A stretch of 64,000 bases of DNA, taken from assembly GCA_963924565.1 (NCBI GenBank), contig OZ004609.1, positions 24,552,001 to 24,616,000 of the forward strand, read 5' to 3'. Numbering within the stretch: position 1 is the stretch's first letter; every line of letters starts with the position of its first letter. Origin of the DNA: Ascidiella aspersa (taxonomy: Eukaryota). Of this stretch, positions 1 to 64,000 are shown piece after piece. Below the pieces are notes generated by a model, which saw nothing but the letters and a program-made list of their open reading frames with translations, was not told where the DNA came from and did no database searches. A program made the position numbers and the translations under genes.

Positions 1-832
1 AGTCACTACGTGAGGCTTTGGGGCAAGCGCGAAGCCCTACCAGGGAAAAAAACAACATTAGCAAACCGCGCGCTCACGACCGCACGTGCTAGCGTGTTCG
101 CGCCCTGATGACGCAACAACTCAACCGTGGCGTTGAACGTTGCCATAAGCTGTATTGTATATTGTATGCTGTATATCGCACGCGGCTAGACAAGCACACA
201 GCTAGCTGCTAACCAGCATTGTTGGCTGCCTAGTAGATATCCTAATCAATGCTGACTTACTGCCTTATGTCAGCCAGTTACACTAAACTAGAGCAATGCC
301 TTGTGGCGTTATAAATAGCTGACTCTAATTATTTTTGTTATATAAGTTTAATATTAAAACAAATAATATTAAACAGTGGAAGGCGAGCGTATTTTCGGGA
401 CCTAGGGTGGGAAAGGAACTCTTTTTACCACAAATTTGGTATGGCATATCTATATGCTTAGTTTCCTTTTCGTGACTTGAATATAATACAACATGCAGAA
501 ATACAGTCAGGCTGGTATTTTGGAAAAATTAGAAGTGGGCTAGTGAATCGATTTTGGATAGTCCACTTAACATTCATCAATAATGTCTTTTTGGAAGGAT
601 CAGATGAATCCTTTTTAGGTCATAGTACCTTCTAAAAAAAAGTTCCCAGAAAATAAACCCTGACAAAAGTCAAAATCACCACATTACAAAATAAACCCCT
701 TGCAATTCTGATTTCGCTTGCAAACTGTCCGTGCTTTTTTTAACAGGCGTCTACAAATTCAAATTAACAAGAGATTTTACTGTCGCACAACCCTTAGCTT
801 AGCATAACAGCGGCATTGCAACAATCACATAC

Positions 833-1005
833 CGGTGTTTGTGAATAATGGCGTTGAAGGCTAGGCCGTCCCGCCAACTGGTAGTGAAGTTATGCACGTT
901 GACATTTGGGTAACCGGCCGTTTTCATCTGGCACCAAAGGAGCAGGGCATCCTTGGCCGACCTCGTTTCGCGGTTATCCTCTGTTTCAACGCTGATGTCT
1001 TGGAT
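833..1005 (-). CDS. SPTBN1: Beta-spectrin exon, CH1-CH2 linker and CH2 domain; gene continues beyond the left edge
   Basis: Translates as [58 protein letters not shown], the beta-spectrin CH2 signature. tag acceptor, CG|gtatgt donor, 173 nt, phase 0 to 2. Not in the ORF track. The symbol means SPTB/SPTBN-family, not a specific paralogue. Confidence 0.97.
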
Positions 1006-1453
1006 CTAGATATACGGAGGAAAGGTTTAAGTTGGACAATGGACATGTTACAATCGGGTTTTAGTATATTTTCCACATTTTGGTTAGGATACATGGCTCA
1101 TGGCTGTTTCAAAAACTTCGCCAAACCTAGTATTAACTTATCATTTGCACGAGTAGGGGAAGACTAAACTATGTATCTCGAAGGAAAAACATTATTCTAT
1201 TTTGATAATAGAATACAACGAATAGTCTGGAATAGGTCTGCTAGCAATAAAATATGGAATACACTACCTTAGATTAAACTGTGGTATGCCGACTACTGTG
1301 CCACTTAAAATTGAAGTTTAATTGAAGCCAAAAATATGTATCTGGACGAGATCTAGTATCTACTGACGTTACAATTATAGCTCGTTTTAACCTAATGTGG
1401 AAACTGATATATCCCAAAAGGTAGTTGTATTCATGAAACAAGAGTTTTTAAAC

Positions 1454-1627
1454 CTGGAATCTAAGAATTGTTGTCCAAATGAGGCCCAATATAAGTCTGT
1501 GATTGCCGTCGACAATATCATGAGATCCCATGTTTTCTAGATGAACTTTCTTGCTCTTCAGAAAGTCCAATGCCTTTCCTACGTTTTCCAGACAGTGAAT
1601 CCTCATCTTGCCTCTGGTTGGTTTTGG
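1454..1627 (-). CDS. SPTBN1: Beta-spectrin exon, second half of CH1 domain
   Basis: [58 protein letters not shown]. cag acceptor, CAG|gt donor, 174 nt, phase 0 to 0. Confidence 0.97.
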
Positions 1628-1682
1628 CTGTAACAAGTTTGGATCTTGGTTGATAGCCACAAGTTAGAAAGTATTGCTAAAA

Positions 1683-1822
1683 GTAGCTTGATAACGAATT
1701 GCAAAGCCAAAAGGTCGACTAGATCGTCGAAAGACGATTCAAGTTCGTATATAAACGTCTTAATCACAAGGTGATGTCGATCTACTAGATTTTTTGGGCT
1801 TTGCAATTAATTATCAAGCTAC
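1683..1822. mobile_element. Short palindromic MITE-like element in a spectrin intron
   Basis: Left arm gtagcttgataacgaattgcaaagccaaaaggtcgactagatcg versus the reverse complement of the right arm gtagcttgataattaattgcaaagcccaaaaaatctagtagatcg. A related sequence lies at about 61441-61515. Confidence 0.75.
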
Positions 1823-2358
1823 ATTACAGATCCGTGCATAGTGTACCCATCGCTAAAAATGAAGCTGTCAAACAAGTATTTTTTTTAAACTAGTCTTCAC
1901 TCAGCATTAATTTAAATAACATTTACCAAACACAATTTTTTACATAAAAATTTTCACATACAAAACGATGTATAAACTATTTCCAAAAAGTAACATCGTA
2001 CAGTTAATAATAGCGCCCAGTAAAAGAAACTAGTTTATTTTTAAACCTATTTATATATCAATCTAAACAAATAGAGAAAGAATAATAGTAGACGGAGCAA
2101 TGAACTGTAACAATACATTAATCAATATCTGGAATCCGCACTCATAATGCAATACAATAACATAATTGAACATTGCTAATCAGATAACAAGCATTGTCAT
2201 CATGATAAGTAACCCTGTTGTAACTAGAACAGGAATGTCCAATCAGTTCTCAGTCATTACACAAACTTACTGTGTTTTCAAGAGTAAACCATATATATAA
2301 TACACATGGCACATAACATGGGCTCCAGTACGTGACGTTTGTTGCGCATATAACCTAC

Positions 2359-2510
2359 CAGCCTTTCTCCAGACAGGATTTCAAGCAGTTTTATGAGCAT
2401 CCTTCCATCTCTGAGGTCCATGTAAAGATCCTGGATGCGGCAAGATACTCTGACCAAGTGTGAGTTGACCCACTTTGTAAATGTCTTCTTCTGCACTCCT
2501 TCGCGCTCAT
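2359..2510 (-). CDS. SPTBN1: Beta-spectrin exon, first half of CH1 domain (common acceptor exon)
   Basis: (D)[50 protein letters not shown]. tttatag acceptor, CTG|gtaggt donor, 152 nt, phase 1 to 0. Confidence 0.97.
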
Positions 2511-4450
2511 CTATAAATACAAGATATAAATTGCTAGAAACTTTTTTCTTTAAGAAACTCAATCCACAAGCCAGCAGATATTTTTCGGATATTTATGTTG
2601 TAATCAAAATCAGTCATTTTATAAGTGGCAAAAAGAACATATTTCACCAAAAAGGCATCATCAGTACAGTTTCTTTATTAGAAAAGATCATTATAAGAGA
2701 CTGAAGAAGCCATATTGCCGAATTATATTTCTCACTACATCTTATAAAATTATATAAAGGATTTGACTGTAATTGACTGAGGAATGGATTTTATAGCGTT
2801 AAACAGCATTAATGGATATACCACTACAAGAATCACTTAATAAATCACTCGATTTGTGGTAATTTAATTCAACAGACAGTTAGTAGTTTCAATGAATAGA
2901 AACACTGACAAAAATAAAGGAGATTTTAAATTCTGGTTGCACCCAACCGTGGGCGAGACCATGCATGAAGATACTCCAAGGCATGAGGAATATTTTCATA
3001 GTTGACAAATACACAATGTTTGGAGGAATGCTAGTCATTTGACATGGTCAAAAGGTAATGGCGGCATTACACCTTAAAAATGTTGGTCTATATAACTATT
3101 GAAATGGTAGTAACAATCACACTTGTTTTTAATTATTCATGGGTTAATGTTAAAAGCACGTTGTACCCTGACAACGTGTCTGAAAACTATGAATGACCGG
3201 TACGACTTTAAAACATTACACCAACATTTGTACGAAAGTGTGAATGCCGGTGGCAGTGGGAAACACAAAACAAGAACTTCGATTTCCAGCGCCCCACATG
3301 TCACAAACTGAACGGAGCCCGTCCAATGCAAAGCCGCTTAGCTAAAGGTCGGCAAAGGTGCGTCATAACAGCTTGAAACGCGTTTGCGCGCCAAAAGCGT
3401 CCAAGTCACAAAACATGCGACGTCATCCCTCCAAGCCTAGCTAGAGGGATAGGGGCTGGGGCGTAAGGCAAACAGAGCGTTCATTGGCAGGTAATCGGGC
3501 GGCAAAGATAAGAATGGTGAAATATTAACCAGTAGGCCCGGGGCACGTAATAGCAGACATGGTATCCGAAATGGCCCGCGTTGGCTTTTGCTTTTTATGA
3601 AGCAGCTTTTTAATTTACCCCTGACGGAGTTTTAACTACCTGTATGAAGTGAATGGAAATCGATTTGGCGAACTGTTTGAATGTCCTTATTAGGTAAGTT
3701 TAAAAGTCGTTTTTACAACGACGACGAAATGTCAACATTCAATACCCATTACTTATCCTACACAACACATACGTACAGATTATTAAAACACTCTTTAAAT
3801 GTCAGTTTTTTAAATCGTTCAAAACTTTCTGTTTACTTTTTTGAGTCGAGACAACTCATTCATGTGAAAATGCAACTGCAAAACACTTAGGACCGACTAC
3901 GCAAAGCAATAGGAAGCAATACTGTCAACGATATCCCATTGATGCATGAGAGCTATTCTGCTATTAAACCGGTCAGTGAAGGATTCACGAATAGTCTTGT
4001 GGCATTAACTGGGGCCAAAGCCAGAGAACAGTGTAACCATTAACAACTGTGACGCAACGTCTGCACTCAGGTGCACTTTGGTGTTTTCTTCTTCACTTAC
4101 TAAAGTAAGAAACAAGTTATCTTTAATCCCTAGTGGGTTTAGATATGGCAAGTAACTATTGAACATCAAGTAAAAATTAAATTCGCCTTAACAATGTGAG
4201 GAATTCATTGTTTAAAATCCTGAAGCCAGGTTTTTTCTATGTAGCCTGTGTTAATTAAGGGAAAACCAAAGAAACTTCGAAATCGTGACACACCAAAATA
4301 TATGAATAGTCTTACACCTGGATATTATATATACGAAAACTTTATCGTACATATAACTTATTCCCAAATAGGTATGTTACGAAATAAACGCAACAAATCA
4401 GGTGGGTGGGGGCAAACTTTGGGATTGAAAATGTTCCGGACTCAACAAAC

Positions 4451-4625
4451 CTTGCAACTGTCGAATGCGACCATCTGCGGCGGTGGCGCGCAGATTTGCG
4501 TAACTGTTCTGCGGATCGTCGAAAACAAAACTACCACCACGTGACCTCCTCCCCTTGGCGGACGGTATGACGTCATCTACACCGTCGATTGAAGTCGATC
4601 GGCTACTTTTGGTTTGCGTCGTCAT
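4451..4625 (-). CDS. SPTBN1: Beta-spectrin alternative proximal first coding exon (GRIRQLQ type)
   Basis: ATG at 4625, MTTQTKSSRSTSIDGVDDVIPSAKGRRSRGGSFVFDDPQNSYANLRATAADGRIRQLQ, then G|gtttgt. The phase-1 donor completes the Asp of DERE. The end resembles GRFKQLQDERE of the alternative vertebrate SPTBN1 N-terminus. Confidence 0.85.
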
Positions 4626-7600
4626 AGCTCTTAGCAAGTCTTGCGCTCGTATCCGGTCAAAGCTCTTTTCGCTTTGTGAGAAGTGATATCCGATGTTTTG
4701 CTTTTGTTCTTCTTGGTTTGGTGATGTATAAATCCACTAGAGTTGCGGTAAGTGCATCCCGCGTCACACCAGAACGCGTACTAACACACAACACGGGCTT
4801 TCCTACGCCTCTTAGGTTGACTGCATCACGAGTACAAGGTTTAGCTTGTGCAAGTCAAATAGCATTTAACTATACAGCTATACAAGCTAAAGACGACTTC
4901 CTAAAACCTCTGGGAGAGCTAAATTTGATCGACTGACTAACTAACAAATGCTGAGTCGCGTTTTACAACAACACAACAAAACCAAAGACCGCGCTTTTAA
5001 CCTCTGGATGACCATACTCCAAGTAGAACAATCTCAGTCCTATTTGTTTGAATATTCCACGGCAAATTTACCTTATTCGCATGTGCCTCTATTCTCCAGC
5101 TTTCAACGTTTTTATTTTTACTTGACAAACCATCGTTGTGCTAAAAAGCTCGTTCAAAATGACAACAACAGTCAATTCTAAATTTATGCTTTCTACTTAT
5201 AAGTATATTCGAATCCCTCCCCAATCTAAAGACAAACATTCCTAAAAACCTCCAACAGTTTTAAGTTGAAATCGTTTGCACACATGACTACTCTTACGGA
5301 ATTCACTCGTTCGCACCTGATCAACACTGGCACATAGACAACACGTTCGGCCAGTCGTATCGCGCAATTCGACATGCCCATTGTCCTATTGAAATCATCG
5401 GCAAAGCGCAGGCCGCAGAGTGGCCTATACAAGCAACTCGTCGCATGAGCGCACAGCCAACAGGTGACCGCGCGGACGAGGGCCGCCCATTCGACTAAAC
5501 AACTTTCCGACGACCGGCCGAAGTTTACGGTTCGGATCGGCAACGGGCTTCGAGTGACTACAAGTTTCGACAATCGTTCCAAGTAGTTCCAACAGCGCCA
5601 AAGTTAAGCCGCGCCGTGTGTAGTTAACGCGCAATTGCGAAGAAGATCTACCCTGCGTCCGGGACACTCGAGCGCTCGCCTGAGCACCCACTCGGTGCAG
5701 AAAGCCGCGTTCAACAAACGGGCTGGAACGCTGAAGCCGAGTACAATTATTATGAGCTTCGGCCGCTTTTAGATGAAGACCTGCGGCGTTGTTTGCATTT
5801 TAGAGCCGTTATTTTTAGACACAGCGGTTAACGGTTTCGCTAAAGGACTCAACAAAATCAGACATTAAAAACTTTAAAATTGTAAAGCCCTTATTGTTAT
5901 TGCTTCCAAATTTTTAATTAAAAAGAAAACTTCTCTGCATCACACTCGGCAATGTAAACTGTAAAGCATCATCTTTCTGGATTAATCTTACAACCCTATG
6001 CGAAGATATTTTTCAACTACAGTTCAAAAATCTTACACAGCAATATTTATGGGGAAGGCGTAAGAACGTGGCATTCAGGTGACAAAAAATGCCATTTCAG
6101 ATATCAACGCGCACGCACACACACACACTTAACTGCTCGCACGCGCAACAACCAGACGAGGCTGGAGCACAGGCGAAAAGGCGGCTACGTGTATTGGGCC
6201 CGCAAAAGCGGCAGCGGCAGCTCCGGCAAGTGTACGAACAATGCGTGTGGGAGCGCGCACAAAAGGCAGGCCAACAATGGGCCAGGGCAATACAAAACAA
6301 ATAGAGGCACTACGGGCCGATCGAGGTTTATCGAGGGCTGCGTGACGAGCCATACAAGGCAGGCGGCGACTGGCAGTTCATATCGTGTTGTAAGTAACAA
6401 GCGATAAAACCCCGGTCGAGTCCCGCCATTGCGCGATTGGTGGCTGCAGAGTAATTCGCGTCGCCAGCAGATTTTTGGGGGCAATTTTGCGTCAAAAAGC
6501 GACCCGCCAAGTAGCGGGCATTGTGCGCGAGAAAGGTAACACCGAGATGCGCGCCTTGTACTCCTGGGATTGCTGATGGAGGCACAAGGAGACGCGGTTT
6601 AGCCCGGGCGAGTAACTGAAATGCAGATAAATTGATGACCCTGCAACACTGTATACCTATTGAAGGCTGATGGGCTCGAATGGGTTATTGAAATTTGCTA
6701 TCACTCTGCTAAATAATTTAAAAAAAGCTAAACGCGCTACATGGCCTTATTTAAATCTAATAAAATCTAAAATTAGTCTCAAATTACGTAAAAAAATTTT
6801 AACAATGCTCAAAGATTAGTACCAGAAGCGCACAACGATTTTAAAATTTGATAGAAAAATTATTCTTGCTAACAAGGGTCTATTTTTTAAATCGCCATCA
6901 TTTGGTGCAACATTCAGCATTTTGTACAACCGCAAGTTAAGTCTGTGTTTCACGAAGTATTTATAAATATTCCCTTACAACTGCTGTGAAAGGTTCACAT
7001 GTATGACACACACTCATAACAACACACCTGCTGCTCGCAACTTAAACTGCTGGGCGTGGACAAAGGACTTTTCGACACTCAATGAAAGCAGCGGAAACTG
7101 ATTGGGGCGGGTATTTAATCCGGCCCAACGTGGCGCAACTGTATCGTTTTCGTGGCTAGGAATACGACCAAAGAAAGTCATTTAGGCGAAACGAGAAGAA
7201 GACCATTGCTTTTGAATCGGCGTAGTATTGGAACAGTGCGATGTACAAAATTGCCTGTTGCGGATGTCTTTTTAAACGCGAAAGTCAACGAAACACGAAT
7301 TCAAACAACATGCTTTTACTTCATCCTGTTTTAACTTCAACAATAATTCTACAGTAGCCATCAGTGTTGCTTATTTTACGTTTTAAATTTTAGTAGTGTA
7401 AAATGCGCTTTTCAAAAAGTAGACATATAAACGTCACATATATGTTGCTATTAATGTATGAAAAAGGGCAATTACTGCAATGTTACTCTTCAATTTCCCT
7501 AAGGTAAACCTAAATTCCTAATCAAATGCTTAAAAAGGCAGTGTGTAAAACACTAGCATAATGTGAAAAACATTCTTACTTAAAACGTACATACATAGAC

Positions 7601-8122
7601 CCAAGTAGCACACATCTAAAAAAAAATAGCATGGCAGTAAATAACAAAGCGTGCCGTTCGTCGGCCAATTACAAATCGAGCGCCGTAAACCTATTTTTAT
7701 TTTTTGTGACAAGGGCAATTTGATGTATCGTTAAACGAAGCAAGCGTGTGTTGATTTAATGCAGCGCACAGACGAAGTAGCTGGAGATCAGTGAGACGAA
7801 CACATGCATTGAGACGTTGTAGCTCAACAGGTTAGTAAATGATTGATGTTCATTGTGCACACACACAAAGCGGAGCTAGACCTCGGCCTATTACGACATG
7901 CTGAAAAACGAGGCGAGCGATCTTATTTTAATTAGCTGCACCGTAATGGCGCTCAAGAGATTCACGCGCGACAAATTAAGATATGTACAATAAATACAGA
8001 TTAGGATAAGCGCGCGATAATTGGCGCATTCTACGCGGATAAACGTTCAGGAATTACGACGATTTTATTGCTCACAGATTGTCACTAGAAACAACCGTTA
8101 GTGAGATATACCAACTCTAACC

Positions 8123-8363
8123 CAGGTTTTTCAAACCGGGCCCAAGGCAAACTTAGAGGGGCACGAAGCGGGCCTCCGAGGCAATAATAATATAATATTT
8201 TCTTTATTTGCTAATGAAACTCAAATTTGGGTTTCATTACGACTAAAAACACCTTCTTTGTGACGTTCTGAGACGTGTCTTTTCTGAAACGTGGGTAGTG
8301 GTGAACAAAATGCTAAGAGCCCGTGGAAGAGAGCCACCACTTATAATAGGTTGACAACCACTG
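8123..8363. mobile_element. Degenerate hAT (Charlie/Buster-like) MITE
   Basis: Ends caggtttttcaaacc and ggttgacaaccactg are imperfect CAGxGGTT-type TIRs. No clean TSD. Confidence 0.5.
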
Positions 8364-11300
8364 ACTAAAGCTTTAAATCTGTTTTTTTTTTCAGGTCTAC
8401 CACTTTTTTAGTTTGCACTGCACCTAGCAGAATACCACTAAAGCAATGTAATTTCAAAGATGTCCTACGCTTGTCTAATCTAGTCATCAGCCCACTACGA
8501 CAGCACAATTGCGGCCTTGTAAAAATAAACAGCCACTCGTTGTTCGATTGCCAGTGCGTCTATCAATATTTAGGTGGACAGTGTCAGCTTTCCGCGTCAA
8601 ATCGTTTAACAAAACTAAATAGTTTGACCGTCGGTCACTGGCGTATGTTTCTGCTACTGGCCTACCATACATTTACAGCACATCAACCCTTATTTTACAA
8701 GTCCGTTTTTTGTTACGACCTGCAACCCTTAATTTCTTATAACGTAGGAAGGCCAGCACGCACTATCACAACGTAAAGCAAATAGGTAGCCAGCCTCGTT
8801 CGAATAAGCAAAGTGACAATCGCCCACGAAAAACTGCGAACAATACACGCAGCGTGGCTGAAAAATAAGAGTCCGGGTCAGAATAAATGATTAACCAGAA
8901 TCCATCGAGGCTAAGCAGCTCCAGGTTGTGATAAAGCGTCCAGCTAGTGTCAATGCGACGCGTTCGGGCCAGGGCGTCGGTTGGCCAAGTGCAAATATTG
9001 CCAAAGGCGGGCAATAAATTAACAATTAACTTTGATATGTAACGGGAAGATGACGACACCCTTTGCCGTCTTCAAATACGCTTTCTTCAAAAAATGTTTG
9101 AAGATTTTAAATTAGCATGCTTGTGATTAACGGTCAACAACAAATCAAGTTGCTTCTGCAAATAAAACAGTTCATTCACGAGAAATATAGAAACAACAAC
9201 TCCTTTCAAAAAGGGTTATTCCCTGGTGCATAAATCTGTGGTTGTGAGGTTATACGTTTCGTAATTCATCATTTATGGTCTACTACGCTTGTGACAAATT
9301 TAGATTAAGTGTCTGGCTTATGGCGTAACGTAGCTGTAAAATTAAATAACATGTAAAGTTGTGTGCGTTTTAGTAGATAAATTTGAATTGCAACATTGAA
9401 CAAAACAAGCTGCAAATGGGTAAATCTGTAAAGTGCAACTACTGCGTCAATAGATTAACAACCGGTCAATATCGCCATCGCTTTTATATTAAGTGTTGTA
9501 TAAGAGTGTTGGTCCGGGTTTGAGAAAGGTCGTCAACGTGGACAAACGTACACTCCACATCGATTTACTCTAATACAATGCGCGGTTCAATACAAATCCG
9601 CTCGCTTGAAAGCAACGCGACAGTTGCGTCGCGCTCGAGTCGCGTGCGCGCCCGAATAGGGTTATTCAGGTGCACTCGAAACGAGCTTTCACAGCACACA
9701 CACATCAGGGATCAAAACAGCGCCACCTATCGAGCGATGGGCGTGTCAGCCCCGGACAAATCGTAACTTGGAACACACTACTCGTTCGCACAGTGCGTTT
9801 AGGGGCGCTGGAGTGCCATCGCTGAGCGTTGGAGCCAAGGGGCAGAGTCAAGTGCGCGACAAGTGACATTCGACAGAGGTCGAAGCCTCTCTTTCTCACT
9901 CTCCACCGAGCAACAAACCGGCCGGCTGCTCGCGCCGAGTCGGTAGCGTGATAACGCCGTGTTCGTCGAGGATTTTGCTGAGCCATGCATGCAGCAGGCC
10001 TAATCAAATAGCTGGTAACAGGGCTCGAAACGTATTGTTTGGCAACGGGTAACATTGAATTATTGAATGCAATGAATCTGATGTTTAACCAATTCCTCAT
10101 CGAGCCTCCCAACGGGTAAACAGTAACATTTGTTTACTGTAAAAGTTGCAAGTTTTTCTAAATGTTTTGTAGAGAGTGTTCCAGCCTCTAAATTTTGGTT
10201 GTGATTTGTGACTGGTTAGCCGTAGTTAAGCACATGTTAAAATGTTGGTGGAAACATGTGAGCTTTTTAGTTAACAAAAAAATAATTCATAATATTTGTT
10301 CCTGTAAAATGGTTGATATTCATCTGACTTCCACGTTGATCAGATTTTATGAGTCAACGTTAGCCTCACTCCACGTGAAACAACCCGTCAGAATGCTACC
10401 TGTGCGGCGCTGCGCTTTGGCAACGTATCATCTACTAGTTTGTTCGTGCTATACAGCCACAGGGTTACAGATCATAGCGTGTGTCCATGTTCTGAGAGAC
10501 TGACACATTTTTTCAAATTTTTGATGAGAGATTTAAACGATGGTGCTTTATGGAGATGCGATCTTCACTTAAGAGAAATAAAGATATGGCAATTTGCACG
10601 AGCAAGACTTGGAAATGCCAAAAATCAAATAAATAATAAACACGATGGACGCCATAAAATTGAATGAAATATTATTTATTATAATATATTGCAACATTCC
10701 TATTATGCAATCACCCATACAGTGTATTGATGACCTGAAGTAGTATGAACATATGGCAATTTTGTAGTAATTGTAACAAGTTGATCAAAATGCTAACTGT
10801 CCCTAAATTGAAGACGAACTTACTTAAGGCAATTCAGATGCCCTTGTGAAATCAATGAAATATTAATATGCAAGTAACCACAGAGCGGACTGGTATTCTT
10901 CTGCTGGATAGCTTAACTCTACAAAAACAACATTCCGCGCTACAATTCCAGAAGGTTTTAATCATTTCCTTGTATAAAAAAATATGTTTCGGTCTACAAA
11001 GGCTAGAACAGTCACGTGTCATCGTTTTATTGTCAGTCATAACTCATAAACGTACCAAATGCAGATTGAATGGCAATGTAAAATATTGTTGAACACATGC
11101 CAGCAATGTTTAGTCTGTTACAACGTCAACAGATCCTAATAGGCAATTAACTAAAACACCATCTTTCAAGTAAGTACAATAGTACATATATCGTCCAGCC
11201 AAGGAAACATTTTCATTCACACTAGTCGACAACAAACTAGTTCACATTTCACCGAAAATAAAAAAGTGTTTGGTCTTAGTCATGATCTTTTTTGTTAACT

Positions 11301-11665
11301 TTATCACCTACCTCTTAAAATTAATGGCGGCAATCTTGTGTTATTTGACAGTGCCGTATTTCATATATAAAAAACAAAAAAAAAGTATTCAGTTAGAAAA
11401 AGCAAAAAAAAAACGGAGAATATAATCCATGTGCTTGGAATGTCCCACAGTCTAACCGCACATTACAAAATCTGGACCCTGTATGTTGCACGTATAGTTA
11501 CGTCCATAGAATAGATCGCATGTCGTATTATTTTGCTTTGACGAGGCACGTATTGGGCAAAATGCAAGACTCAAAATATCGATGTCTCTACGGCAATCCG
11601 AATTTCGTGGTTGACAACGATATAACCAGAAAGCCTTCCTAAAGGTTAAAACATATCTATCGCAC

Positions 11666-11835
11666 CTGCAAGGGCCTTGATGCGGGTTTGCTCGAACTGC
11701 CGCGCTGAGCTATTGTCGAGGTCTGCTTCCTCGTCCTCGTATTCTGGTTTGTCCCATCTCTTGTCGATGTACTCCTCCATGTCGTACTTTAGGTCTTCGT
11801 TGCCGTTGTCGGTCGTCGCCCGTTGGTTTTGAGAA
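11666..11835 (-). CDS. SPTBN1: Beta-spectrin canonical N-terminal exon (RIKALA type)
   Basis: SQNQRATTDNGNEDLKYDMEEYIDKRWDKPEYEDEEADLDNSSARQFEQTRIKALA matches the conserved RWD...NSSARLFERSRIKALA. ttttttcaag acceptor, G|gtgcga phase-1 donor, 170 nt, internal ATG at 11780. Not in the ORF track. Confidence 0.93.
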
Positions 11836-13471
11836 CTTGAAAAAATATTTTTTTTGGTTATTTAGGGCAGAATTTGCAAGTAGATTTTTTATAAATTTTC
11901 GGAAATGATATCAGTGAACAAAATTTCCTTGGGAAGTAGCCTATTTCGTTGAGAAGTAGCCTATTTCATTAAGAAGTGTTTTAAATTTTCTTGAAAAATT
12001 ACGATTTTTTTTAGTATATCCAGACGCTAAAAGTTTTTGTGTTGTACGGTTGATCATAAAATACAATTTCTTTGAAAGTATTTTGCAGTTATAGAATTAA
12101 GGTTTAAAATATCTATTTCTAAAATGTCATAAATAATTTTACATCAACTAAAGAAATCACAACTAAAGAAATAATATCGCAAATCGCTACTAAAGAAGCA
12201 AGACTTATACATAAACCATTACGTTTTAAGCCGATTAGTGATTCTAAGACAATAAGAAGAGGGGAATTAAGAAAGCACATCCGTTTATCTTACAGAGATA
12301 AGTACTAAAGTACATTGTGCGAAGGATATGGCCGACATTGACGCAGTTGAATCGAAAGATGAGCTGCAATTGCCCATGCACTCTCTATCAAGGGGTTATT
12401 GTCAACTTTGATAACTATTTAAATAAAATTCCATTTTTTTAACTAAGGCTGATTACCATTTTCTGAGAACAACAATTATAGTTGAATGTGCTTAATCGTA
12501 TTTTTTGTTGAGCTACCTTCTGATTTTTTTTTGTTGTTGTTGAAACTACCTTCTGAAAAAGATATAACGCATATTTTTGTGAAAAAAACGTATAGTTGTT
12601 GTTTGGAGTCAAAACTAGTACAATTTTAATCCTGATACAACAATAAACTTACCGAGGCGCACAGCCTATATAATGCACGTAGCCCGAGGCTGGCTATTAG
12701 AGATGTAGAACTTACTGTTATACCAATGGCTGTCACACTTGCTACAGTTATAACGCTCCCTTCCACGGCGGGAAACTTGTGTCTGTACCAAACAAGTAAA
12801 CGACTTGCCAACTATTGGAAAAGGGCTTTTATTGTGAAGTGACGAAAACCGAGACAGTGTTGTTTCATTCCAATACAAGACGGTTTCGGAGTGAAGCAAA
12901 GACACGGTTTCGTGGCATGTTTAATAATACAAGGAACCGTTGGTCGAGATTAGCTTAGGCCAGTGAATTTTTTCTATATTACAACTAAAAAAAATTCGTT
13001 ATCCAGAATTTTTCCTAAATCACTGAATGCACACTAAACTTTTTTAAACAAATAAATGCTTTAAATAGTCACAAAATAGATTAGTCGAGTTACCATTAGC
13101 AACACCATTTTGGCATCTGTGCAAATATTTATAACCCAAAATGAATGTTTTACCTTTATTAACGGCTCTTTAAAATTTAGGCCAATAAAAAAGAAAAACA
13201 TATCTCATTGTATCCTAAGTTTTCTTTTCCAAATAACTTGTTTTCAAACACAAGCCATAAACCAATATCGAAATTGGTTCTGATTTAGAAGCTTATGCAC
13301 CCCCAGAAAAAACAAAAATTACACCTCGTACTACTGCATCTGTTTCTACATATGTGCAGCGATAAAAGCTGCGGTTCCACTTGAAATTGGGAAGGCGCGC
13401 AGTCGCATGTTTCAGTAGAGCACCGTTCAACACGAATAAGCACTCGACGGTGCGGCACAATATGCACTTAC

Positions 13472-13689
13472 GTGGGGGCGTTCGACGCCGAGTTGATCTC
13501 GAACTTTCTGCCTTGCTGAAGCTCGCTGGCCATCGCCATTGAAGAAGGGCTTGCCTGTGATCCCGGAGAAACGAGGTTGTTTAGTTCGTCCCTGGGCTCT
13601 TGCGCCCTGTTATTGTTATCGTTGTAAGCCGGTCGGTTGCTGTTGCTATCTTCGACAAGCTGCTGGTTGTCAACTAGTCCGTGGTGAAA
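13472..13689 (-). CDS. Candidate upstream beta-spectrin exon (N-terminal extension; ATGs at 13539 and 13533)
   Basis: Strong acceptor tctcctttgtctcccgcag and donor AC|gtaagt. 218 nt, open throughout (FHHGLVDNQQ...SSMAMASELQQGRKFEINSASNAPT). The phase-2 end fits the phase-2 start of exon 11666-11835. Confidence 0.7.
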
Positions 13690-14978
13690 CTGCGGGAGAC
13701 AAAGGAGACCTTGCAAAACGCTGGTAGTTTTATAACTTGTACGATTCACACACAACGATGACCCCCGCCCTTTTACACCATGTTAACACGGTGAAAGCAT
13801 CTCGCGGTGGAGTGACACAGTTGAGCGAATATGGTAAATCAATAAAAACGTGTTAGACAGAACTAAGAACAGGCAGAGGTAGTTTATACGACAAAATGCA
13901 CTTTTATATAAATGAAGTATTCGCACAACTAAATTTAGCGTTGAAGTGTTTTGTTCCCAATCAAACAAACTGACTTTAACCTTTCTATTGCTAAAAACGG
14001 GTACCTTTACCTTCATAAAAACGTTTGCTCTAATCCACATATAAAACAGGGAATCAGATATAATCTGAACCAAAACGTAAAAATCTACGCCTTTTTACAT
14101 GTTGTAAAAAACAAAGAGTCGTGAACATTGAACTAGCAAAAACAGAAATAAGCATGTGACATAGTTCGCCCGTTAAAAGAAGCAGATTGATTTTGTCGTA
14201 ACTTGTATCCCCACATTGCCGTGTCCGAACCGAACGAAACAACAGTATGCCACCATGCAAACTTTATTTACACATAACAGTACATTTATATGCATCGTCA
14301 AAATAGCTGAAAAGCTCTTTAGTTGTATGCCGCTATCAAAATGACCCACAAAATTGGTGGAACGAGTCTGATACCATCATGATATATTTGCATGTGATAA
14401 ATCAAAATATCACGTCTTGTGGACAATTTAAGCAACTACCGCAATGGTTATATCCCGTGATAAAAGTATGGTTGCAAACGAGCAATGCCTGTTCTAGCTT
14501 GTATTTGTAAGCGTTATCTATGTATGTAATAAATATCCAGATTCTAAAATATTATTCTTATTGCCTTTGACAAGCCGAAATGTCAGGCAACGCGATGAAA
14601 ATTGAAAAATTAGAAATGAAGGGCCACTGCTAAGGCCAATAGCTTTAATGAGAACATTATTAAAGCCGGCTTGTTATAGCTTTGCATTGCAAATTTATCG
14701 AAAAACAACACTTGTTGCAGATCTATTCACTTTTAAAGGAAATATGTTCTACTAGAATAAATGCAGAGTTCGAATCGGGATTTCAGGGTCGAATTTTTGT
14801 GGCCAAAAAGTCATTCACAGTAACTTGGCTAAGTGAAAAAGTAACCTCGACGACCACAACTTTGGAAAGCCAAGTGTATAAAAAAAACAGCTTACTGAAT
14901 GCTTTTCACGCCCGAGCACCTCACAAAAGAAAAAACAATCTCGGGGCAATGTCTCAACGTTGAATGTCGATGGTTTAC

Positions 14979-15185
14979 CTCGGTTTGGTTTCGCTGGTGT
15001 GCGGCGTACTGGCTCACTCCGTCGGAAGAGGTGCGGACCTTGTAGTGGACAGTGGACTTATCGCCGCAGGACGTGAGTATCTCGGAACTACTGCGACTCC
15101 GACTTACAGTAGTATTCGACACCGAGGTGCTGTGGTAACGCTGGATTGACGACCGGGTCTCGATCACCTGATTGGTCAGTTCGAC
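14979..15185 (-). CDS. Candidate upstream beta-spectrin exon (Ser/Thr-rich)
   Basis: ctaacctttaaccccag acceptor with a branch-point-like ctaac, GAG|gtaaac donor. 207 nt = 69 open codons (VELTNQVIETRSSIQRYHSTSVS...AAHQRNQTE), phase 0 to 0, compatible with the 13689 acceptor. Confidence 0.55.
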
Positions 15186-15733
15186 CTGGGGTTAAAGGTT
15201 AGAGTTTTGAGCGACGAGGTTCTAGGTCTGCTGATTGTCAAACTGGCGGTGGTTTGGATATGGTTCACACTGAAATCTGTGGCAAGGACCGAAGTATATA
15301 ACTTTTGTTTTCAAATGATTCGACTTAATTTGCTTAAGAGCCATATGTTTTGCTTTTGTCGTTTGTCAATCTAAAACTTTTCAGTATGATTTACTATTCT
15401 TCTATTAGCTTGTTTTTTTTCGTGATTTGGAATGGAAGTTGACTTAATTTTTTTGCAAATGACTTAAACTTGAAGTGATTTTAAAATATCTCGTCTACAA
15501 AAATACTTCTTTCAATGTTTTGTACGATTATTTGCGAACGTGTTTTTATTGTATCAGAAATAGGATTGCTAAGTAATGAACATTTATTTAAGAATCGTAT
15601 GTACTTAACAATGTAAATAGCGACAAATCGAAGTTGTATCGCTGTAAAGTAGTTAAATAGGCCAAACTATATATTGTAAAACAACCGAAGCGTAACGAAA
15701 TAACACTACATTAACGTGCGCATAGAAGCATAC

Positions 15734-15841
15734 CGTGTGATAAATGGGATTCAGTGGCTGTATCTCTTCAAATGCTGGTGTTACATCGTAATTCCCATGA
15801 GGATTTCCTTCGTTATCCAGCGGCCTGTGCTGCACTTGTTC
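15734..15841 (-). CDS. Candidate upstream beta-spectrin exon
   Basis: cttccttgcag acceptor, ACG|gtatgc donor, 108 nt (EQVQHRPLDNEGNPHGNYDVTPAFEEIQPLNPIYHT), phase 0 to 0. The frame stays open to a second in-phase tag acceptor giving an exon start at 15928. Confidence 0.5.
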
Positions 15842-17765
15842 CTGCAAGGAAGCGCGAACAACAGGTGTTACTGGAAGGGTAAATCGAATTCCAGCGAGTT
15901 TGACCCTCCCTTGAGCCTGTGAGCTTGCCTATTCAGACGCATGGAATGTTTATATTTATTTTCTATATCCAACGAAAAACCGAATAAGTAAATTTAAACT
16001 GCCCACAATGTAATGCTCATTGTGCTGTTTGCAGTACTAAAGTGTTTTTTCTTGTTGTTGTTACGGCAATGTATTCTCTGCCGCATATCTACCTATACTT
16101 GCCAGTCTAGAAGTAATTCCAAAATGTGCGCGAACACCTATTGACTGTGGCAACATGGGGATGCAGACATTCATGCCCGACAAGGCGTACAACAGGAAAC
16201 GCTTTGTTAGTTTTATTTTACAACTACAAAAATTGGGAAGAAATACATATTTGCTGTTTTTTGCGCCTTATTTTCGACACGTAAAATAGGTGAGGTTAGT
16301 TAGGCTTTTTATAATGGCAACTAATGTTATGCGCTACACGAAATCCAATAACTTTTATAAAAAACGTGTAAACAACCTAAAAAAATTAACAAAAGCTTTT
16401 TTGAACTTTGCCCTTGATCTGACATCTATAAGAGAAGCCAGATTAAAGCATCAATGAGCGCATCTATTAAGCGCAATTGTTGCCAATGGGAGCTTCTAGG
16501 CATTTACAACAAGAATCGAGGTTAATATCGCGTTTGGTTGGAGCGCCGCGCCACGCAAATCCGTCACAATCAGATCGGCGGCGCGTGACGAAATAGGGCC
16601 TTGAGACGCTCGGGACCGCGTTGGCAAGGCTTTTGTCGGCAAACCGCCATAACCAGCAGGCAAACATTGTGAACGCCCCGTAGAACAAGCGCGCACAAGA
16701 TTTATACTTTTTGAGTATGGACGGCAGTTGTTTAACACCCTTGCAGAATACTGGCCTGAATACCCGACTTTTAATGCTAGATAAGGGAAAGAGTCATTTT
16801 AGTGTTAATGGTAAGATGTCATTACAACACATAACAAAACAATAACCATTATCGAAAAGGTGTTCGGTTTGCTGGTCGCGTTACTTGAGGCGCCACTTAC
16901 AATCTTTGCGTGCGCCTCGACGTCAAACAAGTTGTGCCTTTACAAATGGGCCAATCAACCTATTGTCTGGATTGTATCAGTTTAGGCGGGACAACACGCG
17001 CAACATAGCAATGTTACAGTGAAATGCCGTGGGAAGTGAATGACAAAAGAAAATACACATTTAGGGTGAGGCGGGAGAAACTTGGTTCGAGCTATATATA
17101 CTGTAAAAAAAAGTCTAGTTATATACACAAAAGAGTGGTTTACTGCAATTCCTGCTGAAAACCAGGTAACGCTCTCCCTGCTAAACAATCGCTACAAACC
17201 GACGTAACAGCTTGGGTGAATAGTTTTGCCTTGTCGTGCCGACTAAATTATATACGAAGATATGTCTATTAATTGAACAACCTTAAAACGTGAAACACGA
17301 CAATTAGTAGTCACACACGTCGATTACAGCCAATGCGCGCCGGGACCCAATCAGTCGTTCTATATTTGCCCCAGAACGAGGGCCACTTGAATGGATTGGA
17401 ACGGCACGAGATATTTCCCGAGCGACGAACTGAGCTGCGTTGTAAATTCTAACTCAAGGGGGAGCAGTTTGGAAAATTAGCCCTTATTGGATAACAGTTG
17501 GTAATCACAAGTCGCGCAAAGACCGATTGGTGACCCAATTTTTGGTCCACAGCTTCTGTGTTGCTTTGTAAATGGGTTGCCGAAACCTTTTGACCAGTTA
17601 AAAATCGGTACAATAAAATACGAATAGATTACGTGATGTAAAGTTACGCGAGGTTATTTTCAGCTACATACAAACCATTTTTAGTTTTTATAAATCGTTT
17701 GTCAGCAGCATTTTTAACTTCTATTCCTAGAGTGAATGGGGATTATAGATAAATGAAGAATGCCT

Positions 17766-17807
17766 AATAGAAGGCATTTAAGAAACGTTTCTTAAATGCC
17801 TTCTATT
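17766..17807. repeat. Perfect 42-bp spacerless palindrome
   Basis: aatagaaggcatttaagaaac followed directly by its exact reverse complement gtttcttaaatgccttctatt. Confidence 0.95.
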
Positions 17808-20800
17808 GAACAAAAGTATAAGATGGATTTTAATAGGCAGTAATATGCCAGCTAAAGGGAATGCTTATCAAAACGGATTTTTGCATTTTAGCGCATTGAC
17901 ATTATCAATATTATTTCCTTCATATAAAATGTTGAGAGCGGTGAAGGTAATTTGTTTCGCTCTTCCAGTAACGACAAAACAAACTAGATCTACTAATTGG
18001 TGACGTAACAAAAAGCGAGAGTTTAACAGAGGTCAAGAAGGGACACGAGCAATTCCTTGGCAGATTGTTGCAACAACTGTTCGGGGATACGCGAAGGGTG
18101 TATCACTGTAATAAGGGAATCGTCCCAAGCTCGTCGTGTCACACTTTAACTCAAAAAGCAAATAAAAAAGCTTAGAAGGTGGAAAAGCCGAATTTTCAGC
18201 GACAAATGAAGTCAGTTTACTGAACGTCTACAACGGCGAAAAAATCTATTAGCATATTGCGGTGCTACGTTGCTTTTAGGTTGAAGGCTAGTAGCGCAGG
18301 CATCTAAAATTATTTTTAATGCTAGCGTCGCAATCGACCAGTTAAAACCAAAGGTGATGTTTTATTAAACCCGGATTCCATTTTTTTGTCGAATAGCACG
18401 TTATTAACTTTTAATTGGCTTTAAAAAACGATAGTAATAAGCCAAAAACTTGGAAAAGCAAAAGAATGTGCCCTTTGTAGGTGGTTCGTTTGCCTGCCCG
18501 AGTTTGACAATGTATTTTCTTAGTTGCGTTGACGAGTCACGCAATTGGACAAGCAGGGCGAAAACGCATTAGGAAAACTAGGCTACTTCTTCCTATCGAT
18601 CAAAAGGGAAATCATGCCCAAGTACTGCGCGAAGTGTGTTGGCTGCTGAGCCATGGCTGGGATGCGCTGCATTAATTATTTAGTCAGCAAATGCCCGAGA
18701 CTACAGAGAAACTAAAACTGTATATACAGTACCTGCCTCTGTATGTTGGTGCTAGTGTTCCACAGTTATGTTTAATAAGCTTTAATTCCCTCTATGCTAT
18801 GAATTTAATGCCAAATCAAATGCTTTTCTATATAAATATTTGCACACAAGCTGGTTTATTTAAAAAGACTGGCCCCGTTGAAATAAATTTGGACATTTTA
18901 AGAAAAATGTTTTCCCAATATAAGCCTTCTACAGCCTTACATTAGTAATACCTAGCTTTTATAGATAAAAGGTTTGGCTTTTCTATCCTGTCAATGAGAT
19001 ATTTCATAATTTACCATGCCAAACTACTAATGGTCGTTTTTATCCGGTTTATTTCATGGTTACAAAAAGTTAATCTTGCCATACCAGGATAGTATTGGTG
19101 CATTTGAAAATGTAAAAAATGGATACTCAATCTTAAGACAAACATTATTCTGGCCAACATTTTTTAACCTTGCAATTCATATAACCTTATCTCCAGAAAT
19201 TAAAATTATACCATGCGGGTTACAACAAAACAAACAACAAGAAAAAAACATCCTGTTGGCAGTTATATGGCCCACAGCATTTTCTGTACTACTGCAATGG
19301 ATACGAACAATATATTTTTTATGTGACTTGACATTTAAAAGCATCTGCATGTTACTACATTAAGCATCAAGCAATTACTTACAATTTTGGCGCTACAAGG
19401 ATCCATTGTTACCGACAGGAGGTCTAGACATTAACTAAATGGTTCACACACAGTATCACAGTATTTATGCTAATATATACTTTCATATTATGTTACTTTC
19501 AACACAAATAAAAAGTGGTTTTATTCAAAGCTTATAAATACAGATAATAATCTATTTTACAGTTACCACCTGTGTATAAAAGTTTTTTTTTAAATCAAAA
19601 TACTTACCTTTTAATTGTGTTATTACGATGTCAATCACAAATAGAGTGGTGTTTTATATTTGAAAATAATTGCTCTAAAAAAATAAAAAACTATCCATCA
19701 CCAACACATACAGTGTATATAGGTAAAATTAATATTGTTTTTTAGAATTATGCAGCTATTACAATTATTAAATTTGGTATTAAAAGCAGCAAAAAATGGA
19801 CCATTGTAATATTATAAACAAAATTTTAAAACAATTAGACATGACATACAATTCTCGCAATCTCCTAGGCAAGTTTGAAAATACGGTACTGGCTAAAGCA
19901 AACACTATTTTACCATTTGCTAAGTATGTACATTAACCACAATTCAAACAAGAGAAGGCGGCACTTTAAAAAGAAAGCGGCTGCTTTACAGGCAAGATGT
20001 TTGTATAGTCTGATTCATATCTAAGTTGCTCAGGGACTTTAACAATGTAATGTAATTAGTGATAAAAATTGTGAATGTTCACCAGTAAAATAATACTGCA
20101 AAAATTGTTGGTTTATTTTACAACTGACAACGTTTTTTTTGTCAAAAACACCACTTGACATTTTTACAAATACACAAAAAAACTCAATTATCACAAAACT
20201 TCAATCGTTTAATTTAAATGAGCTGAAACACAACCTAAGTTTTTGATCACTGCTCTTGGGAGGCTATTTTTGCAATTGCAGTAAAACATTAATTTATCTT
20301 CTTTTGTGAAATACGTAAATGTCCTTAAAATGTACTGCAGCCTAAGTACAACTTTAGCAAATGTCTAGCAGGAAGTTATAATATAAAAATAACTATTTTG
20401 TTCCCATGTTAAACATTGACACATTATAGAAAATCAAGTTCATCTTTAAACCGTTCCAGATTAAAATTAATGTAGTTTGTAAGTCGTCTAACTTTACATT
20501 TAAATAACAAATCATGCTATACTAAAGTTTTAAACTTTCTTTTGCGGACTCATAAATTACTTTTGAATGAGCCAAATCTTAACCACTTTTAAAACCTTCT
20601 CTTAGCACGCCGAAGTTTCGCTTCATGGATTGGAAGAACATCAGGGCATTCGAGGCACAAAACCGTCGCACAATGTTGGTAGTGGCTTTTGTACGATAGC
20701 GACCACTACCGGAAAACTTAATTCTAAACACATGTTAAGCTCTTTAATTTATTTCAAGTTTTTGCAAGTTTCATTGTGGTCTCATGTAAACCGACCGACC

Positions 20801-20984
20801 GTTAACATATAATCGACCCTGGTAATACGCTTCTTAGTTTTTAAACGGTGTCCAAATAATAAATTTTATCATGGGAACACACAATGAAACCTAAAAGGCA
20901 ATAATACCTAAATAAAGCAGAAAAATCTATAAAACCATAGTTTTAAGAACGACTTAATAAAGCCAAATACGTCGTATTATCCGC

Positions 20985-21402
20985 GACAGAATAAGAACTT
21001 AATCGTCTAAATAAGACATAAACCTGTCGGAATAAGTCCTAGATTCATCGGAATTAGGCCTAAAGGGCCAAAATAACGCCGTTTTTTTGGTCCGGTTTGT
21101 GGTTGTTGGTGAGTATAATGTGTGGGGTTATAATGTGTGGGGTTATTATAAAATCACTAACGGTTGAAATTATTAAGGGAGTTAGTTATGTACTTAGGGG
21201 TAAGGGTTTGGGTTAGGTAAAATGTTAAATAGGCCTGATTCGGGCCATTTGGTGTTATTCCGACAGGTTTAGGATTTATTCCGATTTCGATGGTACCGTA
21301 TTACGACTATTAGGTATTAGTCTTATTTTGGTCTTATTCTGAACTATGTATTTTATTCCGAATTTGATTTTGTTCTTTTTTCGGTCTTATGGCTGGAATC
21401 CA
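20985..21402. mobile_element. Foldback-like interspersed repeat, copy 1
   Basis: Inverted arms (aaacctgtcggaataa and ttattccgacaggttt) built of short ttattc/cggaataa modules around a gggtta-rich core. The right part aligns by eye with 24003-24230. Boundaries approximate. Confidence 0.65.
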
Positions 21403-22540
21403 TTATCATCTTATCCACTACTGTTGATGAATTTTAGTTTTGAAACATGTCGTTACGTAAATATCTCACAGTCACAACGCAATATCATACAAAACTAATC
21501 CGTTTGCTTTATTTATGGTTTTAATCCAAATATTCAAGTAACCCAGTTGTTTGCAACTTGTAAGCATATTCGCGAGTATTTGTTTTATTAAAACAATGAT
21601 TGCTTGCGCATAAGGCATAAACAAAATTCGGCGATTTTAATTTAATTTAGTAAAACTGTCAAGTAAATATGAGTTATCGTCGGAATACGCGACTTTTATC
21701 GTTATGAATAAAATGAATCTCCGCAAATATATTATCCAAATTAAGTTCGAAAAAAAATATTTCTTTTCAATTTCATTACAATGGGCGTTGGGCCTACTAT
21801 TTTTTTAGTAACTTTTGCATCACCTTTACGTGGTATTTACGTAAATCATATAATGGGCCGAGATGGATCCAGGGAACAGTGTTAAATCTACGTCATAATA
21901 GACTCTGTTTGGTCTACAATATCTATTGTTTCGTCACAGTAAGTAAAGTTCACTAGCATCAGGTGTCTGTTTTATACTGTTTGTTTGTTTTAGCATGGTT
22001 TTAAAACCATGGTAAAAGTAATACGTAAAAGTAAAGTAAAAAAAGGGTAAAACATAACATTGCCCAAATTCAGTATATATTTTAAATTCTGTAAAATGCC
22101 AAAGCAAATGCTCGAGAGCCAATTTTTTCAAATCAATGAATATACTGTTGCTGCCAGGCATTATATTAATTATAAAGAGGGTTCTTCCGACACTTATTTA
22201 TTCTGTACCGACGTTTCGATAACCTATCCAGGTAATCTTCATCAGGGCATACAAACTTGTAACCTTGCAGAGGTATATATACAGTGAAGAAAAAACGACG
22301 AAAAAACAAGGTGGCAAAACGAGGCGAAAAAAGGGAAACAAGGCGCGAATAACGAATCATTCATTTAAAAAACATGTGGTTGCATCCACAAGTTTGTGCT
22401 AAGTATGCCAAATTAAATGTTGCAGAGCAAACACTTCTTCAATTTCCGACTACATATTAAGTTAACGCTTTGTACCCTACTTGTTCACTGTTATCTCTGA
22501 GATGAATGAAAAACGCACCTTGCACATCATATCCATATAC

Positions 22541-23061
22541 CAGTGTTGTAATGACTTAAGTCAATGACTTGACTTAAGTCACTGTTTTTTAATGACTTGA
22601 CTTGACTTCAGTCTTTTGGGCAAAATGACTTGACTTGACTTAAGTCTTTTGGGCAAATGACTTGACTTGACTTAAGTCATTTGGTCTAATCACTTGGGTT
22701 AAAATAAATTATTTTAATTAGGCAATTATTTATAAAATTGCGTTATTTATCCCAATCTTTGCATATAAAACAATTTGCTTGTAATATGTTGCTTTTGTGT
22801 TATTTTTTTGCTTGAGTTGCTCATACTCTGAAGAGTTTGTCGGTTTTCATAATTTAAAGTTTTATTTTTTTTGACAAGGGCTGGACTTGAAGATGACTTG
22901 CTCTAACTATGACTTGACTGGGACTTGACTTGGGCAACCGATGACTTGGACTGGGACTTGACTTGTTATTTATGCAAAAAGACTTGACTTGGACTTAAGT
23001 TATTTTACGAATGACTTGACTGGGACTTAAGTCATTTCAAAATGACTTGTTTACAACACTG
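22541..23061. mobile_element. Intact hAT-type MITE, 521 bp
   Basis: Perfect 11-bp TIRs CAGTGTTGTAA/TTACAACACTG, perfect 8-bp TSD CCATATAC (22533-22540 and 23062-23069), and dense subterminal TGACT(T) arrays at both ends. Confidence 0.92.
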
Positions 23062-23552
23062 CCATATACTGTGAAATTTTGGCAATATTCCTTTTGGGAT
23101 TTTTTGGGGAGGAATAAGCATTGTTTAAGTCTTTAAGGGAGGATGCCAAAAACACTTTGAGAACCACTGCCATAGAGTGTCGTTAAATTTGCAATGCTGT
23201 TTATTCATCGGTTTGCAACATAACAATTTTTGTCAGTTTAAATTCTAGCAAAAGGCTCGGCATTGTGGCTCAGAGAACAATAGTGATCCTCTCCGTGGGC
23301 CACGATAGCCACCTCTACCCTAATGTGGTCTGTACATTCAAACGTCGCTCAGCGTTTCAACCAAACGCGCTTTAATGTCATCACGTTGATAGAATCCCTT
23401 GCGGTTGAGATAAGATAAATAGAAACAATGCAGAACATTTTTTTAACATATAAGCAAAGGTCGCTTGGTCAAATTTAAATACGATTATATCAAAATAAAT
23501 AGAATAGCCGATAAAAATGCGGTTTAGGCCTCCTGTCTGTATAACCACCGTA

Positions 23553-23558
<6 letters not shown>

Positions 23559-23626
<68 letters not shown>
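23559..23626. repeat. (CA)34 microsatellite
   Basis: Uninterrupted CA run of 68 nt. Confidence 0.98.
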
Positions 23627-23628
<2 letters not shown>

Positions 23629-23939
23629 CCAGGTGCCCAGCAATTGTCATCCTTATCTTATAAAAAAGATTGTTTATTTAAATCAGATTGATATGGGACA
23701 ACTGAAATTTATATTTGAAATTTAGCAAATTTTTGCATAATATACAGCAACTATACAAGTTTATTTAGCTTTAATGTGTATTTTATTCACCTTGGAAACG
23801 AGAACAAACGATATAGACAAAATAACGCGTTATACCGTAGGTAGCGGTTATTAACAATTGGGGTCCTTAGGTCTAGCATCGGCCGTTTTATTGGTGTCGA
23901 CGTTACGATATCCTAGTTTAACCGGCGCGTTTGGCACCG

Positions 23940-24230
23940 GATTTTTTGCCCCTGTTCGGGGTTAGTGGAGGGTATTGTGTAGGGTTAGAAATTGGGTTGG
24001 GCTTAAAATTATTAGGGGAGTAGTTGATATATTTTACGGATGGGGTTGGTAAAATGTTGTATAGGCCTTATTCTGACAATTTAGGTATTATTTCGACGGG
24101 TTTTGCACTTATATCGATTTATACGTTAAAACGACTATATTAGGCATTAGTCCTGTTTTGGTCCTATTTCGAAATGTCTTTGATTCCGACATTTATTTCG
24201 TTCTTATTTCGGTCTTATGGCTGGAGTCCC
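23940..24230. mobile_element. Foldback-like interspersed repeat, copy 2 (partial)
   Basis: Shares aaattatta.gggag, ggtaaaatgtt..ataggcct.attc, acgactat...attagtc.t.ttttggtc and ttcggtcttatggctgga.tcc, in the same order, with 21165-21402. Left boundary approximate. Confidence 0.7.
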
Positions 24231-27200
24231 TACAGAACTAAACCTTATGTTCACCAAAGTGTTTATTAAAATTGTTTTTTTTTGTTTTTTAATCAAAAAG
24301 CAATTCTTTTAAAAATAAAAGTGTTGGTTTTTTATTAGATAAAAGGGAAATTATTTTCCATAATGTTAAGACTCGGCACTCTCATTAACTCGTTAAAATG
24401 TAGGCTACTTTAGCAAATGGCCTCATGGCATACAGACACAATCGTCATTTGTGTTCAAGCCTGCAGATCGGAAATTCGTATTTTATTACCTTATCAGACT
24501 TCCCTATTTAGACGATTAAAGTTTTTCATACCAGGTGAGTTCCTTAAAAGTAAATTACAAAGGTTTTATATTTTTAAGTTCACTTTAATTGACTTAACGT
24601 TAATAAATCAAAGTGGCATAAATTCTACTGTGCAATTATATACATTATCTTGCAAGTCTAGAGCAAAGACAACCTTTCTTTTCTTAAGGTCTTTGTATAT
24701 ACAAAATAGCGATATAAAAAAATCTAAGATTTAACGTAAACCAAAATTAAATTACCTGTTTCAAAATTAAATTACCCTGACACCAAACGGCCCGCATTGT
24801 GCGAAAGAATATTTATTATTTAGTATACATAAGAAAATGTTAGTACTCTGCGCTAATGTAGGGGTGACCAAACTTTTTGACAAATGGACAGATAACTGTA
24901 AGAACTGGTGATCGCTGACCCTGCGGATTAAGCCCGGCTGGCGTTTGGTGGCCACTGCCCTATAATGACAAGGTGTTCATTTTTACTAAAAAATACCAGG
25001 TTACCAAAATTAGTGAAATGTTTTGTCAACTATTTACCAACTACCGTTACAAAGTATTCTACTGGCATTTAAGTCATTACTATGATAAATCTGGACACAT
25101 ATAAAGGCCATACACAATATTTGTTCAGCTTTAATGGCATTTCGCTGAATGTAACAGGATGAAAATCGATATTGATTAGGCTTACTTGCTACATGGATTT
25201 CCGCTAAAGACTGCTTTGACTTGCCAAGAATAATTAGAAATAAAATACTGGAATAATACTTCTTGAAAATAACTCTTTAAATAATATTTTATATGGAACG
25301 ATTAATTAAAGAAATTATATTAAAAACGAAAAGACGTATTGCAACTATATGCCCAAAATAGGATTCTTTATTTATAGACACTTAAAATCGTAATGTTTTA
25401 ACGGCTGGTATTCAAGATTTGATACATTTACGTATTGAGAAGTGGTTTCAGTAAATCATTTCGTTGGTTACCGGCATAAGATTAAAAATGATTGGGATCA
25501 TAATTTTTACGGTGAAAATTCTGCTTTAACATATTCCCTTTTTTTCACTTTTTGTTAAAACCCTGCCGTTTCGTATGGCTGTACACAATTTTAAAGGTTC
25601 CAAATGGCCTGGGATTCGGTATAGCAGCATTTCTCGCCCTCGGTTGTTGTTCGACGTAAACACTATAAGACTTTTCCTAAGACTTTCAATTTATGCCAAC
25701 AAGTCAAACTGCAGCACACGATTGACTTTGACACACATACAAAAAGTTCGGACACCCATATTGCCATTTTGAGGTATTTGTAGTGCTGATTATAAGATTT
25801 TCCGAAGATTTTTGGACAAAGACCAAAAAGTATGTAATGCAGATGGAACACCTGAGTCGCCCTACCTACACCAACTTCTCCCTGAGCGCCATTGATTGTG
25901 CTGTGTAGCCTACGCGCACATTCTTATCCCTTTTTATGCCTTCAAAAACTATTCAGCCCGGGTCCAGTGGCCCACTATATAACGCGATGCAACAAAAGCA
26001 GACTGTACTTTGCAGTCGCGTGAAGTGCACTCGAAACTGGTACGAACAATATCGACAATTCAGTAAGGGTTGGTTCCGAGCGAGTGAGCAGATAGCTGGA
26101 ATATTGTAGCGGTCGCGAAATTAAAGCTTGGTTGACTGCAAAATTGAAAGGCGGAAAAACGATTCGAGAAAAAAACGTTGGGTTAAAAGTTCCATAGATT
26201 TGCACGACATATACATTGGTAGAGTGAGCTATCGCTTTGGTAATTTGTTAAATTCAAAATTACCAAATGAATTATAATCCAGGATTGTTGTTTCAAGATA
26301 TACTGAAGTTTCTATTGCTCGACCTAACTCTTAAGTGATGCTATGAATAATTAATTTTAAATAAAACGATTTGATTTCTTCAACGGACTGCATTATTATC
26401 TATATGCGCTCTTCTAGAGAGAGTATAGCTATCAAAAGTTGGCATCCTACTGTTTCAAGTACAAAACTTGGATTATCTGTTATGACTTCTTGCCAATTAT
26501 TGTTATAATTAGCGATTTAAATCAATAATCTTGAAAGTAAGGCGCTTAAAGAATCTCTCTCACATAAAACAGAATATAGCAACGTTTTGCCGTTGGAAAG
26601 TATTACAGAAAAGAACCAAAACGTTTTCATCAACAGTATTTTTTTATAGCCTGTTATACAGTTTATCCAATTTTTCTCTTTAGTCCAAGAAAGTCTATAC
26701 TGTTTTTAGACCAGAGAGTTCGGGACAATGGAAGCATTTTGAGGTGAGCCACAAACCAAATTAAAAAATCTAGATTTGTTAAACAATTTAGTTTCGTTTG
26801 TGTCCCTATAGTTGATCTTTTAAGAATGATGTCTTGTGGAGAAATTGAGAAGGAATGTAAATGAAATGTGAAATTATTGTTCAGCAGCAAGAATCTCAAT
26901 AATGCACGGTTGAATAAATAATTTTTAACGGTTTAAAACCTGTTGATACTTGTTGCAAATCGATTCAAACATGTGCATGTAGTTGCTTAAAAGTGATCTG
27001 ACGGTGTCTTACAACGTCTAAATCTAAAGATTTTGTACCTCAAATCACATTACGTCATATCGATTTTTTCATTTTTTTGTGATATTGTGAGAGATCCTAA
27101 ATCAACTCAACCTGCAGCTTTGAAAATAATGTTGTCGATACCAACTAAATATTTTTGCTATTTTTTGCAAACTTGATCATTTTTTCGTATCGCATACCAT

Positions 27201-27767
27201 ATGGTCGAAGGGCATCGTCGTACGTTCAGCTGTGGTTGTCGGACGTACAGCTTTTGCTGCGTGATAGTTGGATAAACGTTAAGTAAAATTGAGTTTCAAA
27301 TTGTGGTAATTAATTTGACAATAGTTAAAGTTAAAATGTTCGAACAGAAATGTATATTCTCAGGATATATACGAAAGCAAAACTGTTCACAAAGCAGATA
27401 CCAAGTTGATAAATCTATTATAAACAACCAAAAGCGTTTATGTTGAGTTTTTGTAAAGCAAAATTGCGCTATAGTTATGAAATAAATTCAAGTCCGCTCC
27501 CGCCTTTCATTCAAGGATGATATTTTTAGTAAAAGGTTTGTACTTTCTATATTTGCTCGGTGGACTTATGTTTCATGTCATAAATAATTAAAAAGGTTAA
27601 TTTTTGTCGTTCCATGCCATTGAATTTAGAAGTTTTATAAAAAGGAAAGTTGTTGTGACGTCAGAAAATCACCCAATTAGTAGGCAAACCATTCATGAAA
27701 AAGGCCGATCCCTTTTGGTAGATTATGCTTAAACTTCACACTTCAAATGCAAATTATATTTTTAGCT

Positions 27768-28061
27768 CAGTATTTCTCAACCTGTGGGTCGCGGCCAAAT
27801 ATTTGGTCGCCAATTGATTTGGTTGGATCACCGATAGCAATATATGATTATTGATTAGATTTACTAATATTAGTTCTGGGTAAACTTTCGCCAAATATAA
27901 AGAAACTTGTGAAATAAATACAAAGACATGGCTCATATTAGTTAAATCCGAACCTATTAATGCCGCAGCCGTTTGTTTCGTTCGCTTATAAAAAGTTCAA
28001 TAAAGTGAACAGGGTTATACTTACGTTGGTATTTCGCCGCAAAAAAGGTTCCGAAAAACTG
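27768..28061. mobile_element. Degenerate hAT (Charlie-like) MITE
   Basis: Starts cagtatttctcaacctgtgggtcgcg and ends aaaaaggttccgaaaaactg (imperfect TIRs). No TSD. Confidence 0.55.
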
Positions 28062-30264
28062 CTAATGTAATCGATATATGATCAAGAGTTTTGGCTTAGC
28101 TAAAATGAGGGTACTGTGTACAAACTGTGCGGTCAACCCGTGATGTTTTCATTTGTGATGAATGTATTAAAATTTATTTTTATATGCCAAATGTTAACAC
28201 CACCCTTCTTCCAATTATGCTGATTTATTTAAGTACCACTTTGGGTATTGGCATGAACAAGTACAGTTCACAAACAGTTAAACTTGCCACAACCCATCTC
28301 AATTTAGTAAAAAATGTAAAGCGTGTCTCACGAAATAAATATTTTTGAGTACGATTTTATTTATTAATCGCCTATAGTTTTAAGCTCAATTGGTTTAAGT
28401 TATTGAAGAATTTATATAGCGCCAAAAGTGCTCTCCAAAAACTGGTGCATGCTTTTCGTACTGCAAACTGCGAAGTTTCTATCATTGTTTTGCCTGTCAT
28501 TTTTTGCCTTTTATGAAGTTATACTTGCCCAACAGACAGGTCACGACTCACAGAAAGCAAATAACAGCGTAGACAAACCAAAATAAGTATATTTAGTTTA
28601 GCATAACTGTCAATTACAGAATATATCAGGAGATGAAACAATATTAGCACGCTCCTACTGTATTAACATTTTGTCAATTTCGAAAAAGATCGATAAACAT
28701 GAATTACTGCTGACACTTCCATCATATTATGCTTATGACATTTCGGCATAAGAAACGTCGTTGATTTTGGAAAAAAAAACTTGGCGTTGGTCGATAATAC
28801 AATTGATTTCAACGTTTCGCCTCAGTATTAATAGATTATAATTTTCAACAGGTGTGCGAAAGTATGTAAATTTGGTCATTTATGATATACATCAATACAA
28901 AAGAAAAATCCTTATAGTTCAAATTTAAATTAAAAGCTATTTTTATTTGCCTTTTCCAGAAATCAAGTATGTGACAGGGTTTAAAATACTGTAGATTGCC
29001 TACCGTGACAGACAATATGCTGTCAGTCATTGTATCGACCCAGTTGATGCAATATATGTTGGGCGATTAAGATATTATTTTGGTTGTGTTTGAACATCAA
29101 AGATTTTGCCGCCTGGGAAATAAAGACCTTGACAAATTGGCTTGGTTGACATGTGATGAAACGGATTAAAGTGCTGGTAGCCAGGCTATTGTGTGACAAC
29201 TACAATGGCCATGTAAATATCTTAATCCTTAATTTTAATTATGGCAAAATTCCATACATTTTACACTTTCAATGTACGATTGTGCCATTTTTTAAATTGA
29301 TTATTCAAATGTCTTCAATCAAGTACAGCTTTTTAATATCTACACTAAACCAAATTATGTTGCCCTACAAGCGTGGTTTAACGTTTAACTTAATTGTAAA
29401 GTTCAAAAATGGTCATCTTCCTCCAGACTTTGTCTAAACCTAAAGCCCGTAACAGTTGCGGGCTCCCCATCAAAACTAGGGTATAGGGACGTACTACTTG
29501 CTCAGTCATTGAACCTTAAGCTACAAGTATATTCCGTTTCTTCATTACAGCGCCATCTTTGTCTCGTGTTAAACGAACTCGACACGGTGACACTGCGTAC
29601 TTTCTTCAGGTTTTTATAGGCATCCAGGTAAGCCCATACGGCATACACGGCCGAGTGTTGCCATGTAACACCTGCGCGACAGGCAAAATTAAGAGTAGCA
29701 AAGTTTTACGAAACACACCAAGGTTAAAATTTAATGATCCTTCTACATTCGGTTTGTTTACGTTTTGACGCTGTCTTTTGAAATATAGATCAGCGCTTCT
29801 TTACCGTTGTGCGTGTAAGGCTGCCAAGTGCGTCGCGGACAAAGGGAAAACGTATTCACAAATACTGGATATATGTTTTTTAGCATTTTTTTATTTTTAT
29901 TGTCGGCAATGTAGGCTAATAAAAACTTATAAGAAATGGCGTTATACCAAAATAAAATCGCGCTCGCTTCGCTCGCCCGGTGTGCCCGGACTTTAAAAGG
30001 TTGACAAACACTCAACTAGATTAACTAATGTTATTTCGTTTCCTCAAAGTAGTTTTATTACACTTTTCATTAGTAGTATGGATGACGATGTGTGGACTCG
30101 GATTTTAAACCAAACAAACGCATTTTATTCGCGCTTTGCGCCAATACTTTATTACTGCCTCCTTAAATGTAATTAAACACGTTTTTAGGCGCAAAAAAGA
30201 TCCGAGGTCCGCCTGATTCACGGTAGTTTTAACATTTTAATAACATGATTCTTAGTTACATTTT

Positions 30265-30332
30265 GTGCGGCCCGCAGAGACGTTTCTGAGGTTTGTTTTG
30301 GCCCGCGACTACAAAAAGGTTGCCGACCCCTG
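30265..30332. mobile_element. hAT-Charlie-like terminal fragment
   Basis: gcggcccgc and ggcccgcg subterminal motifs followed by aaaaaggttgccgacccctg, a typical Charlie-type end. Confidence 0.55.
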
Positions 30333-33300
30333 CCATAGACTGTTTCGTATTAATTTGTGACACCTTAAATGCTAGTATTAGTTTGAATCCCTTGCTTTGT
30401 CACACACGTTAGAAAAACATGATTGAGTTATATAGCTTCTAATGGACAACTTAAGTATATAAGGAAATCGCTTCAGCAATTTTAGCTCACTTAAATAACA
30501 AATTCGGCCCAACTTGTGACGATATTTTGTAAGACTGGCTGCATATAACAATTCCCTTTTTGGTTGAGCTATGTTTGTGGCGATCGTTAAAGTCCTTCTT
30601 AACTTAACAAGCTTTCAGGCATCACGTTAAAATATAGGCGAGGTTTCCCCAGTTCAGTTGCATTTCGTCATTTTGCATCGTCCTATCTCCCTCCCGCGCT
30701 TTCGCGCATCCCATTTCACACGTTCTCGCCAGATCAGATCCTTGTCTTATCGGCGAACAGCAGCTTTCTTTTGAAATACCACCGCATAGCGCGATAACTG
30801 CCAACCGCGTTACACAAATGCACTTGGACTATAGCAAGATCGAATCTCGCAGCACTTTCCTACTGATCGCAGCGTCACGTTCCAAGCACGGGTCTTATAA
30901 ATTTTCGACGATTTTCCGGATTCCAACACGAGCGGTTGGGCGCTGAATCGCGATTCCGGCTACGAAAAGGTCGTTCTGTTCGCGAACGAGTAAATAATTG
31001 GTCGGCTGCAATTATCCACCTTCTGCAGACCACGTGCGCTTCGTGGTGTGTCCTATAATGGAAATTTGCATTTGTTTGTTTGGCTCGCCTAGATTATTTT
31101 GGCCCGGTTCTCCGAATCCAATAAAAAAAACGTCATAAGGTATAATCTATGCACAGTGGAGCCAAACGCTGAAAGCCTTTTGCCTGCTTGGCAGCCATGA
31201 GCATTATGCGGCGGCTTGGGTACCTGTCCTATATTTGGAAACGCCTGGTTCGTTGAATTAGCAATATACATAGGTATTCGAAAGCGAAGCCCGGGCGTAA
31301 TGTCTCGCATAAATTATACAACAACATTGTAAACAACTCTAACGTTTTAAGCATTTATTACATTAGCGAGCATTAAATGCGTCAAGTGGCCACAACTTGG
31401 TGTCTTTTGGTGCCCCGACGCCACCACAACAACGATCGCCGAGTTGAAACGATGATATTTTTCAGCGAAAACTATCACAACAGCGCAGAACGCGTCAATA
31501 CAAGATTATACGTCTTTTCGAAACCTGGTAAGTGAAAAGCACTGAGGAAGAAAAAAGAGACTAAGCGACCGGGCTTGCGATTGAATGGCGACAGTCAGTA
31601 ACGCCTAACAGCTTTAAAAAAACAAAACGTATACAGAATTATTAATGAGGTTCCGGGGTGTTGGGCGGTTTGCTCTGTTGGATGTTGTCCGGTAAAACAT
31701 ATAATGAACCAAGTGTAGCTTTTTGTTTTCATTTACACAATTGCGATTTGGTGGTGAAGACATAGGGGTGAATGTGATTGTATACGACGTATTTTAGCAC
31801 AATATATTTCTTATTTTTTAATAAAAAACAAACAAAAAATTAGTATTTACGTATATTTTACTAATGTGTTCCGAAATCGTTTACCTTTAACGAAAAAATA
31901 AAAACCTACATGTGTATTCTTCTAAACGATAAAAAAGAATTTAATCTAGTGATTTTCGTTAATTTTCGCACATTTTAAAACATGCTTTGGATAGACGCAA
32001 CGCCGCTGATGAACAAACGCAAAGGTTTTCTTCAGAAGGCTAAAAACAGTCATTTTAATAAAAATAAATCTTTTGGGAAAACCAGGTTGTGTTGAACTGG
32101 CAAGGCAAAGAACGAATGACACGCAAATGCACGTTTCAAACGCTACTTTTTTAACGACAAGCGGCGTTTTGTATAGGGTGCATCCGCGGAAACCGTTTGA
32201 CGAATAAACATTTAAACCGAAAAAAAAACGACGCGACACCTCGCACTCGGCAACCCTTACAAGGTAAACAACGCAGCATCGAGTGACCCATTTGCCTACG
32301 TCACTGGCGGTACTTTGGCCCGTTACTTGGTCAACTTAGGGAAGATGCGTTAAACCGGTCGCGAAGCGGTCAGACCTACGGGGTAGCTTTCGCACTTCCG
32401 AGAAACGTCTTCTACGCGCGTGACCGAAAAACTGATTGATTTACTGTTTTGCTAAAAGGTGATAATTTCTCGCTTCGTCGAGTGTGTTAATGGAGTTCTC
32501 GGCTGCAAGAAGCCTAATGTTTCCCAGAGCCTTTTATGCAGTATTGTAGTTTATTTAAGTAACGTTTTGCGGTCGTTTATTAATGAAGGTCGTTAATAGA
32601 TTTTGGTTGTTTTCTTGGCGTTGATAATGTACATTTTTTGCGTCCAACGATAATTTTAAATATATATTTTTTGACATAGATTGTACTGTATGTATATATT
32701 AGGCATCCCCAAAATTGTTAACAACGCATTTTATCTGTGCAAGCGGAAATATTAGGCTAAAAAAATCTCGAAATGTTTCATGATAATACGTGTTCAAAGC
32801 ACCAGGTAGCATAATAAACCAGCAGGGTTGCTCTTTATTATTAAAATATTATTTAACCAATAATATGCAGTATTTTTCTTGCTTCATAATGATTGTGACT
32901 AAGTCAGGGAAGTGCTATTTTTTAACCGAATAAATGTTTTGTATATAAGAAATTGTAAAATTTTCATTTAGTTAATTAAAATAATAATGATATGGACATA
33001 CAAAAACGAGAACATTTTGAGTCCTATATACGTTCGGATATCGTAAAATAATTTTATGTAAAACAAACTACATTTAGCAACAGACTGGAAAAATAATTGT
33101 GCTGTTTTTAAAGAGCAATATTCGTTTTATCAAATCAAGTTTATATTATTAATTTTACTGTTATGGCTAAATCTCTTTAGTCACTTTTTATGCTTCCCAC
33201 TGAATTACAAAATGTGAAAATTGAATGCTTTGATGCCGCAGACAACTGGAAAGGCTTATTTTGCCACGGAATATTATATTTTTAAATCTGTATAAGTCGT

Positions 33301-36300
33301 TCAAATAAAGTCGTCTTTCACGATAGTGGTTGTGAAAAATAAAATATTGGGTTCCATTTACAAACTGCTTAACGCACAAACTTATTTTCAAGCGTTATAC
33401 AAAAATATCACGTTTGCGTTCTGCATTGGTGTTTATTTGCCCCTATAGAGTTTTTAACTAAAATGAATGGCAAAAAGTGTTTAGTTTTGGGGGTGTATGA
33501 CAATTACATGTAAATACAAAACGAACACCATTTTAGGGTAAAAAATATTGACAACAGTATAGTTTTTGTCATCGAGGAAAAAGCGTATACTTATACAGTT
33601 TAATATTTTTCGGAGAATGCCCTAAAATTCTACTAGTCGGCTGCTGGTGAAAAATCTAGCCCCGGTGAGGACCACCACTTTTTGTTTGAACGGGCAGATT
33701 TATCGGTGACTTTCCTGTCAGCAGGTTGGTGATGCAGCACCGCGACAGGTAATAGTCCGCGTCAAAGGCGCTTTAGGAAAGTAAACGACTTACAGGGTAG
33801 GCGTTGACTGACTCGCACGAGAGAAGGCCATCTGAACAACAAACCTTAGAGACCAAAACTGCAATTGAATTAAAGAAAATCGCTGAGGTTAGGGTACAAG
33901 TGTACACGCTGCGGTTGTCAATGTCCGTTTGCACCAGTGGAGCATCGGCCCAATGTCCGACGTCAATTGGCCCGTTGCTCGAAAAGCAAACAAAATCGTA
34001 GAGGAGTACGTGTTGATCGCGTTTGCGCAATGCAACGACCTCGCTTGCGACAGATTCGGCATTAAAACTTATGGCTGCGCTAATTTGATTAACCTTTGGA
34101 ACGGGTGCGCTCGCTTATTTCGTTAGTGCAGAGGCATGTTGCTTTGATTGGCATCGATCCAAGCGGGTCAGTTGCTGAACGAACGTTGATTAACCTGACG
34201 CCGGTTTACAGCTTTTCGAGGTCTCCAAGGGCCGATGATCGGCTTATCGCCGCTTGGATAAATTCTATCAATTTACACCGAAAGGGAGCTGAACAAAACT
34301 CACGCCAGGCCGTCCGTCGGTGAACAACCATTTCGTGGTTAAAATTTCTATGATTAATTCTTCTTATTCGATCAACAAAAACAAAAAAGCAAAAGCACTC
34401 TGTGTCTATCGACGCTCTTTCGTTGGAAATTCTAGAGCAGACCATGTCGGTTTTTGCTGGTCTAATTTGATGGCCTTCTTGTGGCACGTCAATAGGTCAG
34501 GCACCGACGCTAATGGTCGACGCTAATAAAACTAAAAGGACTGCTTCTGTAACCTCAAGGTGTCTTTTTAGAAAAAATAGCGGTTTTAAAAATCAAGATA
34601 GCCCTGGTCCAATTTTGACACAACAGCACAATTGATCTTTAGCCATTTCCAACGTCACACTCGTACAAGAACTGTTATTCAATGATGCTTTATACCATAG
34701 GTAACAGGAATTGAGTTTATTTAAGGTGGCATATGGCTGACAGGATGTTTTGACAAACACGGTCCACATATTCAGCCACTGTCATTCGTCTCTCAAAAAA
34801 AACAAAATGTTGTTCGATTTTGGCATACACAAAAAATAGGACAAAATATTTCTTGCAAAACAGCCACCTATAGCGTTTCTTTAATTTCGGCAGCATTCAA
34901 TCACCTTAAAATACAATTGCTTTCAGTTTCAGAAAAATACTTAGCATCACGTGCTTGTGATGTCAAAACATTTTAAAATCCTTTTCACTTTCCCACTTCA
35001 CGAGCCGCTTGGGGGTTTGTTAAGAGGCGATCGAACACTCTGACACAACTGGCAATTTGAGATGGGAGATGTTAGTTCGCACAAGGCGATTGATTTAACG
35101 CCGATTTCGACAGGATTAAACTGGGATTCCTTTTTGTTTATTTCGATGCACCACTTTAGGATGTTTTCTTGCCCGGGGCTTTGCTAATTGAAAAAAGGTC
35201 AAAATCGATTACATGTGTTTTAAGCCAGAAAAGCCCGTTTGGATTAAAACAAAATGAAAAATTTAATAGAACAATTGGCGTTTTTAATGCTTGTTGTGGA
35301 CATTTGAATGGCAGTAAACAATTTGCACAGTTTTTACCTGCGAAAAAAACTTCTTATTTTTATTTTAGACTAAGTGTTTGCACTGACAATAATGGCAAAA
35401 CCTCAACTGCAAGAAATTGGGATAGGCTACAGTTCGAAACTAATTGTAAATGCATCAATTTAACAAAGCGGGCGAAAGAGTTTGGCAATACATGGTAACC
35501 AGCAATTTTTTTTAATTGCTAAAATGGTTAGCCTTCGAAGCTCAACCATACCGGTATTGATCTGCTTATCCCTAGTAACTTCCCGTCGTCACCATTTGAC
35601 CAGCCCCTGGTTACGCTAGGACGGTGTGCCGCGGCGTACAAAGAAGGCAACTCGTAGTAGGTTGTTTGATGGTGATTACAACGAAAAGCATCCGCGCTCA
35701 GTCGAAGCGCCTGCTAAGCCGACGTTGGTGTGCTTTTATGTCGTCGTTTTTAATCGAACTCAAAATTTTCTCGTGCATAAACTTAGCGCTATGACTATGA
35801 TCCATGGTGGCCAGGTGTTAATTTAAATGTGTGTATTACTTCGGGGAATAATAAATCAGCGGCGTATGTGCGCACCTCAGACAGGCGCCAGTGGGATATG
35901 GCGTAAGCGCAACTGCGTCGGAGTGTTGACTTTTGTTTATAAACAGATCGCTGTCTACAAGGCTTAATTAGCGGTCCGTGTAGTGTTTTGCCAGCCTTTG
36001 TGAAAGTTCAGTACATTTTATCAGCTACCACGGCGTAATATTTGAACAGCGAGTAATTGTTCGAAAACTGCTAGTTCGGCATTTTGCCCGATTGCACAGT
36101 GTGGTGTCAAGAGTCAATTGTTTCCACTTTGCATTGCCGAAGCGGATATGGAGTAAGCCAGGCTCGCGCCTCGTAGCAGTAGTGCGCATATACAAAACAG
36201 CTTTGTCACATTGAGACTTCAGCTAGAAATAGACAACTATTTATCTCGCGTTATTAAAACTTTAACACTCGCTTTTTATCTAAAAAATACAAAAATGCGA

Positions 36301-36610
36301 TATTGCTTTAGGCCATAAACCTTGTCCGCTTTGTGATGTCAGCATTTTTATCGCCATTGCTTTGTTTATTGTTAGGACAAATAAGGTATATCACGACGAC
36401 ACTAATCTGACACACTATGACTTGCGATATTTACTATATTAATATTATGGCTTAACAGCCGTTAGTACCACAGAGAGTTCAGGTAAAGTTAGTCAAAAAT
36501 TTGTCCTTGAGTTTATTTTGACATGGGTGTTTAAGGAACGCCGCAGCTTTTGTGTCTATCGCGCTTCATTGAAACTGGTTACTAGACAGCCAGTCACTTA
36601 TGTGAGCCGC

Positions 36611-36640
36611 GTGTTTACCTTGTTGTATTTCTTTTTTCAG
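36611..36640 (+). promoter_or_regulatory. Splice acceptor 146 nt upstream of the receptor ATG (5' UTR intron or spliced-leader trans-splice site)
   Basis: gtgtttaccttgttgtatttcttttttcag, a long pyrimidine tract plus CAG, followed by ATG-free sequence up to 36787. Confidence 0.55.
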
Positions 36641-36786
36641 AAAATAACGTTACGATTGGCTATACTGGTTTACGTTTTACATTCAGTTCGCGCGTCTTGC
36701 GTCTTTGCCAAGGTCAGGCGAAAGCTTCAAAGTACCACTGGCCCGCCAATACCAGCTGTTAATCGTTGTACCACACATTTCACGCC

Positions 36787-36903
36787 ATGACGACTTCTGC
36801 GACCCCCGTCGGCGACTATACAAGCAGCACTACGATGGGCGGCGGCAACACAACGTCCTACGAGGATATAATGAACGACTATCCCGACTGCGATTACTAT
36901 CGG
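36787..36903 (+). CDS. GNRHR: GnRH-receptor-like GPCR, first coding exon (extracellular N-terminus)
   Basis: gccATG start, MTTSATPVGDYTSSTTMGGGNTTSYEDIMNDYPDCDYYR with an NTT glycosylation sequon and a Cys. CGG|gtacgt phase-0 donor matches the next exon. No upstream ATG back to the acceptor at 36640. Confidence 0.75.
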
Positions 36904-37205
36904 GTACGTTTTGTTTCCCTCTTGACGTATCAACATAAACGATTTTCGTGTAGATTGCTTTCCCATAATTAGGTGTGATTTCGTGCTGCTGCGGTAACAC
37001 GTATGCTAACAGGCTGTACTTAAAAGTTAGTTTTCATAATAAACCGTTAGGATTGCTGAATTATTGTACGACCAGTTTAACGTAAACCTACGCCTATTTC
37101 ACGCAACAATACATTACAATTAATACACTAAACTACCTTTTAAGCTATGATTTTATGCTGCTGATTTTCAAAGCTCTTAAGTACACATACGTTTATAATG
37201 TGTAC

Positions 37206-37303
37206 CACTGTTGTAAACAAGTCATTTTGAAATTACTGTCCCAGTCAAAGTTTATCGTAAAATAACGCGAGTCCAAGTCAAGTCTAAGTCAAGTCCTAGT
37301 CAA
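37206..37303 (-). mobile_element. Diverged partial copy of the 22541-23061 MITE in receptor intron 1
   Basis: cactgttgtaaacaagtcattttgaaat...cccagtcaa...cgtaaaataac...agtccaagtcaagtct matches the reverse complement of the right end of the 22.5 kb element. Confidence 0.75.
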
Positions 37304-40300
37304 ATGTAAAGCAAGCCAATTCAAAGATTTAACGTTAAACTATTAAAACTGGTAAACTCGCTTGATTTTGGCAATGACTCAACTAAAAATATCAATAACG
37401 CAACATATAACAAGCAATTATGGTAATGTATAAACAGTGTTTTTCAAGCCTTCCGACAGGGTTACAGCAAAACTAAATCGTAAAAAACTAAACTAGCGTT
37501 AACCATATGCTTTCAATCGCAAAAGCTAACTTACCATGTTACGCAACGACTTGTTTCAAAGTTTAGGCGTGACCTAAAGATCTTTAAACGTCGCCTTGTT
37601 CTATAGTTTTATCAAATATACAACGTCTTATAGTGTCAAAATGGTAATAAATTACGAAACGTTTTGTGTTTATAAGCCAATTTTAACGTGTTTGTTATAT
37701 CGCCATTTTCAAATAAGATTATTATTTTTAGTTGATTTTAATCGTTCTTTACATAGTTTTAATTTTAACAACAAACTAATAAAAAACGTTTTTTAATTTA
37801 TAAGCCATTGTCTTATTAATGATAGTTAGTTCCCCAATAAAGTACTGAATCGTAAATATTGCTGCCTATACTGGTTAGTTAGGAATGCGTTCAGCACGGA
37901 CATGCGCTGGTCGCTGCTGATAGGCCTGGCACAGCAAATTCGCGCGTGCTCTCCGAACACACGCGAACTTTTACCACGCGAGTAGTTGAATTGCTTTAGG
38001 TTACGGAAATATCGTATTAAGTTCGGCCTGCTCTAAAACGTATTCGAATTCGCGATTTTGGAGTCCAATCCTACCGACATACAGAATTTTTACATGCTAC
38101 GATTATCGGTTACCACGTTTACAATGTAATAACAAGAATAAAATTATTAAAAAATAAAAAATGATGCTTTACATTATTACGCCTGTTACAAGAATTTCGT
38201 ATGATAGCTAAAACAATAATATATTAGGGCTGAAATGTAAGTAAACGGGTTGGATTAAAATCTAAACACGATTGAACAGAAGCGACGAGCAAAGTAAAGG
38301 CGCGCAGTAATACGACAGGTAAAGATTGGCGAAAATCCAAAAATTGCCCCTGAAAACAAGGTTGGGTAACTTTGGGGGAGAAATTGCGGCAAACTCTAAA
38401 GAAAAAGTCGGTAGAACACCTCGTGACATGACTGGTCGGTATCGTGGTTACAGGTGAAATAGCTTAAAGGTTACCAAACAGGAACAAGTGCTACATTTAA
38501 CCGCACTTTATTCGGCGGTCGTCACCGCTTGCCCACCTAATCGGCGAGAAATCACCGCGGGATCTCGCTTTATGGTGTAAAATGCTCGCCATCTCGCCGT
38601 AACGCAAGTGAGAAGCAACGATAACATCGCGCCATCCGCTAATCGGCTTCCACTCGGCGATCGTAGCAAAGCTGACGTTAAAGTGAACGCCGTCGTGCAG
38701 CCACCAACACTTCCCCGCTTTTGTGTGAACAATTGAGGGGGTTGCTAACGGTCTCTGCGGTTTTACCACCCTAGTTTGCTGACTACTTTTCATAATTGCC
38801 AAGCAACGCAGCAGCCAGCGGAATGCTGGGCGCTTTTATCAGCAGTCATGCTGACGCTTGACTGCATCCGCCTGTCCGCAGAAGCAACTACGAAAGATTA
38901 TAAACGATCTGTTCTGTTTCGAACAAGTTGGTGCCAAATCAACCGCAAGTCTTGGTTGTGTGGAGGCGGCATGCTGGCGGTTGAAAGACCGTGTCAGTTA
39001 CTTTAAGCGCTTGCCGCCGTCACCGTTCTTAACTGCGTTTCTGCACGACTGGCAAGTGCGCCGCGGTATGCGGAAATATGAGTTGCCACTGGATGATGAA
39101 CAGCGGCGTTCTTGAGCGAGGCCTAACGTGTAATGTTCGCTATACACTAAATACACAAACTTTGGTTGCGCGATCGCCACGGGAAGCATGTGGGCGGAGT
39201 CGCGGTCAAGCAAGTACACTTTTCTTCAAGTTGCGAAACGAACGGGCGATGCTATATTAATATCGGCAAACGCGGCTGCTGGTCCAGCTTATGATATCGG
39301 GTTGCCAGAGAAGAATCGGTAACAACGCCCACAGCATGTCTGCCATTACATTTACTTTGCTGAGAAACAATCTCAGCCGAGAGATAACGGTGGATCCCAT
39401 TGTTGTCGCGGCGAACCTTTTCACGTTGTTTTAGCGACGAAGCGAGACTGACAAGCCTTCTGTGGCCTTCTAATCTTGGGAGGAACACGTGGACAAAATA
39501 CATGGCCATTTCGTATGGCGCCAGGCTCCATTTGCTAATCGAACTTTGTTTGCTTTTCTGTTGTTAAGCCGAGTGCTGAAGCGTATTCAAACTATTCTAG
39601 GGAAAAAAGGGAGCCGACCGTTTTTAGTGGCCACGGGCGGACCCTATTTTGCGAAACCCGATAGGCGGCCATTGATCGCCAGGCACAGTATCTTCACCAC
39701 GGCGGTTTGATTTCGCGCCCATTCTGTTTTTGTTCCTCTTGCGACGCAACGTGCGTCGAAAGACGTCAAAAAACGCCTCGCAGAAAGCCGCAAGTCGAGT
39801 AAGTGCTCGGCCCATTATCGATTTCGCCCCCCACCAGAAACGTGCGAATTCGACTCCAGATTGAATTTCTCCGCCCTATTTTTATTTTCACGCTCCAGGT
39901 TTATTTTTGTTTGGCGATCTTGCATCTGACTCTTTCGAAGTTTAGATCGCGGTTGATGTCACGAAACTTTCGGTCATTTGTTTGTGTTTTTAAAACGCCT
40001 GCGAGCTCAAAGCACGTAGAGCGTTGAGTCGAAGGCTTTTTACGTACAGTATTTGTTTAACTCGATATTTTCTCGTGCAATTCCGATTGCCTGGGGCACA
40101 CCTGAACGACTTACCGCCTACGTCAGAGTGTAACGGAAGTTGACGATTTTTGGATTTGAATCTTGGATTTTAAGCGACTTTGTTTGTTGTTGCTTTTGCG
40201 ACGCAACAGATAAACGTCAGTTGGATTGAATCTTGTGGCGCTCACGGCTCACATTATTATTCAAGATAATTTTTTTTGAGTTTAGTACATACATTGACTA

Positions 40301-42949
40301 TTATGAAGAAATATGAAACAAACAAGCGAACAAAAATCTGCCAGTAGTAGTATATTTGAGTACCCTTTTTTGCTCTTTTAGCACTTATCCAATGGTAACT
40401 AATGTGCTGATGCATGAGATGTTTATTCTCGCAAAATTCCCACCATCATTGCTATCCAGCATATCAACGAAACAATAAGCTCGAAAATACAATAGCGGTA
40501 CACCACGCAGGCCAGTCGCAAGAGTCGATGAGGGTCTATGCAGGTAAACATAGGTAGCTCGAAGCCACATTAAGCGTCATACACTTCCTGTGCAATTTCG
40601 AATTGTGCTGTTTTGATATGCACTCAACCACGCAAAAGCGTCAACAAATCGCACTTGCTCGTGCCTGAACCGCCTCTCAGCCGTTTTCTGGCATGAAGTG
40701 AACAGCGCAAATTATTTCCGGTATTTCTCAGCCAACCCGTTCAACGTCATTTTTTATCAGCATTTTAGCCTCGTTTTGTTTGCTACAAAGGGACCTCTTG
40801 CCTGAAACAAAAAATAAAAACACAACCATTTTGTTAAAAATAATAAGAAAATGTGCCACATCGCCGGAGTTTTTTTTGTAAAAGCATAATCGGATTTCGC
40901 GTTGGTTTATACATAACCCGGGGTTATTATTGGAAAAAGTTCGGGAAACCGAGACTTATGCGAATTACTATATTATTTTTTAAATACGAATCATTACATC
41001 GGGATGATTTCTGATATTATTGTTATAATCGAATTAGGTTTTTTTTAATGTTCACTCCAAACCAGGGAGCAGAAACGCTGAAAACATATTACGTAGGTCT
41101 GATCTATATAAAGTTCTTGCTCGTGGGAAGATTTTGCGGCACTTCATTGAGAATCTGTGCCCGATATGGCGTTTGCAGCGCGACTACTTGCCATTTAATA
41201 CGTGCCTGCTGGTGCGTTTCTGCCAGAAAAGTTAATTTGTCCGGGCGACAGCGCAGGCTACACGACAGGCTGAAGTGCGGTCGGCTGATAACACTTCATG
41301 TTTGCTCCATGTAATTGGATTGTAATTGCGAAAGCCCTAACCTTCGTGTTGTTTCAACACGCGTAATCGAACCCACTCACAGCTGTACACTCGCTGTGTA
41401 TTCCCACTGGATCCAAAAGGCCGTCCGACGTGCCGAGACGCAATAGGATTACGGGAAGTCACTTTCCCCACCATTTTGCAAGTGATTTCGCTCGCCGCAA
41501 AATTATCAGCTTTCAAACGAGTAAACTTTTCAATCTTTTGCAGCAAGGAGCCCTCGTACAAAACGTTGGTAATACTAGGAGTTTGCAGAACACGACAACT
41601 ATTTATTCCGGTAAACTGACAATCCTTGGTAAACAATTTGCCATTTTACACAAGTCGCTTTTTAACGATAACGTAAGTAGGTTTATTTGCCACGCACAAG
41701 GATAATCACTAAACATAAAATGTCGAACGCAAATGTTTGGCAAATAGCTTAACAAAGCACGCGCTGACTCGATTTGGACTTGTAATTGCCTTTGGCTTTA
41801 ACCGCATTTTGTTCTTCACAGAGTATAGACGTGTTTTGCAGTAATCGCTTTGTAATCTCGGGATAATTTTCCAGTAGTTTTTGCTGCGCGTTTTTGTTCT
41901 TTGTTCCTAGCTTCTGTGCGCCTGTCTAGGGGTATTTCCACCGAAACCGAAAATGTCCAATCTTCGTTTGGCCCTTGTACGGTAGGTCGTAAAGCCTGTT
42001 GGACGCTTGAAAATATATATAATTATAGAAACCTCTGGCATGCAAATTGTATTTATAAACTTAACTTGGTTAAAACATTTTTGTACGAGGTGTTTACGGT
42101 AATGTTTGGTCCCTTATGACTCGTTTATCACACCATGTATAGGGAGGCAATAAGCAACCGCTTTAATTCCCCCGAACACTTTACCTTTCTTTGAGGATAG
42201 AGTTTCGCCATCGCATTGTTTCTTTAGCAGAAGCGTTGCTATTTCGATCGAAGACGTCATTCTATATACATATTCCTATTACAGCGACGGGTAACTCGAT
42301 TGCTTATATAACCCTCGCCTGATTGTATCACCGCCTACTGCTTTTAGTTCAAACAAGCGAATATTTTTGCTGAATACACGCTTAACTGAACCTGAAACAT
42401 CCCGACCGACAACGAAATGGTTCGCTTAATTTGGGCTCACGTTTTTTACGGTTCGTATTTAACGTGGTTTCATGGCAAACGGTTAACAGCAATTTTTTAA
42501 CCTTGCCGCAAAATAACAAGGCGCTTTTTGTTGTTTCATAGTAGACTTTGTAATGACTATTATTCGAAAATTTGTGCAGTAAAATCGAATTTGTAAGCTC
42601 CATCGCGAAAAAATCGACGCTTTATTGATGAATTTATTGATTAATTTTTACTTAGCTATGAATTGATTTTATATTTGAGCAGGTTTGTACCGACATTTAG
42701 CCAACTAAACTCGATTGATTTTTTAACGATATTAGGTCGCGCTATAGATTGCAGTTTTTTGTTAAACCATGCCAGCATATTCTGTAAATTCGGACAGTAA
42801 AATAAAACTATGTTCGTCCCAATGACGAATGCATTCGATATCTTAACTTTCTTATTTAAACAGGACAGGGTCAAAATTAAGAAATGTTTGGCCTTGGTTC
42901 GCTTGCTGTACCTACCATCTTGATTTCGTTGTACATTTTCGTTGTTGTA

Positions 42950-43057
42950 CAGGTGTTTCCACCATCATGTGAAAAGGGTGGAAATGAAACTCTTAAGCGC
43001 GGAATTTTCCACCAAAACCAATAGTTTAAGATTTAAAGCGTGGAAATCTCCAACCTG
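42950..43057. mobile_element. Small TA-flanked inverted-repeat element (Tc1/mariner-type MITE candidate)
   Basis: ta|caggtgtttccac at the left end and gtggaaatctccaacctg|ta at the right end, with internal ttccac/gtggaa repeats. Confidence 0.45.
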
Positions 43058-43108
43058 TAATTCTAAAAGCCTGGTGAAAGTCACTTAACCTTCTACTGTC
43101 TATTGCAG

Positions 43109-43301
43109 AACGATCTTATGCGCATGGAGCCGGCCTACGGTCGTATAGCGTTCACGTGGGTCTTCTTTGTCTTCGGCGCCACGAGCAACATCTTTGTACT
43201 CTACTGCCTCTACAAGTGGAAAAGGAAGACGCACGTGCAAGTGATCACCCTCCATCTCACCCTCGCCGATCTGGCGTTCACCTTTTTTATCATGCCTATG
43301 G
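43109..43301 (+). CDS. GNRHR: GnRH-receptor-like exon, TM1-TM2
   Basis: NDLMRMEPAYGRIAFTWVFFVFGATSNIFVLYCLYKWKRKTHVQVITLHLTLADLAFTFFIMPM has class A N1.50 and LADL (D2.50). ttgcag acceptor, G|gtgagt donor, phase 0 to 1. Confidence 0.95.
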
Positions 43302-45557
43302 GTGAGTGATACAACAGTCTTGTAAAAAAAATCGTGAAAAATAGTGTCTAGTACTGGTAGGATAGACTTCGGTGTAACGATAATTGAAAATTGCGCCGTG
43401 GAATAGGACACATGAACTACATTTAGGCTTGAACTAGCATGTTTTGCAGTGAAAATGTATTCATTTCTTCTTTTTTTGCATTCGTGTGCCTTTGGATTTG
43501 TGTATGTGTTCACTGAAAGATAATTCGCTTCTGGGTGTTGCCGCTTATAAAATTAGCATGGCCAAAAATGAAGCTCCTTTATACATTTAATAAATTCAAT
43601 GGCACTAAAAACATACAAGTAGTACACAAATTGTTCGATAATAGTAATTGCTAGAAGGCAGAGACACTAAAGTATATTTATATTGTGGTCAAAGGTTTTG
43701 TTTGGAAATACATTACATTGCGGCCCTGTGGCAAACGCGATGTGAAACATGGAAATGGCAACTGGCAAAGCGCTCTATAAATTCCCTCGCGACCTGCTGT
43801 ACATCAGCAAGTCTCCTGCTTGTCGTGAATACGCAAGGGTAAATGGATAAACCTGATTAGCTTCGTTGCGATATCCTAATCTCCGCCACCGTTAAGTGTA
43901 GCGCTTTACGAGGCTTGTCGTAGGGTACTCTGGTTGTACAATGTTAAGTTCAATGTGTGCGATGGAGTGATCACATGTGTCGAGCAAACACTTGTGAATG
44001 GGTTTGCTTGCCTACGTTATCGACCTGCTATCAGGTCAGAAATCAGTGCAATACACATTTTTGCCGACTGAGCAGGATTCTCTGATATATAAAAGGTTGT
44101 GTTCGTGCCGTTAGTGAACGGAACTGGGGGTGTCGAGCCACTTTAACTGTTCATCAATATAGCAATAAAGAATCTGACGCATTTAGTTGTTGGTGATTGG
44201 CGCGCGGATGTGATCAAATTTTAAAGTTATTAGCCACTCGCAGTTTCACGATTTTTAACTAGTATCCGCTGCCTACCGTCGGTCGTAAGTTAACCGCACT
44301 AGGTGTTATGACACGACCAAGTGACATAATCAAGCGTAATGTTGTATTGGGATGGGCCTTTACCTTGTGCACCTCGTATTGGCTTGAAGGGATATTGTTG
44401 CCCTTTATTCCTTGTAACAAGTCTCTATAAAATGGTAATAGTCTGCTGGTATTAATTGGATATTTTATTTTTTTTTGCGCAAACTAATTTTTCGCCACTG
44501 TGCTGCTGCACTTTTGTAATTAGTCAGAAAACCTTTTTCCGCCGAACCCAAAACAAATTACTCCTAAACTCGCCGTTGGTATTATGATAAAAAACAATAT
44601 TAAATAGATATTAGGAAATGTATTATATTTTGTCCACACTGGCGCGACCCAACTAGCAAGACCATAAACCCTAAATTTCCGTCGTTTCTTGTGCAGCCGC
44701 TTTATTTCTATATAACCACTGTTACAAAACATTTTAAATGGCGTTATTGCAAACCAAACGGTTCGGGCGCCTGGCGAGCTAAAAACAGATGTTATGCTCG
44801 ATCAAGCTGTCGTCTGCTTTCAATTGGTGCTATACAATTTTGTGAATGAACAAAATAGTTTATCGAAAACAACTTTATACGATTGCGGAAGCTGGCAATA
44901 TCTTTCGAGGAAGTTTTTCGATTTACGCAGGCAAATTTCCTCGAAAGCTCCCGCCGAGTTTAGGGGTTGTGACACTTGGTCGCATTGTCCACCGGCTGGA
45001 TTCACTTGACCAAGGAGAGTGGTCGAGTTTAAAGCACAGCGGGAAATAGTGCGACGATTTAGACGCCGAAAAGCTTTGGAAACGCCGTGAGACGTATTTG
45101 TGTGCGCTTGGCTTGAATGACGTCAAAGGCACTTGAATTTCGCGTCTCTTTGTACGACACGAGACCTTTATTTGACCACAATGTTTGGCAAAGGTGGCAA
45201 ATTCTAAATAATTTTGTTTAGTCTTCATTATCAGGTGTTTTGCTGTAATTATATTTAGGTTGAACTTTACCAGCGCTGTCAAACAGTTACAGCACAAAAC
45301 AAAAATTAATTTTCCAAAAGGACGAATGGAACTAAATTTTCGTTTTGCTTGCCTTTCATGAATATCGTAATTAGATTAGGGTTCTATTGTGAATCTTTTA
45401 CACACGGTAGATGCTTCACAAGTTCAAAAATCAAAAATATTTTTCGCCTCGGTAGGTTAGTTTTCTAATCTAGCCGTACCGTTGTTGATTGACCTCGGAA
45501 ACATCGAGCTGCATCACGAACAAACGCTAACCTGTCGCTTGGTGGTATATTCAACAG

Positions 45558-45664
45558 ACGCGATGTGGCAGCTGACCATTGAGTGGGAAGCCGGCAATGT
45601 CATGTGCAAGGTTTGTCAGATGATGAAGCAATTCGGGATGTACGTCAGCTCGCTCATGGTGCTC
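45558..45664 (+). CDS. GNRHR: GnRH-receptor-like exon, ECL1-TM3
   Basis: (D)AMWQLTIEWEAGNVMCKVCQMMKQFGMYVSSLMVL follows the GnRHR pattern DxxWxxTxxWxAGxxxCK...K.F.MY. cag acceptor, gtaagt donor, 107 nt, phase 1 to 0. Confidence 0.95.
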
Positions 45665-48600
45665 GTAAGTCTTTTTTTGTTAAATTGATTTAAAAAAGAC
45701 TATTTTCGTTCGCATAGTAGCCCCAGTTGCATAGCTTCATACTGAGCGAAATTTGTTCCATTTTCTTGTAGAGGGTTTTGTGTTTTATAGTAGCCCTAGT
45801 TCGCATAGTAGTCAAATGGTGGTCCCGCGCAGTGATTACCCCTCTTAAAATAGTATAACTAAACCGTAACAAGTAAAACAAATCCGGTTAAATTGAGCGT
45901 CTGGCGTTTTGTGCTTTCCTTAATTCTTTGCACTGTTGGTGGACAGGCAAAACACGCCCTGTTCGGATTCAGTTCTGCCACCGCAAAACACCGTGTTTAT
46001 CACCAAGGCGGTTGTTTTCTACCGTGTACGCACGACCATCACCCCATATCGTTCCGGTCTTGACGAGCCCAACCAACACGGCCCGTTTGTCGAAAAAAAC
46101 CTTGTCTACTCGGCCTTGTTTCATGGCTCATGACTGTTATAAACATATGGCTCCTCTTTTTTTTCACCACCGCTCATGCAAGGAAGCCAAACAAGACCAG
46201 GCGAGGTCAAGTGGCGGTAAAAACTTTGGCCAGGCTTGCCTATAATGTTTGACGTCGAAACGTGCCAGTTCCTAATGAAATGTTTCGGCTCGCCACCCAA
46301 CGAAGGGTACCTGCTGTGGTTTAGCATAACATCCCAAGGACAAGTGCCCTGCCGATGGTGCATTCTGTGAAGCGGTCCGCTGTCTGCGTCAATGACACGA
46401 CCTGCAATGTTAAACAAGCGCATTAACAAACCCCGGATTTTCACGCCAACCGCGTTTTCGTGCTTGAATAGCTTTCAGGCGCTAGAAGCGACGGCTTTTG
46501 CGGTGTTTTTGCCTCGTGTGAAAGCTCGTCCTGACAAACAAACCTCCCCATAAATGGGTCAACATGCAAATGGCTGCAGCTTCGCCTGCGGTAGAGTTGG
46601 AAGTTAAACATTAATAAGGCAGCTTTCAAGGTTCAAGGTTTCAAGGTTCAAAAGGCTGCTTGTTTCGACATACACAAGAGGCCTGCGTAAAAAATGGCGG
46701 TGCTCTTTTTTACATTCCTGTACCCGAAAAATGTTAAGTTTTTGGCGCCACTCCAGTTAATTTAGCTCGTTAAGTGGATCGGCTGTTTAGCTTTTAAGGC
46801 CGAAATCGCTCGTGCACTTTTCCAAGCGTAAAATTAGGGCCGCGAATGACGTAACAAACGCGTTAAATGTCTATAAAAATAAAAATCACGACTTCTGGTT
46901 GTTTGTGGGATTCCTGACTCGGAACGTTTCAAGTAAACACATTGCTTATCAGAATATTACGTAGGAGTTGCTCCTACAAGTCCATTTCAGACGACGTGTC
47001 TGCGCCCACAATCCCCACGCATGTTTAAATATCCGCGATCGAAGTGGTGTCCTTTCAAAGTGACGCGCCATCTCGGGAAATCATGGCTCGTTAGGGTGTC
47101 CTCGTAGAGATATACTCATCGCCAACAAAAATGAGCGCACGTCAACCACCGAAGCTCTAGGTCTGGACGTTTCCACCTTGTAACTTCCCGTCCTATTTGT
47201 CCTATTCGTCCTATTCGGCTGCCGATTTCTGGGCATAGACATTTTAAAATAGTCTATTTTATGAATTGCCACTGTGTTCATGCGTTTTTTCTTATTTTTT
47301 AATCAAATGCTTTTATATCGGGCTATCGTCGATTTTCAAACCAAAAGCGAATTGTTTTGAACTGTGTTACGCAATCCAACTTTCCTTAGTTAGTTAGAAG
47401 AGTTTTTCGTCTAATAAGCTACAATATTTAGAAACTGGAAAATAGATCGGTACACTGAATTTTTAGTTATGACACATAATTCTATATCCAGTATGGCGGC
47501 ATAACGTTGTTTGTACAAAGCGGTGATTTATTTGGGCCCGTCTAGTCAATGTCTTTTTTACGTGTAATGACCATATGATCTATTTTCTAAACCAAAAACG
47601 TTGAAAAGAGTGATGGTGTCGTACAAATACATGGTTTGTTGAGACCTTTGATATAGTTATACTGTGTATATAACGCAATAGTTGCATTCCAGCCCCTTTG
47701 TCGCACTCAAGTCATTTCATGTTGTGTAAGAGTGTCGTTATATAAAAACCTATATAGGAAACATGTAAATACTGAAGACAAATAACGTCACTAACTGAAT
47801 GGTCTCGCCTTAAATGGGGTTTGGCAGCACCATTTTAACCTTCAGACGGTACTACCTTGAACAAACAGTGACAGTGACATATTATTGATACGAAACGTGA
47901 GGTCACTAAACGCTTTTAACGAACAAGCCTGTACAAACAACATAAGGATTTGTTTTGTATTTGGTGATATTTCCAAGTTTCTCAGCTTGTTTTTGTTGTC
48001 AGTCAACACACGTTTGCTGCGGCGTTAGTTAAACACAATTTGCCACCGATGATCTCTGACAAACGATAATGAAATAATCAATGGCTCGGGTACGGACATT
48101 TTTTTCAGGAAGTTTACAAGCTTGTCCACAACTTTGCGCCTTTGTTTAATGTAGACTACTTGATGAATCCTTAACAAAGATACACGGTATCGCCAGTGGA
48201 ATAAACCATATAAATCCGGCATAATAAGTTCGCTCTGTTTCAAGTCGGATATTTTTTGTCACGCGGTGTGGCCTTTGTTAGGTCTGACGCAAACAGGGGC
48301 CAAATATCGATCTGATGACGTCAAAGCCCGCACTTTTGCCACCCCGGTCAGTGTCATTTAACACGGTTTTTCGTATCCACAAATACCCAGTTCAAGCGAA
48401 ACTCGTGGGGGGTTACAGGCAGTTCTATATGACAGAAAAATACGCGGACCAAGTTAAAACTGCCAAAATCCTAAAAGATATATTGGCTTTCATCCGATAT
48501 TAGGATTCAAAGGTGCGAGAGTTGCTGTATAAAACACTTAAACGTAGCTTAGTAATCGAACACTGTTGATAATACGTTTTCTTGCGACGAATTATCTTTT

Positions 48601-49608
48601 TGTAGGCCTGATTGAGTTAATTAGCGTTACAGAAGACCTGTCGACATATAATGAAGACAGCCAGGCCCGAAGTTGTAATTCGTGTTTTCGATTAAAATAA
48701 CATGTGAGTGTCAGTTATGGAACACAATATGGCAAAATATTTCCATCGAGGAAAGCCGTCTTATTGTGTGTTCAAAATTTAAGATATGTTACACACAAAA
48801 AAGATTCTGTTACACAAAAAGTAGAGCTCAACACAGCTTGGGGCGACTCTGCTGCCAATAACGCGAACTACAACTTTATTTAGCTAATTAAAAATCAATA
48901 TCGTTTACAGTCTGTTTGGAACCACGTCAGCTTAAAATGCGCTAACAATAAATGAAAAAGCAATTCGACCCTTGTAAGTTGCGTTGGTAACTTACTACTC
49001 ATATTCCAGGGAGTAACGGTATAAAACAATTTCTTTATAGGTATTTTTCTTATACACCAAATTAAACCTTATTTGTTACGATTCTACTAGAGTTGCTGTC
49101 ACTTAATTTAAAAAAAAAGTCCCATGCCTGTTTCCGATTTAAGTAAGCTCATGAGTGGCAGATGCGCACAACTTCCAACATTTAGAAGCGTGTGTGCAGT
49201 TTTAATCTTTATGAAACTTGCCCTTCAACACTTGGGTTAAGGCATATAACTCGCCTGTCATCACGAACTATTGGCGTGGAAATTAACTGTCGTCTTAAAG
49301 TTGGCCTTTACTTTGATTTCCATTTTCTGGAAGCAATACGAATCTGGAACGTTTGGATTTAATTAACTTGTATATCATAATCTGTTGTCCTAATGGTTTA
49401 AAATATTTGAAAAGTTCCCGACGTTTCACAGTTTCATATGTGAAAGGAAAACAATATGAGCGAACATTAAAAAAAAATAAAAACACGTTTCAAACCTTAT
49501 AGAAGTAGCAGGTCGAACTTGAATATCTAAGCACGATATTCGTTTCGAATAAGAAGTATTGATGCTGTGAATGTGCAAAGTGCTTTCAATCTGCTTGTTT
49601 TCTTACAG

Positions 49609-49734
49609 GTTACTGCACTTGACCGTGTATTTAGCATCCTGTCGCCCATGTCGACCGCCACTCAGCAAAGAACGCGAACAAAGTTTCTTCTCATTGGTGC
49701 TTGGACTACAAGTTTTGTCAGTGCCCTGCCGCCG
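49609..49734 (+). CDS. GNRHR: GnRH-receptor-like exon, DRx motif, ICL2, TM4
   Basis: VTALDRVFSILSPMSTATQQRTRTKFLLIGAWTTSFVSALPP. ttttcttacag acceptor, gtaatt donor, 126 nt, phase 0 to 0. Confidence 0.95.
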
Positions 49735-50166
49735 GTAATTGTTATGCTATAGCCGAAAGTAAAATCTTGTTTTGCAATATTTATAAATTTAAAAAAAGTT
49801 TGTCTGTACTTCGTAGTTGCGAAAGTGTTTGCTTTTTTATTGCTAGTAAATTGCCACATGAAGGTTTGAGAGTTGCCAGAGCGCGAATCAGGTGTATTTT
49901 ATTTGCCCAGTATCCCCGGAGACAACTTAAGCACGTGAAAAATACTTATCTGATTGTCTCTGATGGCTTTTAACTTAGGATTGCAACCAACAAATCTAAG
50001 GCGTTAAGTTGTGAGAGCTTAGAATAACAATTCATTGGTGTCCACAACATGACTGTAAAAAGGCCCGAATAGCAAATCACCCCTTTTTGACCTTTTGTCA
50101 AAAAAATCTCGACATTACGGCGCCTGATATTTCCAAGTAAATTAGCCCAATTTTGACCTTCCGCAG

Positions 50167-50377
50167 CTGTACGTTTTCTCCCTGTCGACGGACAGTCTGT
50201 GTCCGGACGCCCCTCCGTTCCGCCAGTGCGTGGACTTCATGATGGTGAGCGAAACGGTGAAGAAGGTGTACCTCTTCTTCACGATGGCCATGAGCTTCAT
50301 CATCCCTTTCGTCGTCACAGTGGTTTCCTACAGCCTCATCATCGCCGAGATCTCAAACATGTTGCGCAGAGACCGAA
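50167..50377 (+). CDS. GNRHR: GnRH-receptor-like exon, ECL2-TM5-start of ICL3
   Basis: LYVFSLSTDSLCPDAPPFRQCVDFMMVSETVKKVYLFFTMAMSFIIPFVVTVVSYSLIIAEISNMLRRDR has the QCV ECL2 Cys and FxxP...Y of TM5. GC3-rich codons, ccttccgcag acceptor, A|gtaata phase-1 donor. The ORF track shows a different frame here. Confidence 0.93.
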
Positions 50378-50532
50378 GTAATAACTGATGTAAACAATCG
50401 ACAATACCTTGGCGCTATTACGTGACCTTGCGCCAAAGGAAAATATGTTAAACAAACACATTTATATGTTTGTTTTGACAATACCTCGTGTTTTATGAAG
50501 TTTGTTGTTTTAAACCGAGTTCTTCTGAATAG

Positions 50533-50580
50533 CCTCTGGCATCTTGGGTGGTGCCTTTTACTCTGTTTAGGAACCAGACA
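50533..50580 (+). CDS. GNRHR: Candidate GnRH-receptor exon or exon remnant, end of TM6 and ECL3
   Basis: PLASWVVPFTLFRNQT ends at a strong ACA|gtgagt phase-0 donor that fits the TM7 exon. The WxxP motif lies at the expected distance from TM7. Its 5' tag acceptor is phase 0 and does not fit the phase-1 donor at 50377. Confidence 0.5.
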
Positions 50581-51202
50581 GTGAGTGAAAACTAACCTTG
50601 GAAACCTAGTCCGCTTTGCTTTGCTTGGCTGTTCAACCGACAAAATATTTTGTTCGCCGTTTCGAGTAACATGCAAAACAAAACAGTTGATCATAGAAAG
50701 AGACCAAATATAGTTTCACAAAGTTCTCGTACGTTCGCACTTTCAACCATGAGTTGAAAATATAGTGCAAACAAGCTACCAGTTAAGCTATTTTTTTATA
50801 ACATAACAGCATCTTTCGTAGTAGACGTGAATGGTATTTGTTTTACGTAAATCGTGGCGCGCAAAGCAACATCAGTACCATAGGTTACGTGGCCGATTTA
50901 CGGAATTCGATAACTTCGATAAATTAGGTAAAAAACAACAGTCATCAAAAGTAATATTTGTATAATATTGAAACAAATGCAAAATAGCCGAAGCGCAGCA
51001 ACTTGCGAATTATGTGGACTATATTGCTAGGATATCTTACAGCCCTTGTTGGATACCATCGCGACAAAATACATAAGTGTTAATAGAACCTCATTTTCAC
51101 ACTTAAGTTAAGCAATTTCAGCACGATTCAAACGTTGACAACAGCAAATGCCACGAGAAAACCTACAGTAAAACTGTGACTTGAAAAGCTCGTTTTTTGC
51201 AG

Positions 51203-51348
51203 GTGTTTCTGATGCAGGTCCTCTACATGCTGCTTTATCTGCCGCCCTTGGTCCACCCTATCCTTTACGGATTCTTCGTCAGCGATTTCCGCAAGCGATT
51301 TGCTTCCATGTTTAGCGTTTGCATAAAGCATCCAAGCGCCCATCGCAG
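51203..51348 (+). CDS. GNRHR: GnRH-receptor-like exon, TM7 and helix 8
   Basis: VFLMQVLYMLLYLPPLVHPILYGFFVSDFRKRFASMFSVCIKHPSAHR has HPxxY in place of NPxxY, followed by an FR helix 8. ttttttgcag acceptor, AG|gtaaaa donor, phase 0 to 2. Confidence 0.92.
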
Positions 51349-53457
51349 GTAAAATTATCCGGAACTAAATGTTACCGATTTGACGTGTTCACTCATGGTT
51401 TAAGTGTTGTTGTACTATACGTCGCTTTTTTAGCGTTCAGAGTTTCTAATCGTTCGGAAAGCATTAATTAGGACACTTAGGTGTGCACCAGATAGAAACT
51501 GTGAACGGTTAGTATTGCATTCCATTTTTTTTATAGTGAGGTTGAATAGATTTTAGTCACACTAACTGATTGTGCGATACGTGTCGAATCGTCTTTATTT
51601 AGTTGAAGTCGATTTACTTGACCTATTTGGCTTTGACATACATTTTGCAAACTACATTACAGATCTGTTCATATAAAGGAGTTAAAACGCTATGGTGCAA
51701 ATCCGAAGGATTTATGCCTCTGTTCATCCCAAGCATTTTACGCATAGAAGCCGTTAATTTATTAACCGATTTTCTCAAGAACATTGCATTCACGTAGGGT
51801 CTTTCCCCTGTCTTATCATAAAGTGCAAATTCTCTTTCCTAACGAATTACATGCGTATAGCATGTCAATTCAATACAATACACGCTTGTGACTATAGTTT
51901 TGCAGTTGCACGTAGTTTGCCCGCCGAAATACAGTATAGCCATGCCAATATACGTCTGCTTAGGGCCACAGATCGAATTTAAATACTTCGACACCTCTAT
52001 AAACTAAATTTCGTTAATCGCACAATTTTTGTAAACCTCTCTTGGCAGCTTATGAATGAAACTTGAAGATCGCGACTTATGATATACAAGTGGCAATAAA
52101 TTTGTTAAACGAGATTTTCACATTTCTGGTATTTGAGTATTGTTAAAAGTCTTTTAAGGTTGACCAAATTTCACACGTGTATTGGGATTTGGTTTTGTGC
52201 GACTTAATTATAATGGCACGTGCCACATACCGATAATACTCTTCGCCTTAACGGTTTTTTTAATATAAAAGAGACAAGTTGTAAAAAATGTAACAATTTT
52301 TAATGTTTTTGTATTGGTTGTATCATGTAGAAATACCACAGTGTTGGGACACAGCGACGAAAGGGGATTAATTGTAAGTTATTTTCCAGGCTCGGCTACG
52401 TGCCAGTCCTTCTCTGGGCGTTCGTGCTTTCCTTATTTTCGTGTTTTTTGTTCCAAACCAACCAACAATTGTGTGACGTTTTGCTTTTAATCATTCTTTT
52501 AGCATGAATACTTTTTTCCTCATTTTTTCTCCAACGCGTGTATGGGCTTATACCAGACTCGACACGTTGATCCGTGCATTGCTAGTTATTTTCAAAAGTG
52601 CACATTCTTATGTTTTTACTATTATTTGTCACGTTAACCAGACAACGCAGTCTTTATACCACCATCCCTATACGTTTAAGTTATTCTGCGAATTTTGCGT
52701 TGCTTGAAGAGTGTCGATTTGTTTTTGGCAATATGCACAATGTTGTCAGCGTAGCGCTTGGCTTACCAAACAACACCACAAGCAATTAGTAAAATAATGC
52801 TTGGCACACATAGCTACGTTATGCTGCACACCGCTTTAACCAGATTCGTTGTATCGAATTCTGGAGTAGAGTATAAGGACTGGTAACTCCTTGAATGTTT
52901 AATAAATTAAACAGGTTCCTCTAAATACAGACCTGCACAACGTACGGCCATTCGGTCACCACGATAGGTAGTACTGAGGTCAAGGTCTTCCCGGCTATAT
53001 TTTTGCCAACTTTTATCTGCCCGTGTAATTTCTGTTAAATCAGACTTTAAAATCAGTTATTGCGAGCAACGTGCAAATCTCTGCTATAGACCTAATTCGA
53101 TCTACAGTTAAATTCTAAAAGTTTTGCAAGTTTAATCCTTGTTTTACGTCATGTTATGACGTAGCTTTGTAACGTCTTTACAATAAAATTGTCATTCAAC
53201 TTCAGTATGCGGCCGTGTAAATGTTTTTTTTTTCTTTTTGCGGCCCTTGTACCACTTTATTTTGTGCAGGTCTGTCGTTAGAGGTAGCCAGCACTTAACT
53301 TGAGAAATTCAAGCAAAATTCCATTCGACATTTCGATTCGACGACGAATTCGTGAATTTTGCATTGTTGGGTAAATATCGTGCGTTCTGCAATGCACAAC
53401 ACCAAACAAAAGCAGCACAACACAGTATACTGAATTATGTAACCGGCATTCTTGCAG

Positions 53458-53590
53458 CGACGGAGACAGCAAAAGAAAGTCGTTGGTCTCCCGGACCCCG
53501 TCCACCATGGTGACGTCACTAGAATTCCAGCGGTGCCCTGACGCCCGAATGTCCCTCGGAAACGAACGCACTAACTGTATTGAGCTGTGA
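53458..53590 (+). CDS. GNRHR: Candidate terminal exon A of the receptor (C-tail)
   Basis: attcttgcag acceptor. The phase-2 reading gives (S)DGDSKRKSLVSRTPSTMVTSLEFQRCPDARMSLGNERTNCIEL-stop. GC-rich and Ser/Thr-rich. Confidence 0.6.
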
Positions 53591-54645
53591 GTCCCCCCGA
53601 ATGCAAGCTGTCCCGTGTTGAATATTGTTGTCAGTGGCTTTGGTGGCAGTTAATCGGTGTTGCGACCGCGAGGTTTTGCTAGTGTAACATCGCATCGGCC
53701 TTGTACAGACTGTCGATGACCACGACTGATCTGCATTCGAAACCTTCGCGCTTTTGTGTACGCCGTATCACGCGCATTGTTCGTGTTCTGCCTGCTGATT
53801 TGTATGTGACATTTGACGCAATCAAGTATTACCGAGAATTCCGGGCATTGAAGTCCCCTTTTTGTTTTGCACCGTTACGCTGAAATATGCTGACGAACGA
53901 AACGATTTGTTTGGAAAATTTTGTCTTTGCTAAGCTTATAACCTGTTGAAAGGCGATTTGATTTGCAAAAAAATCACTAACCTTATCTACGGACATGACT
54001 TCGTTGTGATTTACGAGGCACGCATGCTGTTGGTATCCGGTGCACGTTACACCTTGCATGTGACACTAGCACTTGTTTCTAGTTTGCCTTACAAGCTTCC
54101 CAGTTGTTTGTGCTTTGCGGTTGTCGTGATTAACCTGTAACGTGAACTTTACTTAACCGGTTCGGCTCACCTGTAACGTCCCAACAAACTACACCTAACA
54201 TGAACTCATAGACTTTCCTCACGAAACTAAAAAGGCCTTAACAAAAATTGTATATGCCGTATTTTTTATGCTCTGGGAATTCATTATATGGAGTGCGCGG
54301 CCTATGATAATTCGGCAACCATGTCGGACGGAAAATAATTAGGGGCTATGTTAAATCACATATTTGGAAAACGCAACAATCTTATCATTTCCTTGAGTTG
54401 AAAAAAAAGATTTCCTAATTTTAGGTGCATTTTTTTAACTAATCGACAGTGTTTGTCGTCCGACATGGAAAACTGCTGATTTGCTGGGAAAAAGGGCGCA
54501 CTTGTTAAGGCTATTCTAAATTAACCTATAGCAAAACAGGGATGCAGCGAAAATCAAAATTGGCCTTCTCCACGCAGCAAATCTGTTTTTTTTTGTTCGA
54601 AACCAAACAAAAACGCGCCCTATAAATGTACTTAAAAACTTACAG

Positions 54646-54892
54646 AAAGGAACGAAGCCATCCACGACCCCTGATACGCAACGAACAGGCTTCGAAGGCG
54701 GGAGGGGCAGCAGAGGAAGGCTGCATCGAACCTCGCAGCAACTTTGACGCGCGCTGCCTAGACGAACGGCCAAACGCAAGCACGCCCGGCTCGGCCCGCA
54801 AAAGCGTCGCCACCGAAATGGTGATTCTGGACGGGGGCGCTGGTAGCGAAAAGGACCACGCCTCGCCCCTAATCACGCGCGATGTACTTTGA
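54646..54892 (+). CDS. GNRHR: Candidate terminal exon B of the receptor (C-tail)
   Basis: cttacag acceptor. The phase-2 reading gives (R)KERSHPRPLIRNEQASKAGG...ARKSVATEMVILDGGAGSEKDHASPLITRDVL-stop, 81 open codons in a GC-rich island. Confidence 0.6.
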
Positions 54893-57800
54893 TCTGAACA
54901 ACCCTTGACGAGCTTCACGTACGCCAGCGCAAGTTCCAGAGAACAACAAGCTCGAAAGTTGTTTTCTTGCTGACTTCTCCAAAGTTTCGTTTCACTGATT
55001 TGGAGGCGGGGAGAAATGCGGATCTACTTCTCGCGGTTGCATTGGTCGTTAGACGCCGCAGACATCCGAATATAGGATATTTTTTTATGCGTCGGCTTGC
55101 ATGTGTTTGCTTATGATTAACCTCAAGCGGCTGTTTTACATTTTTGAGCTAACTCGTCCTATTTCTGCTGCGGAACGCTTCGCAAGTCGTTCTATGCCAC
55201 AGGTATTAAAAAATTTCAAAGACAATGTAAAATCTAATACGAAGGAAATATCGGGACGGTCTGCTTTACCTTGAAAAGTGGGCACCAAATGCGTGGCGAT
55301 TTTCGTTTGCACTGCAGAAAAGGCTTAACTTAATCATTTTCGTCCTATGTGATAAGACTTGGTTCTCGTTCGAGCACTACTACTGCTGCTTTGCGCTGTC
55401 CCGTTGAGTTCACACTGTTGTGTTGCGTTGTCGGTCTTAAGTATTCGTGTATGCACTTGTAATCGTCTCTTCTGTGGTTAGATTTCAATTTTAAATGAAT
55501 CCCTAAAAGTTCCGCGACAAATTCAAACAATGTTATGTTTCTGTTCGCATATTGATTTCATAAAAAATGCCCTGAGAAAGAAAACTAAAACAAAAAGCTT
55601 GAAAGTTTACCTGAGATTTGTTTGAAAAATCAAATTAACGGCCCGCCAGGCCAACATCCATATATGCAACCACCTGAAATAGTGTTTAACATTGAATCCG
55701 CGGCCAAAATTTGTAAATATCGCCAGGAGTCTAACTGTATTTAATTTCTTGCTTTACTTTTTACTTTTGCTTTGCTTTTTATTTTTAAATTAGTGTTCAC
55801 TTTGAAATACTTAAGCAGTGTCAATTTTGGCAAACTCAACGGGTTTTGGTAGTCACGGATATATCACGATTTCTTCTACCTAACGTGAAGCTATGGCGAC
55901 TTCTATACACCTTGCCTCTAGCATAATACAAAATATTTATGTTGAATACCGCAATTAATACGTTTGGACTTACATTTGTGGGCCCATGGTAGGTTGACCA
56001 CAAATTAACAAAAAGGCAGAACAACCGAATTATAAAGAATGTAAGTAGCTTTAAGAATAGGCAAGATCAGCATGCACTATACTCTATAAAATAATATTTT
56101 TTTACAAATGTTGTTACAAGCGACGTTTCTGGCCTTTTGATAAATCAGGCTTAAGCGATTATATGGGCATGTGACGAATGCGTCCAAGGTTTGACGTTGG
56201 TGACGACCTTAGGCCGGTCATTGTGCAAATGTTGCCTCTGAATCGACGCCTACGTTTCTGTGTGTTATTTCCTAACGATAAGCATCCCCCGCCCAACAGC
56301 GTCTTGTACAGTATTTTCGTCGAGGTTGTTTTAAAACCAGTTGCCCGTAACAACGTCTCGCTTAAGTGAAATTAGCCACAAGACATTAAATAGTGCTTGG
56401 CGTGATTTGCGTTTAAGCTTGAAACTACAAATTAAAAAAAAAAACATTAAAGACTGTATTGAAACCAACTCGTAAAAAATATCTTTACTTTTGTAGTAGA
56501 CTAAATACTGTATTTGTTGTGTTGTATTTATTCTTCTGGATTAATCTACTCACAAATAAGAAAAATGTATTCGTTTTTACCTTGCACCAGTTTTGACAGG
56601 CACTCAGAAATAAACCAAAATGACTTAGCGTTAGTCAAAGAGACAAGCCACTAAGACCAATATCTAAAACCGAAATTACTCGCGCAAACAGAATATGAAG
56701 ATAAAAATAGATGTGGTAACATTTCGGCTGACCACCATAACTTAACTTTAACGTTTTTAAAATTTATTAGATTTTATAATTTGTACTTTGTCGGAAGTAC
56801 AAAGGAATCTATCCATTGAGAAATACAGGATAGTTTAGGTTTAGGACTTTGTCAAGGTACAAGGTATAGTTGTTGGCAGACATTAGGATTATCGTGGCAT
56901 TTATAAAGTTCTTATATAATTTATTATTTTTCATTCCGTGTTAAAAATGTACCTGATCCTATAAATTGAAATTCCTCCAGTTCAATCAAATTATTTTATT
57001 AGAAATGGGGAATCTGTGACTCGAAGGTTAAAAAATTTTAAGACTTATTTCAAACTAACCGTAACGATCCTGGTTCCAATCAAAAATCTGTAATGCTCGT
57101 GGTCAAAATTTCAGAGCTTCGGGTTCAACACTAAAGCGAAATCCATCTGGAATTCCTCCAAGTGTTCAAACTCCAACTACTAGATTTGCGTTTTGAGAGA
57201 GCCTTCTTAGACAAAAGGCGACCTGCGTATGAAAGCTATATCTAAGTGAAAATTTTCATAGAATATAACTCTCTAAAATGAAGGTTTCTTCAACTTAATC
57301 CATTTTTTCGTTTTCCGTCTTTTATGATAAACATCAGCAAGAGTTTAAGGAGTATAGGTATATTTTATTTTGTGTGTGCCCAATGTGTCACGTCTCCTTG
57401 TAAAAGAAACGAATTTGCCAATTTTAACCAAACTTTCGCGTGGCCAGCTATTTGAGTTTAAATTGACCCAATTTCGGTTTGGTTGGCGCCTGGTGAAGAT
57501 TAACTACATTAAAGTGCTTAACGGTCACACGTTTTTATCACAAAATTGTTAGTGAAATATGTTACGACCCACCGAAAACTTTGTGAGTTTGGTTTGGCCC
57601 GCAAGTAGGAAAAGGTTTCCGTTAGAAGGGGGCGAAAAAAAGCAAAAAGTTTCATCACCTTTAAAAAATATTAGGCTGGACAGCATGTTGAAATAAACTA
57701 CGTACAGTAGGCCTATAGGCATAAATATATAATTATACCTTACAATCCATATTGCAGTCTTTGAGGATTTAAGTGGCACCCTCATGAAGATCTATTTGTA

Positions 57801-59268
57801 ATCGTATTTCTTCTTACAGTAAATTAAAACTGTCGATATACACTGCAGTCACACCGACCCAAAAGCATAACAACCTTTACCAAACTTGCACTTCCAACGG
57901 ACGTATTCAACTAAAGAAGCGTGGGCGACTGTGGCTCGTTAATTGGTTAATTGATTAAGCTCTGGGTCATATAGTTTTGCTGGTTTATTCCAGGTTGAGT
58001 ACAAATGCATCAACTCAGGAAACCTGTTTAATGAAAGTTGGTTAGAGTGTGCTAATTTCGAGGCCGCATAATAGTTTTTGTTAACGAAATTTTAACGAAT
58101 TTCGGATTGAACTGTCACGAACTATTTACTATTGTTGAAACCTGTTGTTTGAAAAACAAATGCCAATATACGGACATAAACGTTGTAATCTCAAACATTT
58201 TGTGTCATCTCAAACATTTAGGTTAATCTGCCATACCAAGTGGCACCGGGTATCTTATCTACAAAAGAAATGATTTGTTTTAATTAGAACGGGTCTTTTG
58301 TTGTGAGCATTGTACTCGGACTATTTAACTCTAACCTTCGAAAGGCGCAACTTGTTCAGGGTCAGACTTTTTACGGTAACAAAGCCAGTTATAGCGCCCA
58401 ACTTGATTAGTGGCAAACTAATCCTTCGCCCGGAACGGCATAGATTACACGCTTGTTATACTTTTTACGTAGTGGTAAAGTCCACCGCAGAAGCAACCAA
58501 CAAAGCAAAGCTTAAAACACAGGCGTTTCCTGTATTGTTGAAAGCGAAAACCAACAAGAAAAGTGGGGGTTAGTGGTGAGAATAAAATCCGCTGGCAGTA
58601 TCGCGGTGGTTTAGACGAGGCACAAAAGCGCGGGAAAAGGACGCAGATACGGATTTGAATCAAAACAATACTTTGTTATCACAATCAAAACAAAACAAAA
58701 AACAATAACGCTTTGTGCGCACAATAGAAAACCACGTTTTCTCAGTTGAACGCATGAAGCCTCTGGTATTTTGTGCAAAACGTCTCAGGAGTGGTGGTTG
58801 ACACAATAAGCATAGCAAATGTTAAATAGACAGCTTGCGTCTTTTCGCATTTGAGATATCTAGCAGTTTTGGTCAGTATTTCTTTTTTTTAAGAAGAGTG
58901 GAACATGAGTTGTATTGCACGGAACTTTCTTTTAGCAGAGGCCACGCAGATTGCAATAATAGAATATCTATAGAGTTCACCAGGGAGTTGGAATAAAACG
59001 TTCAAGTTAAAAGTAACAAAGGCGGGCTGACGTGTCGAGTAACTTGAGCATATGAATGAAAAATACAGGCGATGGCGCTTCGAGATAAAATATTTTAGCA
59101 AGCTGCATACATGTCAAAAAAGACGCAGGTAAGGAAAAAGCATACATCAACATCTGCTACTTGAATAAAATAAAATTGACAGCACTTTGCAACGCGATAA
59201 GTGACTGCTGAAAGCTGAAACGGCGAACTTCAGGCTGCAGAAAAGGCAATGATGATTGACGGCCGTGT

Positions 59269-60021
59269 TTAGATCCTCTGCAACACCTTTAAACCCTTGA
59301 AGAGCACCTCCGGATGGACAGTGGCGAAGTACTGATGCTTGAGGAAGGAGATTGGTAGAAGACGTTCTCCGGGAGTGAGAACGGCCAGACTATTCACCAG
59401 CTTCGCTTGTTCCAACTCGATCCACAGTTCAAGGGCGGAGTAGGGACTCACGTCGTCCACTCCGACGTCCTCAAGGTCTTCCGGACCCCAGAGGGCGCAC
59501 TGGACGACGTCGATCGCTTCCTGGATGCCGACCGGTGGACTTGCGTCCAGGTAGTGAATGATGTGCTTGATGGCGGAGGAGAACTTGGTTCCGGGAACGA
59601 CAACTCTAGAAACCGAGGAGGCGGCCGATCCCCGATCCCCGGGGCGTCCCAGTCCGCCGGTGCTGGCTACCAGACTCCCGTTGTGAAGAAGCTTCTTAAT
59701 GAGCCTGGCAACCTGTTGGGTATGGGAGAGTCGTTTCGGAAAGGCGTTGTTGTCAGAGTCCGAACTCTGGTAAGCGTCCAGCACTCGGTTGACGTCCTTG
59801 CGTGGAACCGGGTCGTCCGAGTCGCTCCAGTCGAGATGCGGCAGAATCTGGAGGAAACCCCGCTCTTCGGTGATCACAAGGTGCTCGGCGCTGACGCCGG
59901 GAAGATCGAATCCGGAGGAGAGAAGATGCCGCATGCCCTGCAGAAGCTGGAGGACGGTGATGAGGACTTGGCGGTGATATTCGGTCGGCTCTTCCTTAAT
60001 CACAACGCGATCGAGGTGCTC
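59269..60021 (-). CDS. PEAK1: PEAK-family pseudokinase, last exon (C-lobe and C-terminal SHED helices)
   Basis: QVLITVLQLLQGMRHL, VQCALWGP, LELWIELEQAKLVNSLA and QYFATVHPEVLFKGLKVLQ correspond to PEAK1/Pragmin LLQLCxGLEHL, LQCLLWGP, WLDIKRTLLM and QYLA...KILQ. tttttcaaaag acceptor, 753 nt ending in TAA. The symbol denotes the PEAK1/PRAG1/PEAK3 family. Confidence 0.9.
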   Translation of the reverse strand, partial: EHLDRVVIKEEPTEYHRQVLITVLQLLQGMRHLLSSGFDLPGVSAEHLVITEERGFLQILPHLDWSDSDDPVPRKDVNRVLDAYQSSDSDNNAFPKRLSHTQQVARLIKKLLHNGSLVASTGGLGRPGDRGSAASSVSRVVVPGTKFSSAIKHIIHYLDASPPVGIQEAIDVVQCALWGPEDLEDVGVDDVSPYSALELWIELEQAKLVNSLAVLTPGERLLPISFLKHQYFATVHPEVLFKGLKVLQRI

Positions 60022-60627
60022 CTTTTGAAAAATAAACAAAATCGTTTTAAAAAATTCCTACACATTGTCTACGGTGATTCTTACACTGTATTTGTTGTAG
60101 GAGAAGCAGCTTCTTTAACAGTATATGAAAAAGCTAGAGGTCGCTAAAGTATTGCTTACTGCACTGCTGAACTGCATTCATGGTATCGGGTTTGAATCAA
60201 ACTATACAGTTATATTAGTCAGGTGCGGATCTAGGATTTTTGTTTTAGGATTTTTGTTTTTACGAAGCAAGATGTCATAACGAAGTAATCCTAATAAAAC
60301 TACGCAGTTCGCTTATTATGTTAAAATTTTAGGTTGGAGAGGTGTTACTTTCAATAAAAGTGCTATATTACAAAGATATTATCGATTTGCCCAAAGCGAA
60401 AAAAACGCCGTTGTATTGTTAAAGTTGCCAAAACTTTCTTTGTCAAGGGTGAGATGAGACGCACCTTTTAAAAATGGGGTAAGACATAGGCTACTGGATA
60501 ATACTGGAGTGGATACGTAATCGAGAAATCGCGAGAAATTTTTTGAATTTACATAAATAGGCGAAAAAACATTTTTTTGGGGAGTAACATAGCTAGTTTT
60601 TTACTAAAAATAGAACAGCAAACCTAC

Positions 60628-60831
60628 CTGCATGGACTGGTAAGGGCGACTCGAGAGGACCACGCAAAGGGCGTCGGCCGCCCCGCCCCTGGAGTTGGGG
60701 TCGAGCAGGGAACGGGGTACCCTGCAGGGGAAGCTGCTGCAAACCCCGCACGTGTTGGGGTGAGCGGGAAGGGACGCGCAGCTGTCCAGCCTACGCATCA
60801 TGCGATCGTCCACGTCCAGTTGGTCGTACAG
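60628..60831 (-). CDS. PEAK1: PEAK-family pseudokinase exon (N-lobe)
   Basis: LYDQLDVDDRMMRRLDSCASLPAHPNTCGVCSSFPCRVPRSLLDP...LCVVLSSRPYQSMQ resembles PEAK HFNIQQDCGHF.A.VP..LL...VVV.TREVP.QT. cag acceptor, gtaggt donor, 204 nt, phase 0 to 0. Confidence 0.88.
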
Positions 60832-61096
60832 CTGTCAGGAAAAGAAGGTGTTATGAAACAAAATAAAAAAATGTTTGATTTTGCAAAATTAAAACTTAGA
60901 TAACTACAATTTGCAATTTGTCGGAATGAATTAGTCGAGTTAAGGCTTCGAATATAAACAAACAAGCACATATAAAGTTTTTTGTATAGGTTAAACACCA
61001 CTAAAGAAGGTTAACATTAATGCTAAAAGTAGCGACAATAGTTATACAATATATAAATGACCGCTAAAATATGCACAATCACCCGTCCCAAATTAC

Positions 61097-61270
61097 CTGA
61101 CAAGCCAGTTTAAATTGGTTGTTCCCGGTCGATATAGAGCTGTACACAACGCTATTGCCGATCATGCACAACGGACGGTGGCTCTCCAGCGCTACGTCAG
61201 ACCATGACGTAATGAGAAATCCCCCGACTGGGAGCTTGTTTCTCCACTCTGACAACCATCTCTCGGTGAC
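61097..61270 (-). CDS. PEAK1: PEAK-family pseudokinase exon (start of kinase fold)
   Basis: VTERWLSEWRNKLPVGGFLITSWSDVALESHRPLCMIGNSVVYSSISTGNNQFKLACQ resembles PEAK1 SWSDFRLTSDKPCCEAGDAVYY...YAVK. cag acceptor, gtaatt donor, 174 nt, phase 0 to 0. Confidence 0.88.
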
Positions 61271-61338
61271 CTGCGAGTTAAAACAAGACATTGGGTTTAA
61301 ACAGGAAATTTATATACAATTGAATTGATAGTCTAGCA

Positions 61339-61867
61339 CAGTGGTTCTTAAACTTTTTTTACAGTGGAACCATAATTCTTTTTTTTCGCTTTGCCTGGAC
61401 CAAGGTCGGCATGAAAGTTTTAGAAATGTCGTCTTATATTGATAATAAATTGCAAAGCCAAAAAGGTCGAGTAGATCGACATCATCTTGATTAAGACGTT
61501 TCGATACGAGCTTGTATCATCTTCAGTTAATGTGACTGAGAAGCAATTCAAGCATTTCTTATATGAGATGGGACGCAATTGTTATCAGTCTGAGTTTCGA
61601 AAGTAGGAGCATAATTTAGCACCTTCAGGTGTTGAACACGTCTTATATTAATGTCATAATGCAAATAGACTTCAAAAATACGCTGCTCCGTCCAAAAAAA
61701 GGTGAAATTGAAATGGAGTCTATATACATTCATTGCAAAAACTTTTTATTTTTAATTAAACTGTTTTTTTGAAAAATCACAATTAATACATTAAAATTTG
61801 AAATATGCCTTCGTGGACCCCCCAAAACTAGTCCACGTAAGGGGGATCCCCAGTTTAAGATACCCTG
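61339..61867. mobile_element. hAT (Buster/Charlie-like) MITE in a PEAK intron
   Basis: TIRs cagtggttcttaaac and gtttaagataccctg. Perfect 8-bp TSD GTCTAGCA (61331-61338 and 61868-61875) with the central TA typical of Buster-family targets. Confidence 0.88.
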
Positions 61868-61893
61868 GTCTAGCAGCATAAAAAAATAATCAC

Positions 61894-62041
61894 CTTGCGC
61901 AGTGTCTGGGCATTGAGTGAAACTAGAGTCCTGTATTTCTTCCGCTGGTGGGTTTGATAGGCAAGATCCACGGGCGCCGTCTGGCGTCTACTTTGTTTCT
62001 GATTCCGTCGCCTGTGGGGGGCCAGCTTACTCGCTCGTTTT
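61894..62041 (-). CDS. PEAK1: PEAK-family pseudokinase exon (N-terminal SHED helix)
   Basis: KRASKLAPHRRRNQKQSRRQTAPVDLAYQTHQRKKYRTLVSLNAQTLRK, whose end resembles PEAK1 IRSLHTDALKKL. tttttcag acceptor, AAG|gtgatt donor, 148 nt, phase 2 to 0. Confidence 0.82.
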
Positions 62042-62532
62042 CTGAAAAAGTATATTTTTACCGTACACCGTATACTACTTGTTTTATGTGTGCCCTGTAA
62101 CGTTTTTATACTGGGAAAACGTGAGCGCTTCGTTAAGTATGAAACTACGAATATCGTGTATTTTTCCCCCAAATTACCCTTCGGAGTGCACAAAAATAAA
62201 CCGCGCAAAAACATTTGAGATTTGTGTCCTTTTATGCGCAAAGTATGTCATTTATTAATGTAAATATGCCTAAGTGTCCCAACTATATGTTACGCTTTTT
62301 GGCGATGTTATCTTCTGTGCGAAGTTCCGAGCAATATTCGGCTTTAAAAAGAGGAATTAGGGCGATACACAAAAGTAAATGGTCGTTAGCTGCCTGAGAA
62401 CTTTCTTATTATAATTTGTTTTCCTTGTGCTTTTTCTGCGATTTTATTCATTCATAAAAAAAAATATTACAAAACCTTGACAGGAACGTCCGCATAAATG
62501 CTAGCTTTCTCATTAACTATCTTTTGACTTAC

Positions 62533-62736
62533 TTCTCCTTCTCCGGTTGGTTACTCTTGGGTGTTCCGTCCTCGTTGATGTTGTAGTAGGTGCTCTTCGG
62601 GTCCGGGTTGTCGACGAAGATCGAGGGATCCGACTTGGACCTTCTCGGCGAAACGACGCGAACTGGCCGCCGGGGGGCGATAGAGTCGCGTAAGGTGCCT
62701 TTGAGTTTCGCGAAAGTACCTCGTTTCATCGCAGAT
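62533..62736 (-). CDS. PEAK1: PEAK-family pseudokinase exon (disordered region); gene probably continues to the right
   Basis: SAMKRGTFAKLKGTLRDSIAPRRPVRVVSPRRSKSDPSIFVDNPDPKSTYYNINEDGTPKSNQPEKE. cttttag acceptor, AA|gtaagt donor, 204 nt, phase 2 to 2, fits the next exon. Confidence 0.8.
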
Positions 62737-64000
62737 CTAAAAGTTTGCAAGATGAAAAACATGCCATACCAAACAACTTTTTTTATAAACATCAATACGT
62801 AAACATTGTTTAGACTTTGGAACGTGGTCCATTGTTGTTTTTCTTTTATTGTTTGTCTAGATTCTAGAAAATATATATATATTTTCGCCTATAGTTGCAA
62901 TTATATTTCCCTGATAGGTAATAGAAACGTTGGCACTTAAATTTTTGCCGGAAAAACAGTGTAACAACTTAAACAATGCCTGGCAGCAACAGCATATTAA
63001 TTTAAAGATTGTTTTAAAACGGAAATACGTCGATTAACTATACTTCCAATGCGATTTTAGAGATATACCAGGTATTACAGTTAATAAAAGAAAAACCCAA
63101 ATATGCGGTTTATTGACAGCATCTGCAAACGATGGCATTATTGCCACCCTAGCAGCAGAATGTAGCCAATGAAAGCCAACGGGAAACCAGTTCCAAGCGC
63201 TAACTGGAAATACCCGACAGTTGGGTTACGCTTAGATTGTTGACCGTAATCATTGGGTGGATTAGGGGTCAGCAGACGGGGTAAGGTTAGGCGGTGCGTA
63301 AGGTAGCTATAGGGTCGAAGCGGTTACGAAAAAAACGGTGTTGTTTCGGGAAAAACAGTTAATATGGTAAGTGTTGACATTCACATAGGTAAACACCAAA
63401 CAGAAATACGATCTCCTCGCGTCCTTTACATTGAAACAATAAAGCAATTCCATGTTGAAGTTTGCTACAGTCTACTGGCTCGAACAAATAAACAGCGTAC
63501 CGTACACGTATACTCGATCTCGAGATTCTATCTTAATCAGATAAGAGGAGAAAAATGCAGGAGCTACGCTTTAACAGCCTCTAAATTGTAGGTGGTAGAT
63601 CTTTCACATGGGCAACAGAACGCTAGTCCCACGCTAAACCAACTACACTGCATTTTGCTTGAATATACAGTAATGTGGTGACAGAGCACATGACCTAATC
63701 TAAAATAAACGGCACCGTCATGTCAGACAACAATTTGTTGTTATTGAAAGTAACCAAGGGTCATTCTATAACGAACAACATCGGAAAACTAATCTTTAAT
63801 ATACTCTGCCATACAAACAACGAAAAATTCAATTTTACTGATTTTCAACAGTTACAATTCGTCAAAAGTATGTCGATTTTTGATATAATACCAGTCCTGC
63901 ATTTTGCGTATAAAATCAACAAGGATTTTGGTGAGAATGTCTCTGCGGTCTCAGGCTTTAAGGCCCAATGCCAGTTAACCGACCACTGGACGAGCGTTTA

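What the first reader, a model, noticed from the sequence alone, without database searches (positions are those of the whole stretch)
50378..51202. GnRH-type receptor with no findable ICL3/TM6 core: a broken or rewired 7TM receptor
Seen: the TM1-TM5 and TM7 exons are intact. The TM5 exon ends in phase 1 and the TM7 exon starts in phase 0. The 825 nt between them contain no (C/L)WxPYY TM6 segment in any frame I read, and I found none elsewhere on either strand. Only a 48-nt piece (50533-50580, PLASWVVPFTLFRNQT|gtgagt) looks like the TM6 end and ECL3. The 155 nt before it are too short for about 38 missing codons plus two introns. Established: TM6 (CWxP) is essential for class A GPCR activation, and truncated GPCRs can act as dominant-negative or heterodimer modulators. 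Inference: this is a recent deletion or null allele, an assembly deletion, or a deliberately non-signalling receptor. Read-through of the TM5 exon ends in RSNN-stop; direct splicing to the TM7 exon frameshifts.
Basis: partly seen in the sequence, partly recalled or inferred. Interest (0 to 1): 0.8.

Follow-up and report, generated by a model that had tools for sequence, protein, structure and literature searches.

The report
Sea squirt GnRH receptor missing exon
In this sea squirt assembly a hormone-receptor gene of the GnRH type has lost the single exon for its sixth membrane helix, most likely through a young deletion that makes a broken copy, not a new kind of receptor.

Summary
The core observation holds. 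The gene is the counterpart of Phallusia mammillata GnRHR3: 161 of 250 aligned residues are identical over five exons. Those exons are E1 43109-43301, E2 45558-45664, E3 49609-49734, E4 (TM5) 50167-50377 and the TM7 exon 51203-51348. Two paralogs on the same chromosome carry one ICL3-TM6-ECL3 exon between their TM5 and TM7 exons, entering in phase 1 and leaving in phase 0. Here that exon is absent. The rest of the gene is undecayed: 49 of 52 family-invariant residues are kept, and the 3 listed variants in the 7TM exons are all synonymous. RNA coverage is sparse but exon-shaped. Direct E4-to-TM7 splicing shifts the frame and gives a TM1-5 protein with a 37-residue foreign tail. A second DNA sample matches the assembly from E3 to 51101. 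Exactly there, its two contigs carry 588 and 473 unaligned letters, so that animal probably has at least 1 kb more in this intron; its content could not be seen. Best reading: a young, probably still segregating deletion (null allele). A deliberately rewired receptor is unlikely. The decisive junction reads were out of reach.

The parts
43109..43301 (+). Exon E1: juxtamembrane N-terminus, TM1, ICL1, TM2 (..GATSNIFVLY.., ..LTLADLAFTF..). It starts at an acceptor (ctattgcag|AAC) and ends in phase 1. In-frame ATGs lie at 43118 and 43124. The upstream N-terminal exon was not found.
   Evidence: P0001 q47-108, E 4.9e-20; both paralogs have an intron at the same place
45558..45664 (+). Exon E2: ECL1 with the GnRHR-type W..T..W.AG motif (AMWQLTIEWEAG), Cys3.25 and TM3. 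Enters in phase 1, leaves in phase 0.
   Evidence: q99-138, E 2.2e-9; 12 of 12 invariant residues kept
49609..49734 (+). Exon E3: end of TM3 with LDRV (the DRY position), ICL2, TM4 (..IGAWTTSF..). Phase 0 at both ends.
   Evidence: 7tm_1, E 3.4e-4; q133-190; 6 of 6
50167..50377 (+). Exon E4: ECL2 (FRQCVDF), TM5 (..MSFIIPFVVTVVSYSLI..) and the start of ICL3 (NMLRRDR). Ends CGA A|gtaata in phase 1; read-through gives RSNN-stop.
   Evidence: 7tm_1, E 7.4e-6; q175-249, E 3.4e-24; 18 of 18
50378..51202 (+). Single 825-nt intron where the paralogs have intron + ICL3-TM6-ECL3 exon + intron (about 1.7 kb + 170 nt + 3.6 kb in paralog A). It holds no TM6 coding sequence in any frame and is unique in the genome.
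50533..50580 (+). Not supported as a remnant; treated as intron.
   Evidence: -0.8 bits; RNA depth 0.07 in its bin
51098..51101 (.). Place (CACA) where the two contigs of DNA sample X2 stop matching the assembly and run on for 588 and 473 unaligned letters. Probable site of an indel of at least about 1 kb between individuals; candidate deletion junction.
   Evidence: table 8 (records 1 and 2), table 1 (2 records run over the ends), table 2 (the depth of 111.9 in this bin is accounted for by these two contigs alone). This is my inference; the letters were not shown.
51203..51348 (+). TM7 exon: VFLMQVLYMLLYLPPLVHPILYGFF, helix 8, ..VCIKHP... Starts in phase 0 and ends in phase 2. It is read in the wrong frame if joined directly to E4 (stop at 51313-51315).
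   Evidence: (q303-352, E 1.3e-13); 4 RNA reads cross 51235 and 51277
53458..53590 (+). Candidate C-terminal tail exon, in phase with the end of the TM7 exon (AG|C...), stop TGA 53588-53590. RNA depth is 0 in its bin.
54646..54892 (+). Second candidate C-terminal tail exon, also in phase (AG|A...), stop TGA 54890-54892. RNA depth is 0.31 in its bin.

Best explanation
This is the sea squirt's counterpart of Phallusia GnRHR3, a class A GPCR of the GnRH-receptor type. On the assembled haplotype a genomic deletion has removed the one exon that encodes ICL3, TM6 and ECL3, together with parts of the two introns around it. The two introns are thereby fused into one 825-nt intron. The deletion is young, because nothing else in the gene has decayed. 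It is probably still segregating in the population, so that other animals carry the intact gene. The allele should splice E4 directly to the TM7 exon, whose acceptor is strong. That moves from phase 1 into phase 0 and gives a protein with TM1-TM5, a 37-residue out-of-frame tail and a stop 33 nt before the end of the TM7 exon. This product cannot signal. At most it could behave like other 5-TM truncated GPCRs, which hold partner receptors in the ER. Shown: absence of the exon, the conserved phases, the frameshift, the intact state of the other exons, and low exon-shaped transcription. Inferred: that the loss was a deletion, its age, that it segregates, the splicing outcome, and any dominant-negative effect.
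For: Orthology. Phallusia GnRHR3 (P0001) is the best hit of E4 among 1.84 billion representatives (E 6.7e-20; named). It is the closest of 10 references in 4 of 5 exons, 161/250 = 64% in all against 54% for the next. Expected architecture. Both own-genome paralogs have one ICL3-TM6-ECL3 exon (..LICWGPYY....LACWTPYY..). It is entered in phase 1 and left in phase 0, the same phases as the E4 end and TM7 start here. Absence. TM6 HMM: 89.6 and 40.2 bits on the paralogs, at most 9.7 bits in the window. P0001 residues 250-302 are unmatched at this locus. Youth. 49 of 52 family-invariant residues are kept, while functional relatives differ at 0-12 of 52-64. All splice sites of the five exons are intact. 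The 3 listed variants in the 7TM exons (50355, 51235, 51277) are all synonymous. The TM7 exon is as conserved as the others (30/49 against P0001). Transcription. Stranded RNA run X8 gives depth 0.57, 1.27, 1.13 and 1.42 in the bins holding E3, E4 and the TM7 exon. It gives 0-0.12 in the intron bins 49894-50090 and 50288-51075. Segregation. X2 record 1 (14,352 nt) matches 49500-51101 with 4 other letters and 6 gaps and then has 588 letters unlaid. Record 2 (1,697 nt) matches 51098-52330 and has 473 letters unlaid on the other side. No other X2 contig contributes depth in that bin. Because these tails sit inside contigs, I take them to be low-copy sequence. The two high-copy repeats of the stretch are instead marked by depth peaks and many loose ends.
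Against: The letters of the X2 tails were never seen, so they may be an unrelated insertion. A second indel of 1,344 nt lies only 0.6 kb away (joint 51673->53018), so large indels are common here. My reading of which side the unlaid letters lie on rests on the tool's coordinate convention. I inferred that convention from the 29-30-nt overlaps of neighbouring contigs and from '2 records run over the ends'. No RNA joint reached the listing threshold of 3 reads, so the E4-to-TM7 junction is predicted, not observed. E4's 3' part has almost no RNA depth (0.03). Raw DNA reads of X7 dip to about 1 in 50682-51075 against about 5 elsewhere, which this reading does not explain; the tool warns that dips are no finding. 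Only 40 of 118 variant rows were shown, so the synonymous count is incomplete. The first coding exon was not found, so 'otherwise intact' is not complete. No intact allele has been seen.
Confidence: 0.55

Rival explanations
1. Fixed recent loss. The whole species lacks the TM6 exon of this gene, which is a young unitary pseudogene that is still transcribed. The extra sequence in sample X2 is an unrelated intronic insertion.
For: The assembly and the X2 contig agree over E3, E4 and the first 724 nt of the intron, with no TM6 exon there. Raw reads of X7 cover all 30 of 30 bins with no listed insertion longer than 1 nt inside 50378-51202 (table 4). Large indels are frequent in this stretch (joint 51673->53018). 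GnRHR genes are often lost or broken yet still transcribed in other lineages, such as mammalian GnRHR2 (passages read in PMC5732264).
Against: There is no second defect in about 740 nt of remaining 7TM coding sequence or in its splice sites. 49 of 52 invariant residues are kept. All 3 listed 7TM variants are synonymous. The one place where X2 departs from the assembly lies inside this very intron.
Confidence: 0.22
2. Assembly drop-out. The sequenced animal has the exon on both haplotypes, and about 1 kb was lost when the assembly was built.
For: No listed record bridges 51098-51101 (table 8). X2 seems to have more sequence exactly there.
Against: X1, the likely source sample, holds 0.98 of the sampled 31-letter words of 49550-51400. 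The stretch is unique and not repetitive, so there is no obvious cause for a collapse. Real large indels between haplotypes are demonstrably common here.
Confidence: 0.07
3. Rewired but functional receptor. The mRNA stays in frame without a canonical TM6. One route is two micro-exons (50439-50467 and 50533-50580, with introns of 61, 65 and 622 nt), giving a very short TM6-like stretch. The other is the upstream acceptor at 51189 (gaaaag|CT), giving a TM1-5+TM7 protein. Such a protein would be kept as a non-signalling partner of the two intact paralogs, as Ci-GnRHR4 is in Ciona.
For: Both paths are open in frame. The TM7 exon looks constrained in its normal frame: 2 of 2 listed variants are synonymous and it is 30/49 identical to Phallusia. 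Heterodimer modulation by an orphan GnRHR paralog is known in Ciona (passages read in PMC7697785). Truncated 5-TM and 6-TM GPCRs can modulate partners (passages read in PMC3477067).
Against: There is no homology to TM6 (-0.8 bits). The sites are weak: the acceptor gcgccaaag has no pyrimidine tract, the donor is TAT|gtttgt, and the 51189 AG sits 14 nt upstream of a far better acceptor. 26 in-frame single-exon AG..GT candidates occur in the 825 nt by chance. RNA depth over the micro-exons is 0.03-0.07. The loops on both sides of such a TM6 would be at or below the shortest known; this last point is my own reckoning from recalled receptor sequences, not a tool result.
Confidence: 0.06

Closest known systems
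Phallusia mammillata GnRHR3 (P0001, 370 aa; name given by UniRef)
   Same: 64% identity (161/250) over the five exons. Shared features are the ECL1 W..T..W.AG-type motif, LDRV, FIIPF..VVSYSLI, VHPILYGFF and the ..VCIKHP.. tail. It is the best match genome-wide.
   Different: Phallusia has the full ICL3-TM6-ECL3 stretch (..ARKKTFILTSIVAATFLLLWGPYY..); this locus has nothing for residues 250-302.
The two GnRHR-type paralogs of the same genome (chromosome C3 at 22.84 Mb and 37.50 Mb)
   Same: They share the intron positions and phases around TM5, TM6 and TM7, and the intron before TM1.
   Different: They keep the TM6 exon (89.6 and 40.2 bits). Their TM5 exons are only 52% and 35% identical to this gene's.
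Naturally truncated 5-TM GPCRs: CCR5-delta32, the 5-TM human GnRH receptor splice variant, GHS-R1b (review PMC3477067, passages read)
   Same: The predicted product is TM1-5 plus a foreign tail caused by a frameshift. CCR5-delta32 is likewise a segregating genomic deletion. Such proteins do not signal and often retain the full-length receptor in the ER.
   Different: Here a whole exon is missing, not 32 bp or a splice choice. No protein, no partner and no effect have been shown.
Ci-GnRHR4 of Ciona, an orphan paralog that modulates R1 and R2 as a heterodimer (review PMC7697785, passages read)
   Same: It is a GnRHR-family member that raises neither calcium nor cAMP on its own.
   Different: The passages I read describe R4 as a receptor paralog with a short tail, not a truncated one; I did not test its 7TM state here. 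This gene groups with R3-type sequences and lacks TM6 outright.
Mammalian GnRHR2 genes disrupted by frameshifts, stops or missing exons yet still transcribed (PMC5732264, passages read)
   Same: A GnRHR-family gene is disabled in some lineages while its transcripts persist, and 5-TM products are debated.
   Different: Those are old, multiply damaged genes. This one has a single lesion and no other decay.

Membership tests
Rhodopsin-family (class A) GPCR, Pfam PF00001 7tm_1 | Match to the 7tm_1 profile | tested here: inconclusive
Searched exon by exon. 4 of 5 exons hit 7tm_1 in colinear profile positions (2-40, 42-77, 79-120, 133-186 of 260) with E 0.031, 0.052, 3.4e-4 and 7.4e-6. Each is below the 30.5-bit whole-protein cut-off; the TM7 exon had no hit. 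The relative P0001 carries PF00001.
Rhodopsin-family (class A) GPCR, Pfam PF00001 7tm_1 | Seven transmembrane helices, including TM6 with the CWxP-type motif | tested here: not met
   No TM6 in the window or at this locus. The assembled allele encodes TM1-5 and a TM7 exon that falls out of frame.
GnRH receptor family, ascidian GnRHR clade | ECL1 motif W..T..W.(A/G)G followed by Cys3.25, and the ECL2 Cys in QC(V/I)D | tested here: met
   AMWQLTIEWEAGNVMCKV and FRQCVDF align with all 10 references. 12 of 12 invariant columns are kept in E2 and 18 of 18 in E4.
GnRH receptor family, ascidian GnRHR clade | DR at the DRY position, and H/N-P-x-x-(Y/F) in TM7 followed by helix 8 | tested here: met
   TALDRVFSIL and LVHPILYGFFVSDFRKRF are identical or near-identical to P0001.
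GnRH receptor family, ascidian GnRHR clade | TM6 (L/F/C)W(G/T)PYY, invariant W, P, Y, Y in 11 of 11 aligned relatives | tested here: not met
   Alignment A1 gives the invariant columns. They are absent here.
GnRH receptor family, ascidian GnRHR clade | Closest relatives are named GnRH receptors | tested here: met
   The best hit of E4 is Phallusia GnRHR3. The next full-length hits are Ciona intestinalis and C. savignyi GnRH receptors.
GnRH receptor family, ascidian GnRHR clade | Binds a GnRH peptide and signals through cAMP or calcium | not testable with these tools
   This needs expression and ligand assays. Without TM6 the assembled allele is not expected to signal (established knowledge of class A activation).
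5-TM truncated GPCR acting as dominant negative | TM1-5 kept, followed by a non-native tail and an early stop | tested here: met
   By translation only: E4 ends in phase 1, the TM7 exon read from 51205 gives 36 codons and then TAG, plus one junction codon. The junction itself was not observed in RNA.
5-TM truncated GPCR acting as dominant negative | Protein is made, pairs with a full-length receptor and lowers its surface expression | not testable with these tools
   No protein or interaction data exist. RNA is low: 4 reads on the TM7 exon in about 6% of run X8.

The most novel reading that the evidence does not exclude
The TM6-less GnRHR3 gene is fixed in this species and kept by selection. 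It would make a 5-TM protein, or through the 51189 acceptor or the two micro-exons a 6-TM protein, that cannot signal itself. Instead it would tune the two intact GnRHR paralogs by pairing with them. That would be a genomically hard-wired version of what vertebrates do with truncated splice variants and Ciona does with the orphan R4.
Probability: 0.08. Interest if true: 0.65.

Novelty: new member of a known kind. Interest (0 to 1): 0.27.

Why it matters
If the reading is right, this is an ordinary loss-of-function allele caught in a reference genome. Anyone annotating this assembly, or counting GnRH receptors in ascidians, would wrongly score the species as lacking a working GnRHR3 or as having an odd 6-TM receptor. 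It also gives a naturally occurring knock-out allele of a neuropeptide receptor in a sea squirt. That could be genotyped by a simple PCR across 50377-51203 and used to ask what R3-type signalling does. Only if the loss proved fixed and the truncated product were retained would it bear on the wider question of how truncated GPCRs act as modulators.

Tried and rejected
1. A cryptic TM6 exon in the interval, elsewhere in the window or elsewhere in the genome. Rejected by regex, the TM6 HMM with positive controls and the whole-genome search with P0001.

2. The 48-nt piece as a remnant. Rejected: -0.8 bits.

3. A degraded TM6 read by eye in other frames (for example ..TFICLF*QYLVFY.. at about 50455-50510). 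No frame scored above 1.2 bits in the interval, so I dropped it.

4. In-frame rescue.
- Single exons: 26 candidates, none TM6-like.
- The two micro-exon path and the 51189 acceptor: possible, but the sites are weak and there is no support. Kept only as a low-odds rival.

5. A transposon having replaced the exon. The 826-nt query is unique in the genome and has no tandem repeats.

6. The hydrophobic ORF 52390-52507 as an extra helix exon in phase with the TM7 exon. Rejected because it lies inside 51674-53017, which is absent from some X2 and X7 molecules.

7. Finding the intact allele as ORF fragments in the big protein collection.
- One search found no candidate.
- One search returned only two unnamed ascidian TM6-exon fragments (P0027, P0028).
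- It did not return paralog A's own TM6 ORF, so this species' contigs are not visible there and the blank says nothing.
- One search gave no names.

9. The N-terminal exon. A motif search upstream gave one ORF without a Met at 39843; it was not convincing.

10. A shuffle null for the HMM timed out and was not repeated. The noise level was taken from the non-exon hits in the two paralog loci (5.7-8.0 bits).

11. Print status. I found no paper on a TM6-less ascidian GnRHR in the listings. These cover open-access papers only; supplements were not opened.
Full report
What is there. The finding sits in a class A GPCR gene on the + strand of a sea squirt chromosome (window = G000:C3:24552001-24616000; genome 308.6 Mb in 75 contigs). 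Reading the sequence and its stop-to-stop frames gives five 7TM exons:
- E1, 43109-43301: TM1-TM2, leaves in phase 1.
- E2, 45558-45664: ECL1-TM3, phase 1 to 0.
- E3, 49609-49734: DR motif, ICL2, TM4, phase 0 to 0.
- E4, 50167-50377: ECL2, TM5 and the start of ICL3, leaves in phase 1.
- The TM7 exon, 51203-51348: enters in phase 0, leaves in phase 2.
Two candidate tail exons, 53458-53590 and 54646-54892, are both in phase with the end of the TM7 exon. Searched one by one, four of the five exons hit Pfam 7tm_1 at colinear profile positions, each below the whole-protein cut-off.

Which gene it is. E4 alone, scored against 1.84 billion representative proteins, found 22 proteins at E up to 0.001. 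The best is P0001 (E 6.7e-20, 63% identity). UniRef names P0001 GnRHR3 of Phallusia mammillata; the next full-length relatives are Ciona intestinalis and C. savignyi GnRH receptors. In an alignment with 10 full-length ascidian relatives, to which the five exon peptides were added as separate fragments, this gene is closest to P0001 in 4 of 5 exons. Overall identity is 161/250 = 64%, against 54% for the next relative. The tail motif ..VCIKHP.. is shared only with P0001. P0001 searched against the whole genome finds three GnRHR-type loci, all on C3: this one, one at 22.84 Mb (paralog A) and one at 37.50 Mb (paralog B). This locus is the best match.

What should lie between E4 and the TM7 exon. 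In both paralogs the TM5 exon ends in phase 1 at the same codon as here (..ARDR G|gtgagt and ..KAK G|gtaaga). It is followed by a single exon that encodes ICL3, TM6 and ECL3 (..TLTFLICWGPYYGKGIYDWF.. and ..LSFLACWTPYYFTGIIFW..) and ends in phase 0. In paralog A a TM7 exon starting in phase 0 then follows. Paralog A's two introns there are about 1.7 and 3.6 kb.

The exon is absent.
- The 825 nt 50378-51202 hold nothing like it.
- A TM6 profile built only from nine proteins of other species scores 89.6 bits on paralog A's exon and 40.2 bits on paralog B's. The best other hits in those two 10-kb loci are 5.7-8.0 bits.
- In the whole 64-kb window, six frames, the best score is 9.7 bits, on the other strand about 26 kb away.
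- A first run used an 11-sequence version of the profile (paralogs included).
- P0001 residues 250-302 find no partner at this locus or on any unplaced contig.
- The interval is unique in the genome and has no tandem repeats.
I therefore confirm the missing TM6. I do not confirm the 'remnant': its S-W-x-x-P-F and N-x-T|gtgagt are what chance can give in 825 nt.

What the assembled allele would make. Read-through of E4 stops after RSNN. Direct splicing of E4 (donor A|gtaata) to the strong acceptor ttttttgcag|G reads the TM7 exon one base out of frame. The result is one junction codon, 36 further codons and TAG at 51313-51315, 33 nt before the exon's end. The product would be TM1-TM5 with a foreign tail.
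In-frame escapes exist. One is two micro-exons, 50439-50467 and 50533-50580, with introns of 61, 65 and 622 nt. The other is an AG at 51187-51188 that would add TRFLQ before the TM7 exon. Against them: the interval offers 26 in-frame single-exon AG..GT candidates by chance, the sites are weak, and nothing in them resembles TM6.

The rest of the gene is not decaying.
- At the 52 alignment columns that are invariant in all 10 references, this gene agrees at 49. The three differences are V>I, S>G and G>S in TM1.
- The same leave-one-out count for the references gives 0 to 12 differences.
- All splice sites of the five exons are canonical.
- Of the variant rows listed by read laying (40 of 118 shown), three fall in 7TM exons and all three are synonymous: 50355 TCA>TCG, 51235 CTT>CTC, 51277 TTC>TTT.
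- In the tail exons one variant is synonymous and two change residues (L>V, P>Q).
- The TM7 exon, which the assembled allele cannot translate in frame, is as conserved as the others (30/49 against P0001).
The lesion is therefore young, or the TM7 exon is still used.

I laid 49500-55400 (5,901 letters) with an RNA run (X8), a raw DNA run (X7), contigs of a second sample of the same species (X2), and contigs of a run labelled as another organism (X4).

RNA. Only about 6 in 100 of X8 was read and 123 reads were laid, nearly all with the first mate on the - strand. In most stranded libraries that means RNA of the + strand. Depth in the bins that hold E3, E4 and the TM7 exon is 0.57, 1.27, 1.13 and 1.42. 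It is 0 to 0.12 in the intron bins 49894-50090 and 50288-51075. Four of four reads cross 51235 and 51277. No RNA joint reached the listing threshold of three reads, so what E4 and the TM7 exon are joined to stays unknown. E4's 3' part has almost no depth (0.03), and the tail-exon bins have 0 and 0.31.

DNA. X7 covers 30 of 30 bins, and no insertion longer than one base is listed inside the interval. Its depth falls to about 1 in 50682-51075 against about 5 around it, which I cannot explain; the tool warns that such dips are no finding. X2 record 1 (14,352 nt) matches 49500-51101 with 4 other letters and 6 gaps, so in that animal too there is no TM6 exon in the first 724 nt after E4.

The loose thread that matters. 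X2 record 1 is laid only at its positions 589-2186. Record 2 (1,697 nt) is laid at positions 1-1224 on 51098-52330. I take the record coordinates to be in the record's own orientation, for three reasons:
- Record 2 and record 4 then overlap by 30 nt at their physical ends (52301-52330).
- Records 4 and 8 overlap by 29 nt (53147-53175).
- Exactly 2 records are said to run over the ends of the stretch.
On that reading record 1 continues for 588 letters past 51101, and record 2 continues for 473 letters to the left of 51098. Neither continuation is laid anywhere on the stretch. The depth of the bin 51076-51272 (111.9) is exactly what these two contigs give, so no third X2 contig carries the assembly's junction. 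X4 record 10 (201 nt) likewise matches 50932-51082 and then runs on for 50 unlike letters.
My inference is that X2 has at least about 1,031 nt (588 + 473 - 30) between 51097 and 51102 that the assembly lacks, with CACA at both edges. Because these tails sit inside contigs, I take them to be low-copy sequence. The two high-copy repeats of the stretch are instead marked by depth peaks and many loose ends. The letters were among the '157 more not shown', so I do not know whether they hold the TM6 exon. A second large indel (51674-53017, joint 51673->53018 with 16 other letters, seen in X2 and in 4 X7 reads) shows that such differences are common here. An unrelated insertion therefore remains possible.

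Weighing.
- Young, still segregating deletion allele, about 0.55. It explains a clean single-exon loss in a gene that is otherwise under visible constraint, in a species with many large indels, together with extra sequence in another animal in the same intron.
- Fixed, very recent loss, about 0.22. It explains the same facts less well.
- Assembly drop-out, about 0.07. X1 holds 0.98 of the words of the stretch and the region is not repetitive.
- Designed non-signalling receptor, about 0.06.
- I leave the remaining 0.10 unassigned.

Comparison with what is known. Truncated 5-TM GPCRs, including a 5-TM splice variant of the human GnRH receptor and the deletion allele CCR5-delta32, do not signal and commonly hold the full-length receptor in the ER (review PMC3477067, passages read). 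In Ciona the orphan paralog Ci-GnRHR4 raises neither calcium nor cAMP by itself and modulates R1 and R2 as a heterodimer (review PMC7697785, passages read). Mammalian GnRHR2 genes are often broken yet transcribed (PMC5732264, passages read). The allele here would work like the first group if its protein is made at all. It is not a member of the functional GnRHR family in the strict sense, because the defining TM6 was tested and not met. Listings for ascidian GnRH receptors with heterodimers, truncated splice variants, Phallusia, and tunicate pseudogenes showed no report of a TM6-less ascidian receptor. These cover open-access papers only, and supplements were closed.

Limits.
- The protein collection did not show this species' own contigs.
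- The first coding exon is not located.
- The splice outcome is predicted, not seen.

Verdict. The most likely meaning is mundane: a null allele in a reference genome. It is worth a note to annotators and a quick PCR or read check.

Noticed in passing
window 51470-51673 and 53046-53242, with 51674-53017 between: There are two high-copy repeats: X7 DNA depth is 88 and 263 against about 6, and X2 word depth is 2,037 and 14,142. They bracket a 1,344-nt segment that is absent from some molecules (joint 51673->53018 with 16 other letters, in X2 and in 4 X7 reads). This looks like a polymorphic insertion, perhaps a mobile element, in the intron after the TM7 exon. + strand RNA depth of 2.4-4.8 lies on 52258-52848 inside it.
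   Followed up: partly
window 52390-52507: An ORF in phase with the end of the TM7 exon begins with a helix-like hydrophobic run (RLGYVPVLLWAFVLSLFSCFLF..) and follows a good acceptor (ttattttccag). It lies inside the polymorphic segment above, so I do not take it for a receptor exon.
   Followed up: partly
window 43067-43126 and upstream: E1 starts at an acceptor 11 codons before TM1, and both paralogs have an intron at the same place. The N-terminal exon of this gene was not found. If translation started at the ATGs at 43118 or 43124, the extracellular N-terminus would be only about 7-9 residues. The juxtamembrane stretch (NDLMRMEPAYG) is unlike the L.F....L.RV of the relatives.
   Followed up: partly
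window 50682-51075: Raw DNA reads of X7 fall to a depth of about 1 (0.07+0.81 and 1.14+0) against about 4-6 in the neighbouring bins, while the X2 contig covers the stretch with few differences. Unexplained; it may be another haplotype difference or a read filter.
   Followed up: no
G000:C3 at 22.84, 24.60 and 37.50 Mb: All three GnRHR-type genes of this genome lie on one chromosome. Two further weak 7TM hits lie 100-125 kb downstream of this gene (C3:24713065 and C3:24739708).
   Followed up: no
TM7 exons: window 51203-51348; L010 about 5978-6120: This gene, 9 of the 10 aligned ascidian GnRHR relatives and paralog A have H-P-x-x-(Y/F) where class A receptors usually have NPxxY; P0012 is the exception. 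The usual motifs, and the DPxxY of vertebrate GnRH receptors, are recalled and come from no call.
   Followed up: no
runs X4, X5, X6; X4 pieces on window 50005-55333: Runs labelled as three other organisms hold 5-17% of the words of this stretch. X4 gives 151-212-nt contigs with 0-3 differences at depth 2-7. So DNA of this species, or a very close relative, is present at low level in runs filed under other names.
   Followed up: no
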